Below, in pieces: positions 1 to 64,000 of a stretch of DNA of 64,000 nucleotides. The position numbers were made by a program, and so were the translations under genes. Each line of letters starts with the position of its first letter. Within the stretch, counting starts at the first letter, position 1. The notes below the pieces were generated by a model. The model saw only the letters and a program-made list of their open reading frames with translations. It was not told the origin of the DNA and made no database searches. This stretch comes from Mantamonas sphyraenae STR306. Taxonomy: Eukaryota; Protista; CRuMs. The stretch covers positions 124,001 through 188,000 of the forward strand of contig JAPMXV010000016.1 in the NCBI GenBank assembly GCA_026936335.1. The letters run 5' to 3'.

Positions 1-796
1 CTTGGTTGCCGGCTGGAGCGCAAACGAGAAACAGGGTGGCGCCAGAGCCCTGCTGAGCCATGCAACCAGCACCGACCTTGTCACCAGTTGTGCCCACGGG
101 ATTTGTTTGAGACATTTGTACGCCCCAATTGTTGGTTCCGCCTTGGTTGCGATTGAGAACACTGAAGCCGCCCCTGTTGGTGTTGATGTTTGGGGTGCCA
201 AAGAAGGCTCTGGAGCCCTGGATGGACAAGCAGCCCTCGATAGTCCAGCTCGAGACAGTGGCCATTGGGTATTCGGAAAGCACTGAACTGCCACCCGGCA
301 GTTCGTACATGTATCCTCTGTGCGACGAGAACGGGACGAACGAGCGCTTGTGTCAGAAAGTGGATATTTGCCTTCCTGGGAAACGCGGCCAAAATTTGTG
401 TGTGCAACAGTGACCGCAAGCTAGAAAGTAGACTGGGGTGGTGCCGAGACGAAGCGACGGCCATAGGGAGCGCGATTTGGGATCGTTGTGGCGAAATGGG
501 ACCGCTAGGGAGACGAGGCGCGCCCACGGGACGTTTCTGTGACAAAAACGCTTGACGAGGAAAACGCTGGGGACCAAACGAAGCACAACAAGACGGAGCA
601 CGTACGATCCAGAAGGGGTTTGTACAATGAGGGCATTGCCCTGCGCTTGAATGCTGAAGCCAAAGTTGTTGACGGCCGTCTGCGCCTGGAATAGCTGTTG
701 GGCCTCGACCAAAGGGGCCAGGTGGACCACCAGGAGCACGAGGACGACAAGCAAATGCGAAAAAGGGTGTGCTCGTGTGTGTTGTTTGTTACTCAT
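1..796 (-). CDS. Secreted FG-GAP-repeat (integrin-alpha-like beta-propeller) protein, truncated at the window edge
   Basis: Exon 796-606 has a signal peptide (LLVVLVLLVVHLAPLVEA) and NNFGFSIQAQGNALIVQTP. A GTACGT...CAG intron spans 605-318. Exon 317-1 is in frame: CLSIQGSRAFFGTP...GGFSVLNRNQGGTNNWG...GDKVG...LVCAP, all FG-GAP-like. Confidence 0.6.
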
Positions 797-830
797 GATG
801 CCAGATTGGCAGTGGTTGTGTTGCACCTCG

Positions 831-1516
831 CTATGTCGATGTGTTGCGGGTTTGGCCCAGCAGGGGCAGGCTTGTGTGCCACATGCTCAGACGGTTGAGC
901 ATGATGAGCAAACGCGTGCTGGCTAAGGTGGTGTCCACACAGACGCCTTCACCCTGGCTGTGCATGCGGTCAAACAACAACGCCGTGTCCAGGTGCAGCA
1001 AGTCCGGATCGAGCCACACGTACTTTTCCTCCACGGTCTCTTCCCGACCGCACAGCAACACGGCGTCGCTTGCAAGTGTACTCCCTCGCAGGAGCAAGGC
1101 ATGCGTGAGGTCTTCCAATTCCCCCTCCACGGCGTCTACCAGTCCCTTGGATTTGCCCTTTATCCTCAACGCGCGCGTCACAATCCCTGTCATGGCCTGT
1201 GTCAGTGCTCCGCGTGTGCAGAATAGGTGCAAAGATTTTCCCGTGTGTGTGTACCTCTCTGTTGAGCCTGTGCAACCAAATCACGCTCACAAGCCACCCA
1301 GCAGCCACGGCCACCAAGGTTGTTTTGAAGATCGGGCGCCGCACGGACGCGTACAACGCCGTCGTCGTCCTTTTGCCGTGTCTTGGCAAAGCGCACAAGC
1401 ATGCTGGTGGGTAGATTAGCCTGGCTGACCTGACACCTGCGCATGGGCAGTGCCAGGAGACGGCCAAGTTCGATCGTCGCACTATTCGCTCGTGTGTGTG
1501 TTGAGACCACGCTCAT
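831..1516 (-). CDS. YlxR/RnpM (DUF448)-like RNA-binding protein with a C-terminal extension, 2 exons
   Basis: Exon 1516-1255 reads PMRRCQVSQ..LVRF..PDLQNNLGGRGCWV..R..VAQA, which matches the DUF448 pattern PxRxCxV/LIRF/PD..KLPGRGxWV. A GTACAC...CAG intron spans 1254-1187. Exon 1186-831 reads IVTRALRI..LVDAVEGEL. Stop is TAG. Confidence 0.7.
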
Positions 1517-1743
1517 GGGTGCCAAGTGACACAAATGGCCTTTTTGTGTGTGTGTGTGTGTGTGTTTATGCGGGTGTTACTGTGTGCTGTCTGCTGAGGA
1601 CTTGGAAGAGTCCAGGGAAGCAGGTGCGGTTCGTTTGGTGCTTCCAGCGTTGGATGTCCTGCAGCGGGAATGTGCACTGCATTGGAATGTGGTCTATGAA
1701 AGAGGGTATGCATGGGTACAATACATCCACTCTTCTTCTTCTT

Positions 1744-2940
1744 TCAGACGGTGTTGCCGCCGGTTCGCAGCGAAACAAGGAAAAGCAGGGATGTCACGGC
1801 GATGGAGGCAATTTCAGTCACCAGCTTGGCGGTGAGTGTGATGCCTAGTACGCGTACACCATGCACGCGAGCGATGATGCCTTCCACCACAGCCTGCACC
1901 TCTCTGCCGACACCAGCCTCGCATCCGCTGCGCACTCCGCTCCAGCGCGCAAGCGACTCTGCCAATCGCTGACTGTGTGTGTGACCACGAGTTGTGGGTA
2001 CCAAGATGAACGTGAGCCAAATCATGCACAGCGGGACGATGATGATGAGAACCAGCGGGTTGCTGTAGCCAAACACCACGAGCAACACGGCTAGGATCAG
2101 CGACAGCGTCGTGTTGGCCAGGACTCCACCGAGTATCATCCCTCTGAGGTTGTTGTAGGTTGTTAGCATGCTCATGGTCTGCTCGTGCTCGTCGTTGAGC
2201 CGTTGAAGCTCCGCGAGGCTCACCGTCGCCCACGCATCCACACGCTCCCTCAGCACGCCGAGGGAGTCGTTGACTGCAAACATGGTTGCCATCACCGAGG
2301 AAATCACCACGAGAATGGCCATAGACATCCAGACGGCTCCAACGACGGTGAAGATGATTGCCACGACAAACCCGCTTCCCCAATGGCGGATATGCCAAAT
2401 CAACACCATCTCGCTTGTTCCAGGAGGATCTGCCATCATGTTGGCAAACACAGTGACGTACGAGGCCACCAGCTGCACAGCACAAACGCCAACAATCGCC
2501 GCCCACCTCCACAATTTCTTTGGGAGCCGCTCCTGGACGAACTTGCCGTCCATTGAGCTGAAAATGCGCAGCCACCAGTTTGTGGGTTGGGTTAAGAACC
2601 AGATGGTGTGAATCGTGAGAGTGCCTAGGTTGAACAGGACGTTGATGGTCGCGAGCATCGCGTCGTCGTTTGTCAGCACCACCAACGGGCTTGTGGCCAC
2701 GCCATACGCACACATGAGCATGCCTGACCAAGAAATAACAGTGCAAGCTATCCACGCCACCGAGTAGACGTCGCTGAAGGATTCACCGGCCCTGCGCTGC
2801 ACCAGCATCACGCGAAACGCGGTGTCGAACGCCCGGACAACGAGCGGCAAGCGTTCGTACTCCTCCAGCTCCATGACATCCCGAAAAGGGTTCGCTTCGG
2901 GCACCTCCGTCAGCTCCTCTTCCGGAGTGACACGGGCCAT
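1744..2940 (-). CDS. 7-TM protein, gustatory-receptor-like (GRL/7TMIC superfamily)
   Basis: Intronless, ~398 aa from MARVTPEE, with seven hydrophobic segments. It has a long helical TM4-5 loop (LQRLNDEHEQTMSMLTTYNNLRG) and a split C-terminal TM7 (GVRVLGITLT-AKLVTEIASIAVTSLLFLVSL). Confidence 0.62.
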   Translation of the reverse strand: MARVTPEEELTEVPEANPFRDVMELEEYERLPLVVRAFDTAFRVMLVQRRAGESFSDVYSVAWIACTVISWSGMLMCAYGVATSPLVVLTNDDAMLATINVLFNLGTLTIHTIWFLTQPTNWWLRIFSSMDGKFVQERLPKKLWRWAAIVGVCAVQLVASYVTVFANMMADPPGTSEMVLIWHIRHWGSGFVVAIIFTVVGAVWMSMAILVVISSVMATMFAVNDSLGVLRERVDAWATVSLAELQRLNDEHEQTMSMLTTYNNLRGMILGGVLANTTLSLILAVLLVVFGYSNPLVLIIIVPLCMIWLTFILVPTTRGHTHSQRLAESLARWSGVRSGCEAGVGREVQAVVEGIIARVHGVRVLGITLTAKLVTEIASIAVTSLLFLVSLRTGGNTV

Positions 2941-3066
2941 CTTGTGTTGGGTCGCATGCCGCTGCCATCGCCACTGTTTTCCCTGCGAACTTGGGAAGAA
3001 GAATGTGGGCCACACAGTGAAGGCAAAGTTTCATTGTCATTGTCCAATCCCTGGCCAACCAACCTC

Positions 3067-5628
3067 TCAATGCCACGACTGTCGAAAGTGTGTGCTGCTG
3101 CGCTGAAACGCAATGTTTGTCTTTGCGATGCTGGGTCCCCTCGATTGGAGCAACTTGATAATCTTTGCCTGTGCCTTTGGATACGGTTGCGCCACATTGT
3201 TGCGCTCCTTCGCCTGTTGCGTGTCGGTGTCCACACGCATGTCCTGCAGCTGCGACACAATCTCTGCAAACCGGTTGCGTTCCTCGGCCTGCCGCGATGC
3301 CTTGCTCATGCGCTTCTGCGTGCGGGAGCTAGGTTCGTCGCCATTTGTGCTCCCGCTGCTGTACCCGCTGTTGGTGTTGTTTCGTCCCTTGCTGTTGCTG
3401 CGCTTGCCCTTGCGCTTGGTATTGGATCCACGCCTGCTGCTTGCGCTGCTCGACGAAGCATAGCCCACGCTGCTGTGGCCATCCACACTGTCCCTGTCAT
3501 TCATACTTCCTCCATCGCGATCGTAGCCAGCAGAGCTTGTTTGCGGACGCGTGCGGCCGTTGCTACGTCCTCGCGTGCCCATACTGGTCGACGACCTCGC
3601 GGATGCGAGTGACGTTCGCCTGCTGCTCCCACTGCCACTGGCGCTGATGGGTCGTGACGTCGATCCCATGCTGCTACTGCTCTCGCGCCGTCCGTTCGAC
3701 CCGTACCGCGGTGCCGCACTGCCCGGACGCGTCCGCCCGCTGCTTCGTTGCAACGCACGGCCCGTGCGAGACGCAGACGCCGTGCTTCCACTCCCGCGCG
3801 ACGTGCCCGACGACCGTTTTGCACGTCGCGTGTACCTTTCCTCATCGCTGTCCTCCGCCTCTTCCGACACATCGTCGTCCTCCCTGTCCTTGCCTTTGCC
3901 CACGTTGTTCCCACCCGAGTCGGACTTTCCCTGCCCAGAGCCGTCCCCCTGGTGGCCATGTACACCCTCACGCATACTCTCTTGCGCCTGGGCCAGTGTG
4001 CGCATGATATCCTTCTCCCAGAAGCGTTTGCCAATGTCCATCTGCACGTCGCCCAACACCACCGCTTGGCGGTCAAAGCTGACCAGAATGTCCTCTGCCT
4101 TCCACAGGATGATTTCCAGGATGAATACGTTGTCGCGCACCGTGCCGTCTTCGTTCTTTGTGTTCACCACGTGGTTCTTTGTGTGGCACCCCTGCCGCAA
4201 CAGGCCCGATCCGCCGGAAGCAATCGCCGGTGCTCCGCAGCACTGGTACACGCCTGTGTTTTTGCCCTCCTCCATCACCGCCTCCTTGGGATGATAGCTG
4301 CAGTGGCCCAGCTGGTTGGCCGTAAACCGTTTCCCGCACACGTTGCACTGCAGCGAGTGCAACAGGCCCCACAGCCGCCACTTGATACTGCGCCAACTCA
4401 GGCCCTCTGCACGCAACCCCATCAGATAACTATTTACATCCCACTTGCTGTCACGCGTGTGCCGAGCTACTAGGTTGCCGTGGAAATCAATGTGTGCCAC
4501 CGCCTTGCGGCACACCTTCCACGACGCCTGCTCCTCGGTGAACAGTTCGCCACACAGGCCACACCGTTGCAAGTCGTTGAATGGACTTTGCTCAGCAAAC
4601 ATCTCTTCAATCTTGCGCATGTGCAGCTTGCCCAGCACCTTGTCCCGCTTGTCGCGCACGTACTCCAGCTGCACGTCTGTAAACAGCGCCGCCAGCCGGC
4701 CCAGCAGCTTGTTGTTGAGGCAATTGAGGTCGATGGGCAACTTGATGATGTCGTTGAGATTGTCGTGCACATACTGCAAACACTCGGCCACCAGCGAGTC
4801 CATTTGCAGAAACTCCGACGAGATCAGGATCGACACCACAGACGTCACCTCTGCGCAATGCGTGTGTCGTGTGTATGTGTCGTGTGTCCAGTGTCAGCCG
4901 CCGTGTCTTGGTCAACGAAAAAACCCACAATGGAAGGAGAAAAGACCCGCCCGCGCCAAAATCGCAGTGGCAGGAAAACGGTCGGCGCGAGACCCGCTCT
5001 CCGGTCGACGTGGCCACGGACAAACAACACTGATGTGGTTGGGAGGGGGGGGGGGGGGGGGGGGGCGAGAGACACACAGAGCGGTGGGAAACAACGTACC
5101 CAGTTGCGGTGGCTGCTCCTTGTTATGTACATACAACATAAGCCACTCAAAGATGTTGATGTCGCAGTGGACGCTGATGTCCACGTCCTGGCCGTGGGTG
5201 TGAGACGTCAGATAGCCCGTAAAGTACTTCATCTCGCGCATGAGCAGGGCACGTCCGCATGTAAAGTTTCGGTTGACGCCACGCGCCTCGTCGCACACGT
5301 GGATCACAATCTCTTGGTCTGCGTCCGTCGTGGACGCCCCGCTGCCCGTTCGGCTCTCTCCGCTTCGCCCTTGCGCACGCTTGGTGCCATTCTTGCGTCC
5401 TTCTGCACCTGTGTTTGTGTTTCCCTTGGTTCCTTCGCCCCATGCGGTCCGTTTGGTGTGCTGTTGGCTCCCAACGAGGCCGTTGCCGCTGCTGCTGCTG
5501 CTTCCACCGCCGCTGCTTCCGGTTGCCTGCACACGCAGTTTGCGACGTCGTTTCTTGTCCTTGCGCCTTTCATGGTCCAGATGCCGCGCCACCTGAGCCA
5601 CGATCTGCTGGGCTGCAGTCGTCGACAT
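3067..5628 (-). CDS. SANBR: SANT and BTB domain regulator (KIAA1841/DUF3342 family), 2 exons
   Basis: IVIHVCDEAR..FTC..LLMREMKYF..DISVHCDINIFEWLM, then intron 5099-4851, then VVSILISSEFLQMDSLV..CLQYVH. Cys/His motifs (CSYHP, YQCCG) are followed by an S/R-rich tail. Confidence 0.85.
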
Positions 5629-5847
5629 GAGGGTGGAGGCGCCGCTGGAGAACAAGTTGTTTTGGCAAACCCCGGGGGTAGTGCCATCCACATGCACACA
5701 TGCGCATGAACACACACCAACACACTTGGCAATCACAAGTGAGGCATTGGAGAAGGGTGTGAATCCGCGTCATGGAGATCGGCAAAGTGGCGGCCAATGC
5801 CCGCACTGCTCGGGGCAAGGGAACGCAGAGCGAGACGAGAGAGAGAG

Positions 5848-8800
5848 ATGGGAAAACGAAGGAAGGCGGCGACGAAGCGGAAGCGGACTCGCAAGCGGGT
5901 GGTCGAGTCGGAAACAGAGTCCGAGTCGGAACCACAGAGCGAAGCCAGCGAGACAGAGGAGAGTGGCAGCGAGGAGGAGAGTGGCAGCGAAAGCGAAGCC
6001 AGCGACAGCAGCGAAAACGAACGGCCATCTCGGAGGCGGCGAAAGCGCAGCTCGAAATCAAGGTCATCCCGACGCAAACGCAAGGGTGGCAAAGCATACT
6101 CGGAGAGCGAAAGCAGCGAGGACGAGGATGAGGATGAAGAGGAGGACGAGGACGATGAGCAGGACGAGGAGGAGAGCCCCCGCAGCGGCCTGGCCAAACG
6201 GCGACACGGCCACCCGCAGCGACACCACAGGCATCACCACAGCAGTGCAGCAAGCATTGCCACAGAGTCGGACATCCACGAACTGTTTGCTCCGAGCACA
6301 GAGGCTGCCGTGTATCCAGACATTGCGGCCAACGACAAGCTGTGCGACAAACTCAAGAAAAAGGTGAGCCGGTGAAGAAGCGAATGATATTTTGCTTGGG
6401 CGGCAACGGCTATCCCCGCACGCAGCCCAGCGCATGCCCAGAGCCACCCACTGACACACCACACATCCTCATGGCCTGTACCCAACAGGGAGACCCGCTC
6501 AAGGTGATTGAATGTCTTGAGCTTGGCCTTCTGCTGCGTAAGGAGCACTACGGCGTCGACTCTGTCCACGTCTCCAACGCCTGCGAAGAGCTCGCCACTT
6601 CTTGCAACGCGCTTGCCATGAACTTTCTCGGCCACGGTACGTATCCCACACACGCACACCCTCTCACACCGAACTACACAGGCACACTGTCGAGTGTGTG
6701 TCTGCGTATGGTGTGCAAGTGCTGACCCCCCGATTGGATGCTGTGTGGCATCGCGACCCATCACACCACAGAGGAATACGACCTGGCCGTAAGCTTGCTG
6801 AAAAAGGCAGAAATCCTGACTGAACCGCACGGATACTTCCAAGACACGGTGGCAAGACTCAAGGTGCGAGCCATCACCTTCAACAACTTTGGTTGCCTGT
6901 ACAAACACCGGGGAAAGCTGCGCACAGCGTTGCACTACCTGGACAAGGCGTTGAAGATCGAACGTGCGGCACCGGACGTGCACAGCCCCGCCTCGACACA
7001 CCTGAACCTGTGTGCCATCCTTTCGCAACTGGACCGGCACGAAGGGGCGTTGGAGCACGCGCAGCACGCCTTGGACATTCTCAAGATGGAGATCAAGCGG
7101 GATTTGCTGGACGCAGGCAGCGATCACACGGCACCGGACTACAACAACGCCACCATTCTGGCCATTGCCTACTACAATCTGGCTGTGGAGCAGGAGTTTT
7201 TGCACCGCGTGGAAGATGCGTTTCGGTCGTACAAGCGGGCGATGACTGTGGCTCAGCAGCAGCTGGGCCGCAGCCACCCGATTGCCAAGCAGATCCAAAC
7301 CAGCATGGACAAGTGTGCCAAAGTGATGAAGAAAAGGCGGAAACGCAGTGCCCACAGGCAGCAGGTGCGCACAAAGGGTTCCGTGTCTGCGTACGACCAT
7401 CGGCAATCGCGTGTCAAGTCGGCACGCGCCCAATCCGCACGCCCGCGGCGTCCGCAGAGCGCAGCAAGCACACGGTCGTCCACAAGCAGCAGCAATGGCA
7501 GGCCACACACGGCCTCCAGCAGCCACGGACGGGCACGTCCCATCAGCGCCACCCGCTTCCAAGACTATGATCCAAAGCGTAGTCTGGGCATTTCCACGTC
7601 CAGTCGCGCCCCCGGCGGTGGATTTGGCGGCGGCGGCGGCGCTGGGATTGGACCGCGTCAAAGCAAGGCCACTCGGCCACAATCCGCCATGGTTGGCGGA
7701 TCCAGACTGGCACAAGGAGGCGGCGGAGGCGGTGTCGGAGGCAGGAAACACATGGGAGGGTCGCCACGACACAATGACGATCCGTATGCGCTGCTGTCGA
7801 ATCATTCGACACGCAGGCAAAGGCCTCGGTCGGCGGTGGCTCGCATGACGTCGGATTCCGAGCACGAAGCAGGCGATTATGCACGCAGCATGAGGGGAGG
7901 CGCACGTGGTACGCAGCAGAGTCAGGCACAGCAGCGGTATGGAAGTGCATTGGCACGTGGAGGACGGTCGGGTCGGTTGATGAGTGCCATGTCGACCGAG
8001 AGCATGGCCCTGTCGGAGCTGTTGGATGAGGACGACGAGCAGGGCGATGGGGCAGAGTGGATCGATTTGTTGGACGATGACGTCGACCTGGATGAGGACG
8101 CAGACGACGGCGAGAGCTCGGGAAGGGGGTATGAGCGGCCGTGGAAGGTCAACAGCACCAACGGAAGGCGCAAACGACGTGCCGGGTCGGCCAGGCGCAG
8201 ACGCAGCGCACGACAGCGCCCTTCCAGTGCCTATGAAGTGAACTCGCGACGCACAGGGAGCACAGACAAACAGCGGGAGCGTGAGCAGCAACAGGAACAG
8301 AAGCAGCAGCAGCAGCAGCAGCAGGCGTACGGATTGGGAGCAGCCAGTGGGGCACCCAATCCGTTCATGGCCATGGGAATGACAGAAGAGCAGGCCATGT
8401 GGATGCAGCAACAGCAGATGGCCATGATGCAGGCGTGGTTTGTACAGCAACAGCAGCAGGGGGGTGGCTACGGCGCAGCAGCTGCTGCAGCACCCTTTAT
8501 GGATCCCATGGCCATGAGTATGGCCATGGGCTATGGCGGAGGATACCCAGGAGGTGGTTATGGCGGATACATGCCATATGGCGGTATGTACGGGCCGTAT
8601 GGACCCATGCACGGCGGCGGGTACGGCGACGAGGAATGGATGGACGGGGACACCGACAGCCAAAGTGGGGCGTCGGGAAGAGCCATGCAGCCTCCTCCGC
8701 CGTCGCCACAGCCGGGTGAGTCGTCCAACCGATCGCCACGCAGCGACGGAGGTCAATCCGAGGGCACGCAGGGTGGCGCGGAGCACATGTATGGCCAGGC

Positions 8801-9413
8801 CAGTGTACAGGGTCACATGATGCACGGTGGAGGCAGCAGCTCAGATGTGCATGGTGGATATGGGCCCATGGCCATGTATGGTGGCGGTTACGGCGTGGGT
8901 GCGTACGGTGGCTACCCGGCCTATCCTCCCATGATGGGCGGCGGTGGCTGGATGGACCCATACGCCGCCTACGCCAGTGGGCACATGGATGAATACCAAC
9001 AACAACAACAACAACAACAGCACCAGCACCAGCAACAGGGATACCTCTACGACATGTACGATTGGGCGCCTGTGCCGCCAGAGGTACAGGAGCAGATCGA
9101 TGCACACAACCAGAAGGGCGGCAAGCAAGCGCATGGCGATGAGGAAAGTGACCAGGACAGCGATAGGCCGTACATCCAACCCAGACACGCCATGCAGACG
9201 CCACTGCGTCATCCTGCAGTCCGCGAGCTCGTAGCAGAGGAAGCGTGGAACAGCACGCCGTCAAGCACAAGCACAGCCACGTCGGAGGAACCCGAAGACG
9301 ACGACAATGGCAATGATGATGATGACGATGACGACGATGAGGAGAACAGAGACGATGATGGTGTCAGGATGGACTTCCGCCCCACACTCGAACAGTACGC
9401 GAACAATGAATGA
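5848..9413 (+). CDS. TPR-repeat protein with an acidic N-terminus and a long low-complexity (RPxSA, polyQ, G/Y/M-rich) tail, 3 exons
   Basis: Exons ~5848-6363, 6489-6636 and 6772-9413, joined in frame by GT-AG introns. TPRs: AITFNNFGCLYKHRGKLRTALHYLDKALKIE, ASTHLNLCAILSQLDRHEGALEHA, AIAYYNLAVEQEFL. Confidence 0.8.
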
Positions 9414-9498
9414 ACACATTGTGCACGGTGCTTGCATTTTGCATCCATTTGCACCCACCCCTTTGGACCACCAACCAACCGGAGCACCCACTCTCGCC

Positions 9499-10311
9499 TC
9501 ACATCCACTCTCGCCTGACCCACAAGCCGCCGGCAAACACGAGGATCAACAGCAGCACCAACAGCAGGGAAAACATCAGCGAGTGTTCGTTGGCATATTG
9601 CACATCCATCGCGTTTTGAATGAATTCCCGGTATGATTTGTACGCGTGTGTGTGGCTCACGCCTGCCGCCAACAGAGCCTGTGCGTTGCGAGCGCGCGAG
9701 CGCCTTGCTGCCAACCAAAGCGCATTCCCTCCGTCGTGTTCCGCCTCCTTGTCCGTCAGAGGGTGTTCCAACAGAGCTTTGATCAATGCCGAGCCGTCCT
9801 CGCTCAGAGCAGCCAAATGCAACGGAGTCAGCCCCACGCAGTTGCGCAGATTCGGATTCGCACCCAGCTCCAACAGACGGGTCACCGTGGCCACCTCGTT
9901 GCGTTCCACAGCCATGTGCAGTGCAGTAACACCGTCCTGTCCCGCATGGTCAAGGTTGAGTTCCCCCGTGCTGGCAAGGGCATCGAGTGCCTCCACCCTG
10001 CCCATCACAGCCGCTGCATGGATCGGCGCGTACTCATTCTCGTCCATTCCGTTCACGTCGGCCATGGGATGCTTCAGCAGTGCGCGTACCACGTCTGCGT
10101 AGCCCTCGCTGGTGGCGTTGTGCAGCACGTCGTGTGGAAGTGGTTCCCGGGCAAACTTCTCCTGCGTCACCAGATGTTCCAGCACACGCACCGACTGCAC
10201 TGAACTCGCCAATTCCACCATGTCTGACCATGACGCCTGTTGCGCCATCCCACTCTCTGTGAATGCCTCCACGTCGTCGGCCAGGATCGCCTCCAGGCTC
10301 TTTGCCTCCAT
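9499..10311 (-). CDS. Ankyrin-repeat protein with a C-terminal membrane anchor
   Basis: Ankyrin motifs APIHAAA, GVTALHMAV, GLTPLHLAA and GGNALWLAA. C-terminal hydrophobic helix LMFSLLLVLLLILVFAGGLW. Confidence 0.85.
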   Translation of the reverse strand: MEAKSLEAILADDVEAFTESGMAQQASWSDMVELASSVQSVRVLEHLVTQEKFAREPLPHDVLHNATSEGYADVVRALLKHPMADVNGMDENEYAPIHAAAVMGRVEALDALASTGELNLDHAGQDGVTALHMAVERNEVATVTRLLELGANPNLRNCVGLTPLHLAALSEDGSALIKALLEHPLTDKEAEHDGGNALWLAARRSRARNAQALLAAGVSHTHAYKSYREFIQNAMDVQYANEHSLMFSLLLVLLLILVFAGGLWVRREWM

Positions 10312-10462
10312 CGCTGCTTGCTGTTTGGGTTTGGTGCCACCGCGTGCCCACAATCAGGCACAATCCAGCCAGAGGGGAGGAAGGGTGGCTTTGGACCCCA
10401 AAATGACCTCCAACAGTCGCCGTTCACACTGCGGCCTCCCATCCAACACAGCAGGGACAGAC

Positions 10463-11396
10463 ATGAGTGAGGACGACCTCGCGGGGGATGTGGCGGCAAC
10501 CATCGACGCTGCACAGGCCATCAAGAAGGAAGGCAATGACTTGTTTGGCCAGGGGATGTATCAAGAGGCGTTGGAGTTGTACCACAAAGCCATGAAGCAG
10601 ACGGAGGAGCTGCCGGACGACGACGAGCTCTCTCACGACGAGACCACGGCCCTCATCAACATCCGCGTGGCACTGAACCTCAACATTGCCAACTGTTACA
10701 TCCGCTTGGACACGGAGTGGGAGATGGTCGAGTATTTGTGCGACCAGGTGCGTTCCGTGACTGCTCGGAGCCCACCCTGTCCCTTGTTTGGCCCCAATCT
10801 CACCGTCGCTTTTCTTTCCGCTGACCCCGCTGCGGCCCACACGCCCTCCACACAGGTCCTGCGCGTGCCACAGATCAAAAGATGGAACACAAATGCCTTT
10901 ATCAAGGCCTGCTATCGCAAAGGTGTGTGTACAGACACGGCAAAGCGTCGCACGGCCGGCGACAACGGGGTCGGCTTTTGCGGCCGGAATTTCCACTCGA
11001 AGGCAACACTGCGGCGCAAAAAAACCTTCCCCGGGCCCGTGCATGGCACTGACCACGCAGCACATGCGCGTGCACACACACACACACACAGGCATGGCCC
11101 AATTTAAGCTGGGTAACCATGCGTCGGCGCTGCGCATCCTAACGTACGCACAGAGGCACACACACAACAACACGTCGATCGCCACCCTTGTTGAGCAAGT
11201 CGAGGAGGCGGTGCAGCGGGGCATCCAGCGCGAGCAGGCCAACCAGCTCACCACAAAGATGTACCTTCTTTCCTCGGGCCAGTTTGGGGGCCACAGTTAT
11301 GATGGCTTTGAGATGAGTGTGGGCGGAAAGCACCCGCACTTTGAAGAGCAGGATGTGCACGACGGCTACCACGTCCACATGCTGCCCTTCCGCCTG

Positions 11397-11427
<31 letters not shown>

Positions 11428-12881
11428 GCCAAGACGGAGCTTCCTCATCCTCCCATTCCTCTGTGGCCTCCTCGCCGGTCTCGTCGTCGCCCTCTTCTCC
11501 GTCCATGCAGCTGGACAACGAAGCCTCGCAAGGCGAAAGCATGGATCACGAGCCGGCAAACGGCCCCACGGGCGCAGGCGGCGACGAGGACGCACAGGAA
11601 GAGCAGGCAGACTCGTGTCTCAAGGGACAGGAGTACCTGTGGACGCGCAAGTCGTGGTTGAATGGTACGCAGCTGCTGCGAGAGCGCGAACTCAACGGCC
11701 GCGTGGGCACAGCCCACCAGACACGGTTGGGTCAGAGTTACGTGCCCACAGCCGCGTCTGCCACCCTGGTGGATGTGTACGACCATCGAGCGTACTGTGG
11801 ACAGTACACAGACGACGGGTCGTTGTACTTTACGGCTTGCCAGGATTGGAACATCCGGGTGTACGCCACCGGAGGCGAGAAGAAAGACACATGCATCAAC
11901 ACCATCCCGACCATTCCGGGCCAGTGGACCATCACCGATGCCACCGTGTCTCCCGACCAGCAGCATCTGATCTATTCGTCCATTGTGCCCGAGGTGTACA
12001 TGTGCCGCTTGGACGACCCCGAGCACGCCATGACCAAACTGGACTTTAACATCGCTGGCAGCGCACGCTCCCGCTGGGGCGGTGGCTTTGGCATTTGGTC
12101 CATCCGATTCAGTGCCGACGGCCGCGAGGTCATCGCAGGCACCTCCGACTCGTCCATCTACGTGTATGACGTGGAGGCTGGCAAGGTTGTCTTTCGCCAG
12201 CAGGGCCACGATGACGACGTCAACGCAGTGGCCTTTGCCAGCAAAACAGATTCCAATGTGCTGTTTTCAGGCTCCGACGACAACCTCATCAAAGTGTGGG
12301 ACCGGCGAAGCATGCGCAGCAACGAGGCCGGGTGTCTGTTTGGCCACTCGGAGGGCCTGACGTATCTGACGCCCAAGGGAGACGGCCGCTACCTCATTTC
12401 CAATTGCAAGGACCAGACGCTGAAGCTGTGGGACATCCGCACCATGATGTCCATGCAGGAGGCCCGGCAACACTACGACTCGCTCCCACGCTATCGTTGG
12501 GATTACCGTGCGGGCGAGTACCCGGGCGATGCCACATACAAACATCCCAAGGATCGCAGTGTGCTCACCATCCGAGGACACCAGGTGCTGTCCACCCTCA
12601 TCCGCTGCCACTTTTCGCCTGCCTACACAGGCCAGCGCTACATTTACACCGGCAGTGCAGACGGATCTGTGTACATCTACGACCTCAGCGGCTCCGTCGT
12701 CGAAACGCTTGACACCACTCACATGACCCAACACGTCATCCAAGACTATTATGGCTACGGCGGCGGCGGCATCGTCCGAGACTGCAGCTGGCACCCGCAT
12801 GCCCCAGAGCTCATGGCCGTCACCTGGGATGGAGGTGTCATCCACTTTTCCTCTGAGAAAGACGACGAAGATGATGAGTGA
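10463..12881 (+). CDS. DCAF11: TPR co-chaperone domain fused to DCAF11/WDR23 (LEC14B)-type WD40 protein, 3 exons
   Basis: Exons 10463-10747, 10856-10922 and 11092-12881. DCAF11 hallmarks: RAYCGQY, WTITD, HDDDVNAVAF, IKVWDRR, GDGRYLISNCKDQTLKLWDIR, WDYR, GHQVLSTLIRCHFSP, VRDCSWHP. Confidence 0.88.
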
Positions 12882-12920
12882 GACGGGGAAACAACAACAA
12901 ACTCAGGTTCATTTTCTCAT

Positions 12921-15900
12921 TCACAGATCCAGGTCGTCGCCCAAACGACGCACCTTGAGACGCACAGGACGCGGTTGTGCAAAGCCGTCCTCCTTGGCCT
13001 GTGCACTGCGCAGCACAGTCCACTGGTCGATGCGCAGTGTTGTGCTGCGCTGCTTGTTCTTCTTGTTCTGCTGCTGCTGCTGCTTTCCCGACTTGGCTCC
13101 CCTTTTGCCACTGATGCTGCTCTGCTTCCTGAACCCTCGGTGATTTTGGTTTTCCACCTCGTCGTCCTCGTCATCATCCTCCTCCTCGTCTTCCTCGTCG
13201 TCCACACTCTCTCCACGCTCGATGGCATCAGCACGCGCCTGCAGCTTGTCCAGACGCATCCCCTGCGCCTTGTTCACAAAGCGCAGCGCACCACGCAGTT
13301 TGTCCAATCCATTGCGTGCTGCCACATTCACATGCTCATCCTCCTCCTCTTCGTCCTCGTCCTCGCTTTCGCTCTCGCTCTCCAGCACCCACTCATGGCT
13401 CTCCTCGTTCTCCATCGCCAGCAACGCTTCCGTCACGCGCTCATTCAGCCGCGCCCACCGCTTGTCCTTCACAGGCAACACGTCACGCAACAACTTCACC
13501 AGCATCGCATCCCTTTCCTCCTGCGTTTCCTCCTCGTCGTCGTCCCCATTGTCGTCACCACGACCGCTGCTACTGCTTCCATGTTTGCCACTGCGCCGTC
13601 CACTGCTGCTGCTACTGCTGCTGCTGCTGTTGGCTCCCTCCAGCACACGCCTGCGTTTGGCACGCTGCTCGCGCGCATGCAGAAACGGGTCGTCTGAAGG
13701 CAGCTCCATGCTGTGGGTAATGGTTGCGTGCGGCGAGTGTACATGCGAGTTCTGTCGCAGGCTGCACACGTACCGTGCATTGATGGACCACATGTGCACG
13801 TGTCCGTTGATGTCTCCCGTCACAAAGCATGACTTTGTCGTGTAGAACGTCATCGTGGCCACACACGCCTTGTGACCGCGCCACGAGTGCAACGGCACCA
13901 CTTCGTGGCTGCCAAAGTGTGCGTGCTTGTGACCATGCACCAGCTGGTACACCGACCAGAGACGCAACACCCCCTGCGAGTTGCCCGTCAACAACAACGA
14001 CTCGGATGGATCCAACACCCACGCCTGCGGCGTCTCTGGCAACCGAACCACATACGATGCCATCACCTTGCCCGACACCGTCCCAAACGCATGGAACGCC
14101 CCTCCCGAAAACTGCAGGGACGCTTCATGCCGAGGCAACCCAATCAACAGCTCCACAGGCGGAAGCTTCACGTGCGACGACGACGACGACGACGACGACG
14201 ATTCTCCCACACTCTGTGGCGCGGGCACAGGCTGCACCTGACGCACCTGACCCGTGACACGACGCCACATCAGCACCGTGCCGTCGTGGGCGCCTGCAAT
14301 GACCAGATCGTGCACGCACGTCATGCACGTGACGTTGGATTCGTGGCCATGCAGGTACCGCGGAGCGCTGTTGCGTCCAAACGACAGCTCGGGCCACATG
14401 GCAATGCGCTTGTCGCGTCCAATGCCCACCAGCGGCCGCTTGGCCTTGTGGTCCATGTACCACAGTTGCGTCACCTCCTTGGCAAACTTGTGCCGTCGCG
14501 CGTTGATCTCGTACAGCCGCTCACCGTTGCTAAAGTTCCACACTGTCACCGTGCCATCGCTGTCCGACGTCACCAGCCGTCGCTGACGGTGATCCAGACG
14601 CGACGCCACAATGTTCACGTCGCTGCCGGCGGAAAACTCGTGCTGAAACTGGTTCTCGCTTCCTGCCACAGCCCACACGCGCACGTTGCCATCCACAGCC
14701 ACACTCACCAAACAGTCAAACTGTTTGGAGTAGTGCAAGCCCACCAACGGACCCGAGTGCGCCGGCAGATTCACGTTGCCACTCTCGTTGGCCGCCACCT
14801 CCATCGGCCACACACGCAGCCGCGAGCCAGCCGTCACCAAGCGACCCAGCTTGGCGTCCCATGCCATGCACGACAGTTGGTTCTCGGGCGAGTGGTCAAT
14901 CTGGTCCACCACCGTTTGCACAATCGACCAGTTGCGAATGTCCCACACATGGATCACCTTGTCCGCACTCATGCTGAACATCTGGTACAGTTCGTCGTTG
15001 AACTCAATGCCCACCACCGTCGTCTTGTGTGCCTTTAGCCTCGACGTCGGCTCCTTTGCAAACGGCGTCCACAGCAGAATGTCCCGATCCTGCCCTCCGC
15101 TGGCAATCAGACGCGCCATGTCGCTGTACCCGAAGCAGTACACACCCTTTGTGTGTCCGTTGAGCGAACGGCCCACGTCCCACCGCTCCGGATCGCTCAC
15201 AGTCAGTCGCCCGTCCATGCCCGCCGTAATCAGGCCCACCCCAGGCACAAAACGCACCTGCGTCACGTTGTCCACGTGGAACTTGTACTTGGCCTCCACC
15301 TTGTACGTGCCCAGGTTGATGGCCGTGCACATGCCTGTGGTGTCGCCCACAATCAGCACGTTGCGCCCACGCATCGACCCCACCGTCGAACACATCGGTG
15401 GATTCGACAGCCGAAACTGCTTGTGGATCGCCATGTCCTGACGCACGTTGTAAATCACCACCAGCCGGTCCAATGTGATGACCACCAGCCTTCCGTATGA
15501 CTTGAGATACTCCATGGACACGGGCCACGACAGCGTGCCCTGCACCCCTCCCTGTCCACTGACCACACGCGTGCTCTTGACCCCTCCGTCACGCATCAAC
15601 TCCACAGGCGTCACTTGGTTTGCTTCCAGCATGCGTTGCACCGCAGGCAGGATCTGTGTGCCCATGTTCAACGTGTTTCCACCTCCCGATGACGACGACC
15701 CTCCGCCACCACCACCGCCACGCGACGACCCGCCTCCTGTGCTCCCTGTCGTGCTGCGACTGCTCGCACGCCCCAACGAACGCGATCCGCTGGCACGCGA
15801 CCGTCCACTCGGCGACCCCGTCGACTCTGTGCCCGTCGCCGTTGTGGTTGCCCCTCCCGAGCGCAACGAGCTCACACTGTACACGTCCGACGACATGCCA

Positions 15901-18039
15901 AACTCTTCCATGAGCAACATCTCCTCGTCCTCTTCGTACTCGTCGTCCAACGACAACCCCACCACCGATGAGGCACGCGACGATCCGGCGCTCGGCATCT
16001 CGTTGTCACTCGCCATCCCGCCTGCTGCTCCACTGCTCGATGAGCCCACGCCTGCACCTGCATCTCCACCCATGCCAGAGCCACCCACGCCTCCATCTGT
16101 GTCCACTACGCCGCCCAGGGCCATGGAAACGGTGCCGCCGCCCACTTTCTCGTGTTTGATTCCCTTGTCCACCGTGCCAGCGCCGAGAATGTCCTTCTGG
16201 CGGGTCATCGGGTACAGTGTGTGCTTCAGCTCACACGTGCGTTGGTCCCACACCTTGACAAGGCCGTCACGTGCACACGTGGCGTACAGATTGAACTCGG
16301 GCAGAATCACAATGTCGTCCACCATGTTCTTGTGCGAAAACATGGCCACCGGCGTCTCCTTACGCACCTTGTACGACCGTGTGGACGAGTTGAACTTGTC
16401 TTCCATCGTGTTTTCCTGCAGCAGGTACGAAATGAACTGGTCGTATGTGATGCGGCCCTCGGCGTCCGGGTCCACCTTGGCAAACAGATGCCTGTACAGC
16501 CGGTCCGGTGCACTGTACACCTTTGAGATTGCACGCACAAACTGGCCCTCGTTCAGGTACTGCATGCGCGACAGCGCGTGGAACCATTGCAGCACCACTG
16601 CCAGATCCTGCCTGTCCAGATCCTGGTATCGCGTCTTGCGTGCGTTCAGCTGGCCCGTCTGCTCGTCCACCTGTGCCTCTGTCAGAAAGCGACGGCCCGC
16701 GTCGTCTGTGGCCCCCAGTGTAATCATGCGTTCGTTGTCCACCACCGATTGCCGCAGCCCAAAGTACTTCTCCTTCTCGTTGCCATCCTCGCTAAACTCG
16801 CTCACCACCGTCTCGCCGTCATCATCCTCGTCGCCTCCCCGACGCTCCCGATGCCGATCCACCATCACACGGTACCCCGGCGGCGGGGCACGACGCATCG
16901 AGTGCGCCATGATCTCCTTCACCGACCCCGGTGTGCTCACAAGCGACACCCCGCTCCTGCTTGTGCCTGTCAACGCCGTCCTCGGAGTCCTGTTCCCCTT
17001 GGATGACAATGACATCCTTGTGCTGCTCGACGTGGTCGTCCTCCTCCTGCGCTGCTGGTCGCCGTCCTCGTTGTCCTCGTCGTCGTCGTCGTCGCTGCTG
17101 CTCAGATCGCTCACCTCATCCTCTTCCTCCTCCCCCTCCTCCCCTCTGTACACATACTCATCAAAGTCATTGGTGCGTGTGTCCACCGTATCTGCAGACA
17201 AATCCAGCTGTGTTTCGTCCAATGCTGCTGTGGACGACGTGCTGGCACGCATCTTCATCTTTTGTGTCTGCCGTTGCTCCTGTTGCAACGAACGTGCGCG
17301 AATACGCAGCGCACGTCGTTGCCGTGCCGCTTCGGCCTTTTCCTCCTGTGCTGCCACCGCCTGTTCGTACTGCAGCCTGGCCGAACTCTTCAGTTCCGTG
17401 CGTCGCGGGTTGTCCAGCCGTTCTTCCAACACGGCCAAATCCGCCAGGATGTCCTCCATGGTGTATGCACTCTGACTCCATGTGCTGCTACGCTTCACCT
17501 TGCGCTTCTGTGGTATGGATGTGTGTTTGTCGTACCCGTCCCTTGTCAGAGGGTGTCTCTCCATGCCTCCCAGTGCCCGCTGTTCCTCCACTTACCGTTG
17601 CTCCGCTCGGCGGGCGATTCGTTTCGGTGCGCGCCGAGCCCACACGCAGCTGTTGCCGCATTGCAGGAGCAGACGACAGACGCAGTGAGTGTCGACGCCG
17701 TTTGCCCTCGCTGTCCACGCTCCCTCGTTGGTCTCGTGAGCCCGAACGCGCGGACAACGGCCGGTACACCTGACGCTCCAGCAGACTGCCTTCCTCCCCC
17801 GACTCGGACATCGATTCGGTCAGCTTCAAATGCGTCGCCACCTTGTCCCGTGTCAGACGTCCTCGTGCCGTGCGCGGTCGAAAGTCAAACTTTTGCGACT
17901 CCTGCATGGCTGCTTCGCGAAAGTTGCCGCGCCGCCGTGCCGGCCGAGGCGGATGTGGCCCCGACGAAGATGTCCCAGAGTCACGCCGTTGTGTCGATGC
18001 AGACCCAGGTCGTCGATGACTGTATGAGCCCGATGACAT
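12921..18039 (-). CDS. EF-hand + WD40 protein (WDR49/EFCAB8/WDR64-like, probably ciliary), 2 exons
   Basis: Exon 18039-17596, GTAAGT...CAG intron 17595-17508, exon 17507-12921. EF-hand LFAKVDPDAEGRITYDQFISYLL, followed by many WD repeats (GHTKGV, VHVWDIR-type, VTVWNFSNG). Confidence 0.75.
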
Positions 18040-18049
18040 GGTTTGCGTG

Positions 18050-18092
18050 TGTATGAGTGTGTGTGTGTGTTTGTGTGGTGTGGCGTGTGTGT
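18050..18092. promoter_or_regulatory. (GT)n-rich ~90-bp divergent promoter region
   Basis: The head-to-head start codons at 18039 (-) and 18129 (+) are separated mostly by a GT microsatellite. Confidence 0.5.
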
Positions 18093-18128
18093 TTGAGTGC
18101 GGCGGCGCAGCAAAAGCCTTTCGCTGCC

Positions 18129-19707
18129 ATGCACACCCACGCCATCCGGTCTCGTGTGCTCCTGCTTGTTCTGGGTCTGGTTTTGGCACTGGCCATGGGT
18201 ATCGGCAGTGCAGGGGCTCTCCCGGACGACGATGTGGACGGAGCGGACGAGGCACCGCAGCCCACCACCGACGACGACAACGACGAGGCTGGCGACGGAG
18301 TCGTGCTTGAGGACGAAGTGCCACAGCTCGACAGCAGTGACGACGACGAATTTGACCACCACCATCAGCACCAGGAACATCATCAACAACAGCAGCAACA
18401 GCAACAGCAACAAAAGCAGAAGCAGGACCCAACCACCACCACCAAGGCAAAGAAGAACTTTACAGAGGTCTCACCGCGCATGTGGCGAACCTACCACGTG
18501 TGTGGCTGGCTCAAGAGCATCGATATGGGCGCTCTGTGCCAGGTACGTTTGTCTGTCATCCGCCTGTCCATGTGGTGTTCGTTGTGGGGCGCCACCCACT
18601 TGTGTCTTGAGCGACCCTCCGCTCTCTTTCTCGCCCGCTGACCTCCACGCACCGGGCACACAGACTTTCAAACAGAACAAAGTGAACGGACAGATGCTTG
18701 TGGACCTGATGGATGATCATCACCTGGGCCAGCACGGCCTGGGCATCCGTTCCGAGGTGTTGCGGGAACGGCTGCTCTCGGAAATCGGCAAGTTGAAGGA
18801 CTTTAGTCCCTGGCGAGTCATCAAAAACAAGCTGCTCATGCGTCTCATGCAACCGTTCACGGGTCTCATGATGCGCACGGTGGCCTACGGGGACGACCAG
18901 CGCGAGTTTGAGTGGTACCAGCGCGAGTTGGAGCGCAGAGCACGCGAGTATGACCGCAAGCGCCTGAAGAAGGATCCACGCAAGTGGGATGTGGAAGACG
19001 TGTGTCTCTGGCTGGAAATCAATGGCAAACCACAGCTCAAGCTGCTGGTGCGAAGCAACCAAATCCACGGCGACACCTTGTTGGACATCAACAACATCCA
19101 GGCTGTCGCACACGTCCTACACGTGTCTCCCCTGCGCGATCGCCTCTCGCTTCTCGACGACCTGCGTCAACTCAAGGTCAACATGAACCCCAGCTGGGGC
19201 CAGTTTTTCAAACGATTGCTCATTGGCGACCTGGCACCCCTCATCGGCGCCATCATCGGCACCATCGTCACCGTCCTCGGGCCCTGGCTCCTTGCACGCT
19301 CTCTCCGCTCCTACCTCTACAATTTTCTGTTGGCACCCATCTTTATCATCCTCGGTTACGTGGCCGGCTCCCTCGTTGTTATTGTCACTCCCCTGCGTGG
19401 CCTTGTGCCCATGATTGCCGGCATCTACATGCCCATCCTCGCCTACAGCACCGTCAGCACCCGCCATCGCTACCTCAGCGAGTACATTCAGAACCTCGAG
19501 GCCGAAGCCCTGCAGGCTCAGCGCGACCGGGAGATCCAGCGTGCACGCCGCTACGCAAGCGCCACGGCCTTGCTGGGCACCGAAAAGCCCACCGATTTGT
19601 TCCAGTGGCGCATCCAGGAGGGGGTGGACATTGCCAAGAGGAAATGGGAGCAGACAAAGTACCAGGCCAATCTTGGCTACCGCCACGTGTCGCACAAGGG
19701 CACATGA
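18129..19707 (+). CDS. Signal peptide + two SAM domains + ~3 TM helices, 2 exons
   Basis: Exons 18129-18542 and 18664-19707. Signal peptide VLLLVLGLVLALAMGIGSAGA. SAM1 WRTYHVCGWLKSI..FKQNKVNGQMLVDL..LGI..RERLLSEIGKLK. SAM2 WDVEDVCLWL..NQIHGDTLLDI. Hydrophobic helices near the C-terminus. Confidence 0.75.
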
Positions 19708-19804
19708 GCGCAATTGACAATACAGAGTAGCACACTGGTATCCTATAAAGGGTTGTTGCACAAGCTCACGCTTCTGTATTTCTTCCGCGGCTTGCGGTTT
19801 CCAC

Positions 19805-22568
19805 TCACTCTGCCACCATTTGCGACACACCCACATCCACCGTGACATTCTCCAGGGCCTCCTCAATGAGCTCGGCGACCTCCTCCATGGTGTCGTCCTC
19901 CAGATGCGGCTTCTCCTGCGTAAAGTACCCTCCGTCGAGGTATTCCTGGGTGGGCAACGGCCAAGTGCGGATCATTCCGTTGTCCGAGCCCGTCACAAGC
20001 ATCGTGGACGCCACCGACAGGGAGTTGATCGAACCCTCCGACGAGTGCACCACATACTCCACCAGGCAGCTGAAATCGGACATGTCCCACACGCGCACGG
20101 TGCAGTCGGAGCCCGCCGAGCACAGCAAGCGTCCGCTGTTGCTCGTGTCCACATCCGTCACACGTGCGCTGTGGCCCTTGAGCACCGCCGTGGGCGTCTT
20201 GTTCTTGGTCATGGGAGACCACACCTTGACGTTGTGGTCCCACGAGCACGTGGCCAGCATCTCCGAGTGGTCGCCCTTGCCCCAGCAGCACGCGCTGATC
20301 ACACTCTCGTGTGCGTTCTCCACGTACCACTGCGAGCTGATCTTGCGGCTCTTCACCTTCCACACCTGCACCATGTGGTCCGTGCCCACAGACGCCAGGT
20401 GTGATCCGCTCTCGTTGAACTTGAGCGACTTGACGTGTCCGCTGTGTGCGTCCGTCGTGCTGGCGGGCGACACATACGTCGGCTCCGGTCCCAGTGGCGA
20501 GTTCTCCTCCATCGGGTAGCTGTCCTTCAACGGCCACAGGATGATGTTAAAGTCGTGCGCTGCGCTGGCCATGGTGGTGCGGTCGGGCGACACCGCCAGA
20601 GCCTCCACCTTGCCGCAGTGACCCTGGAACACAACCGTGTTCTTGAACAGGTTGTTGCCGTTCTCCAGCGAAACGCCTCGGATGTCGTAGTCCGAGCCGG
20701 CCGCAAACACCATCGTCTGGTCCACGTTTGTGTCGATCTCGTACACGGAGCCACCAAACGGAAGCTTGGTGATGCTCCTGCCCGTGCGCCACTCGGAGAA
20801 CAGCACCGAAAAGTCCTCGGAGCCCGACAGGACATGCGAGTCGTTGTGGATCAGCTTCACGCTCATGATGGGTGCCTTGTGGCCCATAAAGGTCTGGATG
20901 AGGCGAGGGTGGAACACGTTCTGCGACAGGTCCCAGATGTGCACTGTGTTCCACGTCGACGCAGTCACCATGATGCTTCGATCGGGACTCATTTCCATCG
21001 TGGCAATGTCGTCCTCGTGTGCGTTGATGGTCATGAGCAGCTCGTCGGCCTGGGTCACCGAATCGAGCAGTTCCACGGCCACCGGCGTCGACAGAAAGTC
21101 CACCTCCACCACTTCAGCCGTGAGCGAGTTGCCAGCCTCGTTGTTCTGCTCCACCACCTCTGGCAGTTCAAAGTCCAGCAGCTTCCACAGGCGGCAAGTG
21201 GCGTCGCCCGACGCCGTCATCATCATGCTCTCGTCGTTGAGCAAGGCGATGCGTCGGATGTCGCCCTTGTGCGAGGTGATGCAACGCAGCTCGTTCGATG
21301 TGGCCACGTGCCACATCTTGATCTCGTTGTCGCGTGCGCCGGAAAACAACACCTCGCCGTTCTCCTTCCAGGTCAGCGTGGTGATGTCTCCACGATGGCC
21401 GCTGATGTCTGTGTCGTTGACAATCTTGATCGAGTCGTCGGTGAGCTCTTCGCCACGGTCGTACACGGCCTGCACGTTGCTCAGATCCCACAGCTTGATC
21501 GTGCTGTCTCGGCCCGAGCTCGCCAGTGTGTTGGTCGTCTCGTTGTTTGCCAGCGTCAGGATGGTCGCCTTGTGGCCCCACAGCGCCTCCACAAACTTAA
21601 AGTTGTCCTGTGCATTCCACACGCGGATGGACAGGTCCTTGGAGCCCGACACAAGCAGCCTGGCCTGGCAAACCCACTCCAGGCACTCCACGCGCGACTC
21701 GTGCGCATCGCGGTTTGTGTCCTGCGTGATCCTGGACGATGACGATGATGATGATGATGGTGATGGTGATGGTGGTGGTGATGATGCGTGTGCCAGGGTG
21801 TCCGTGTCAGTGTTGTTGTGATTGAACGTACGCGTGTCCCCTGTTCTGCCCTGTGCTCCGCTCACCTTTTGGTCAGTTTGCCCGTCTCCCAGTTCCACAC
21901 GAAAATGCCCTCCACGCCGCACGACACCAGTGTGGGTTCGGTCGGATGGAACAGCACGTCGCGCACAACTGTGTTGTGGCCGGCTGTGAGTGTGTGCACG
22001 TGCGTGTGGACGCCAGGTGGACAAAAACGCCGTGGTAAAGAGTGTCAGCAAGCCACGCCACGAAATCGCCAGCTTTTCCCTCTTGTCGTTTCGATCTCTC
22101 CACGCCCACCTACCAAGCACGTTCTTCAGAACAAAATGGCGTGGTGCTCCCTCTTGCTCGGGCTGCATCAGCTCCATGATGTAGATGGATCGGTTGCCCG
22201 ACACAAAGGCCAGGCTGTGGAAACAAAAAGGTCGGCCGGTGGAGTTTGCAGGCTGCGGTGTGAGCAAATCCCTCGTCCGAGTTTGCGTGCGGGCGTCCAC
22301 CAACGACGGCCACCACGGGCCACACGCAATTTCTGGGCACAACGTACTACTTGCCATCGGGTGTAAAGGCCACAGGGGTGTCCTCCTGCACACCGATGAT
22401 GCTCAGGGGCTTGGTGCACCAGTGCTTGGGCGGGTAGCGTGTTTCGTCGTCCGCCGTGCTGTGGCTGCTCTCGCTTTCACGATCCTGATCGATCTTGGAG
22501 TACGGCTCCTTGATCTCCATGCCACCTACACCGGCGGCAGACGATGAGGAACCTTGTGCGTTGCTCAT
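19805..22568 (-). CDS. Multi-WD40 repeat protein (about two propellers), 4 or more exons
   Basis: Many GH..WD repeats (GHKAT..IKLWDL, GHRGD, GHSAR..VRVWDM). The spliced 5' part reads PDGKYLAFV / AGHNTVVRDVLFHP / KRITQD. The frame stays open upstream of the ATG, so the start is uncertain. Confidence 0.8.
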
Positions 22569-22869
22569 CTGCTGCAATCGAATCGAAGAAATGTTGGCGA
22601 TCGGATGGTCGAGGATGCTAGCGTATTCCTTGCGTACGTTGGCTGCTTCTTGGTTGAAAACGGTGCTCGTACGATCTGATACTCGAGGGCTGCTACTGTT
22701 GGAAGACGACTGAACTGTGAGGGTCTCGGCTTCAAGTCGTTGAATTTTGCAATCTCGAGGGTTGCCTCGGCTTGCGCGAAACCGCCGCAGCGTTCATGTC
22801 TGCCGATGACCTCGCTCACGCCAGCACCCAGGCAAGGATGGATGGAAACAGGAATCTTCATTGCTTCAA

Positions 22870-25330
22870 TCAGCGCCAAAAGGCAAACCCGTCGCCATTC
22901 AGCCAGTTGAACTGCTGGCCTGTGCTGGCCTTGTAGTAGTACATGCGGGAGTAAAACACCATGAGCATGCCGTTACCCACCATGAGCATCCACCACATAA
23001 ACACGTTCCACAACCAGTAACCCTTGCGGATGCGCGTGAGAAAGACAAAGAGCACGCCCGGGCCGCCAAACATCAGCCTGTGAGGTGGGGACAAAGGGCA
23101 ACCGTGGGTGTGAGTGTGTGCGTGGACGTGGAGCGGATGTTGCGTGACAGTTGCCCGTGTTTGGAGGGTGGACAGTGGCGCAAACGTACAGCAACAGCGG
23201 GAAAAAGAACCCAAAGGCGATGGCCAGGATGTACTCGTGTACCAGGGCCGAGATGAGAAACGTGAGCAGCATGGCGATGTTGCGAGAGACGTTGAGGCGT
23301 GTGGCTTCCACAAAGATGTACTCCCACAGAAAGTCGTGCACGAGGCCGTTCCACTTTCGGTAGTAGGCGCTCCACGACGTGGAGTTCCACCAGTCCAGGT
23401 AGAACTGGCGATCGGCAAACCCTGTAAGCTCGGCAAACGCATTCCTGTGGAGGTGGTGAGAATCGCACGAGGGGTGTGTGAGTGTGCGTGTATCTGGCTC
23501 CATCGAGGTTTTTGCTCGCTGCGGAAACAACAACTCACATCCACGCGTGCAGAACGCCGAAGAAACCCATGAGGAAAACACCTGTGCCCGGGAGCATGGA
23601 GTGGAACACCTGCTGGGCAATGATCTTGGGGTCGTTGCTCTGCGACTCGAGCATGGGCCAGCAGTAGCGAACAAAAATGGTGTAGGTGTAAAAGGTGGCA
23701 CCAAACACCTCGAGCATGTGAGAGACGACCACACGCCAGCGGATGGGTCCCGGGCTGCGCGGATACTTCTTCTTAAAGATGAGAGCAGGGGCCCACAGAA
23801 AGTACCAAAAGGTGTTGAAGTTGCCTCCGTCCTGACCCTTGTGATAGAGGGCCAGCTGCTCGCGACAGTACGAGTGCACCTTCATGCACATGCGCACCTG
23901 TTCCGACATGACGGTGATGGCTGTGGCTGGCGGCAGTTTGTGTTGCGTGGTCATGTGTGTGGCCACGTACGTCTCGGCGATCATCACAAACACGTACCAC
24001 ACGCGAGCACACCACAGCGGCAACTGGCGCTTGTGGACCGCACGTACCACCGGATACAAGGACAGCGTGATGCCAAACAGGGTGATCCACGCCTGTGCCC
24101 CCACCTCCCACTTGGAGAAGATCCAGTAGAACAGCTTCAAATCCACCAGTTCCCCGTCGTTCGCCCAATTCTCCAGCATGATGTTGATGCCAAACACAAG
24201 CAACGCCGCAATAAAGATGTTTTTGATCGTGTTGAAGTGGCCAATTTTCAGCATCTCGCTGTGACGGGTGGCGGTCAGGGGCGACAAGGGTTTTCGTCGT
24301 CAGCGCTTTGTGCATCCTCCCCCCCCCCCACGTGGCGCACACTTACATCAGCAGCGAGTTGCGTGGCACGTATTCCTTGGGCCCTCGTATGCGCTTGCTG
24401 CGTCGATTCTCCCGTTGTTGTTTTCTGTGCTCCCTCGTGTGTGTGTCAGTGCAGATTCTGCCAAACTCCACAATTTTCTCGGGCGATTTTGGTGCCATCC
24501 CGGTTTCACGTCCTTCGCGCCGGCGTTGCCTGACCCCAAGGTCTTGAAAGTGGATGCGGAGGGTACGTGTGTGTGTGTGTGTGTAGTGCGTGGAGTGTGT
24601 GTGGCGTGAAGCACCTACCCTTCGGCCAACGTGCGTACGGTGTTTTGTGCTTCGCTGCTCGACAGGATCTTGCGCCTGCGAATGGCGCCCAGCTCGTCGG
24701 AAAGACGCTTCACCTGCGCATCGATGGCTGGTTGGATCACCGTCGTCATTTCCTGGTGCGTGCGCTCCAGCATCTCCTCCAGATCGGCTGCCCGCTCCTG
24801 TGCCTCACGCTTCTCTCGGTTAGCACGTTCCAACTCGCCACGCAGAGTTGCCAGCGCCAGGTTCTTGCCTGGTTGTGTGAACGCCACCGCACGCACGTGT
24901 CCTCGTGTCAGTGCCCTCCTTCCATCTGCTTGGCCGTGTGTGCACGCACTTTCGCGCTGTGCGACGCCTCCTTCGCTCCCGTGAGAGCGGTGTGACACAC
25001 GGAGAAAAATTGGTTGTTGAGCAGCCCCCAACTCCACAACTCACCTGCTTCCGGAACGTCGGCGGTGTTTTGCGACGCCAAATGCAACGCTTGACTCAGC
25101 TGCAGGTTGAGCAGTTCATACTTGTCTGCTGCATCCACTGCGTCCTTGGTGATGCGTTCGTGTTGCTCACGCACCGCTTGTTCACGCGTTGTGGACCCCA
25201 CCACATCCTCCACCTCCTCCCCATTGTCCATTCCCTCCTCAACCACCTCCTCTTCCTGCATCTTGCGACCCGAGTTGCCTCCCCGTTGTCGCGCTTCCGT
25301 CACGTGACGCTTGGACGTGCTTGACGACAT
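22870..25330 (-). CDS. SOAT1: Sterol O-acyltransferase (ACAT/SOAT, MBOAT family), ~6 exons
   Basis: Motifs RNSLL, MKVHSY, YFLWAPAL, NAFAELTGFADRQFYLDWWNS, WNGLVHDFL and SALVHEY (catalytic His). Junction phases are consistent. Confidence 0.93.
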
Positions 25331-25523
25331 CGTGTTGGCGACACCCGCGCACACACATCACGACACTGCAAGAGAGTGTGCCACCATGGATTACACACGG
25401 TGTTGTTTGTTCAAGGGGCTGTTCAGGCAAGGGGGGGGAAGGTTGTTGTTTTGCATTTGCAAGGGGCCACCGTTGGCCCAGGATTCTTGAGTCATTCCTT
25501 CGCTTTCCACACGTCCATCATCG

Positions 25524-28500
25524 TCACTCGTCCTTGTTCTTCTTGCCCACGCTGGCCGGCTTCTTGTCGTTCGAATCCATGGCGCGGCTGATGAACTTGA
25601 GCACCTCGTCCAGGACAATGACGGGCAGGGAAAAGGCCATGACGATCTCCCAGTGCTCGGCAGTGAGCGGGAACACGCCAAACAGGTTGGCCAGGAAGGG
25701 CACATACAGGATGGCCACGTGCTGGGCCATCGACAGCATGATGGCCCAGATCAGATACGGGTTCATCCACGGCGGCATGCTCAGGATGCTCTGGTTCTCC
25801 GAGGTGGCGTTGAACGCGTTCAGCATCTCAATGGTCACCAGAATCGACAGCGAAATGGTCGACGGGATGATGATGCCCGCGCCGGCCGACACTGTCTTCC
25901 ACGAAAACAGCTGGCACGCAGCAAACGCACCCTCCTCCGGGAAGTGCGTGCTGTAGAACGGCAGCGCGGCGCGGTACACGCCGGCAAACAGGTCTGCGTC
26001 GGAGCACTTGAGGTGGTTCACCAGCTGCGTGTACGTCAGCTGCGGGCCCGATGCCATGTACATGTAGTACCAGGCAAAGCCGCCCACGGTGGCCGCACCC
26101 ACATACACACCAATCACCAGGTAGCGCACAAACATCCACCCGTTGACAATGGGTTCGTCACTCGAGCGGGGCGGCTGCTCCATAATGTCCGAGTCGGGCG
26201 GGTTGAAGCCCAGCGCCGTGGCGGGCAGGCCGTCGGTGACCAGGTTGACCCACAGGAGCTGCACGGGCACCAGTGCCTCGGGCATGCCCGTGATGGCCGT
26301 GAGAAAGATGCTCACCACCTCGCCGATGTTGGACGAGATCAGGTAGCGGATGAACTGCTTGGTGTTGTTGTAGATGGCACGGCCCTCCTCCACCGCCGTC
26401 ACAATCGTGGCAAAGTTGTCGTTGGCCAGCACCATCGCCGCCGCACCCTTGGCCACGTCCGTGCCAGAGCCCATCGCCACACCAATGTCTGCCTTCTTCA
26501 GCGCCGGCGCGTCGTTCACGCCGTCGCCCGTCATTGCCACCACGTGGCCCTGCTCCTGCAGCAGCTCCACCAGACGCTTCTTGTGCGCCGGCTCCGTGCG
26601 CGAAAACAGATTGCATCGCTTCACCGCCTCCTGCTGCTCCTCTGCGCTCAGGTCGTTGAACTCGCGGCCCGTCATGCTCTTGCCCTCCAGGTCCTCGTCT
26701 GCGCCAAACACGCCAATCTTGCGGCAGATGCTCTCGGCCGTGCCCTTGTTGTCACCCGTGATCACAATCACACGGATGCCCGCGGCGCGGCACTCGGCAA
26801 TCGAGCCCGCCACCTCCAGACGCGGCGGATCGCGCATGCCCACAAAGCCCACAAAGGTCAGGTTCGACTCGATGTCCGCAAAGTTGTCCGGCTCGCCGTA
26901 GTCCATCTCCTCGTTGCTCGGCGGCGAATCCGTGTAGGCCATGGCCAGGCAGCGCAGCGTGTGCTCGCCGCCGCTGTACGTGGCAAAGCTCTCCAGGATT
27001 TCCTGGCGAATGTTGGCCGTCATCTCCACGGGCTTGCTGGCGCCCTGCAGACGCACGTGCGAGCAGCGCTCCACAATGGCCTCGGGGGCACCCTTGACCA
27101 GCAGCTGCTTGTTCTTGGCCGAGCCGCGGCCGCGCGTCTTGACGGACGACACCGGCTGCACCAGCACCGACATGCTCTTGCGCTTGCGGTTGAACTCGAG
27201 GATGGTCTCGCGCTGCCACACGGCCTTGAAGTGGTCGCTCACGGGCAGCAGCGAGTTGTCGTCGGTCAGGTAGTTGCTGGGCACCGACGACGACGAGGAG
27301 ATGGGCGGCACGCCAATCTTCTCCGCCAACACCTTGAGGGCACTCTCGGTGGCATCGCCCACCTTTTCAAACGCACCACTCTTGGCGTTCTTGTGCACGC
27401 TGGCCTCGTTGCACAGGGTGCAAATCTTGGCCAGGTCGGCCAGCAGCTTGTCCTCCGCAGGCACCTCCAGCACCTCGCCCTCGTACGAAATCTCGCCGTC
27501 GGACGGGTTGAACGAGTTGCCCTCCACGTCGTACACGGTGGCACGGTGCTGCTGGTTGACCACCACAATCTTGTTGGCACACATCTGGTTCGTCGTCAGC
27601 GTGCCGGTCTTGTCCGAGCAGATCACCGTGGTGCAACCCAGCGTCTCCACAGAGGGCAGCGAGCGCACAAACGCCTTCTTCTTGGCCATGCGTGCCGTAC
27701 CCAGGGCCAGGCACGTGGTCACCACCGCGGGCAAGCCCTCGGGGATGGCTGCCACGGCCAGAGCCACGGCAATCTTAAAGTAGTAGATGGCACCCGCCAC
27801 AAAGCCACCCTCGCGGTCGGCAAAGTGGGGCACGTTGACAACCCAGACGACGAGGCAGATCACGGCAATGACCTTGCCCAGCAGCTCGCCAAAGTCGTCG
27901 ATCTTCTTCTTGAGCGGCGTGAGTTCGTCGTCGGTTTCCATCAGGTCGCGGCGAATGTCACCCATGGCCGTGTTGGTGCCGGTCTGCACCACGCAGCCCA
28001 GCGCCTTGCCCACCTCGATGTTGGTGCCTGCAAACAGCATGTTGATCTTGTCCGGCACGGTGGCCCCCTCGTCGTCCACGGGCTCCAGCACCTTGCGCAC
28101 CGCGTTGGTCTCGCCCGTGAGCAGCGCCTGGTCCGCCTTGATCGACGAACTGATCATTTGGATGAGACGCATGTCGGCAGCCACCATCTTGCCCACGTCC
28201 ACCTCGACAATGTCGCCGGGCACCAGATCGGCGGTGGGCACCACCACCGTCTTGCCGTTGCGACGCACCACCGCCTCGTGCGCCTCGTACTGCTTCAGGG
28301 CCTCAATGGCCTGTTCCGCGTTGTTCTCTTGCATCACGCCCACGGCGGCGTTGGCAATCAGGATCACCAGGATCACAAACGGCTCCACAAATGCGGTCGA
28401 CTTGTCCTCGCCCTCCTCAAAGAAGGCCAGCACCTGTGTGCGTGAATGCCCCAATTTTTGTGCCCGTGTGGGTTGGGTGGGTGGGTGGTGAACCAGTTGG

Positions 28501-29361
28501 CAAGTGGACAGTGTGTGAGTGGGTGCGTGTGTGGGCGGAGGCGCCGGGTTGCTTGCCGGGACGGCGAGTGCGGAAAGTGGCGCGCATGACGTCACGGGAA
28601 CAAACGCCAGCCACAGGGCCACCGGAGCATGGCAGGACCATACACACGTGCTGGGAGGCGAGGGGATGTGCATGTGTGGCGATGGGTGGATGCGAGCGTG
28701 TGGAGGGCGAGTGGCATCATCGCCGGTGAGGGGCTCCAAGCCCGAGCGGCATGTGTACGCGGAAACACGGCGGCGTCAAGTGAAGTTGGGTGTGGGTCCC
28801 ACACGTGTGGTCACCACACGCCACCAGACACTTGAGACACACAACGTACAAAGGAGATGGCTGCAGCCAGCAGCAGAATCTGGACAAAGGTGTCGTCAAA
28901 CTGCTTGAGGACAAGCAGCCAGAAGGGGGTCTCTGTGGGAGCAGCATCGAGTGTGTGTGTGTGTGCGTGTGAGACAACAGCCTTACGAGAGTGCCACGAG
29001 GGGCAATACAAGCCCATGGAAAGTCAGGCGCCTGTGCACATACGCTCTTCAGCCGGGTACTCTGTGGAGCAGTGGTGGTGGTGGTGGTGTGGGAGGCAAG
29101 GTCAGCGACGGGACGGAAAAATCGCGCCAAAAAACGGGCAAGTGGCGACGGGTGCCAAAGGGGGGACATAGGCGGGCACAGGCGGGGCATCACAGGTGGC
29201 AAAGCATGGCAGGGTGTTTGGAGTCACGTACCGTTCTTGCCAAAGGCTTCACGGTTGTCCAGCACCTGCTTGTCGGACAAGCCCTTGTCGGCAGTGACCT
29301 CAAAGTGGTCCAGCACCTCGTCCACACTCTTTGTGTGGGCGTTGACGAGCTCCAAAACCAT
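25524..29361 (-). CDS. SERCA: SERCA-type P2A Ca2+-ATPase, 4 exons including an 18-nt micro-exon
   Basis: Exons 29361-29232, 29061-29044, 28932-28850 and 28433-25524. Motifs [49 protein letters not shown] and EMLNA. Confidence 0.97.
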
Positions 29362-29823
29362 GCTTGATCCTGCGTGCAAGGGTGTGATGGTGGGGTCGTG
29401 GGGGCGACAGCGTGCCATGTGTCAGCGATTGCGTGTGTTGCGTGTTTCTGTGTTCCAAGTACTCACGGTGGGGGTTTCGGTTGGCGTGTCATGCGCCATG
29501 GTCCACTCACCACAAAACAAAAACGGCATCACAGGAACAACCAACACAGGCACATTGGTCCGGTTGCGTCCAACATGCCGTGGAGGATTGTCGGCTCCGT
29601 TCGAACATCTTGGAAATGGGAACGAAAACCAGTGCGCTAGCGCCGGCACCCAAAAACGAACAACAGGTAGGCTGACGCATTGCAAACGAACGCGGACGCA
29701 GGCACGGATGCAATTGCAGCACACGTGTGTGGCAAAGCACATGGGAGATGGAAGCACATGCACGCGTGATGGACGCTGACACGGGACGTGGAAAAACTCG
29801 GGTGCACGCATTTGCAGAAGAAC

Positions 29824-31027
29824 ATGAGCAGCAAGGGAGAGGAAGACGACGTTCCCATGTTCAAGGTCATCCTGGTGGGCGACGGAGGTGTCGGCAAGGT
29901 AAGCCACGAGTGAAGGGGGTGGTCCATGGTGGGCTAGCATGGGGCACACCACTGTGTGCAAGGGCGTGGAAAGCGCGCGCGGCCCTTCCGGAAATTGCGG
30001 CGAACTGCAACCACGTTGGGCGTCCGTGCGCCTGCACCATGCCATGTACACACACACGGTTGCCACCCACGCATGCTTACGTGCCTGGCCTGCCTGGGGC
30101 TTTCTTTCTGCGTCTCAACGACGTCCCGGTGGCCATCCCGGACGCGTTGTTCGTCCGTCGTTCCCCCGTTTTTCCTTACACCGGCGTCCGTCTCGATCAC
30201 GTCTCTCCCTCGCAGACTACCTTTGTCAAGCGCCATCTCACGGGCGAGTTTGAGAAGAAGTACATGGGTCAGTTGCATTCCAACGGTGTCCCGTTTGGGG
30301 GCACGCACAACCTGCGCTCGTCAAGCGCAGTGCGTCCTTTCTCGGATCAGCGTTCGCTGCCTTTTTTTTTTTGGCGCGCATGATCACCACCGGCTCCTCC
30401 GTTTTCCTCGTCTTTTCCTCTACCTGATCAGGAAAAGTAGTCGACTGACACAGCATGGCACGGGTATACACACACACACAAATTCACACAAACCATACAG
30501 CCACAATCGGTGTGGAGGTGCACCCGCTGGAGTTCTACACGACGCACGGACGCATTGTGTTCAACGTGTGGGACACTGCCGGCCAGGAGCGCTTCGGTGG
30601 TCTGCGCGACGGATACTACATCCTGGGTGACGCGGCCATCATCATGTTTGACGTGACGTCCAAGATCACGTACAAGAACGTGCCCAACTGGTACCGCGAC
30701 ATCAGCCGCGTGTGCGACGACATCCCGATCTGCCTGTGCGGCAACAAGATCGACGTCAAGGAGCGCAAGGTCAAGGCCAAGACAATCAACTTCCATCGCA
30801 AGAAGGGTCTGCAGTACTACGAGCTGTCCGCAAAGAGCAACTACAACTTTGAGAAGCCCTTCCTGTGGATTGCCCGCAAGCTGTCCGACGACAACAACCT
30901 GGACCTGGTGGAGGAGCCGGCCCTGGAGCCGCCTGAAGAGGAGGTCGACGAGGAGCTCGTCGCTGGCTACGAAGAGGAGCTGGCCGAGGCTGCCGGTGTG
31001 CCCATTGGTGAGGAAGACGACTTTTGA
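29824..31027 (+). CDS. RAN: GTP-binding nuclear protein Ran, 3 exons
   Basis: Exons 29824-29898, 30216-30267 and 30501-31027. [52 protein letters not shown], acidic tail EEDDF. Confidence 0.98.
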
Positions 31028-31297
31028 TCAGCTCGTCCACCAGCCCAACAACTGCGGCCACAAAAGTCCGCGAAAACAAAGATCTGGAGCAGTCCACACA
31101 CAGCCCCAAAGGCAACAAATGCCACCATTCTTACTCCCTCTGTGCCCATGGTTTTGATTTGCGAACGGGCGGGGAGGCGGGCAACTCTTGCACAGCACCT
31201 TTCTGCGACATTCTTCCATTTCCTTCAAACACATTAACACACAAACACACACACACACACACACACCACGGTTGTGCGCAAGACCCTTCAAGACCCT

Positions 31298-33262
31298 TCA
31301 AATCAACGTCTCGATGGGCTGCTCCTCCAGCCATGTCTTGTGGGTGAGGTCATACAGCGAATCGGTGACGCTAATCTTGTGCGCCTTCCCCTGGCCCGGA
31401 ATGGCAAACAGCGAGGCTGGGAACAGCTGCAGCTGTGTCTGGCAATACTTGCGTGCATCCTCCAACGAGACGGGATCCGTTGTGCGTTTGCCGTCCCACA
31501 CGAGAGTGTGCAGCTTCTCCACCTTGCTGCCCTTGACGTACGCACGCTTGCTTTCCTCAAAGGCATGGCGACACAGCATCGGCTTTCCCTCCTCTGGTTC
31601 CTCGTCTACACCGGGCAGCAGCATGAGGTCAACCATGGGTACGCCCTGGGCGTTGTAAAAGCGGTATGTGTCCTTCTTGCCCGGAATGGTCACCTTCATC
31701 AGGGCGTTGCTGAGCTTGATGCGTGGTTTGCCATTGACCTGCACCAGCTTGTACACACAGCCCAGGGCAGGCTGTGCCTTGCAGGTGACAAGGTGTGTGC
31801 CTACGCCAAAGACGTCGATTTGGTGCTGGTCCTCCACCAACTTCAACAGCTTGTACTCGTCGATGTCGTCACTGGCCACAATGGTCAGATGGCCCAGCAT
31901 TCCTTCGTACTTGGCGTCCACACTCTCCATGATCTGGCGCACCTGACGCGACAGAAACGCCAGATCGCCCGAGTCCAAACGCACCCCGACGGGTTTGTAG
32001 CCCAGCTCCGCCAACGCCAGAGCCACACACAAAAAGTTGAGACAGCCCGAACGCAGTGTGTCATAGCTGTCAATCAGGGCCAGGAATCCCGACGGGAACG
32101 CCTGCGCATAGGCCACAAACGCTGCCAGCTCGCCTTCGTTGGTCGTCTCCCATCCCAGTTCCGAGCGATACTTGAGCACCAGCTCGAGGAAGGGCACAGT
32201 GTCCTCCTCACCCTCTTTGCCCTTGTTGGGATTGGCAATTTCCGTCTGTGTGAGGTCCTCCAGGCTGCTGAACGACGTCACAAACGAGTGAGCCTGTGTG
32301 CCCTTGATGGGCAGACCAAACAGCTTGCCTGCAAGCACGTTGCTGCTGCTGTTGAACCCTCCCAGCATGCAGAATCGCGAGGCCGCAAGTGCTCCATTGG
32401 GTCCCTGAGCACGTCGCAACCCCATCTCCAGCAACGCCACGCCGTCACCCGCTGCCTTGCGCAGCCGCGCCGCTGCTGTCGCCACCAACGATGGGTAGTT
32501 GACGAGATTCAGCAGTGTTGTCTCCATCAGTTGACACACAGCCAGTGGGCCCTCCACACGCAACAGGGGCACACCGGGAAAGACAATGCCCCCTTCGGCC
32601 ACCGCTTCAATCTTCACCTCGGAGCAATCCAGCGTGCGCAGCCACTGTGGGCAGTGAACAACAGGAAGGAGGCACAGGGTAGCATGGTGTGTGTGTACAT
32701 GCGTGTGCAAGTGGGAGGATGGGTGTGAGAGTCAGCGTCTCTGCTCACATGTGCGAGGTGATTTGTCGGGGCTGCGGAGGGCTGGAATTCCACCAGTTGA
32801 ACGAACCTCGAAGAAACCCTGTTGTGTGTCCTCAGGGAACACACTCTGCAGGTACTCGATGTCCTCGTCGGTGTATGAAAAGTTCTCGGCAAACTTGAGG
32901 CAGTCTTCCAGGCCTGCAAAGATTGTAAAGTTGCCCTTGAAGGGACACTGCGTGGTGGGATCGGAGTGGTCAGGATTTTGCTCGTTTTCTTTCCCCCCCC
33001 CACCCCACGCCACTATCCACGGTGCCTCCCAACGGCACGCGGTGGGGCCTCTTCTTACCTTGCGATGGTACAAATCAAACACGGCGTGGTCTTCATGGCG
33101 ACCTGCACACCAGTAGGCGTAGGCCATGGTCAACTGGTACATGTCGGTGAGCATCGGGGTCAGGTACGACGCCTCAAATGCCTCTCTGCTCTCCGACACA
33201 CTCTGTGACGATTGCTGCTCCACACTCTTTTCGTCTGTCGATGACGACGATGAGCTGCTCAT
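31298..33262 (-). CDS. NAPRT: Nicotinate phosphoribosyltransferase, 3 exons
   Basis: Motifs [57 protein letters not shown] and GCVYKLV. Confidence 0.95.
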
Positions 33263-33334
33263 TGCAAAGGGGGGGTGTGGGTTGCGTTCCGCAAGCTTGC
33301 GCTTAGGCACGCTTCTGTACATTTGCCCATCTGA

Positions 33335-33790
33335 TCACACACTGTTCAACAACGCCACCACAAAGAACACAAGCACAAGCACGGCCAGGTGGTTCCCCTG
33401 CGACAACCTGTCCTCTGCTCCGACGGGTGCCGTCGTGTCGGGTTCCTTGATCCCCACATGCTTGTGTCCGCTCAGAGTCCACTCGTTCGGATACTCATAC
33501 CTGGGAGTCCACCACTCGTTGCCCTCTGCATGTGTCTATCCGTGCCCAACCGACCATCCCACACCCGTCCCATGTGTCAGTGCCCGTCCACGCGGCCTCC
33601 AACAACAAACACGAGTGCGCGCCCACACGCCGTCTCCTTCCAGCTCCCTCTGCTCTCTGCAGACACCATTCGCCGTCACACGGACAAGACACGCGACGGC
33701 ATGCATGCAATCCCCCCCCCCCCCCCCCCCCTTCCAGCGTCACCCTCCTACCTTGGCATCCAAGTCCCGAGGCAATTTGAGCTCGGTCAT
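33335..33790 (-). CDS. Possible small tail-anchored membrane protein (~85 aa, 3 exons; not in the ORF track)
   Basis: The model 33790-33752, 33656-33629, 33525-33335 splices in frame at GT-AG sites and ends HLAVLVLVFFVVALLNSV-TGA. No family recognised. Confidence 0.35.
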
Positions 33791-33890
33791 GGGCGGCGGC
33801 AACGACGGGAAAACGATTGGCCCCAACTTCGCATTCCACTGCCACCGTTCATCACTCTCAATCCTCATCATGCTTCATCCAATCACCCAC

Positions 33891-35957
33891 TCACACTCCC
33901 ATCTCGTCCAGTCGCGTGAGGGCGTTGAAGAGACGCATTTGGCAGCGATTCTCAAAGTCAAAGTCCTTGTAGGTCTTTGCGGTGTCAAACACCACACGAG
34001 CCTCTGCATGGTTGCCCACCTCCATCTGGATGATGCCCGAGGCGTACATGCTAAACGGGACGGTGTGCAACTCCTCCTTGATGGCCTCCTCCTGGTCCTG
34101 GATCTCTGTGAAGCAGTCGTACGCCTCGCTGGCCTGGTCGAGGGCCTTGAGCACGTAGCCCTTGATCAGCAGACACACGGCCAGGGCATCGGCAGTGCCA
34201 ATGTCTCCGCTGGCCATCCCTGCCCGTTGGGCCTCCAACTCCTCGTCCACGTCGCTCAGGACGGCGTGCAGGTTCTCCTCGGACATTTGGTGGAACACGT
34301 TCCACATGACCAGCAGCTCGTACATGGGAAACAGAAGCAGACGCTTGCTCTCGTCGCCTGCGTTGCTCTTTTTGCTCTTCTTCTTGCCCTTCTTGCCCAC
34401 CGCCTGCTGCACACGCCGCAGAATGAACTTTTCCACCGGGATCATCTTGCCTGCAAAGCGACGGCGCACAAGGTCTGGGATCATTGTCAACACCTCGATG
34501 GCCTCGTCACGTTTGCCCTGATGCACCAGGTTCGCTGCCTGTGCATACCTGTAAAAGGCCTTGCTCCAGGCACTCTCCTCGGCCATGGTGCGGTACATGG
34601 GCACCGCCTCGCCAAAGTTGCGCTGCAGTGCATGGATCCAACCCAACTCGTACATGCACAGGTGTTGCAACTGCAACCATTCCTGCTGCACACTCATGGC
34701 ATGCGTGAATCCCTCCACCGCAGAGTCCAGCTTGCAGAGTGCACGATCCAGGCGAGCTTTGAGCCAGAGCACGAGGGCACCGCGTGGGAAGCGTGCCACC
34801 AGGTCGTCCACCACCGCCTGTGCATGCTCGGCATACTCCTGAGGGAGACGACCACCACGCACAAACGGGGTGATCACCACGTATTGGATCATCAGCACCA
34901 GCGCAGACACTGTGGAACGACTCTCCATGGCCTCGTACGATCGAGTCAGCATGCGGATGCCAAACTCACGATCTGCGGAGAAGCCCAGCATCTCCACAAT
35001 GCGCATCAGGGACGCAGGGACGAAACTCAGAATCACGTTGAACAGCCCCAACCCAAAGCACAACGCCTCATGTTCCGGTTCCTTCAGCTTCTTCAACAAA
35101 TCTGCAGTGTCCTCCTGCGTCCCTTGCGTCTGTTTCTCCCGCACCTGTTCCAGCTTGGCCTTTGCGGCAGCCTCGTCGCCGTCGTCGTCGTTGTCGTCAT
35201 CGTTGTCACCACCCACCTTGGCACCGGAGGTGGAGGATGAGGATGATGATGAAGACGGCTGTGATTGGGTGACGTCGTCGTCGTCGTCGTCGTCTGCCAC
35301 GAGATCGGTACCGGACCAGAGGGACATGTACATCTGGTAGCTTTTGCGAAAGTTGAGGCCGCCCTTGATGTAGGAGGCAAGGCTCTCCTGACACAACTGG
35401 ACGATGCCATACATCATGGTTGCTTCAGCACAGCAGACGGTGGCCTCAAAGTTCATGTGCACCTCGTCGGCGGTGCGGTCCTCCTCCTTTTTCGCCCGCG
35501 AGAAAAACCCGTCGCGCAACCGGTAGCCGTTGGCCAGCGTGCTGGCATGGGAAAGGGCCGTGGCCGCACGATCCAAATCTTCGGGGTCGAATGTCATGAG
35601 GGCGTTGAGGAAGAGGACGCAGGCGTGGCCCACGGCGTTGTACGGGTCCACGGTTTCCCACCGGCCGAACAACACGTCGCTGGCATGGAAGTTGGAATTC
35701 AGATTCAACTCCAACGCACCCAACGCACGTTCGCGCAGCTCCTCTTGGGGCCATTGGGCCAACGGTTTCGTTTCCGCTGCCACCCCTTGCTTCTCTTCCG
35801 CCTCCGCAAGCTCCAACCACACCGCTTCGGGTTTGCGCAGCCCGCCCTGCTGCTCTCCTGCGCTCACCAACGCCTCCTTCACAAGCTGATCGTGCAGCTC
35901 CTCGTCTCCCTCTGCATCAAAGAATTCGTCCTCGTCGCTGCTGCTGTCGTCTGCCAT
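33891..35957 (-). CDS. TTC39: TTC39/Iml2 family TPR protein
   Basis: Intronless. GLGLFNVILSFVP..IVEMLGFSADREFG, FPRGALVL, QLQHLCMYELGW, ESAWSKAFYRY, AGKMIPVEKF, YKDFDFENR. Confidence 0.9.
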   Translation of the reverse strand: MADDSSSDEDEFFDAEGDEELHDQLVKEALVSAGEQQGGLRKPEAVWLELAEAEEKQGVAAETKPLAQWPQEELRERALGALELNLNSNFHASDVLFGRWETVDPYNAVGHACVLFLNALMTFDPEDLDRAATALSHASTLANGYRLRDGFFSRAKKEEDRTADEVHMNFEATVCCAEATMMYGIVQLCQESLASYIKGGLNFRKSYQMYMSLWSGTDLVADDDDDDDVTQSQPSSSSSSSSTSGAKVGGDNDDDNDDDGDEAAAKAKLEQVREKQTQGTQEDTADLLKKLKEPEHEALCFGLGLFNVILSFVPASLMRIVEMLGFSADREFGIRMLTRSYEAMESRSTVSALVLMIQYVVITPFVRGGRLPQEYAEHAQAVVDDLVARFPRGALVLWLKARLDRALCKLDSAVEGFTHAMSVQQEWLQLQHLCMYELGWIHALQRNFGEAVPMYRTMAEESAWSKAFYRYAQAANLVHQGKRDEAIEVLTMIPDLVRRRFAGKMIPVEKFILRRVQQAVGKKGKKKSKKSNAGDESKRLLLFPMYELLVMWNVFHQMSEENLHAVLSDVDEELEAQRAGMASGDIGTADALAVCLLIKGYVLKALDQASEAYDCFTEIQDQEEAIKEELHTVPFSMYASGIIQMEVGNHAEARVVFDTAKTYKDFDFENRCQMRLFNALTRLDEMGV

Positions 35958-36185
35958 TGGTTCAGGGAGGGGAAGGGGGGAACGTGTTGGGCCGTTTGGA
36001 GCAAAGACCAGACCAGACCCGCTTCATCGTGGCAGTTGCCCACTCGATGCGCATGGGGAGACGTGTGTGCGTGTGTTGGTGTGTGGAATGGGAAGTTTGC
36101 ACGTGAGTGGACTGCACAGGTGTGAGTGAGGGAGGACGGGGTGTGGGTGTGTGCGTGGGCGGAGGCAAACAAGGCAAGCTCGCTG

Positions 36186-37508
36186 ATGTCGCGTCGCACG
36201 GTGCCAGGACGCATCCAGGTGGCCGGGTTGACCCAGTCGCCGATGCAACAGAGAAAGCAGGCCGAGAGGGAGCAGCAAAGGGAAGAGGAAAGGGCCAAGG
36301 AAGAGCAGCAGGAGGGCAAGGAGGAGGAAGGGGCAGAAGCTCAGGAAGCCGGGGCAGCAAACACGCAGGAGGGCACAGAGGAGGGCACAGAGACGCGTGT
36401 TGGAGATGGAGGACAGGTGCAGGAGGAGGAAGCAGAGAAAGAGACACAGAGTGGGACGGTGGTGCAGGTTGTGGATAACGTGGAAGCCAAGGAACAGGCG
36501 GACGAGGGCGCGTCGGGGCGGCAGCATCTTCAGCAAGAACGAAAGACGTCACGGCAGCGGAAATTCGACGGGATCTTGGCGCAGGAGAACATTGACACAG
36601 AGGCACTGAGGGAGGTGAGCTGGATGGGCGTGCCGAGCGATCTGCGTGCACACGTGTGGCGCATCCTGGTCGGGTATGCGCCTGCCAACGCGTCGCGGAG
36701 GGAAGAGACGCTGGCACGCAAACGCAAGGAGTATGCGGATTCGATCCCAAGGTACTTTGAACAGGCGGACAGAGATGCATTCGAGGACGCCAACCTAAAC
36801 CAAATCGGATTGGATTTGCCACGCACGGCGCCCGGGGTGCCCCTCTTTCAGCTGGCGAGCACACAGGCGCGACTGGAGCGGATTCTGTACATATATGCCA
36901 TCCGTCACCCTGCCAGTGGGTATGTGCAGGGTATGAATGACCTGCTCACCTGCTTCTTCATGGTCTTTCTGAGCGAATACCTGGGCGGGGACGTGGAGGC
37001 GGCGGCGACGTGTGCGCTGGACGAGATGGACGACGCAGTGGTGGCCAAGGTGGAGGCAGACTCGTACTGGTGCCTCAGCAAGCTGCTGGACGGCGTGCAG
37101 GACATGTACACACAGTCACAACCGGGCATCCAACGCATGATCTACAAGCTGACGGAACTGGTGGCCAAGGTGGACCCCAAACTGTCGCAACACCTGCAGG
37201 ACAACGGCGTGGACTTTACCGTCGTCTCGTTGCGATGGATGAATTGCATGCTCATGCGTGAGGTGACCATGGAGCACACCATGCGCATGTGGGACACCTA
37301 CCTCTCCGAACCCGACGGCTTCTCCACCTTTCACGTCTACGTCTGCGCCGCCTACATTCATGCCCTCTCGCAACAGCTGCTCACCATGGACACCAGCGAG
37401 ATCCTCCTGTTTCTGCAGACAAACCCAGCCACAGAGTGGCCTGTGGACACCATCGAGGCCCTGTTGTCGCAGGCCTATGTTTGGTACGCCAGTGGCATGT
37501 GTCGGTGA
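36186..37508 (+). CDS. TBC1D22: Rab GAP, TBC1D22/Gyp1 family
   Basis: LREVSWMGVP..RAHVWRILVGY, QIGLDLPRT (R finger), RHPASGYVQGMNDL (Q finger), EADSYWCLSKLLDGVQD, RMWDTYLSE. Confidence 0.93.
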   Translation: MSRRTVPGRIQVAGLTQSPMQQRKQAEREQQREEERAKEEQQEGKEEEGAEAQEAGAANTQEGTEEGTETRVGDGGQVQEEEAEKETQSGTVVQVVDNVEAKEQADEGASGRQHLQQERKTSRQRKFDGILAQENIDTEALREVSWMGVPSDLRAHVWRILVGYAPANASRREETLARKRKEYADSIPRYFEQADRDAFEDANLNQIGLDLPRTAPGVPLFQLASTQARLERILYIYAIRHPASGYVQGMNDLLTCFFMVFLSEYLGGDVEAAATCALDEMDDAVVAKVEADSYWCLSKLLDGVQDMYTQSQPGIQRMIYKLTELVAKVDPKLSQHLQDNGVDFTVVSLRWMNCMLMREVTMEHTMRMWDTYLSEPDGFSTFHVYVCAAYIHALSQQLLTMDTSEILLFLQTNPATEWPVDTIEALLSQAYVWYASGMCR

Positions 37509-37581
37509 TGATGGGAAGAGAGATGGTGCAATACATACACACACATACGCACACATGTGAGGGGTGTTCATTGGTGGGGTT

Positions 37582-38115
37582 TCACGTGCTGGCGGGCGTT
37601 TTGGGTCGTCTCCAGGCGCCGCCTCCACTTCGACCTCGGGTGGCAAACGAAACAAAGTCGCGCTGGTACATCTTGGCATCCATGGTGCGGTCATTGAACG
37701 GGTTGTACACCACGGGCTGCAGCTTCTGCGTGGCCACACCCACGCCAGCCGCACACAGCACCAGTGCCGCGAAAGTCTGAATAAAGATCTGCACGCCGGG
37801 CCGGGGGGGGGGGAGGGGTGGCGACGTCAGAAACGAAATCAACACAACTTGCGCGTGCAGGGAGGCTGTGTTGCACCGCAACGACACGGTGTGGGCATCC
37901 GCGGGTACACCTACAATAAGAGGAGGATGTCCAAATGGCTGGTCCTCAAGCTGAGCCAGAGCACGTGCTGTGCGGAGAAATGCGGAGTGAGTGAGTGATG
38001 CACGACGCACGGAGAGAAGAGCTGTGACTGAGTGTGCGTGTGTACCTTGGGCTGTTTGCACTGCACAGTGGAATAGACCCGCAATGCCCAGCATCACGGG
38101 GACAAATCGCAACAT
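37582..38115 (-). CDS. EMC5: ER membrane complex subunit 5 / MMGT family, ~3 exons
   Basis: TM1 LGIAGLFHCA..Q, then PP-IFIQT-TM2, then C-terminal RDFVSFATRG (family pattern RPxFxxFxHRG). Confidence 0.72.
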   Translation of the reverse strand: MLRFVPVMLGIAGLFHCAVQTAQGTHAHSVTALLSVRRASLTHSAFLRTARALAQLEDQPFGHPPLIVGVPADAHTVSLRCNTASLHAQVVLISFLTSPPLPPPRPGVQIFIQTFAALVLCAAGVGVATQKLQPVVYNPFNDRTMDAKMYQRDFVSFATRGRSGGGAWRRPKTPAST

Positions 38116-38167
38116 GAGTGAATGGGAGAGGTTTGTTTGGAAAGGTTTGTTGGGTGTGTGCATGCCA

Positions 38168-39467
38168 TCACGAAACAGTGTAAAAGAAGAGGATGAGGAT
38201 ACACACGGCAATCACAACAGCCAGGATGATTGCGTCTCGCTTCTTCTTGCGCTGGATGCTGTTGATGAGCGAGTTGACCCCAGGCAGCCTCCTTCCCAGA
38301 CTAGCAATCCTCGAGTCGATCCCAAACAGTGTCTCTCCCTGACTCCCCACCGACCCATGAGTCCTCCTTGCCGACCTGGTGACCACGTTGCACTGTCAGT
38401 TTGTGCTGAGTCGCGCTGCAACACAGCTCTCCTTCCCCTTCTCTCTTTGTCCACACACATGGATCCAAACTCACTCGATCATTTCGTCCGCCAATGTCAG
38501 TGACGATGACATGCCCGACCGTTCCCGCAGTGCAAACGACGCTGCCGTCCCATCCCGTTCCGACCTGAGTGAATTCACCGTGCGTTGTGTCAGTTTCCCC
38601 ATTGTGCCCCCCTGTGTGCATCTCTCCCTCACACACATCCTCCCTGTGTCACACACACACACACACACACTCCCTTTCTCATCCCAGCAGCGTCTGCTAG
38701 CACAACCTACGTAATGTCGTCCCGCACGTGGCTCAGCAGCTCCCGTGTCTTGCTCGCTTCAGCAATCTTTCGCTGTGTCGCGTGTGTGTGGTGTGTGTGC
38801 ACTCGTACCAGTCAGCACCCACTCGTCACATCCACTCCCTCCATTCCGACTCCTCTACTCCTTCCTTGTGCCTGCTTCCCCTTCCCCCTCACCTTGGTCT
38901 TGCGAAAGTCAGAGCCGTAGTCCATCAGCCGCTCCCGGTGATGTTTCAACGACGCCGTAGCCGCCACACTTGTGTTCTGAGAGAAACGTGCCGCGCTCTG
39001 GTCCAAACTGTCGATGGTTTCTGCCAACTGCGCGTGTATGAGAATGCGTAGTGTGTATGTGTGAGCGCCTAGGGCGTCCAAAGGCAAGCTGCCGACGTGC
39101 CACCGCACACGATTTCCATCCCTTTCATCGTCTCCACGTCCCTCTGCCAGCCGTCCCTACAGCCCACACCCACCTGAATGAGAAGATTGTCCACTTCGAG
39201 CTCCATCTTGCGGATGGCGACCTCTGTGTTGTCCATGAGGGGTGCGTTTTCGTCGTCCCCTCCCTCCTCCCCGAAGCCCCGTGCCCCACTGCTGCTCCCA
39301 CTGGCCCCAACTCCACTGCGTCCGCTGGATGAACTCTTGCTGGAGCTCAGGCCCAGCAGGTTGGATTGGGCGTAGTCGTCCCCCATCTTCGAGAACGACG
39401 CCAGTTTGATGTCCAGCTCGTGCTGCAGTTTTCGTGCACGCTTGTTCAGCGTATCCCAGTTGTCCAT
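38168..39467 (-). CDS. GOSR1: Golgi Qb-SNARE GOS1/GS28, multi-exon
   Basis: WDTLNKRARKLQHELDIKLASFSK, LKHHRERLMDY..DFRKTK, RLPGVNSLINSIQRKKKRDAIILAVVIAVC tail anchor. Confidence 0.9.
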
Positions 39468-39704
39468 GCTTGTGTGTATGTGTGTATGTACTGTGTGTGT
39501 GTGTGTGTGTGTGTGTGTTCGTTCGCGGGGGTGTGTGGATGTGTGTCTGTGGACCCGCCGTTCCCCTGACAAAACCCCGTCGCGATGAACCTGGATGTCG
39601 AAATGTTGCTTCACCCTGCGCCACATTCCATTCCATTCCTTACTGCAGATCACCTCCACACCTGATCCCTGCGCCGTCTCATCCACATCTACTCTCTTTT
39701 CCCA

Positions 39705-41109
39705 ATGAGCAAAGTTGACGACGACTCTTCGTCCGACGAAGAAGAGTTTTTCGATGCCGACGAAGGCGATGCCATCCAGGCCCTGGCAGCCATCGATGCA
39801 TTCGACCCGTCCTGGGAACCCGAACCCCTTCCTGAAGAGTGCGTTGATGTGTGTGTCCGGCCATTCCGGCCGGAAGATTCCTCCCGCATGGACCCGCTCA
39901 CCCCCAACCCCCCCCCTTTTCCGAACACACGCACACTGACACTTGTTTCATCCTGGGAAAATAACCCACATAATCGTACACAACACGCATTCCCGTGCGC
40001 TTCACCTGCACCCCCAGTCTGCTGGAGATCCGTCTGTCCTTCCTCACGGACGAAGAGCGCGAGGCGTTTGCCACGCTGCGAGCGCAAGTCGACGAGGAAG
40101 TGACGGAGGAGCGCGAGGTTAGGTTTTGTGACTCGCACACGCTGCTGCGCTACCTTCGAGCACGCAAGTATGACGTGAAAAAGGCAAAGACAATGCTGCT
40201 GAACACGCTGGCCTGGCGCAAGGAGGCCAACGTGGATGCCATCACCGCCGAGACCCTGTGCGAGGAGACCCAGACGGGCAAACAGTACTGCAGGGGCTTC
40301 GATCGCTTTGGTCGGCCCGTAACCATGCTCCGTGCCCATCTGGAAAACACCTTTGACCCACCGGGTCAGATCAACATGGTCATCTACCACCTGGAAAAGT
40401 CACGCAGGCTCATGTAAGTGACACCCCACCCCCCCCCTTTGTGCGCTGTGTGCGAGTGTGTGTATCTGCGTATGCACCCACTTCACATGTGGGTTGGCTC
40501 ACACGTCTGCTCACCGCGTCCACACACAGGAACTGCAAGGAATCGAGGAGGGTTCGGCAGCAATGCAAAGCGGCGCTGTTGGCAAAGGCCGAGGCGCTGG
40601 ATCCGCAGGAGCGGGAAAAGGCGGTGGAGGAGATTGAAGAGGAGTACAAGGATCCACTGGTGGAAGGTGTGGTGTGGATCATCGACCAATCGCAGTTCTC
40701 CTTCAAGACATCGCCTCCGTTCAAGGTGGCCAAGGCCACCGTGGATCTACTCTCCAACCATTATCCCGAGTGTCTCGGACGGGCCTTTCTCTTTGACGCA
40801 CCCAAGGCCTTTAGTGGCTTCTGGATGCTCATCTCGCCCATTCTGGACAAGGTGACTGCCAACAAGATTGTCTTTTGCGGCAGCGACGACATGTCGCCCA
40901 TCCAAAGCGAGTTTACCGACCTCAGTCAGCTCGAAACCCAGTTTGGAGGCACATCCACCTACGAATTCAACTGGGAGGTGTGCTGGGCCAAAGAGATTGA
41001 AGAGGACAAAGAGCGACGTCGTCAACTCGGCCTCAGCGACGACGGCGAAGCCGAGCTTGCCGACAACCAGGGTGCCTCCTCCTCCTCCGCTTCTACCAGC
41101 AGCACATGA
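39705..41109 (+). CDS. CRAL-TRIO/Sec14 lipid-transfer protein (Pdr16-like), 3 exons
   Basis: LLRYLRARKYDVKKAKTML..TLAWR, GFDRFGRPV, LSNHYPECLG..DAP..FW..ISPILDKVTANKI. N-terminal acidic tract with EEEFFDADE (FFAT-like). Confidence 0.9.
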
Positions 41110-41240
41110 GCTTGTTGCGTGTGTGTTGGCCCAAGCAGCAGCAGACAAACCAAGCAATCAACACCGATTCTTCTCTGTTCTCTTCATTTGCCCCTCCCCG
41201 CACTGTGGCAGTGTGTGAATGAACACAACACACTCTCCTC

Positions 41241-44200
41241 TCATGGTGCGTCTGCACGCCACATGTCCAGTGTGGAACGCAGCGAGTCGCCCACTTGTCG
41301 TTCATGTGCCAGCTCACGTTCAAACAACGCCACCTTGTGTTGTTGATACTCCTGCAGCCTGCGTTGCAGATGGACATCCTCCAGAAGGGAAATATCCATA
41401 AGGTCGCTGCTGGACAACTGATGGTGGTGGTGGTGGTGACTGCTACTGCTGCTGCTGCTGCGAGCGTGGACGTCGTGCAATTCCGCACCCACAGGCGACA
41501 GCATCCAAGCTGGCAATTCCTCCCTTTGCCATCCTTGCTGCTGGTGCTGCCTGTGTTTCGTCTCGTAGTACGCTGCTTCGGCGTCTCCAGGGCCTTCCAT
41601 GAACAAATCGCCGCTGAGATCAACCTCGACCGCACCGTGATCGTCCAAGGTGTGCACACGCATGAAACCACGTGTCTCCTCCACCTGTTGCAGCTGATGG
41701 GAGCCCGTGTGCTGCGCATGGTGCCAACCATGTGCACGTTGGCTCACAAGAGACAACACTTCCTGTCCCATCTGCTGCACCAGAGCTTCCTTGCTGGCCA
41801 GTCGCACTTGCAAACGTGCCACGCTCTCCTCCCTTTCCCGCAGCGTCTCTGTCTGCACCGCACTCACTTCACGCAGCCGTTGCACCTCGGCACACAACGC
41901 TTGCATGCCCTCTTCCATGCTCTGCACCACACGTCGCATTATCTCATCCTCCTGCTTCTCCTGCCTGTGGCCATGGCCTTCCATGCTCACTTCCACCTCG
42001 TCCTCTTCGCCCTCCTCGTCCACAGGCTTCAGACGGCGACGTCGACCTCCGCGCTGGCCAGGCCCACGCCTGCGTCGCACGACATCGATGCCCACGCCTG
42101 TGCCTGTGCCCCGAGTGATCGAGTCACCACTTGCCACTCGTGTGCTCCTGCGTTGATGCTCCTGCTGGTGGCGACGCACCTGCGAGCGCAACGAATCCAC
42201 ACGTGCCGGGCTTCCAAGCTTGCTGCTGGACACGAGCACCGAGGCACGGGATCGCACCGATCCCATACTGTCGACACTGTCACTGCGAGAGCGACGACGA
42301 TGACGACGACGACGCTGCTGCTGCTGCTGATCATCATCATCATCACCGGCGTCACGTTCGCGTTCGTCGATGCGATCGTCGACAAATTGGACCCACGCGT
42401 TGAAGGCCCGTCCCATGCACAATTGCTTCCATCGCACACAGACACGTCTGAGCCCATACATGCGCATCCATGACACCAGACCCTTTCGAGCGAGGACAAG
42501 GGCGGCAAACGTGTCTGCGCTTGCCTTCCAAGCACGTGTGCGCACCGCAAGCTGCGTGTGTGCACGCCACGCCTCCCAGGCACCCACCAGTCGCACATTG
42601 GCCCACCGATGCAAGGTGCGATCCACAACCTCCCTCTGTGTGCGCAGTGCCACCCACACCGCATGCCAATGCGAAAAGACAGATGCACACATGCCAAGGT
42701 CGCGACGTTTCACCATCCGTTGCTGTCGTGCACTCTCCACCCATGTCGTCCACGCCCACACACACAAGCGACCGCACGCATACACGCTGGCCACACGCGC
42801 ACGGTGCGTTTTGGCGTGCTGCATGGCCGTGTGAACTCTCCACGCCGTCATGGCACGCGACAGCGCACGTGCACGCCAGTGTGCCAATGCACGTTGGCCT
42901 GCACGTCTCACCACACCCGTGTGCACCCACGTTTCATGCCACAGCCTCCACGCGTGCGACACACAGCGCCACGTGGAATATGCCCGCCACACACGCATCC
43001 GCCACAGCGAGTGCCAATCACGCCATGCCAAACTCAGGTGACGTCGATGCGCCCACGCCTGGCCTCGCAATTCTGCATCTCGCTTCTCTGCCCGTGTCTG
43101 TACGTACCCTCTCCATGCAGCCATGCTGCGTGCCAGATGTCTGCTTCGCCAGTGTCGGATGCTATTCCGTGCCCACTGCCTCTGCTGTCGTCGCTCCACA
43201 GCGAATGCACGCCAGGTCTCCCATGCATGCAGCATGGCACGCATGCCGGCCAATGCCAGCCCCACACGTGTTTCAAAGGCCTCTCCCCATCGCTGCAATG
43301 TTTCTCGTCGACGCCAATGCACATACCTCGCGTCGGCAACCTCCACTTGCATGCGTTCCACCCGTGTGTGATCCACCCACTCCAACCATGTGGCCCACGC
43401 AGCCCACAGGGCATTCAATCGCCAATGCTGCATCGCACGACGCCGCATGCCACCCACTCGTTCCGCCTCCACCCACGTTCCATGCCACTGGCGCACAAGG
43501 GCACGCAGAACCACACGTCGATGCCTTGAGTCCACCCAACGTGCCGCCGCATGGCGACTCCACGTCTGCCAAGCCTGCGACAAACGACGCTGACGGCACA
43601 CAGTGTCTGCACGCTGTCTGCGCCCTCGCTTGCCCACACGCACCTGTGCATACACACGCCAGCGAGGCATGTACACACGCACCATCCGTGTGTGCACATG
43701 ACGTGTGTGCAGCGCCTGCATACGCGCAAGTTGCACGCGTGCACGTGCCGTGGCCGCCTTCCACTGTGCCATGGCTGTGGACAACACGCCCAAGCGCCAC
43801 ACTCGCTCCTTCACCCTCTGCTCCCATTGTACACGCCACTCACGAAGCCACACCACGCCTCGGCGGCGTCGTTGCTGTGCGGTCGCCATGCGTTGGGCCT
43901 CCTCTTTGTGTTGTCGATGGGCGGTGTACGCCATCCATTGATGCCATGCACGTGTGGTTGCACGGTACTGTGCATGGCCCAATGCACGACGCACTTGTCC
44001 ACGCACACGTTGCCCACGTGCACAAGCACGCTTCCACGTATCCAGCGTCTCACGTGCCACACGGCGTGCTTGCGCACGTGCCACACGGCGTTCCAACAAG
44101 CTGCGTTGCCACACCTCCATCCATCGGTGTGTCAAACGCGTGGCACGCGATGCATCGGCTCTTGCCACACGGGCACGTTTCTCCTGCCGCGTCTCGCCGT

Positions 44201-47200
44201 ACGCCGTCCACGCGCCCCATGCACGAGCCAGTGCACCCTGTTGCCAATGCGCCAACGCATGGACCATTCTATGCCTCATAGCCGCGTGCTTCTCCCGCCT
44301 TGCACGCCACAACTCAAGCGCAGCACGAAGCATGCGTCGATTGGCTCGTGCATCGGCTTGTGTATCAAGCCACGCCGCTCGCCAGCTGCGCAGTGCACCA
44401 AGTACCACCGCACGCTGTGCCTGTGCCGTCGCACGCCGATGGTCACTGTGTGCCTTTCGCCGTTGCTCCACGTACGCCCTCCATCCAAACCAGGCATGGG
44501 ATCGTCGCTCCCCGCGCCAATGAGCCAGTGCTTTCGCTTCCAACGCGTGTGCCCAACGGCAGTGCTCCACATACGCCAGCCACAGGTGCCAATGTGCATG
44601 CAACACACGTTTGCGTCGCACACGTGCCTCCACACTGGCGCCCCACTGTGTGTGCCACCGTCTCAGCGTGGATTGCAGACGCGCTTTGCGTTTGTTGGCC
44701 TCGGCACGTCGTTGTGCCTCCACTTTGGCCACACGGTGAGCCACATAGCGGTGCCACATGTGCAGTGCTGATGCCAAGTGGCGTGCACGCCAGGTGAGTG
44801 CAGCATGCCGCAGGACACGCCTGTGGCGTGCGTGTGTGTGCGCCGCACGCAGCCACACGTGCAACAGACGACGCGCCTGCCTGCGCTGTGCTGACGATTC
44901 CCATCGGCGCTGTGCCGTGGCTCGCACCCACGTGCCAATGGCTCGCTTCACGACGTGAACCTCGCACAGGGCTTCGACACGCACTTGGCGCTCACGCAAT
45001 ACTGCTTGCACAGCCACGCCAGCACGCCACCCTTGCCACGCTGTGTGCAGACGCCGGTGACTCCAGTGCGCCAGTGCCACGTGTTGCAAACGGCGGCCAC
45101 GGCGCGTGTGCCGCATCCACGCCACCCACTGTCGAAATGCCCACGCTTGCCTCCGTGTCTGCCAATGCCACATTGCACGTGCCATTCCGCGTCGCAACGC
45201 CATGCGTTCCATCCAACGACGCATCATGGCACGTGTCACCTGCCATCGATGCATGTCGGCCACGCGTTTCCCCTGCAAGCCAACCTGCCACGCGTGCAAA
45301 TGCCGATGCACGCACCACGCCTCTGTGGCAAGTGTGGCCTCCTCGCCCACCGCTCGCAGACGCAACATGGCTTGAGTCACAGCGTACCATGTGCCAAATG
45401 CACGTGCCATGTGTCGTGCGTGCATGCGCATGGCCGCACGTCGAGCCTCCTGAACACGCGCCACCTGGCTGCGCCATCCCTGCCACGCTCGCAACAGTTC
45501 CCGCTTTGCCCACCGCCCCAGCAGTGTGCGTTGCAGACGGCGCACATACACACGTCGCATCCACACGCGCAAGGTGTGGGACAGGCCACGCATGCGCCAT
45601 GTGGCACTCGCCTCCTGCAGCGTCCCTGTGTACACTCTCCAGCGCCACGCGTGCGTCCATTTTGCCAACACACGCAATTGGACGCCGCGCGTGTGTTCTC
45701 TCTGCCATTGCGACTGCAGACGGCGCACGTGTGCCTTGTAGGACGCCACAGCGCGCCACTGCAGCACACTTCGGCGAAGGCATCCGTCACGCACAGCAGA
45801 CACAACCCAGCGCACCTGACGTGCCTCCTCCACCACCTCCACCCATCCACTCCACGCTCTTGCGATGGCAAACGATCGCCATCGCGCAATGGCCCTCTTT
45901 CCACGCAACTCACGATCCCACGATTGCTTCCAAGCCTTCCATGCACCGGACAGACGTCTCATGCGCTCCATCACATGCACGCGCATCGCTGCCTGCTGCA
46001 ACATCGCCTGAACTTCTGTCTCCAGTGCCAGCTGCTCCTCTTGCAAAGCCGTTGGGTTGCTTGCGGTCATCGTCGCCTGTGACTTTGCCTCAGCTTCGTT
46101 CTCAGTCGTGGGCTCAGGCAAAGGCGCTGGCGTGTACCGTCGCTCTTGCAGTTGCTTCCACGCGCGTGGGCGAAGGATAGCTCCACGCAACACCTTGCGC
46201 AGGCGAATGTTGTCTCGTTCCATGGCCTCGAGGGCTCCGTATGCATCCACTGCATCTGTCTGTGTGCCCTGCTCTTCCAATTCCACCATCACGACCTCCA
46301 CTTCTTCCTCTTCCTCCTCCACATCCTCCTCGTCGTCTTCTTCACCTTCTTCCCGCGTATCAATCGACGGTCCAGCAGACGCTTGGTCACGGCTTTCCAA
46401 CTGCTCACGGAGACCATCGTTGTCCAGAAGCAACCTTTCGATCTGTCGCTTCAACTCGGGGACCATGATACTGTTCTCTTCGTGCTCTCGAGTCATGCGT
46501 TTGTTGGCCTGCTTCGCCGCCTCCAGCTCTGCTTCCGCTTGAGCCAGTGCTGCGTTCACCTGATCGTATTGCGCCTGCACTTTGCGGTTTCCACTTACCA
46601 TCAGTGCTCGATCGCGACGGTACTCTTGCATCTCAGCTTCCACATCCTCTTGGTCCTCCTGCACGCGGTCGAGTGCAAACTGCAGCGCACGTCTCACCTC
46701 CATACTCTCCGCCAACTTGTCACGCATTGCACGTGTCTGTTCGTACCGTTGCATCCCTTCGCGCTCATACGCACCTGCCTGTGCCTCCCATTGCCTCTCG
46801 CGAGCCACCACTGATCGCCACACATCGTCCAGGCCACTCGACGCCATTCGTTCCTGCAACCATTGGACACGCGCAGGGTCCATGGCCTGCGCCAACGCGT
46901 CCGTGTTTCTGTCTGCTTGGTGCCCGTCCATCTCGCCTTGTACCCAGGCGGTGACACGTGCACGTTCATCCGCAAGCACCCAATCGACGCATAGTTGCAT
47001 CTCCTTGCGCAGTTGGATCGCCTGTGCGTCCAATCGTTGGATGGCCTTGCGCATTGTCGCGTTATCCTCCATCAACATTTGCTGTTGTTGTGTGCTCTGC
47101 GAGGATGACGTGGCGACATTGGCTGGAATCTGTGTTTGCGTCGCCTGGCTCTGCAATCGACGTCGCTCATCCTCCCATGCCACTCGATGCTGCTCCAGCG

Positions 47201-50200
47201 TCTGCTGTGTCAAGTCGCGCTGGTGTCGTGCCCGTTCAGCTTCGCGTGTCATCTCATCAGCGCGCCGTGCCTCCGTGGCGAGATCGCTTTGCAGCGCACT
47301 CATGGCACGCTCCAATTCCTGCCCGCGTGCTTCCACGTGCTGCTGGTGCTGTTCCACGGCATGCAAGGCCATGGCAAGCGCCGTATTGTCACTCTGCAAG
47401 TTTGCAATAGACTCGCTCTGCTCACGAAGCACAGCAGCCTCCTGCTTAAGCACATCCAGTTCCAATTGCAACGCACGGACGTTGCCATGTGCTTCCGCAG
47501 CCTCTTGGGATGCCACCATGCGTTGCTTGTGTGCTTCTTGTTCTCGTGCATGGCTCTCGTGGATCTGCTCCTGATGCATCCTCGACATGTGGTTCAGATG
47601 GCTTACTTGTTGTTCTCGCTGCTCCATCGTCTCCTGCAGCGTGTCAACTTGTGCCTCCAGTTCGCGTATCTGTTCTTGCTGGCGCTGAGACTCGCGTCCA
47701 GCCTCGTTCAGTTCGTCATTGAGCTGCTTGCACACCTGCAATAGCTCACCGTGAACCCGCTCTAGCTGTGCACGTGAGTCGTCGGCCTGCGTGCGGGGCT
47801 GCAGGGCAATCTCGTTTGTGCTTTGGTCCACAGTCTGCGCCATGGCTGTCAGCTGCATGTTGCTCTCATCCAGCTGCTGTTTCGAATGGCTTAGCCTGTC
47901 CTCAAGCCGTGTGTTCCGAGCATTCAGCACGTGCATCTGCCCTTGTGTGTCCTGCACCTGCTTCTGCAGCATGTCATGCTCCAACTGCAGCTTCTGATGG
48001 CTTTGTTGCAGCAGGATGAGCTCGTGTCCTGTGCGTTCAACAGTCATCGTCAACTGCTGTGCCTCGAGCCTCCACCGTTCGGCCTCTGCGCCCCGTGCGT
48101 GCGATTCCTGCTGTAACGCAGCGATGCGTGAGGAAGCAACACTGTTCTGTGCGTGTTGCCGTTTCAACTGTTGAACCAAGGTGCGGTTTGCCTGCTGCAA
48201 GGCCGCACACTGTTGCTTCGTCTCTGTGTGCTGCTCGCGTTCTTGCGACAGAGCTTGCTCTTTGACTTCCGTTTTCTCCATCCAGGTCTGCGTCTCTCTT
48301 GTCGACCGCGCCAGCATGCCTTCCAGCTGCGCCTTCTCTGCCCCGTGCAGCTTCTCCATCCTCTCCCTCTCTGCCTGCACATCAGCATCATTGCCATCCG
48401 CAGCCATCTCTGCCTCCAGTGCACTCCTCAACCCAGCCATCTGCTCCTGCATGTTCCTCATCATCCTCTCCAGCTCGCTCCTCTCCTCCTCAACCCGTTT
48501 CCTCCTCCTGCTCTCTTCTTCAGCATCCTCCTTTGCCCGTGCCAGCATGCCTTCCAGCTGCGCCTTCTCTGCCCCGTGCAGCTTCTCCATCCTCTCCCTC
48601 TCTGCCTGCATATCACCATCATTGCCATCCGCAGCCATCTCTGCCTCCAGTGCACTCCTCAACCCAGCCATCTGCTCCTGCATATTCCTCATCATCCTCT
48701 CCAGCTCGCTCCTCTCCTCCTCCACCCGTTTCCTCCTCCTGCTCTCCTGCTCTGCATCCTCCTTTGCCCGTGCCAGCATGCCTTCCAGCTGCGCCTTCTC
48801 TGCCCCGTGCAGCTTCTCCATCCTCTCCCTCTCTGCCTGCACATCACCATCATTGCCATCCGCAGCCATCTCTGCCTCCAGTGCACTCCTCAACCCAGCC
48901 ATCTGCTCCTGCATGTTCCTCATCATCCTCTCCAGCTCGCTCCTCTCCTCCTCAACCCGTTTCCTCCTCCTGCTCTCCTCCTCTGCATCCTCCTTTGCCC
49001 GTGCCAGCATTCCCTCCAGCTGCGCCTTCTCTGCCCCGTGCAGCTTCTCCATCCTCTCCCTCTCTGCCTGCATATCACCATCATTGCCATCCACAGCCAT
49101 CTCTGCCTCCAGTGCACTCCTCAACCCAGCCATCTGCTCCTGCATATTCCTCATCATCCTCTCCAGCTCGCCCCTCTCCTCCTCCACCCGCTTCCTCCTC
49201 CTGCTCTCCTCCTCTGCATCTTCCTTTGCCCGTGCCAGCATTCCCTCCAGCTGCGCCTTCTCTGCCCCGTGCAGCTTCTCCATCCTCTCCCTCTCTGCCT
49301 GCACATCACCATCATTGCCATCCGCAGCCATCTCTGCCTCCAGTGCACTCCTCAACCCAGCCATCTGCTCCTGCATGTTCCTCATCATCCTCTCCAGCTC
49401 GCTCCTCTCCTCCTCCACCCGCTTCCTCCTCCTGCTCTCCTCCTCTGCATCTTCCTTTGCCCGTGCCAGCATGCCTTCCAGCTGCGCCTTCTCTGCCCCG
49501 TGCAGCTTCTCCATCCTCTCCCTCTCTGCCTGCACATCACCATCATTGCCATCCGCAGCCATCTCTGCCTCCAGGGCACTCCTCAACCCAGCCATCTGCT
49601 CCTGCATGTTCCTCATCATCCTCTCCAGCTCGCTCCTCTCCTCCTCCACCCGTTTCCTCCTCCTGCTCTCCTCCTCTGCATCCTCCTTTGCCCGTGCCAG
49701 CATGCCTTCCAGCTGCGCCTTCTCTGCCCCGTGCAGCTTCTCCATCCTCTCCCTCTCTGCCTGCACATCAGCATCATTGCCATCCGCAGCCATCTCTGCC
49801 TCCAGGGCACTCCTCAACCCAGCCATCTGCTCCTGCATGTTCCTCATCATCCTCTCCAGCTCGCTCCTCTCCTCCTCCACCCGCTTCCTCCTCCTGCTCT
49901 CTTCTTCAGCATCTTCCTTTGCCCGCGCCAGCATGCCTTCCAGCTGCGCCTTCTCTGCCCCGTGCAGCTTCTCCATCCTCTCCCTCTCTGCCTGCACATC
50001 ACCATCATTGCCATCCACAGCCATCTCTGCCTCCAGTGCACTCCTCAACCCAGCCATCTGCTCCTGCATGTTCCTCATCATCCTCTCCAGCTCGCTCCTC
50101 TCCTCCTCCACCCGCTTCCTCCTCCTGCTCTCCTCCTCTGCATCCTCCTTTGCCCGTGCCAGCATTCCCTCCAGCTGCGCCTTCTCTGCTCCGTGCAGCT

Positions 50201-51762
50201 TCTCCATCCTCTCCCTCTCTGCCTGCACATCAGCATCATTGCCATCCGCAGCCATCTCTGCCTCCAGTGCACTCCTCAACCCAGCCATCTGCTCCTGCAT
50301 GTTCCTCATCATCCTCTCCAGCTCGCTCCTCTCCTCCTCCACCCGCTTCCTCCTCCTGCTCTCCTCCTCTGCATCCTCCTTTGCCCGTGCCAGCATTCCC
50401 TCCAGCTGCGCCTTCTCTGCCCCGTGCAGCTTCTCCATCCTCTCCCTCTCTGCCTGCACATCACCATCATTGCCATCCGCAGCCATCTCTGCCTCCAGTG
50501 CACTCCTCAACCCAGCCATCTGCTCCTGCATGTTCTCTCATCCTCCTCTCCAGCTCGCTCCTCTCCTCCTCCACCCGCTTCCTCCTCCTGCTCTCCTCCT
50601 CTGCATCCTCCTTTGCCCGTGCCAGCATGCCTTCCAGCTGCGCCTTCTCTGCCCCGTGCAGCTTCTCCATCCTCTCCCTCTCTGCCTGCACATCACCATC
50701 ATTGCCATCCGCAGCCATCTCTGCCTCCAGTGCACTCCTCAACCCAGCCATCTGCTCCTGCATATTCCTCATCATCCTCTCCAGTTCGCTCCTCTCCTCC
50801 TCCACCCGCTTCCTCCTCCTGCTCTCTTCTTCAGCTTCCTTTCTCGCTCGTGCCATCATCCCCTCAAGTTGTTCCTTTTCTGCCGAATACAATCGTCGTA
50901 GATGTGCGTTCTCCATCTCCAACTCGACGTTCCGTTCCTTCTCTCTTTCGCAAACGCTCATCTCCTCCACCAGCGTCTGCTGCAATTCCTGAGCCTGTTT
51001 CTGCATCGTCCTAGTCACCTCTTGATATTCTCCAAGTTCCCTTTGTGCTTGTGTCTTCTCCTTTTTCAGCGCCTGGATCTCCGCCCGGCTCGTGCGCAAT
51101 TCGTCTTCCAGCATCTCCAGCTCCTCCTTTGCCAGTACCTCATCCATAACGCTCCGCATTTCCCCGTTCTGCTTGCTCATGTTCTCCATCACTTTGTACA
51201 GTTCCTTTGCTTCCTCCTCTTGCTGTCGCTGCTTCTCCTGCAGTTCCTCCACTTGTCGCCTGAGCCCGTCCACCTCGCTATGGGCCGCTGCCAATTCCTT
51301 CCGACGATCCTCTTGCAGCTCCGTTTCTCGTGCCAATTCGTGAAACAATTGTGTGCTCACATTCATCATTCTCTGCAGGCTGCGGATGTGTTCCACCTCG
51401 GCTTCCTCTTCCTGCGACCCAAATTTCTCGGCGCGCGCCAAAAGCGCGCCAACCCGTTCCGATGCACGCCGTACCGTCTCTCGGCTCGCTCGCCACCACA
51501 TTGAGTCTTCGCCGTCGCCATCCTTTGCCGTCGCCTGTACAATGACCTCACACAGCTTGTCCAATGTCTTGCCCAGCTCTCGGGCCTGTGCATGATCCGC
51601 CGCTTGCCTCGCAGCACGCCGTTCCTCTGCATCTCGCAGCCGTTCGAGTTCCGCGTCGTCCCGCCTGCTTTCCTGTTCCATTTGGCGGATGTGTGCCTTC
51701 AGTTGTTCGGTGAGCGTCTGCTCCTGCAGCAGCCATTGCCGCAGTTGCGTCGCGGACGCCAT
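41241..51762 (-). CDS. Giant (~3,500 aa) coiled-coil protein with 77-aa tandem repeats and a Sfi1-type centrin-binding repeat array; one apparent frameshift at ~50535
   Basis: ORFs 50467-51843 and 41241-50531 join inside the repeat array. Region ~42400-46000 has dozens of R-rich AxxxW...L.RAW..W units spaced 25-33 aa. Confidence 0.75.
48310..50852. repeat. Coding tandem array, 11 x 231 bp
   Basis: Near-identical units start at 48310, 48541, 48772 ... 50389 and 50621 (one unit is 232 bp). The array is strongly pyrimidine-rich on the + strand. Confidence 0.97.
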
Positions 51763-51945
51763 GTCTTCCTTCTGCGTCTGCGTTTGCGTCTGCGTCGTCT
51801 CTGTTCTGTCCAACTGCTTGCAATCCACTACTGTGTCAAACAATCAAACACACCCCTTGTGTCGATGCTTGTCGAAATGAACCGCAAATGCCCACGCAGC
51901 AGCCAGCCCAACCGAATTTTCCTTTGCCCAGCACAGCGCCGCCAC

Positions 51946-54017
51946 ATGTCCACCTCTTCTTCAAAATCGGTTCGTCCCAAAGATGAGCTGGTCCTGAAGA
52001 TCATCAAAGGCGTGGGTCTGTGTCCCAAGGACCGTCTTGGTACGTGTGGCGTGCCTTTCCACGCTGGGATGACTTTGGATTTGCCCTTTCACTCACACGC
52101 CGGCTCCCACCCTCCAACCAGGCACCGCCGATCCATTCTGTGTCGTCTCCATAGGGGACACACAGATCATGAAGACCAATGTCAAACGACGCACCCTTGA
52201 ACCGCGGTGGGGAACGAAAACATCCATGTATGTGGTTAGAAGTCGGTGGGAAGCGTGTGCCAAGGTTGCACTCTCACACTCTCGCACACGCCACAGCGAT
52301 CTGGAAGACTATAGCGACGATACAGATGTGACGTTTACCGTCCTCCACGGCTCCGTGCTGAAAAAGAATAGCAACTTTATGGGCACAGCGGTGGTGCGGC
52401 TCGGGGAGCTCCTGGATTTTGGGAACGAGCCAACGCGCATCAAACTGAGCGACCGCTCTGCGGACGATGACGAGGCCAATGATTCCATGGACCGAGACGA
52501 CGACTGTGGGGACATTGTTGTGTTGGTTCAACGCTCCAAGAGCGAAGAGCGTGCACGTGTCAGCCTGGACGACTTTGACCTGCTTGCCGTTATTGGACAG
52601 GGCACCTATGGCAAGGTACGGCACCTGTCCCCACCACAGAAGCAACCCCACCCGCGCCCACTGACTGACTCTTTTGGCCTTCTCACCCTCTCATTGTGTT
52701 TTCCAACTCACAGGTGTTCCAGGTGCGCAAGAGGTCCAGCGGGCAGATCTTTGCCATGAAGGTGATCAAGAAACACCGCATCCTCACCATGAATGAGGTG
52801 GAACACACCATGACGGAACGGGAGGTGCTGCACGACGTCGACTCGCCCTTTGTTGTCAAGATGCACTACGCATTCCAGTCGGAGGACAGCCTGCACTTTG
52901 TGATGGACTTTGTTCCAGGTGGCGAGCTTTTTTTCCACCTTCAGCAGGTACGATCCCCAGTGGTGGCATTCCCGTCACTCCATCTGCCCACACGCCTTAC
53001 ATTGACTTGCCCTTGTGTGCTCACACTTTCATTTCTGCAATGTTTGATGTGTCCTCCCACGCTTTGCAGGAGACGGTGTTCTCGGACGAGCGGGTTCGCT
53101 TCTACGCTGCCGAGCTGGTGCTTGCGTTGGAGCACCTGCACAAGCTCAACATCGTGTACCGAGACTTGAAGCCGGAGAATGTGCTCCTCGATGCAGAGGG
53201 ACACGTTGCACTGACCGACTTTGGCCTCAGCAAGGGTGGGCTTGGATACGGCGACACCACAAAAACCTTTTGTGGCACCGCCGAGTATCTGGCCCCTGAA
53301 ATGGTCCTTGGGCAACCCTATGGCTTTGCCGTCGACTGGTGGTCCTTGGGACTCCTCCTCTATGAGATGTATTGCGGAGACGTACGTTCGGATGTCCTGT
53401 CCCCCGCAGCCTGCCTGTGTTTTTGTTTTTTGCCAGCTCCTTCGCTCACCTTTCTCCTTTCTCGTTTGCTCCTCACACAGACACCCTTCTTTGACGAGAA
53501 CCCGCATGAGATGTACAACAAGATTCTACAAGACGACTTGGAGTTCCCAGATTACATGAGCGAGCCTGCCATGGACCTCATCTCGGGGGTAAGTGGCCCG
53601 CTTTGCTAATTGCCAACACGAACCCACGCTCACAATCCCCCCCGAAACCCCCTCTGTCCCCCCATCATTGGCAAACACACGTGACATTGCCCACCTTGCA
53701 CACACCCACAGCTGCTGGACCGCAGTCCATCCCGCCGGCTGGGAGGCTCGATCGTCGATGCAGCAGAGATCAAACTGCACAACTACTTTCACGGCATGGA
53801 TTGGAAGCGTGTGGCTCGACGCAAGGAACCGCCTCCGTTTGTGCCTGATGTGAAGAGTCTGGAGGACACGCACTTGTTTGACGAGGAGTTTACGTCCAAG
53901 ACACCCGAGCTCTCGTTGGCAGACACGACCCTGACCTCTGCCGACCAGGAACACTTTGTCGGGTTCAGCTACAGTGGCTCCTCTCTCAGCAATGCCTCGT
54001 TGGGCAACAGTTCGTGA
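51946..54017 (+). CDS. C2-domain AGC kinase (Ypk/Gad8/SGK/Akt-related), ~7 exons
   Basis: C2 domain ([14 protein letters not shown]). Kinase motifs [19 protein letters not shown], activation loop [14 protein letters not shown], hydrophobic motif FVGFSY. Confidence 0.92.
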
Positions 54018-54649
54018 GGAATGGTCCCAGCTGCCATCATGAATGCAACACAATCCATTTCTGGAGTCGTGAGTTTTACACACACACACACCTCGCACAC
54101 ACCTCGCACACATACACGCACGTGCCACCTGTGTGCACTTGGACGTTTTGGCCACGGGCATCACTCGTTTGCAAGTCCCCACCACACGCCTGAGCTCCAT
54201 GTGCATGTTGGCAAACCACCACAAGGGGGTGCTTGGCTGCAAATTCGACGCCAAAGTGTCGTCGACATGGCCTGTGCAGGCCTGCGGCACAGCGGCCTAC
54301 GGACGTCGCGTGTGCATGCTGCACTGTGCACACATATGTACAGGCATGGTGGAGGAACGAGCATGGGCATGGACGTGCATGCAGTCGTGTGTGTGGAGAA
54401 AGGCGGAGGAATCGGCGCAGCTGGGAGATGGGTGATCCCCTCTCGTGGCAGGGGGAGCGTCACCGCACAAACGGGGCAAAAACTGACGCAGACACGGGAT
54501 GTACCCTTTGTCAGACACCCTCGGAGGCCGAGCACTCGCAGTTTGAACCCATTGCTGCTTTCGAGAACCAGTGACCGTCCCCATCTTGCACGTGTGCATA
54601 GAACGACGGGCCAGGAAAAAAAAGCACCTCACACACGCAACACAGCCAA

Positions 54650-57600
54650 ATGTCGGCCTGTTCAGCGAGCGGCTGCTCGTGCGAGCAGTTCACGCCGCAT
54701 GCATGGAAGAAGGGCAAGTGCGGAGATTGCTTCCACAGCGAAGAGGAACACGGCGGAGGCGCTGGAGGTGGCAACGCCAATGCCAGTGCGGGCGAGAAGT
54801 CAGGTGCCTCGGGCACAAAGAATCTTGCAGCACGTTTTGAACAACAGAGCCAAACCACCCAGGAGATGCCTGCATGGAAGAAGCGATTATCACAGGCAAA
54901 GGCAATGTCGCCTGTGAGTGGCGCAGGTTCTCCCAGCGCAGGTTCATCCACCCTCAGTTCGCCCGGCAGCGGCGGAGGAGGCGGCAGCCAGAAACCACTC
55001 TGGCAACGCAATCTGGAACAAAAGAAGCTGCAACGCTTTGAAGAAACCACAAGCACAGGGTCGGGCAACCACAACAGCAGTGGTGGCACCAGTGGCAGCG
55101 GCGGTGGGACGAACACATCCAACACGAGCAACACAGGCAGCGGAAACACAACAAGCAAGCCCTGGCAAAAAGCGGGGAACAACACAACCAACAACACCAA
55201 CAGTCCCAAGGCGGGCAACGACACGTCCAATAGCAACGACAACGTGCCTGCTTGGAAGAAAGAGCTTCAAGAACGCAAGGGTGGCTTTGGTGGCGTCTCG
55301 TCTGCGTCTAGTCTCGGTGGGGGCGGCGGCAATCGCAACACCGTCGGTTCCCTCGCTGCAAAGTTTATGCAGGACAAGTCGTCTGGCGAGCAGAGTGGAT
55401 CCACCACGTCGCCCAAGAGCCCCAGTGGTGGTGGTGGTGGTGGAGGTGGTGGTGGCAGCGGTGCAAGCAGTCCTTCGTGGAAAAAGAATGTGGGTGGAGG
55501 CGGCAGCGAGAGCGCGTCGTCGTCGCCGGTCAGCGCAGCACGAAACAAGTTTCAGCAGGCAGCAGCGGCAGCAGCAGCTGGGTCATCGCCGTCCATATCG
55601 TTGTCCAACACTGGAGCAAACACGAGCAACAACAGCAACGGGACCAGCAACAGGATCAGCACCAACACCGGCGGCAGCACCGGCAGCAGCACCGGCACCA
55701 GCAATAGCACCAGCACAGCGGCGTCGTCGCCAAAGACACCGTCTGCCGGCGGCGGGTCGGTCAGTGCAAATCGTCGCATGTTTGAACAGCAGCAGAGCGG
55801 CAGCAGCCCGAGCAGCCCGAGCAGCAGGACGAGCAACTCCACAAGCTCGCCATGGAAAACCAACAGCCAGCAGAACGAAAGCACGTCGAACACCACCACC
55901 CCAGAGGTGAATGTGGAGGAGGCGGAGCCGAAGGAGGACTCGCAGCGTGTGGACAGCGGCGGCGTTGGGTCGATTGTAAGTGCACTGGCACAGGTGGACC
56001 GAGACAACCAGGCAGCAGCTGCAGCGATGGCAGGCACACGCACGCAACAGCTACAGGTGCAGGAAACACGGGAACGGCGCTCCAAGTCAGACACATCTGC
56101 ACAGGAGAATGCTGCGCTGGCGGCAATCGTAAGGAAACCCAAAGGCAAGCTGTACGTGGCCTTGTACGACTTTTCCATGCAAAACACGAGCACAACCAAG
56201 TTTTTGCAGTTTGTGGAGGGCGACACCATCGAAGTGGTGGACGACAGCGGCACCGACGGCTGGTGGGAGGGCAAGTGCAACGGCGAGCTGGGCTACTTTC
56301 CCAACAACTACGTGGAGCCTGCAGAGAACACCAAGGCGAATGCCTCGGTGCCGTTGGAACAGATGACGCGCGAGCAGCTGCTGAGCGAATTCGACAACGT
56401 CAAGGTGGAGCTGGCCGATCTGGCGCAGGAGTTGAGCAAGCTCCGTTCCAGCAGGCAAGCACAGTGGAGGCAAACAGAGGTGCGTTCACTGGAAAGCCAG
56501 ATCAAGGAGGTGCAGCAGCGCAAGAATCGCATCGACGACCTTCTCAAACAGACTGCACCCGTGATCAAGGAGACCACGGTGTGCATCCGCATGCAGGCCA
56601 AGTTTGACTTTGACACGGCGCAGGACGACGAATTGCCGTTCAAGAAGGGCGACATCATCACTGTGACAGACATGAGCGACCAAGCGTGGTGGCTGGGCAC
56701 AAACGGCTCGCGCCACGGCCTGTTTCCCAGCACGTATGTGCGCGAGCTGCGCAGTGAGAGTGCACAGACCAAGACGGTGACCGTGAAGGCGAAGCACTCG
56801 TACGTGGCGCAGTCCAGCGAGGAACTGGCCTTCAAGCGAGGCGACTACATTGAGATCCTGAGCAAGGAGACCGAAGACGAAGGCTGGTGGCTGGGCAAGC
56901 TGGCGGGCATGCAGGGCATCTTCCCATCCAACTATGTGGAGGAGGTGAGTGTAAAGAGCGCCACAGACGGCACGTCCGCGGCCGCCGAGGCCGACGACGT
57001 GGGCATGTCGGTACGCAAAATGGGCCGCACGAGCTCGTTGCGCCAGAAGCAGAAGCGGTCGCGCGAGTCGACCCAGTCCAATGGCGTGCGTGCAAAGGCT
57101 ATCCATGCATACCAGGCCAAGATGGACGGCGAGCTGTCGTTTGCCAAGGGCCAAGTGATCATGGTGATTTCGCAACAGACGCAGGACCCCGGCTGGTGGT
57201 TGGGTGCCATTGCAGGCACCAAGGGTGTGTTTCCTTCCAACTTTGTGCGTCTGGTGAAGGACTCGGAGGTGCTTGTGAGTGCAGGCGACTCGGAGGACGA
57301 CAGCAACAGCGGCTCGGCAAAGGCAGGGTCTGGTAGGAGCAGCGGCAACGACAACGAGGAGGAGCAAGGCTCTGGAGAGGAGCTTGCGTTGCCGGCCAAG
57401 AGTGAGGCAGTGCACACATACACCTCTTACACGCCCGGGGAACTGTCGTTCAAGAAGGGAGACACGGTGATTGTGACGGCGGTGGAAACGAACGACGAGG
57501 GATGGTGGAGAGGCGAGGTGTACAAAGACAACGGCAAGCGCACGGGTGTGTTTCCCAGTGCGTACGTGCGCGTGGTCGGCCCTGCAGACGACAGCAGCGA

Positions 57601-59438
57601 CATGATGGGAGGCGGCAGCGGCACGGGCACACCCGGATCGCCGGCTGCAGGCGGACGCAGGCTGGACGGAGGCGCAGGGACGGCCATGGGCATGGGCGAT
57701 GTCGGGAGGAACAGTGGGGAGGCAACCGCCATTGTGGATGGCATGGTCAAGGGCGTGTCTGCGTTGCAATTGCTGGGCACGGCGCTGCACAGCTACGAGT
57801 CGTACACCGAGGGAGAACTGTCGTTCCAGAAGGGAGATGTGATTCTGGTGGAGGAGCGCGAAACCGAGGACGAGGGCTGGTGGAGGGGCACGCGGCACAC
57901 GGCAGAGGGTGGCTCGGGCGAGACAGGCGCGTCGGGAGTGTTTCCGTCCAACTACGTGCGTGTGGAGAACGAGGAGGAGGTGGAGGCGTTGAAGAAGCGC
58001 ATGGTGTACGCACAGGCCAAGTATGCGTACAACTCGTACGTGGAAGGGGAACTGAGCTTCCGCATCGGCGACCAAATCCTGGTGTTGAACAAAAAGACAC
58101 AGGATGGCGGATGGTGGCTGGGCGAGATCGGCAACCGGCGAGGCGTGTTTCCTGCGTCGTATGTGCAGGAGGTGCAGGAAGAGACAGCCAAAAGGCACAC
58201 GTCGGAGCAGAATGCGCTGCAGGGGGTGGGCTCGTCGTCCGGTGGAGACAGCGACGGGTCGGCAGATGCAGAGCTTAACCGACTGGACAAGGAGCGCAGG
58301 GACGCGGGCGCAGAGTACAAGCAGATCAAGAAGAAGATCCAGGAGCAACAAAAGGCAAAGATTGCCATCGAGAGCCTGCGCGGCATGTATGCAGACAACC
58401 CGGCGGCGTTGGCCAACGTGGAAGAGGAAATCACCATGTGGAACGAAAAGATTGCTGCGCTGAAGGATCGCAAGGCGCAGGTGGAGGATCTGATGTACGA
58501 GCTGGACCAGCAGATCGAGGCGGTGGAAAATGCACAAAAAGCGGCCGAGGAGGAGGCCAAGAGAGCCGCAGAGGCAGAGGCAGCGGCGGCAGCAGGCACA
58601 AGTACAGACAGTGGCAGCGCAGGCGGCGCAGGCAGTGATCAGTGGACGGCCAAGGCAAAGTATGCGTACACGTCGTTTGATGCCGCGGAGCTGAATTTCT
58701 CCAAGGGTGATATCATCGTGGTGTTGGACCAGGCGGTCGATGGCGACGAGGGCGTGTTCAAAGGTGAGCTGAATGGCAAGACTGGCACGTTCCCTGCCAC
58801 GTATGTGAAGCTGATTCCGCCTGCGAGCGGCGGCGGAGGAGCAAGTGCAAGCGGTGCAGCAAGCAGCGACGGGGGTCAAGCAGGCGCTGCAGGTGCAAGT
58901 GCAGGCAGTGGTGCAGGCAGTGGTGCAGGCAGTGACCAGTGGACGGCCAAGGCCAAGTATGCGTACACGTCGTTTGATTCGGCAGAGCTGAACTTTGAGA
59001 AGGGTGACATCATTGTGGTGCTGGACCAGGCGGTGGGTGGTGACGAGGGCGTGTTCAAGGGCGAGCTGAATGGCAAGACTGGCACGTTCCCTGCCACGTA
59101 TGTGAAGCTGATTCCGCCCGCGAGTGGAGCGAGCGCTGGCACGGGTGCTGGCACAGCAGCAGCAGGTGGCAGCAGCAACGGCAGCAGCATCCCGAGTGAC
59201 CAGTGGACAGCCAAGGCCAAGTATGCGTACACGTCGTTTGATTCGGCAGAGCTGAACTTTGAAAAGGGGGACATCATTGTGGTGCTGGACCAGGCGGTGG
59301 GTGGCGACGAGGGCGTGTTCAAGGGCGAGCTGAATGGCAAGACTGGCACGTTCCCTGCCACGTATGTGAAGCTGATCCCGCCTGCGGATGGAAGCGGAGG
59401 AACAGGAGCAACAACAGCGAAAAAGAGCGAATCACAGG

Positions 59439-59469
<31 letters not shown>

Positions 59470-61441
59470 TGCCAACAGCAGTGGAGACAGCAGTGGCAAC
59501 AGCTGGGTGCAGGATGGACAAGACTACTGCAAGGCCAAGTACAAGTACCAGGCAGCGAACGAGGGTGAGCTGTCGTTCAAGAAGGGACAAGTGATCCACG
59601 TGGTGCAGAAGCAGACGGACGACCCCGGGTGGTGGCTGGGTGAGTTGGAGTCAGGTGCACGCGGTGTGTTCCCAGAGACATACGCCAAGGATGTGAGTGT
59701 GGAGCAGGCACGCGAACTCGTGGGTGGCACAAGCACAGGGTCGTCGGGCAAGCCACAGGCAGCAGCATCGACAGCCAACAGTTGGGTGCAGGATGGCCAA
59801 GACTACTGCAAGGCCAAGTACAAGTACCAGGCAGCGAACGAGGGAGAGCTGTCGTTCAAGAAGGGCCAGGTGATCCACGTGGTGCAGAAGCAGACGGAAG
59901 ATCCCGGATGGTGGCTGGGCGAAGTGGAGTCGGGTGCACGTGGCTTGTTCCCAGAGACATACGCCAAGGATGTGAGTGTGGAGCAGGCACGCGAACTGGC
60001 AGGTGTGGCAGGATCGTCTGCATCGCCTGCCAAGTTGCAGGCAGCGGCATCGAATGCAAGCAGCTGGGTGCAGGATGGCCAAGACTACTGCAAGGCCAAA
60101 TTCAAGTACCAGGCAGCGAACGAAGGCGAACTGTCGTTCAAGAAGGGTCAGGTGATCCACGTGGTGCAGAAGCAGACGGAAGACCCCGGATGGTGGCTGG
60201 GCGAGGTGGAGTCCGGTGCACGCGGACTGTTTCCGCAGTCGTACATCAAGGATGTGAGTGTGGAGGATGCACGCGAGCTCGTGGGAGCGAGCACAGTAGC
60301 GTCCTCTGCGTCGTCGACATCACCTTCGAAGAGCAGCAGCAGCAGCAGTGGCAACAGCTGGGTGCAGGATGGACAAGACTACTGCAAGGCCAAGTACAAG
60401 TACCAGGCAGCGAACGAGGGTGAGCTGTCGTTCAAGAAGGGCCAGGTGATCCACGTGGTGCAGAAGCAGACGGAAGATCCCGGATGGTGGCTGGGCGAAG
60501 TGGAGTCGGGTGCACGTGGCTTGTTCCCAGAGACATACGCCAAGGATGTGAGTGTGGAGCAGGCACGCGAACTGGCTGGGACTGGCAACAGTGGTGGCAG
60601 CAGCAGCGGTGGCAAGGGAAAGGCGCCTGCGGTCACCGTGAGCAATGTGGTGATGGTGAAAGCCAAGTTTGAGTACCAAGCGACTGCGCCGGAAGAGTTG
60701 GGATTCGCAAAGGGCCAGCTGATTGAGGTTGTGCGCAAGGAGACAGAGGACCCAGGATGGATGGAAGGCACGTACACGGACGCCAACGGAACACAGCACC
60801 AAGGCCTGTTCCCAGCCACGTACATCAAGTATGTGGACAGCAGTGTGGCAAGCAGCCCGAAGCCCAAGAGCAGCGGAGGCGGAGGCGGCGCATCAGACAT
60901 GGAGTCGTTCATGATGGAGGTTGCTGGCAATGCAGGAGGAGGCAAGAAGAAGGGCAATCCGCTGCTGGGAGGCGGGTCGATGGCCAACAAGACCAAGGTG
61001 GTTCCTGCGGCACGTGCCAAGTATGCGTTTGCCGGCGGTGAAGAGGGTGATTTGTCGTTTGAAAAGGGAGACATCATCATTCTGGCCAGCAAAACGGAGC
61101 TGGAGAAGGACTGGGCAGAGGGAGAACTGAACGGCAAACGTGGACAGTTCCCAAGCAACTATGTGACGTATGTGGACAACCACACAGTGCCTGTGAACAG
61201 CAGCAGCGGGCGCAGCGCACGCACACGCTCATCGGCTCGCCAGCTGCCGTCGGTGCCGTTCCAGGCCAAGGTCAAAACGGCGTATTTTACGATTGCTTCG
61301 CACGAATTGCGTCTAGAGGTGGGCCAGGCCGTGACGGTGACTGGACTGGAGGACAAGACGGGTGTGCGCGGTGTGTGGGAAGGTGAGTGTGACGGCAAGT
61401 CGGGCCAATTTCCCAAGTCGTACGTTGTTGTGCAGCCATGA
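54650..61441 (+). CDS. Intronless 2263-aa scaffold with 17 SH3 domains, an N-terminal Cys/His motif and an HR1-like coiled coil
   Basis: 17 units of AxY/F..ELSFxKGD..GWW.G..G.FP.YV. N-terminus CSCEQFTPHAWKKGKCGDCFH. IKKKIQEQQKAKIAIESLRGMYADNP. Confidence 0.92.
58633..60576 (+). repeat. Recently duplicated SH3-coding units (one set of 3, one set of 4)
   Basis: Three near-identical cagtggac(g/a)gccaagg.. units (~58640, 58937, 59201) and four tgggtgcaggatgg.. units (~59504, 59783, 60065, 60359), separated by variable G/S/A linkers. Confidence 0.9.
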
Positions 61442-61549
61442 TGGAAAAAAATGAATGGAATGGTCAATCACCTTGTACGAAGCATGGTTTCCTCGTGAAG
61501 ACAGGGGAGGAATAGCCGCTCAGGCCAAGGTCAACATGGAAAAAGAAAA

Positions 61550-61622
61550 TGACCTCGACGGGGGTCGAACCCGTGACCTTTTCGGTGTAAACGAAACGCC
61601 CTAACCACTAGGCCACGAAGTC
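61550..61622 (-). tRNA. trnV: tRNA-Val(UAC)
   Basis: GACTTCG TGGCCTAGTGGTTAGGGCG TTTCG TT-TAC-AC CGAAA AGGTC ACGGG TTCGACC CCCGT CGAGGTC A folds into a cloverleaf. No encoded CCA. A T-run Pol III terminator follows. Confidence 0.96.
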
Positions 61623-61654
61623 GGGCTTGCTGGGAAAACAGAGCGCATTTGAAC

Positions 61655-64000
61655 ATGGAAAGCAGGTGCGAGAATCAGAGTCGCGACCGTGGCGGCAAAG
61701 CAACAAGGACGAAGCCGATGTCGAGCACGAGCACACGCGCGCCGTCGCCATTCAACGACGACGACCTGTTCAACTCGACATTCACATCGTACGCGAGCAC
61801 GCGGCCGTCGACGTCGAGTGGACGTGGGACACGTGAGTACTCACTGAGTGGCCTGGGCGGGCTGGGCTCGCCGTCGAGCACGGGCTCTGGCGTCGTGCAA
61901 CGGATGTCCAGCACCATGTCAGGCTCGGGCAGGAGTGGCACAGGACAACTGTCGCAGCAGCAGCCCCTGAGTGCAGCCATCCGCAACTCTGGCAGCCGTC
62001 GAACAAGCGGCAACGGAGGCGGCGGAAGCGGGTACGAGTCGAGCTACGCAGGAGTGGGCAGTGTGGGCAGTTCACGACCGTCGACGTCGCATCAACACCA
62101 GCACAGCAGTTTGCGAGCTTATGCCAACCAGCACAGGGAGTTATTTGACGCTGGGAGCGACTTTCAGGCCTTCAAGCGCGCCACAGCGCAAAATGGCGCT
62201 CAAAGCGGGTCGACGAACCGCAAGGGCAGCCGTGAGTCGAACGGCATCCGCGGAGACAACCTGTTTGCAGCGTCGTCGATGTATGCAGACGAGGATGGGT
62301 CGCAACGGACGAGCAGTGCGCCTGTGGCCGTGTTTGAGCGACCGGCGACGGCAAGCGGACGGTTTGCGGCAAGCAAGCAGCTGCGAGACGAGGCGTGGCG
62401 GGAGAGCAGCGAACGCTGGCGAGAGGACAAGGAGAGAGGCGAGGAGGAGGAACTGAGCCAAGAGATGGATCTGAATCAATTTGGAAGCACATCGCGTCGG
62501 CAACAGGCGTCGGGGAGGCGTGCAGGGAGCGCAGGAAGCGCAGGAAGCGCGGGAAGCAGCGGAAGCGTGGGACGGCCACAGACATCGTCAGGACGGCATC
62601 GAAGCTACGAAGAGAGCAGTGCAGGCTCATCACTGTTCTCTGCACCTTCGATTGAGTCGGTACAGGGACCAGGGTATGGTGATGACGAGGAGGCGGAGGA
62701 CGACGAGTTTGTCGGCTCGCAGACCGCCTCATCCAGCCGAGGACCCATGCGGGCAAGCAGTGGGGGACGCACACGAACACGACCAAACACAGGCGATGCA
62801 TCGTCAGGGACACGTCAACAACAACGAGGCGGACGAGAGGAGAGGCCGATTCGACCCGGGGTGGGTTCGGGGGGTGCCACATCGTGGGAGGAACTGTTGG
62901 AACGGGAACTGCAGCAGGAAAACAAGAAACTGAAGAAGCGACGTCCCATCTCGGCACCGGTGAAGAAGAAGCCACCCACACCCAAGAGTGCGGGAGGGAG
63001 TGGGAAGGCTCAGCAGGATGCAGGTGCAGGGGAAGGTGGTGGGGGCACACCAAAGAGCATGACAGCCACGTTTGCTGGCAGCAGTAGGAACCATCAGCAA
63101 CAACAGCAGAGGATGGCGACGGAAGCACGGCGCAACAGTGTGTCAGAGGTGATGGATCGAAAGGCGAAGCGGCAGCAGAGGATGAAGGAGGAAGAGATGG
63201 AGCTGGAAGAGTTCAAGGCGTTGGAGTTGACACTGGAGATGATGGAGACGAGCAGGGACGAGTCTGGGTTGGATGTGGATTCGCTGATGGAGTCAACACG
63301 GCGCACGGGGATGGTGAACGAAGCGGTGGTGGATTTGGAGCGCACGGTGGAAGAAGTGACGCAGTCGGAGGCATGGGTGCAGTCGTTGACACCCAACACA
63401 AGTGCACACACACACGAGGTGGCAGATTCCAGTGGGGACGAGGGACAGGCAGAGGAGGACGAGGACGAGGAGGAAGCCATCGAGGTGATCCATCCCATAG
63501 GGTACCAGGACAGGGCTGCAGTGAGGAACAGCCACAACCAGCAACACGTGGACATGTGGACCAGACCGTCGCTGGCACGGGAGCACAAGCAGCAATGGGG
63601 CGACGACCACGAAGACTATGGCGATGTGGACAAGGACGTGGACGATGATGAGGTGCAGTACGGGGATGCCAGGGATGAGGATGAGGATGACATCGAGGAA
63701 AGGATGCATGATGATGAGGATGATGAAGATGATGACGACGATGAAGATGAACACACGGAGAGGCAGCGGTATGGCGGTTGGCAGGAGGATGATGCTGACG
63801 AGGAGGAGGAGGAGGAGGGACACGAAACCACCACCAAGGCCATCATGCTGGATGAGTTTGATGGCGTGGCCACACCACCACGCAGCAAGATTGTCTCGAA
63901 GCTGTTTGGCAAAGGGCAGCAGCAGGGAGGGTCAGCCCCGGCAGCGGCCATGGGAGACACGCGCACAGAGGCACAGAGAGGCATCAACAAGGCTACATTG
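61655..64000 (+). CDS. Low-complexity S/G-rich then acidic protein, 3' truncated
   Basis: The frame from ATG 61655 (or 61718) appears open to the window end (MSSTSTRAPSPFNDDDLFN...). It is absent from the ORF track because no stop is reached. Confidence 0.65.
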   Translation, partial: MESRCENQSRDRGGKATRTKPMSSTSTRAPSPFNDDDLFNSTFTSYASTRPSTSSGRGTREYSLSGLGGLGSPSSTGSGVVQRMSSTMSGSGRSGTGQLSQQQPLSAAIRNSGSRRTSGNGGGGSGYESSYAGVGSVGSSRPSTSHQHQHSSLRAYANQHRELFDAGSDFQAFKRATAQNGAQSGSTNRKGSRESNGIRGDNLFAASSMYADEDGSQRTSSAPVAVFERPATASGRFAASKQLRDEAWRESSERWREDKERGEEEELSQEMDLNQFGSTSRRQQASGRRAGSAGSAGSAGSSGSVGRPQTSSGRHRSYEESSAGSSLFSAPSIESVQGPGYGDDEEAEDDEFVGSQTASSSRGPMRASSGGRTRTRPNTGDASSGTRQQQRGGREERPIRPGVGSGGATSWEELLERELQQENKKLKKRRPISAPVKKKPPTPKSAGGSGKAQQDAGAGEGGGGTPKSMTATFAGSSRNHQQQQQRMATEARRNSVSEVMDRKAKRQQRMKEEEMELEEFKALELTLEMMETSRDESGLDVDSLMESTRRTGMVNEAVVDLERTVEEVTQSEAWVQSLTPNTSAHTHEVADSSGDEGQAEEDEDEEEAIEVIHPIGYQDRAAVRNSHNQQHVDMWTRPSLAREHKQQWGDDHEDYGDVDKDVDDDEVQYGDARDEDEDDIEERMHDDEDDEDDDDDEDEHTERQRYGGWQEDDADEEEEEEGHETTTKAIMLDEFDGVATPPRSKIVSKLFGKGQQQGGSAPAAAMGDTRTEAQRGINKATL

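Follow-up and report, generated by a model that had tools for sequence, protein, structure and literature searches.

A nuclear, intron-split YlxR-family gene of alphaproteobacterial type in Mantamonas sphyraenae, a candidate accessory subunit of a mitochondrial RNase P

The assembly of Mantamonas sphyraenae, a marine protist from a deep branch of the eukaryotes, comprises 25,061,354 bases in 78 contigs with about 59% GC, and it was published as a nuclear assembly of 25.06 Mb, 78 contigs and 59.19% GC (PMC10492846). We analysed a 64,000-nucleotide stretch of contig C16, hereafter the window. On its minus strand lies a gene of the YlxR (DUF448) family, with its ATG at 1516, a TAG stop at 833-831 and two exons encoding 205 amino acids (Table 1). 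The gene is single copy and was the sole YlxR match in a profile search of the assembly. The next gene on this strand follows closely: its likely ATG lies at 796, only 34 nt (window 797-830) beyond the YlxR stop, and it opens with a stretch resembling a signal peptide. Directly upstream is an intronless 398-aa multi-pass membrane ORF without a Pfam match (window 1744-2940, minus strand).

Table 1. Features of the YlxR gene in the window, and the RnpA ORF encoded elsewhere in the genome.
Feature	Coordinates	Strand	Remarks
Exon 1	1255..1516	-	262 nt (87 codons and one further nt); its frame ranks first of six under the host codon model
N-terminal extension, 23 aa	1448..1516	-	S/T-rich (six S or T), net +1; possible weak presequence
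YlxR core, residues 24-87	1256..1447	-	PF04296 32.7 bits, PRK09190 40.7 bits, alignment; net +5
Intron	1187..1254	-	68 nt, phase-1, GT-AG; in-frame TGA at 1204-1202
CTGAC branch-point-like motif	1201..1205	-	Distance of its A: 5 nt to AG 1197, 15 nt to AG 1187
Exon 2	831..1186	-	356 nt (2 nt, 117 codons and TAG); codon model; single copy
Final YlxR helix plus linker helix (exon-2 residues 1-25)	1110..1184	-	In register with alphaproteobacterial homologues; 10.3 bits, P 0.0005
C-terminal 92 residues	834..1109	-	At the position of the L7Ae/YlxQ-like domain of PRK09190 proteins; acidic, diverged beyond assignment
Helix lined up with the bacterial end helix	914-888	-	From alignments
RnpA ORF	C30, about 274250-274729 (= L002:1438-1917)	+	Bacterial-type RnpA

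The neighbours of the YlxR gene are eukaryotic genes, spliced ones among them. The upstream neighbour but one is a SANBR/KIAA1841-like BTB gene (window 3067-5736, minus strand), which also gave a weak CHORD-like match. Its BTB_SANBR domain is split over two exons (profile positions 1-70 and 76-97), and its 249-nt GT-AG intron, at 5099-4851, contains a CTGAC motif. A bacterial contaminant, or a misassembled bacterial piece, could be suspected from the history of the assembly, as the cells were grown in xenic culture and contaminant sequence led to the removal of >60% of long reads (PMC10492846). However, contig C16 opens with telomeric repeats and the SANBR-type domain is interrupted by an intron, so the locus is nuclear. 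Moreover, the YlxR gene itself has an intron and host codon use and lies outside the rimP-nusA-ylxR-infB operon, with neither nusA nor infB adjoining it. The genomic context rules out contamination, and the chance that it accounts for the gene is negligible.

The sequence-only reading had joined two ORF fragments across a 68-nt GT-AG intron, and its coordinates were borne out, both the register with homologues and the codon model backing the junction. Searches of the spliced model used each exon separately, and junction scores were likewise computed for each side on its own. For the junction, each candidate downstream peptide was anchored at the profile position that exon 1 reaches. Anchored in this way, AG 1187 scored 10.3 bits (P 0.0005 relative to 2000 host fragments), compared with -0.9 for AG 1208, -9.8 for AG 1197 and -14.4 for the retained intron. 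In register with the bacterial homologues, 1254-1187 ranked first among 96 pairs of a GT or GC donor with an AG acceptor. We also trained a codon-position Markov model on long host ORFs from beyond the tested region (71 in all), which gave exon 2 +17.4 bits when read in the proposed frame and -45.6 and -81.4 when read in the other two. In the stretch that is open in both frames, the proposed frame scored +9.1 bits and that of AG 1197 -30.4, a difference of about 40 bits. The frame shift through the upstream AG, which had been named as one possible objection to the model, is disfavoured on both measures. An AG very near the branch point is usually skipped in splicing, and AG 1187 is favoured over AG 1197 because the branch-like A at 1202 is only 5 nt from the latter. 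In other predicted host introns, CTRAC lies at least 23 nt from the AG. A blind intron scan of the host was set aside as too noisy.

On this evidence, the junction 1254-1187 is very probably correct. A different structure would be an unspliced 104-aa YlxR ending at 1202 followed by a separate ORF from ATG 1193, the frameshifting AG 1197, a GC-AG intron at 1267-1197, or a gene in decay. Several features lend some weight to these variants: the model rests on sequence rather than transcripts, the donor lacks a +5 G, most predicted host introns are longer than this one, the codon model gives exon 1 a mildly negative score (-5.1 bits), and the GC-AG pair, ranked second, trails by only 5.8 bits. However, the retained intron and AG 1197 with the 1254 donor fall far below the anchored score of AG 1187, two genes 8 nt apart are unlikely, and the profile match of exon 1 ends at position 54 of 75, with exon 2 providing the missing helix without a gap. 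Even the GC-AG variant would leave the protein nearly the same, three residues shorter. Another structure, or decay, is thus improbable.

Exon 1 alone matched PF04296 with 32.7 bits (cut-off 26.9; E 6.8e-8) over profile positions 1-54 of 75, in agreement with the DUF448 identity proposed earlier. The motifs quoted in support of that identity are all present in the protein; however, RLLIMLNRL is not its end, since it spans residues 179-187 and 18 residues follow. The best NCBIfam match of exon 1 was PRK09190 (40.7 bits). The whole-protein score of that family, 184 bits, was not reached, as exon 2 had no match and the gap is too large to close. The RnpM equivalog model NF047356 gave 20 bits, below its cut-off of 80, which none of 201 Pseudomonadota genomes reached. 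The core keeps R26, C28, R42, D62 and G69-R70-G71-x-W73. Among these, R26, R42 and the stretch G69-R-G-C-W73 correspond to R10, R26, G45 and R46 of a Bacillus sequence, which are invariant columns, and the cleft arginines and the GRGA(W/Y)-type motif of YlxR are named in PMC11622646. The core is basic (net +5) and has an 8-residue loop insertion. Searches of PDB sequences returned chance matches only. Sequence comparison confirms the gene as a real YlxR/DUF448 family member of the alphaproteobacterial type.

Its closest counterparts are the alphaproteobacterial YlxR-L7Ae fusions of PRK09190 (e.g. the Rhodospirillaceae-like P0003), with up to 47% identity over the domain. Shared with them are a start of the form RRCx[VA][TS] instead of CxxC, the [PA]D...GRGxW motif, a linker helix in register and a long C-terminal part, with 137 residues from GRG to the stop in Mantamonas, a median of 158 in Alphaproteobacteria and about 48 in other phyla. 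In contrast to those proteins, the Mantamonas gene is nuclear, intron-split and outside operons, and carries the loop insertion. Bacillus subtilis RnpM (YlxR) has the same YlxR domain and cleft residues, its K11, T15 and D53 having conservative counterparts in R27, S31 and E77 of Mantamonas (PMC10853771). It differs in being a stand-alone protein of about 90 aa that binds Bacillus P RNA at P3/P15/P15.1 (PMC10853771), and its V13 is a Q in Mantamonas.

The bacterial relatives carry a YlxQ/L7Ae-like second domain, and such a part had been expected here. It is present in the bacterial proteins but undetectable in the Mantamonas protein: exon 2 past its first 25 residues showed no significant similarity to anything found, L7Ae included. 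Shuffling residues 26 onward left the score no lower (P 0.37), and a fold search with two low-confidence structure models of exon 2 (pLDDT 38 and 53) gave no match. The C-terminal part is shorter than in PRK09190 proteins and has a net charge of -4 vs a median of +6 (range -1 to +12). We infer that it is a decayed L7Ae domain, a relic with which its position, its length and the aligned end helix would fit.

The ancestry of the domain was assessed with a set of 111 alphaproteobacterial loci (ten of them picked for likeness to the query), 35 from Bacillota, 26 from Actinomycetota and 25 from cyanobacteria; deltaproteobacterial-type fusions lay outside the sampled groups. Against group profiles of 20 sequences, exon 1 scored 43.3 bits for Alphaproteobacteria, 26.3 for Actinomycetota, 16.6 for Bacillota and 6.1 for cyanobacteria. 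The RRCx[VA][TS] motif was present in 53 of the 111 alphaproteobacterial rows and in 0 of the 86 others, and [PA]D..GRGxW in 78 and 1, respectively. In a maximum likelihood tree, computed from 58 columns with a simple model and one eukaryotic sequence, the protein occupied a long branch (1.01) inside the alphaproteobacterial group, near Rhodospirillales (95/85). A placement test that left out the rows picked by likeness assigned a weight of 0.92-0.98 to positions inside Alphaproteobacteria across four resamples. Placement on the alphaproteobacterial stem cost 8-11 log-likelihood units relative to positions within the class (p-AU 0.009-0.11), and some positions outside the class were not rejected in every resample. 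One-clade tests on a 100-row quick tree rejected nothing, the free search scoring worse than each constrained one. One repeat artefact aside, the best matches among 1.84 billion representatives were of the alphaproteobacterial type. Among the groups sampled, these comparisons make an alphaproteobacterial ancestry of the YlxR domain well supported. Additionally, the long branch, the host-like codon use and the intron indicate a long residence in the host. The sequence-only reading had gone further and called the gene endosymbiont-derived. Its alphaproteobacterial type and nesting hold, but with 58 columns and a single eukaryote, endosymbiotic and later transfer are indistinguishable in the tree.

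Searches for a eukaryotic YlxR homologue found none, reaching close kin only or being swamped by bacteria. Word-index searches with each exon returned nothing, the first being too short to reach 200-aa proteins, and exact look-ups found no record. The top phmmer match, P0001 from Arabidopsis suecica, was an artefact of 17 repeated short matches. Metagenome scans, one per exon, yielded no relative, and in a protein atlas exon 1 led to bacterial DUF448 clusters only and exon 2 to nothing. Some algal database entries are labelled as YlxR domain proteins and are expected to be of the plastid type or contaminants. Literature searches, weak in themselves, found no nuclear or mitochondrial case of YlxR, DUF448, COG2740 or RnpM. 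The sole organelle case found there is the cyanobacterial-type YlxR of Paulinella chromatophore genomes, where homologues of Synechocystis Ssr1238 are kept in an organelle context (PMC11622646). Those proteins are of the cyanobacterial four-cysteine type, of non-mitochondrial ancestry and encoded in the organelle genome (PMC11622646), whereas the Mantamonas gene is nuclear. In another cyanobacterium, Acaryochloris, plasmid pREB6 (NC_009931.1) carries a second ylxR outside the nusA-infB operon, in addition to the chromosomal copy.

A search for RnpA and rnpB had been suggested as a check on a link to RNase P, and both parts were located. The genome search revealed a nuclear bacterial-type RnpA on contig C30 (274313-274711; E 1.8e-17), while the available part of the mitogenome paper reports that the Mantamonas mitogenome encodes rnpB and, in that part, does not mention RnpA (bioRxiv 10.1101/2024.01.30.577968). 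The mitogenome is not part of the nuclear assembly, and rnpB is absent there. The RnpA protein (159 aa, no intron needed) exceeds the Pfam and TIGR00188 cut-offs, and its first 21 residues form a basic extension (net +4). Its ATG and the TGA of an upstream GPAT-like ORF overlap (ATGA; L002:1438-1441). Such an overlap is unusual for nuclear genes and implies a promoter within the coding sequence upstream, one transcript for both ORFs or a different start. A PRORP search of the assembly gave no match, but it was weak and detected no control sequence. RimP, NusA and RbfA were not found in the assembly with searches of limited sensitivity, which diverged copies could escape; the genome contains two IF-2 family genes.

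The N-terminal extension adds little about the destination of the protein. Its moment is 0.36, and the same crude charge filter was passed by 43% of long host ORF starts. Bacterial homologues have extensions of similar length (median 19 aa) but acidic (net -2). The shift in charge goes in the direction expected for a presequence, but no clear presequence is recognisable, and the N-terminus is uninformative on the mitochondrial targeting suggested in the sequence-only reading.

The co-occurrence of YlxR with a nuclear RnpA and a mitochondrial rnpB, together with the binding of P RNA by YlxR in Bacillus and Synechocystis, points to a role in mitochondrial RNase P. RnpM of Bacillus is a P RNA-binding protein that reduces RNase P activity, and its family is present in Alphaproteobacteria and absent from Gammaproteobacteria (PMC10853771). 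For Synechocystis YlxR (Ssr1238), P RNA is the top ligand, RnpA co-purifies, and binding extends to E. coli P RNA (PMC11622646). In the literature searched, we found no report of P RNA binding by alphaproteobacterial YlxR-L7Ae proteins. We propose, with somewhat less than even confidence, that the protein stems from the endosymbiont and serves a bacterial-type mitochondrial RNase P as an accessory subunit. Its gene would have passed from the mitochondrial endosymbiont to the nucleus, and the protein would be imported into mitochondria. There, its cleft would bind the mitochondrion-encoded P RNA beside RnpA and either stabilise that RNA or tune tRNA 5' processing, while the decayed L7Ae-like domain would probably no longer bind RNA.

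Two other readings of the protein deserve weighing, and we regard each as unlikely. A mitochondrial YlxR might serve translation or general RNA handling, at the mitoribosome or in initiation, rather than RNase P. The bacterial rimP-nusA-ylxR-infB operon suggests as much, as do the rRNA that co-purifies with RnpM (PMC10853771), the ribosomal proteins co-precipitated by cyanobacterial YlxR (PMC11622646) and the two IF-2 family genes. However, in both phyla tested the foremost specific ligand is P RNA, and it is RnpA that was found in the assembly while the limited searches for RimP, NusA and RbfA found none. Mantamonas is also a bacterivorous flagellate, and the mantamonad lineage could have acquired the gene later, by lateral transfer from alphaproteobacterial prey; the protein would then act in the cytosol, in the nucleus or, secondarily, in mitochondria. 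Such a transfer would suit the feeding habit of the host, the nesting inside the class near Rhodospirillales with the stem disfavoured, and the lack of a homologue in any other eukaryote found. Yet true mitochondrial genes often nest within Alphaproteobacteria in single-gene trees, the signal here comes from few columns, a long branch and a simple model, and clade tests on the full tree rejected nothing. Furthermore, shared inheritance is the simpler account of why YlxR was kept alongside two ancestral parts of RNase P that are themselves rare.

What makes the proposed accessory subunit interesting is that YlxR, RnpA and rnpB form a matched set in one organism. Andalucia godoyi likewise combines a nuclear RnpA with a mitochondrial rnpB, a two-part bacterial RNase P in mitochondria, but no YlxR or DUF448 is named in the available portion of its text and supplement (PMC7050145). 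More broadly, and as a tentative idea that we hold with some doubt, YlxR/RnpM may have belonged to the RNase P of the first mitochondria as a third subunit that has so far gone unrecognised, and it would survive as a nuclear gene where mitochondrial rnpB and nuclear RnpA persist. The last common ancestor of eukaryotes would thus have had a regulated bacterial-type mitochondrial RNase P, and YlxR should track rnpB and RnpA across protists. By analogy, alphaproteobacterial YlxR-L7Ae proteins might also act on RNase P, with the L7Ae part dispensable. Mantamonas mitochondria are among the most bacteria-like known. A nuclear RnpM would extend the short list of bacterial features that mitochondria have retained from their ancestor, and the literature searched names no earlier candidate for a modulator of a mitochondrial ribozyme RNase P.
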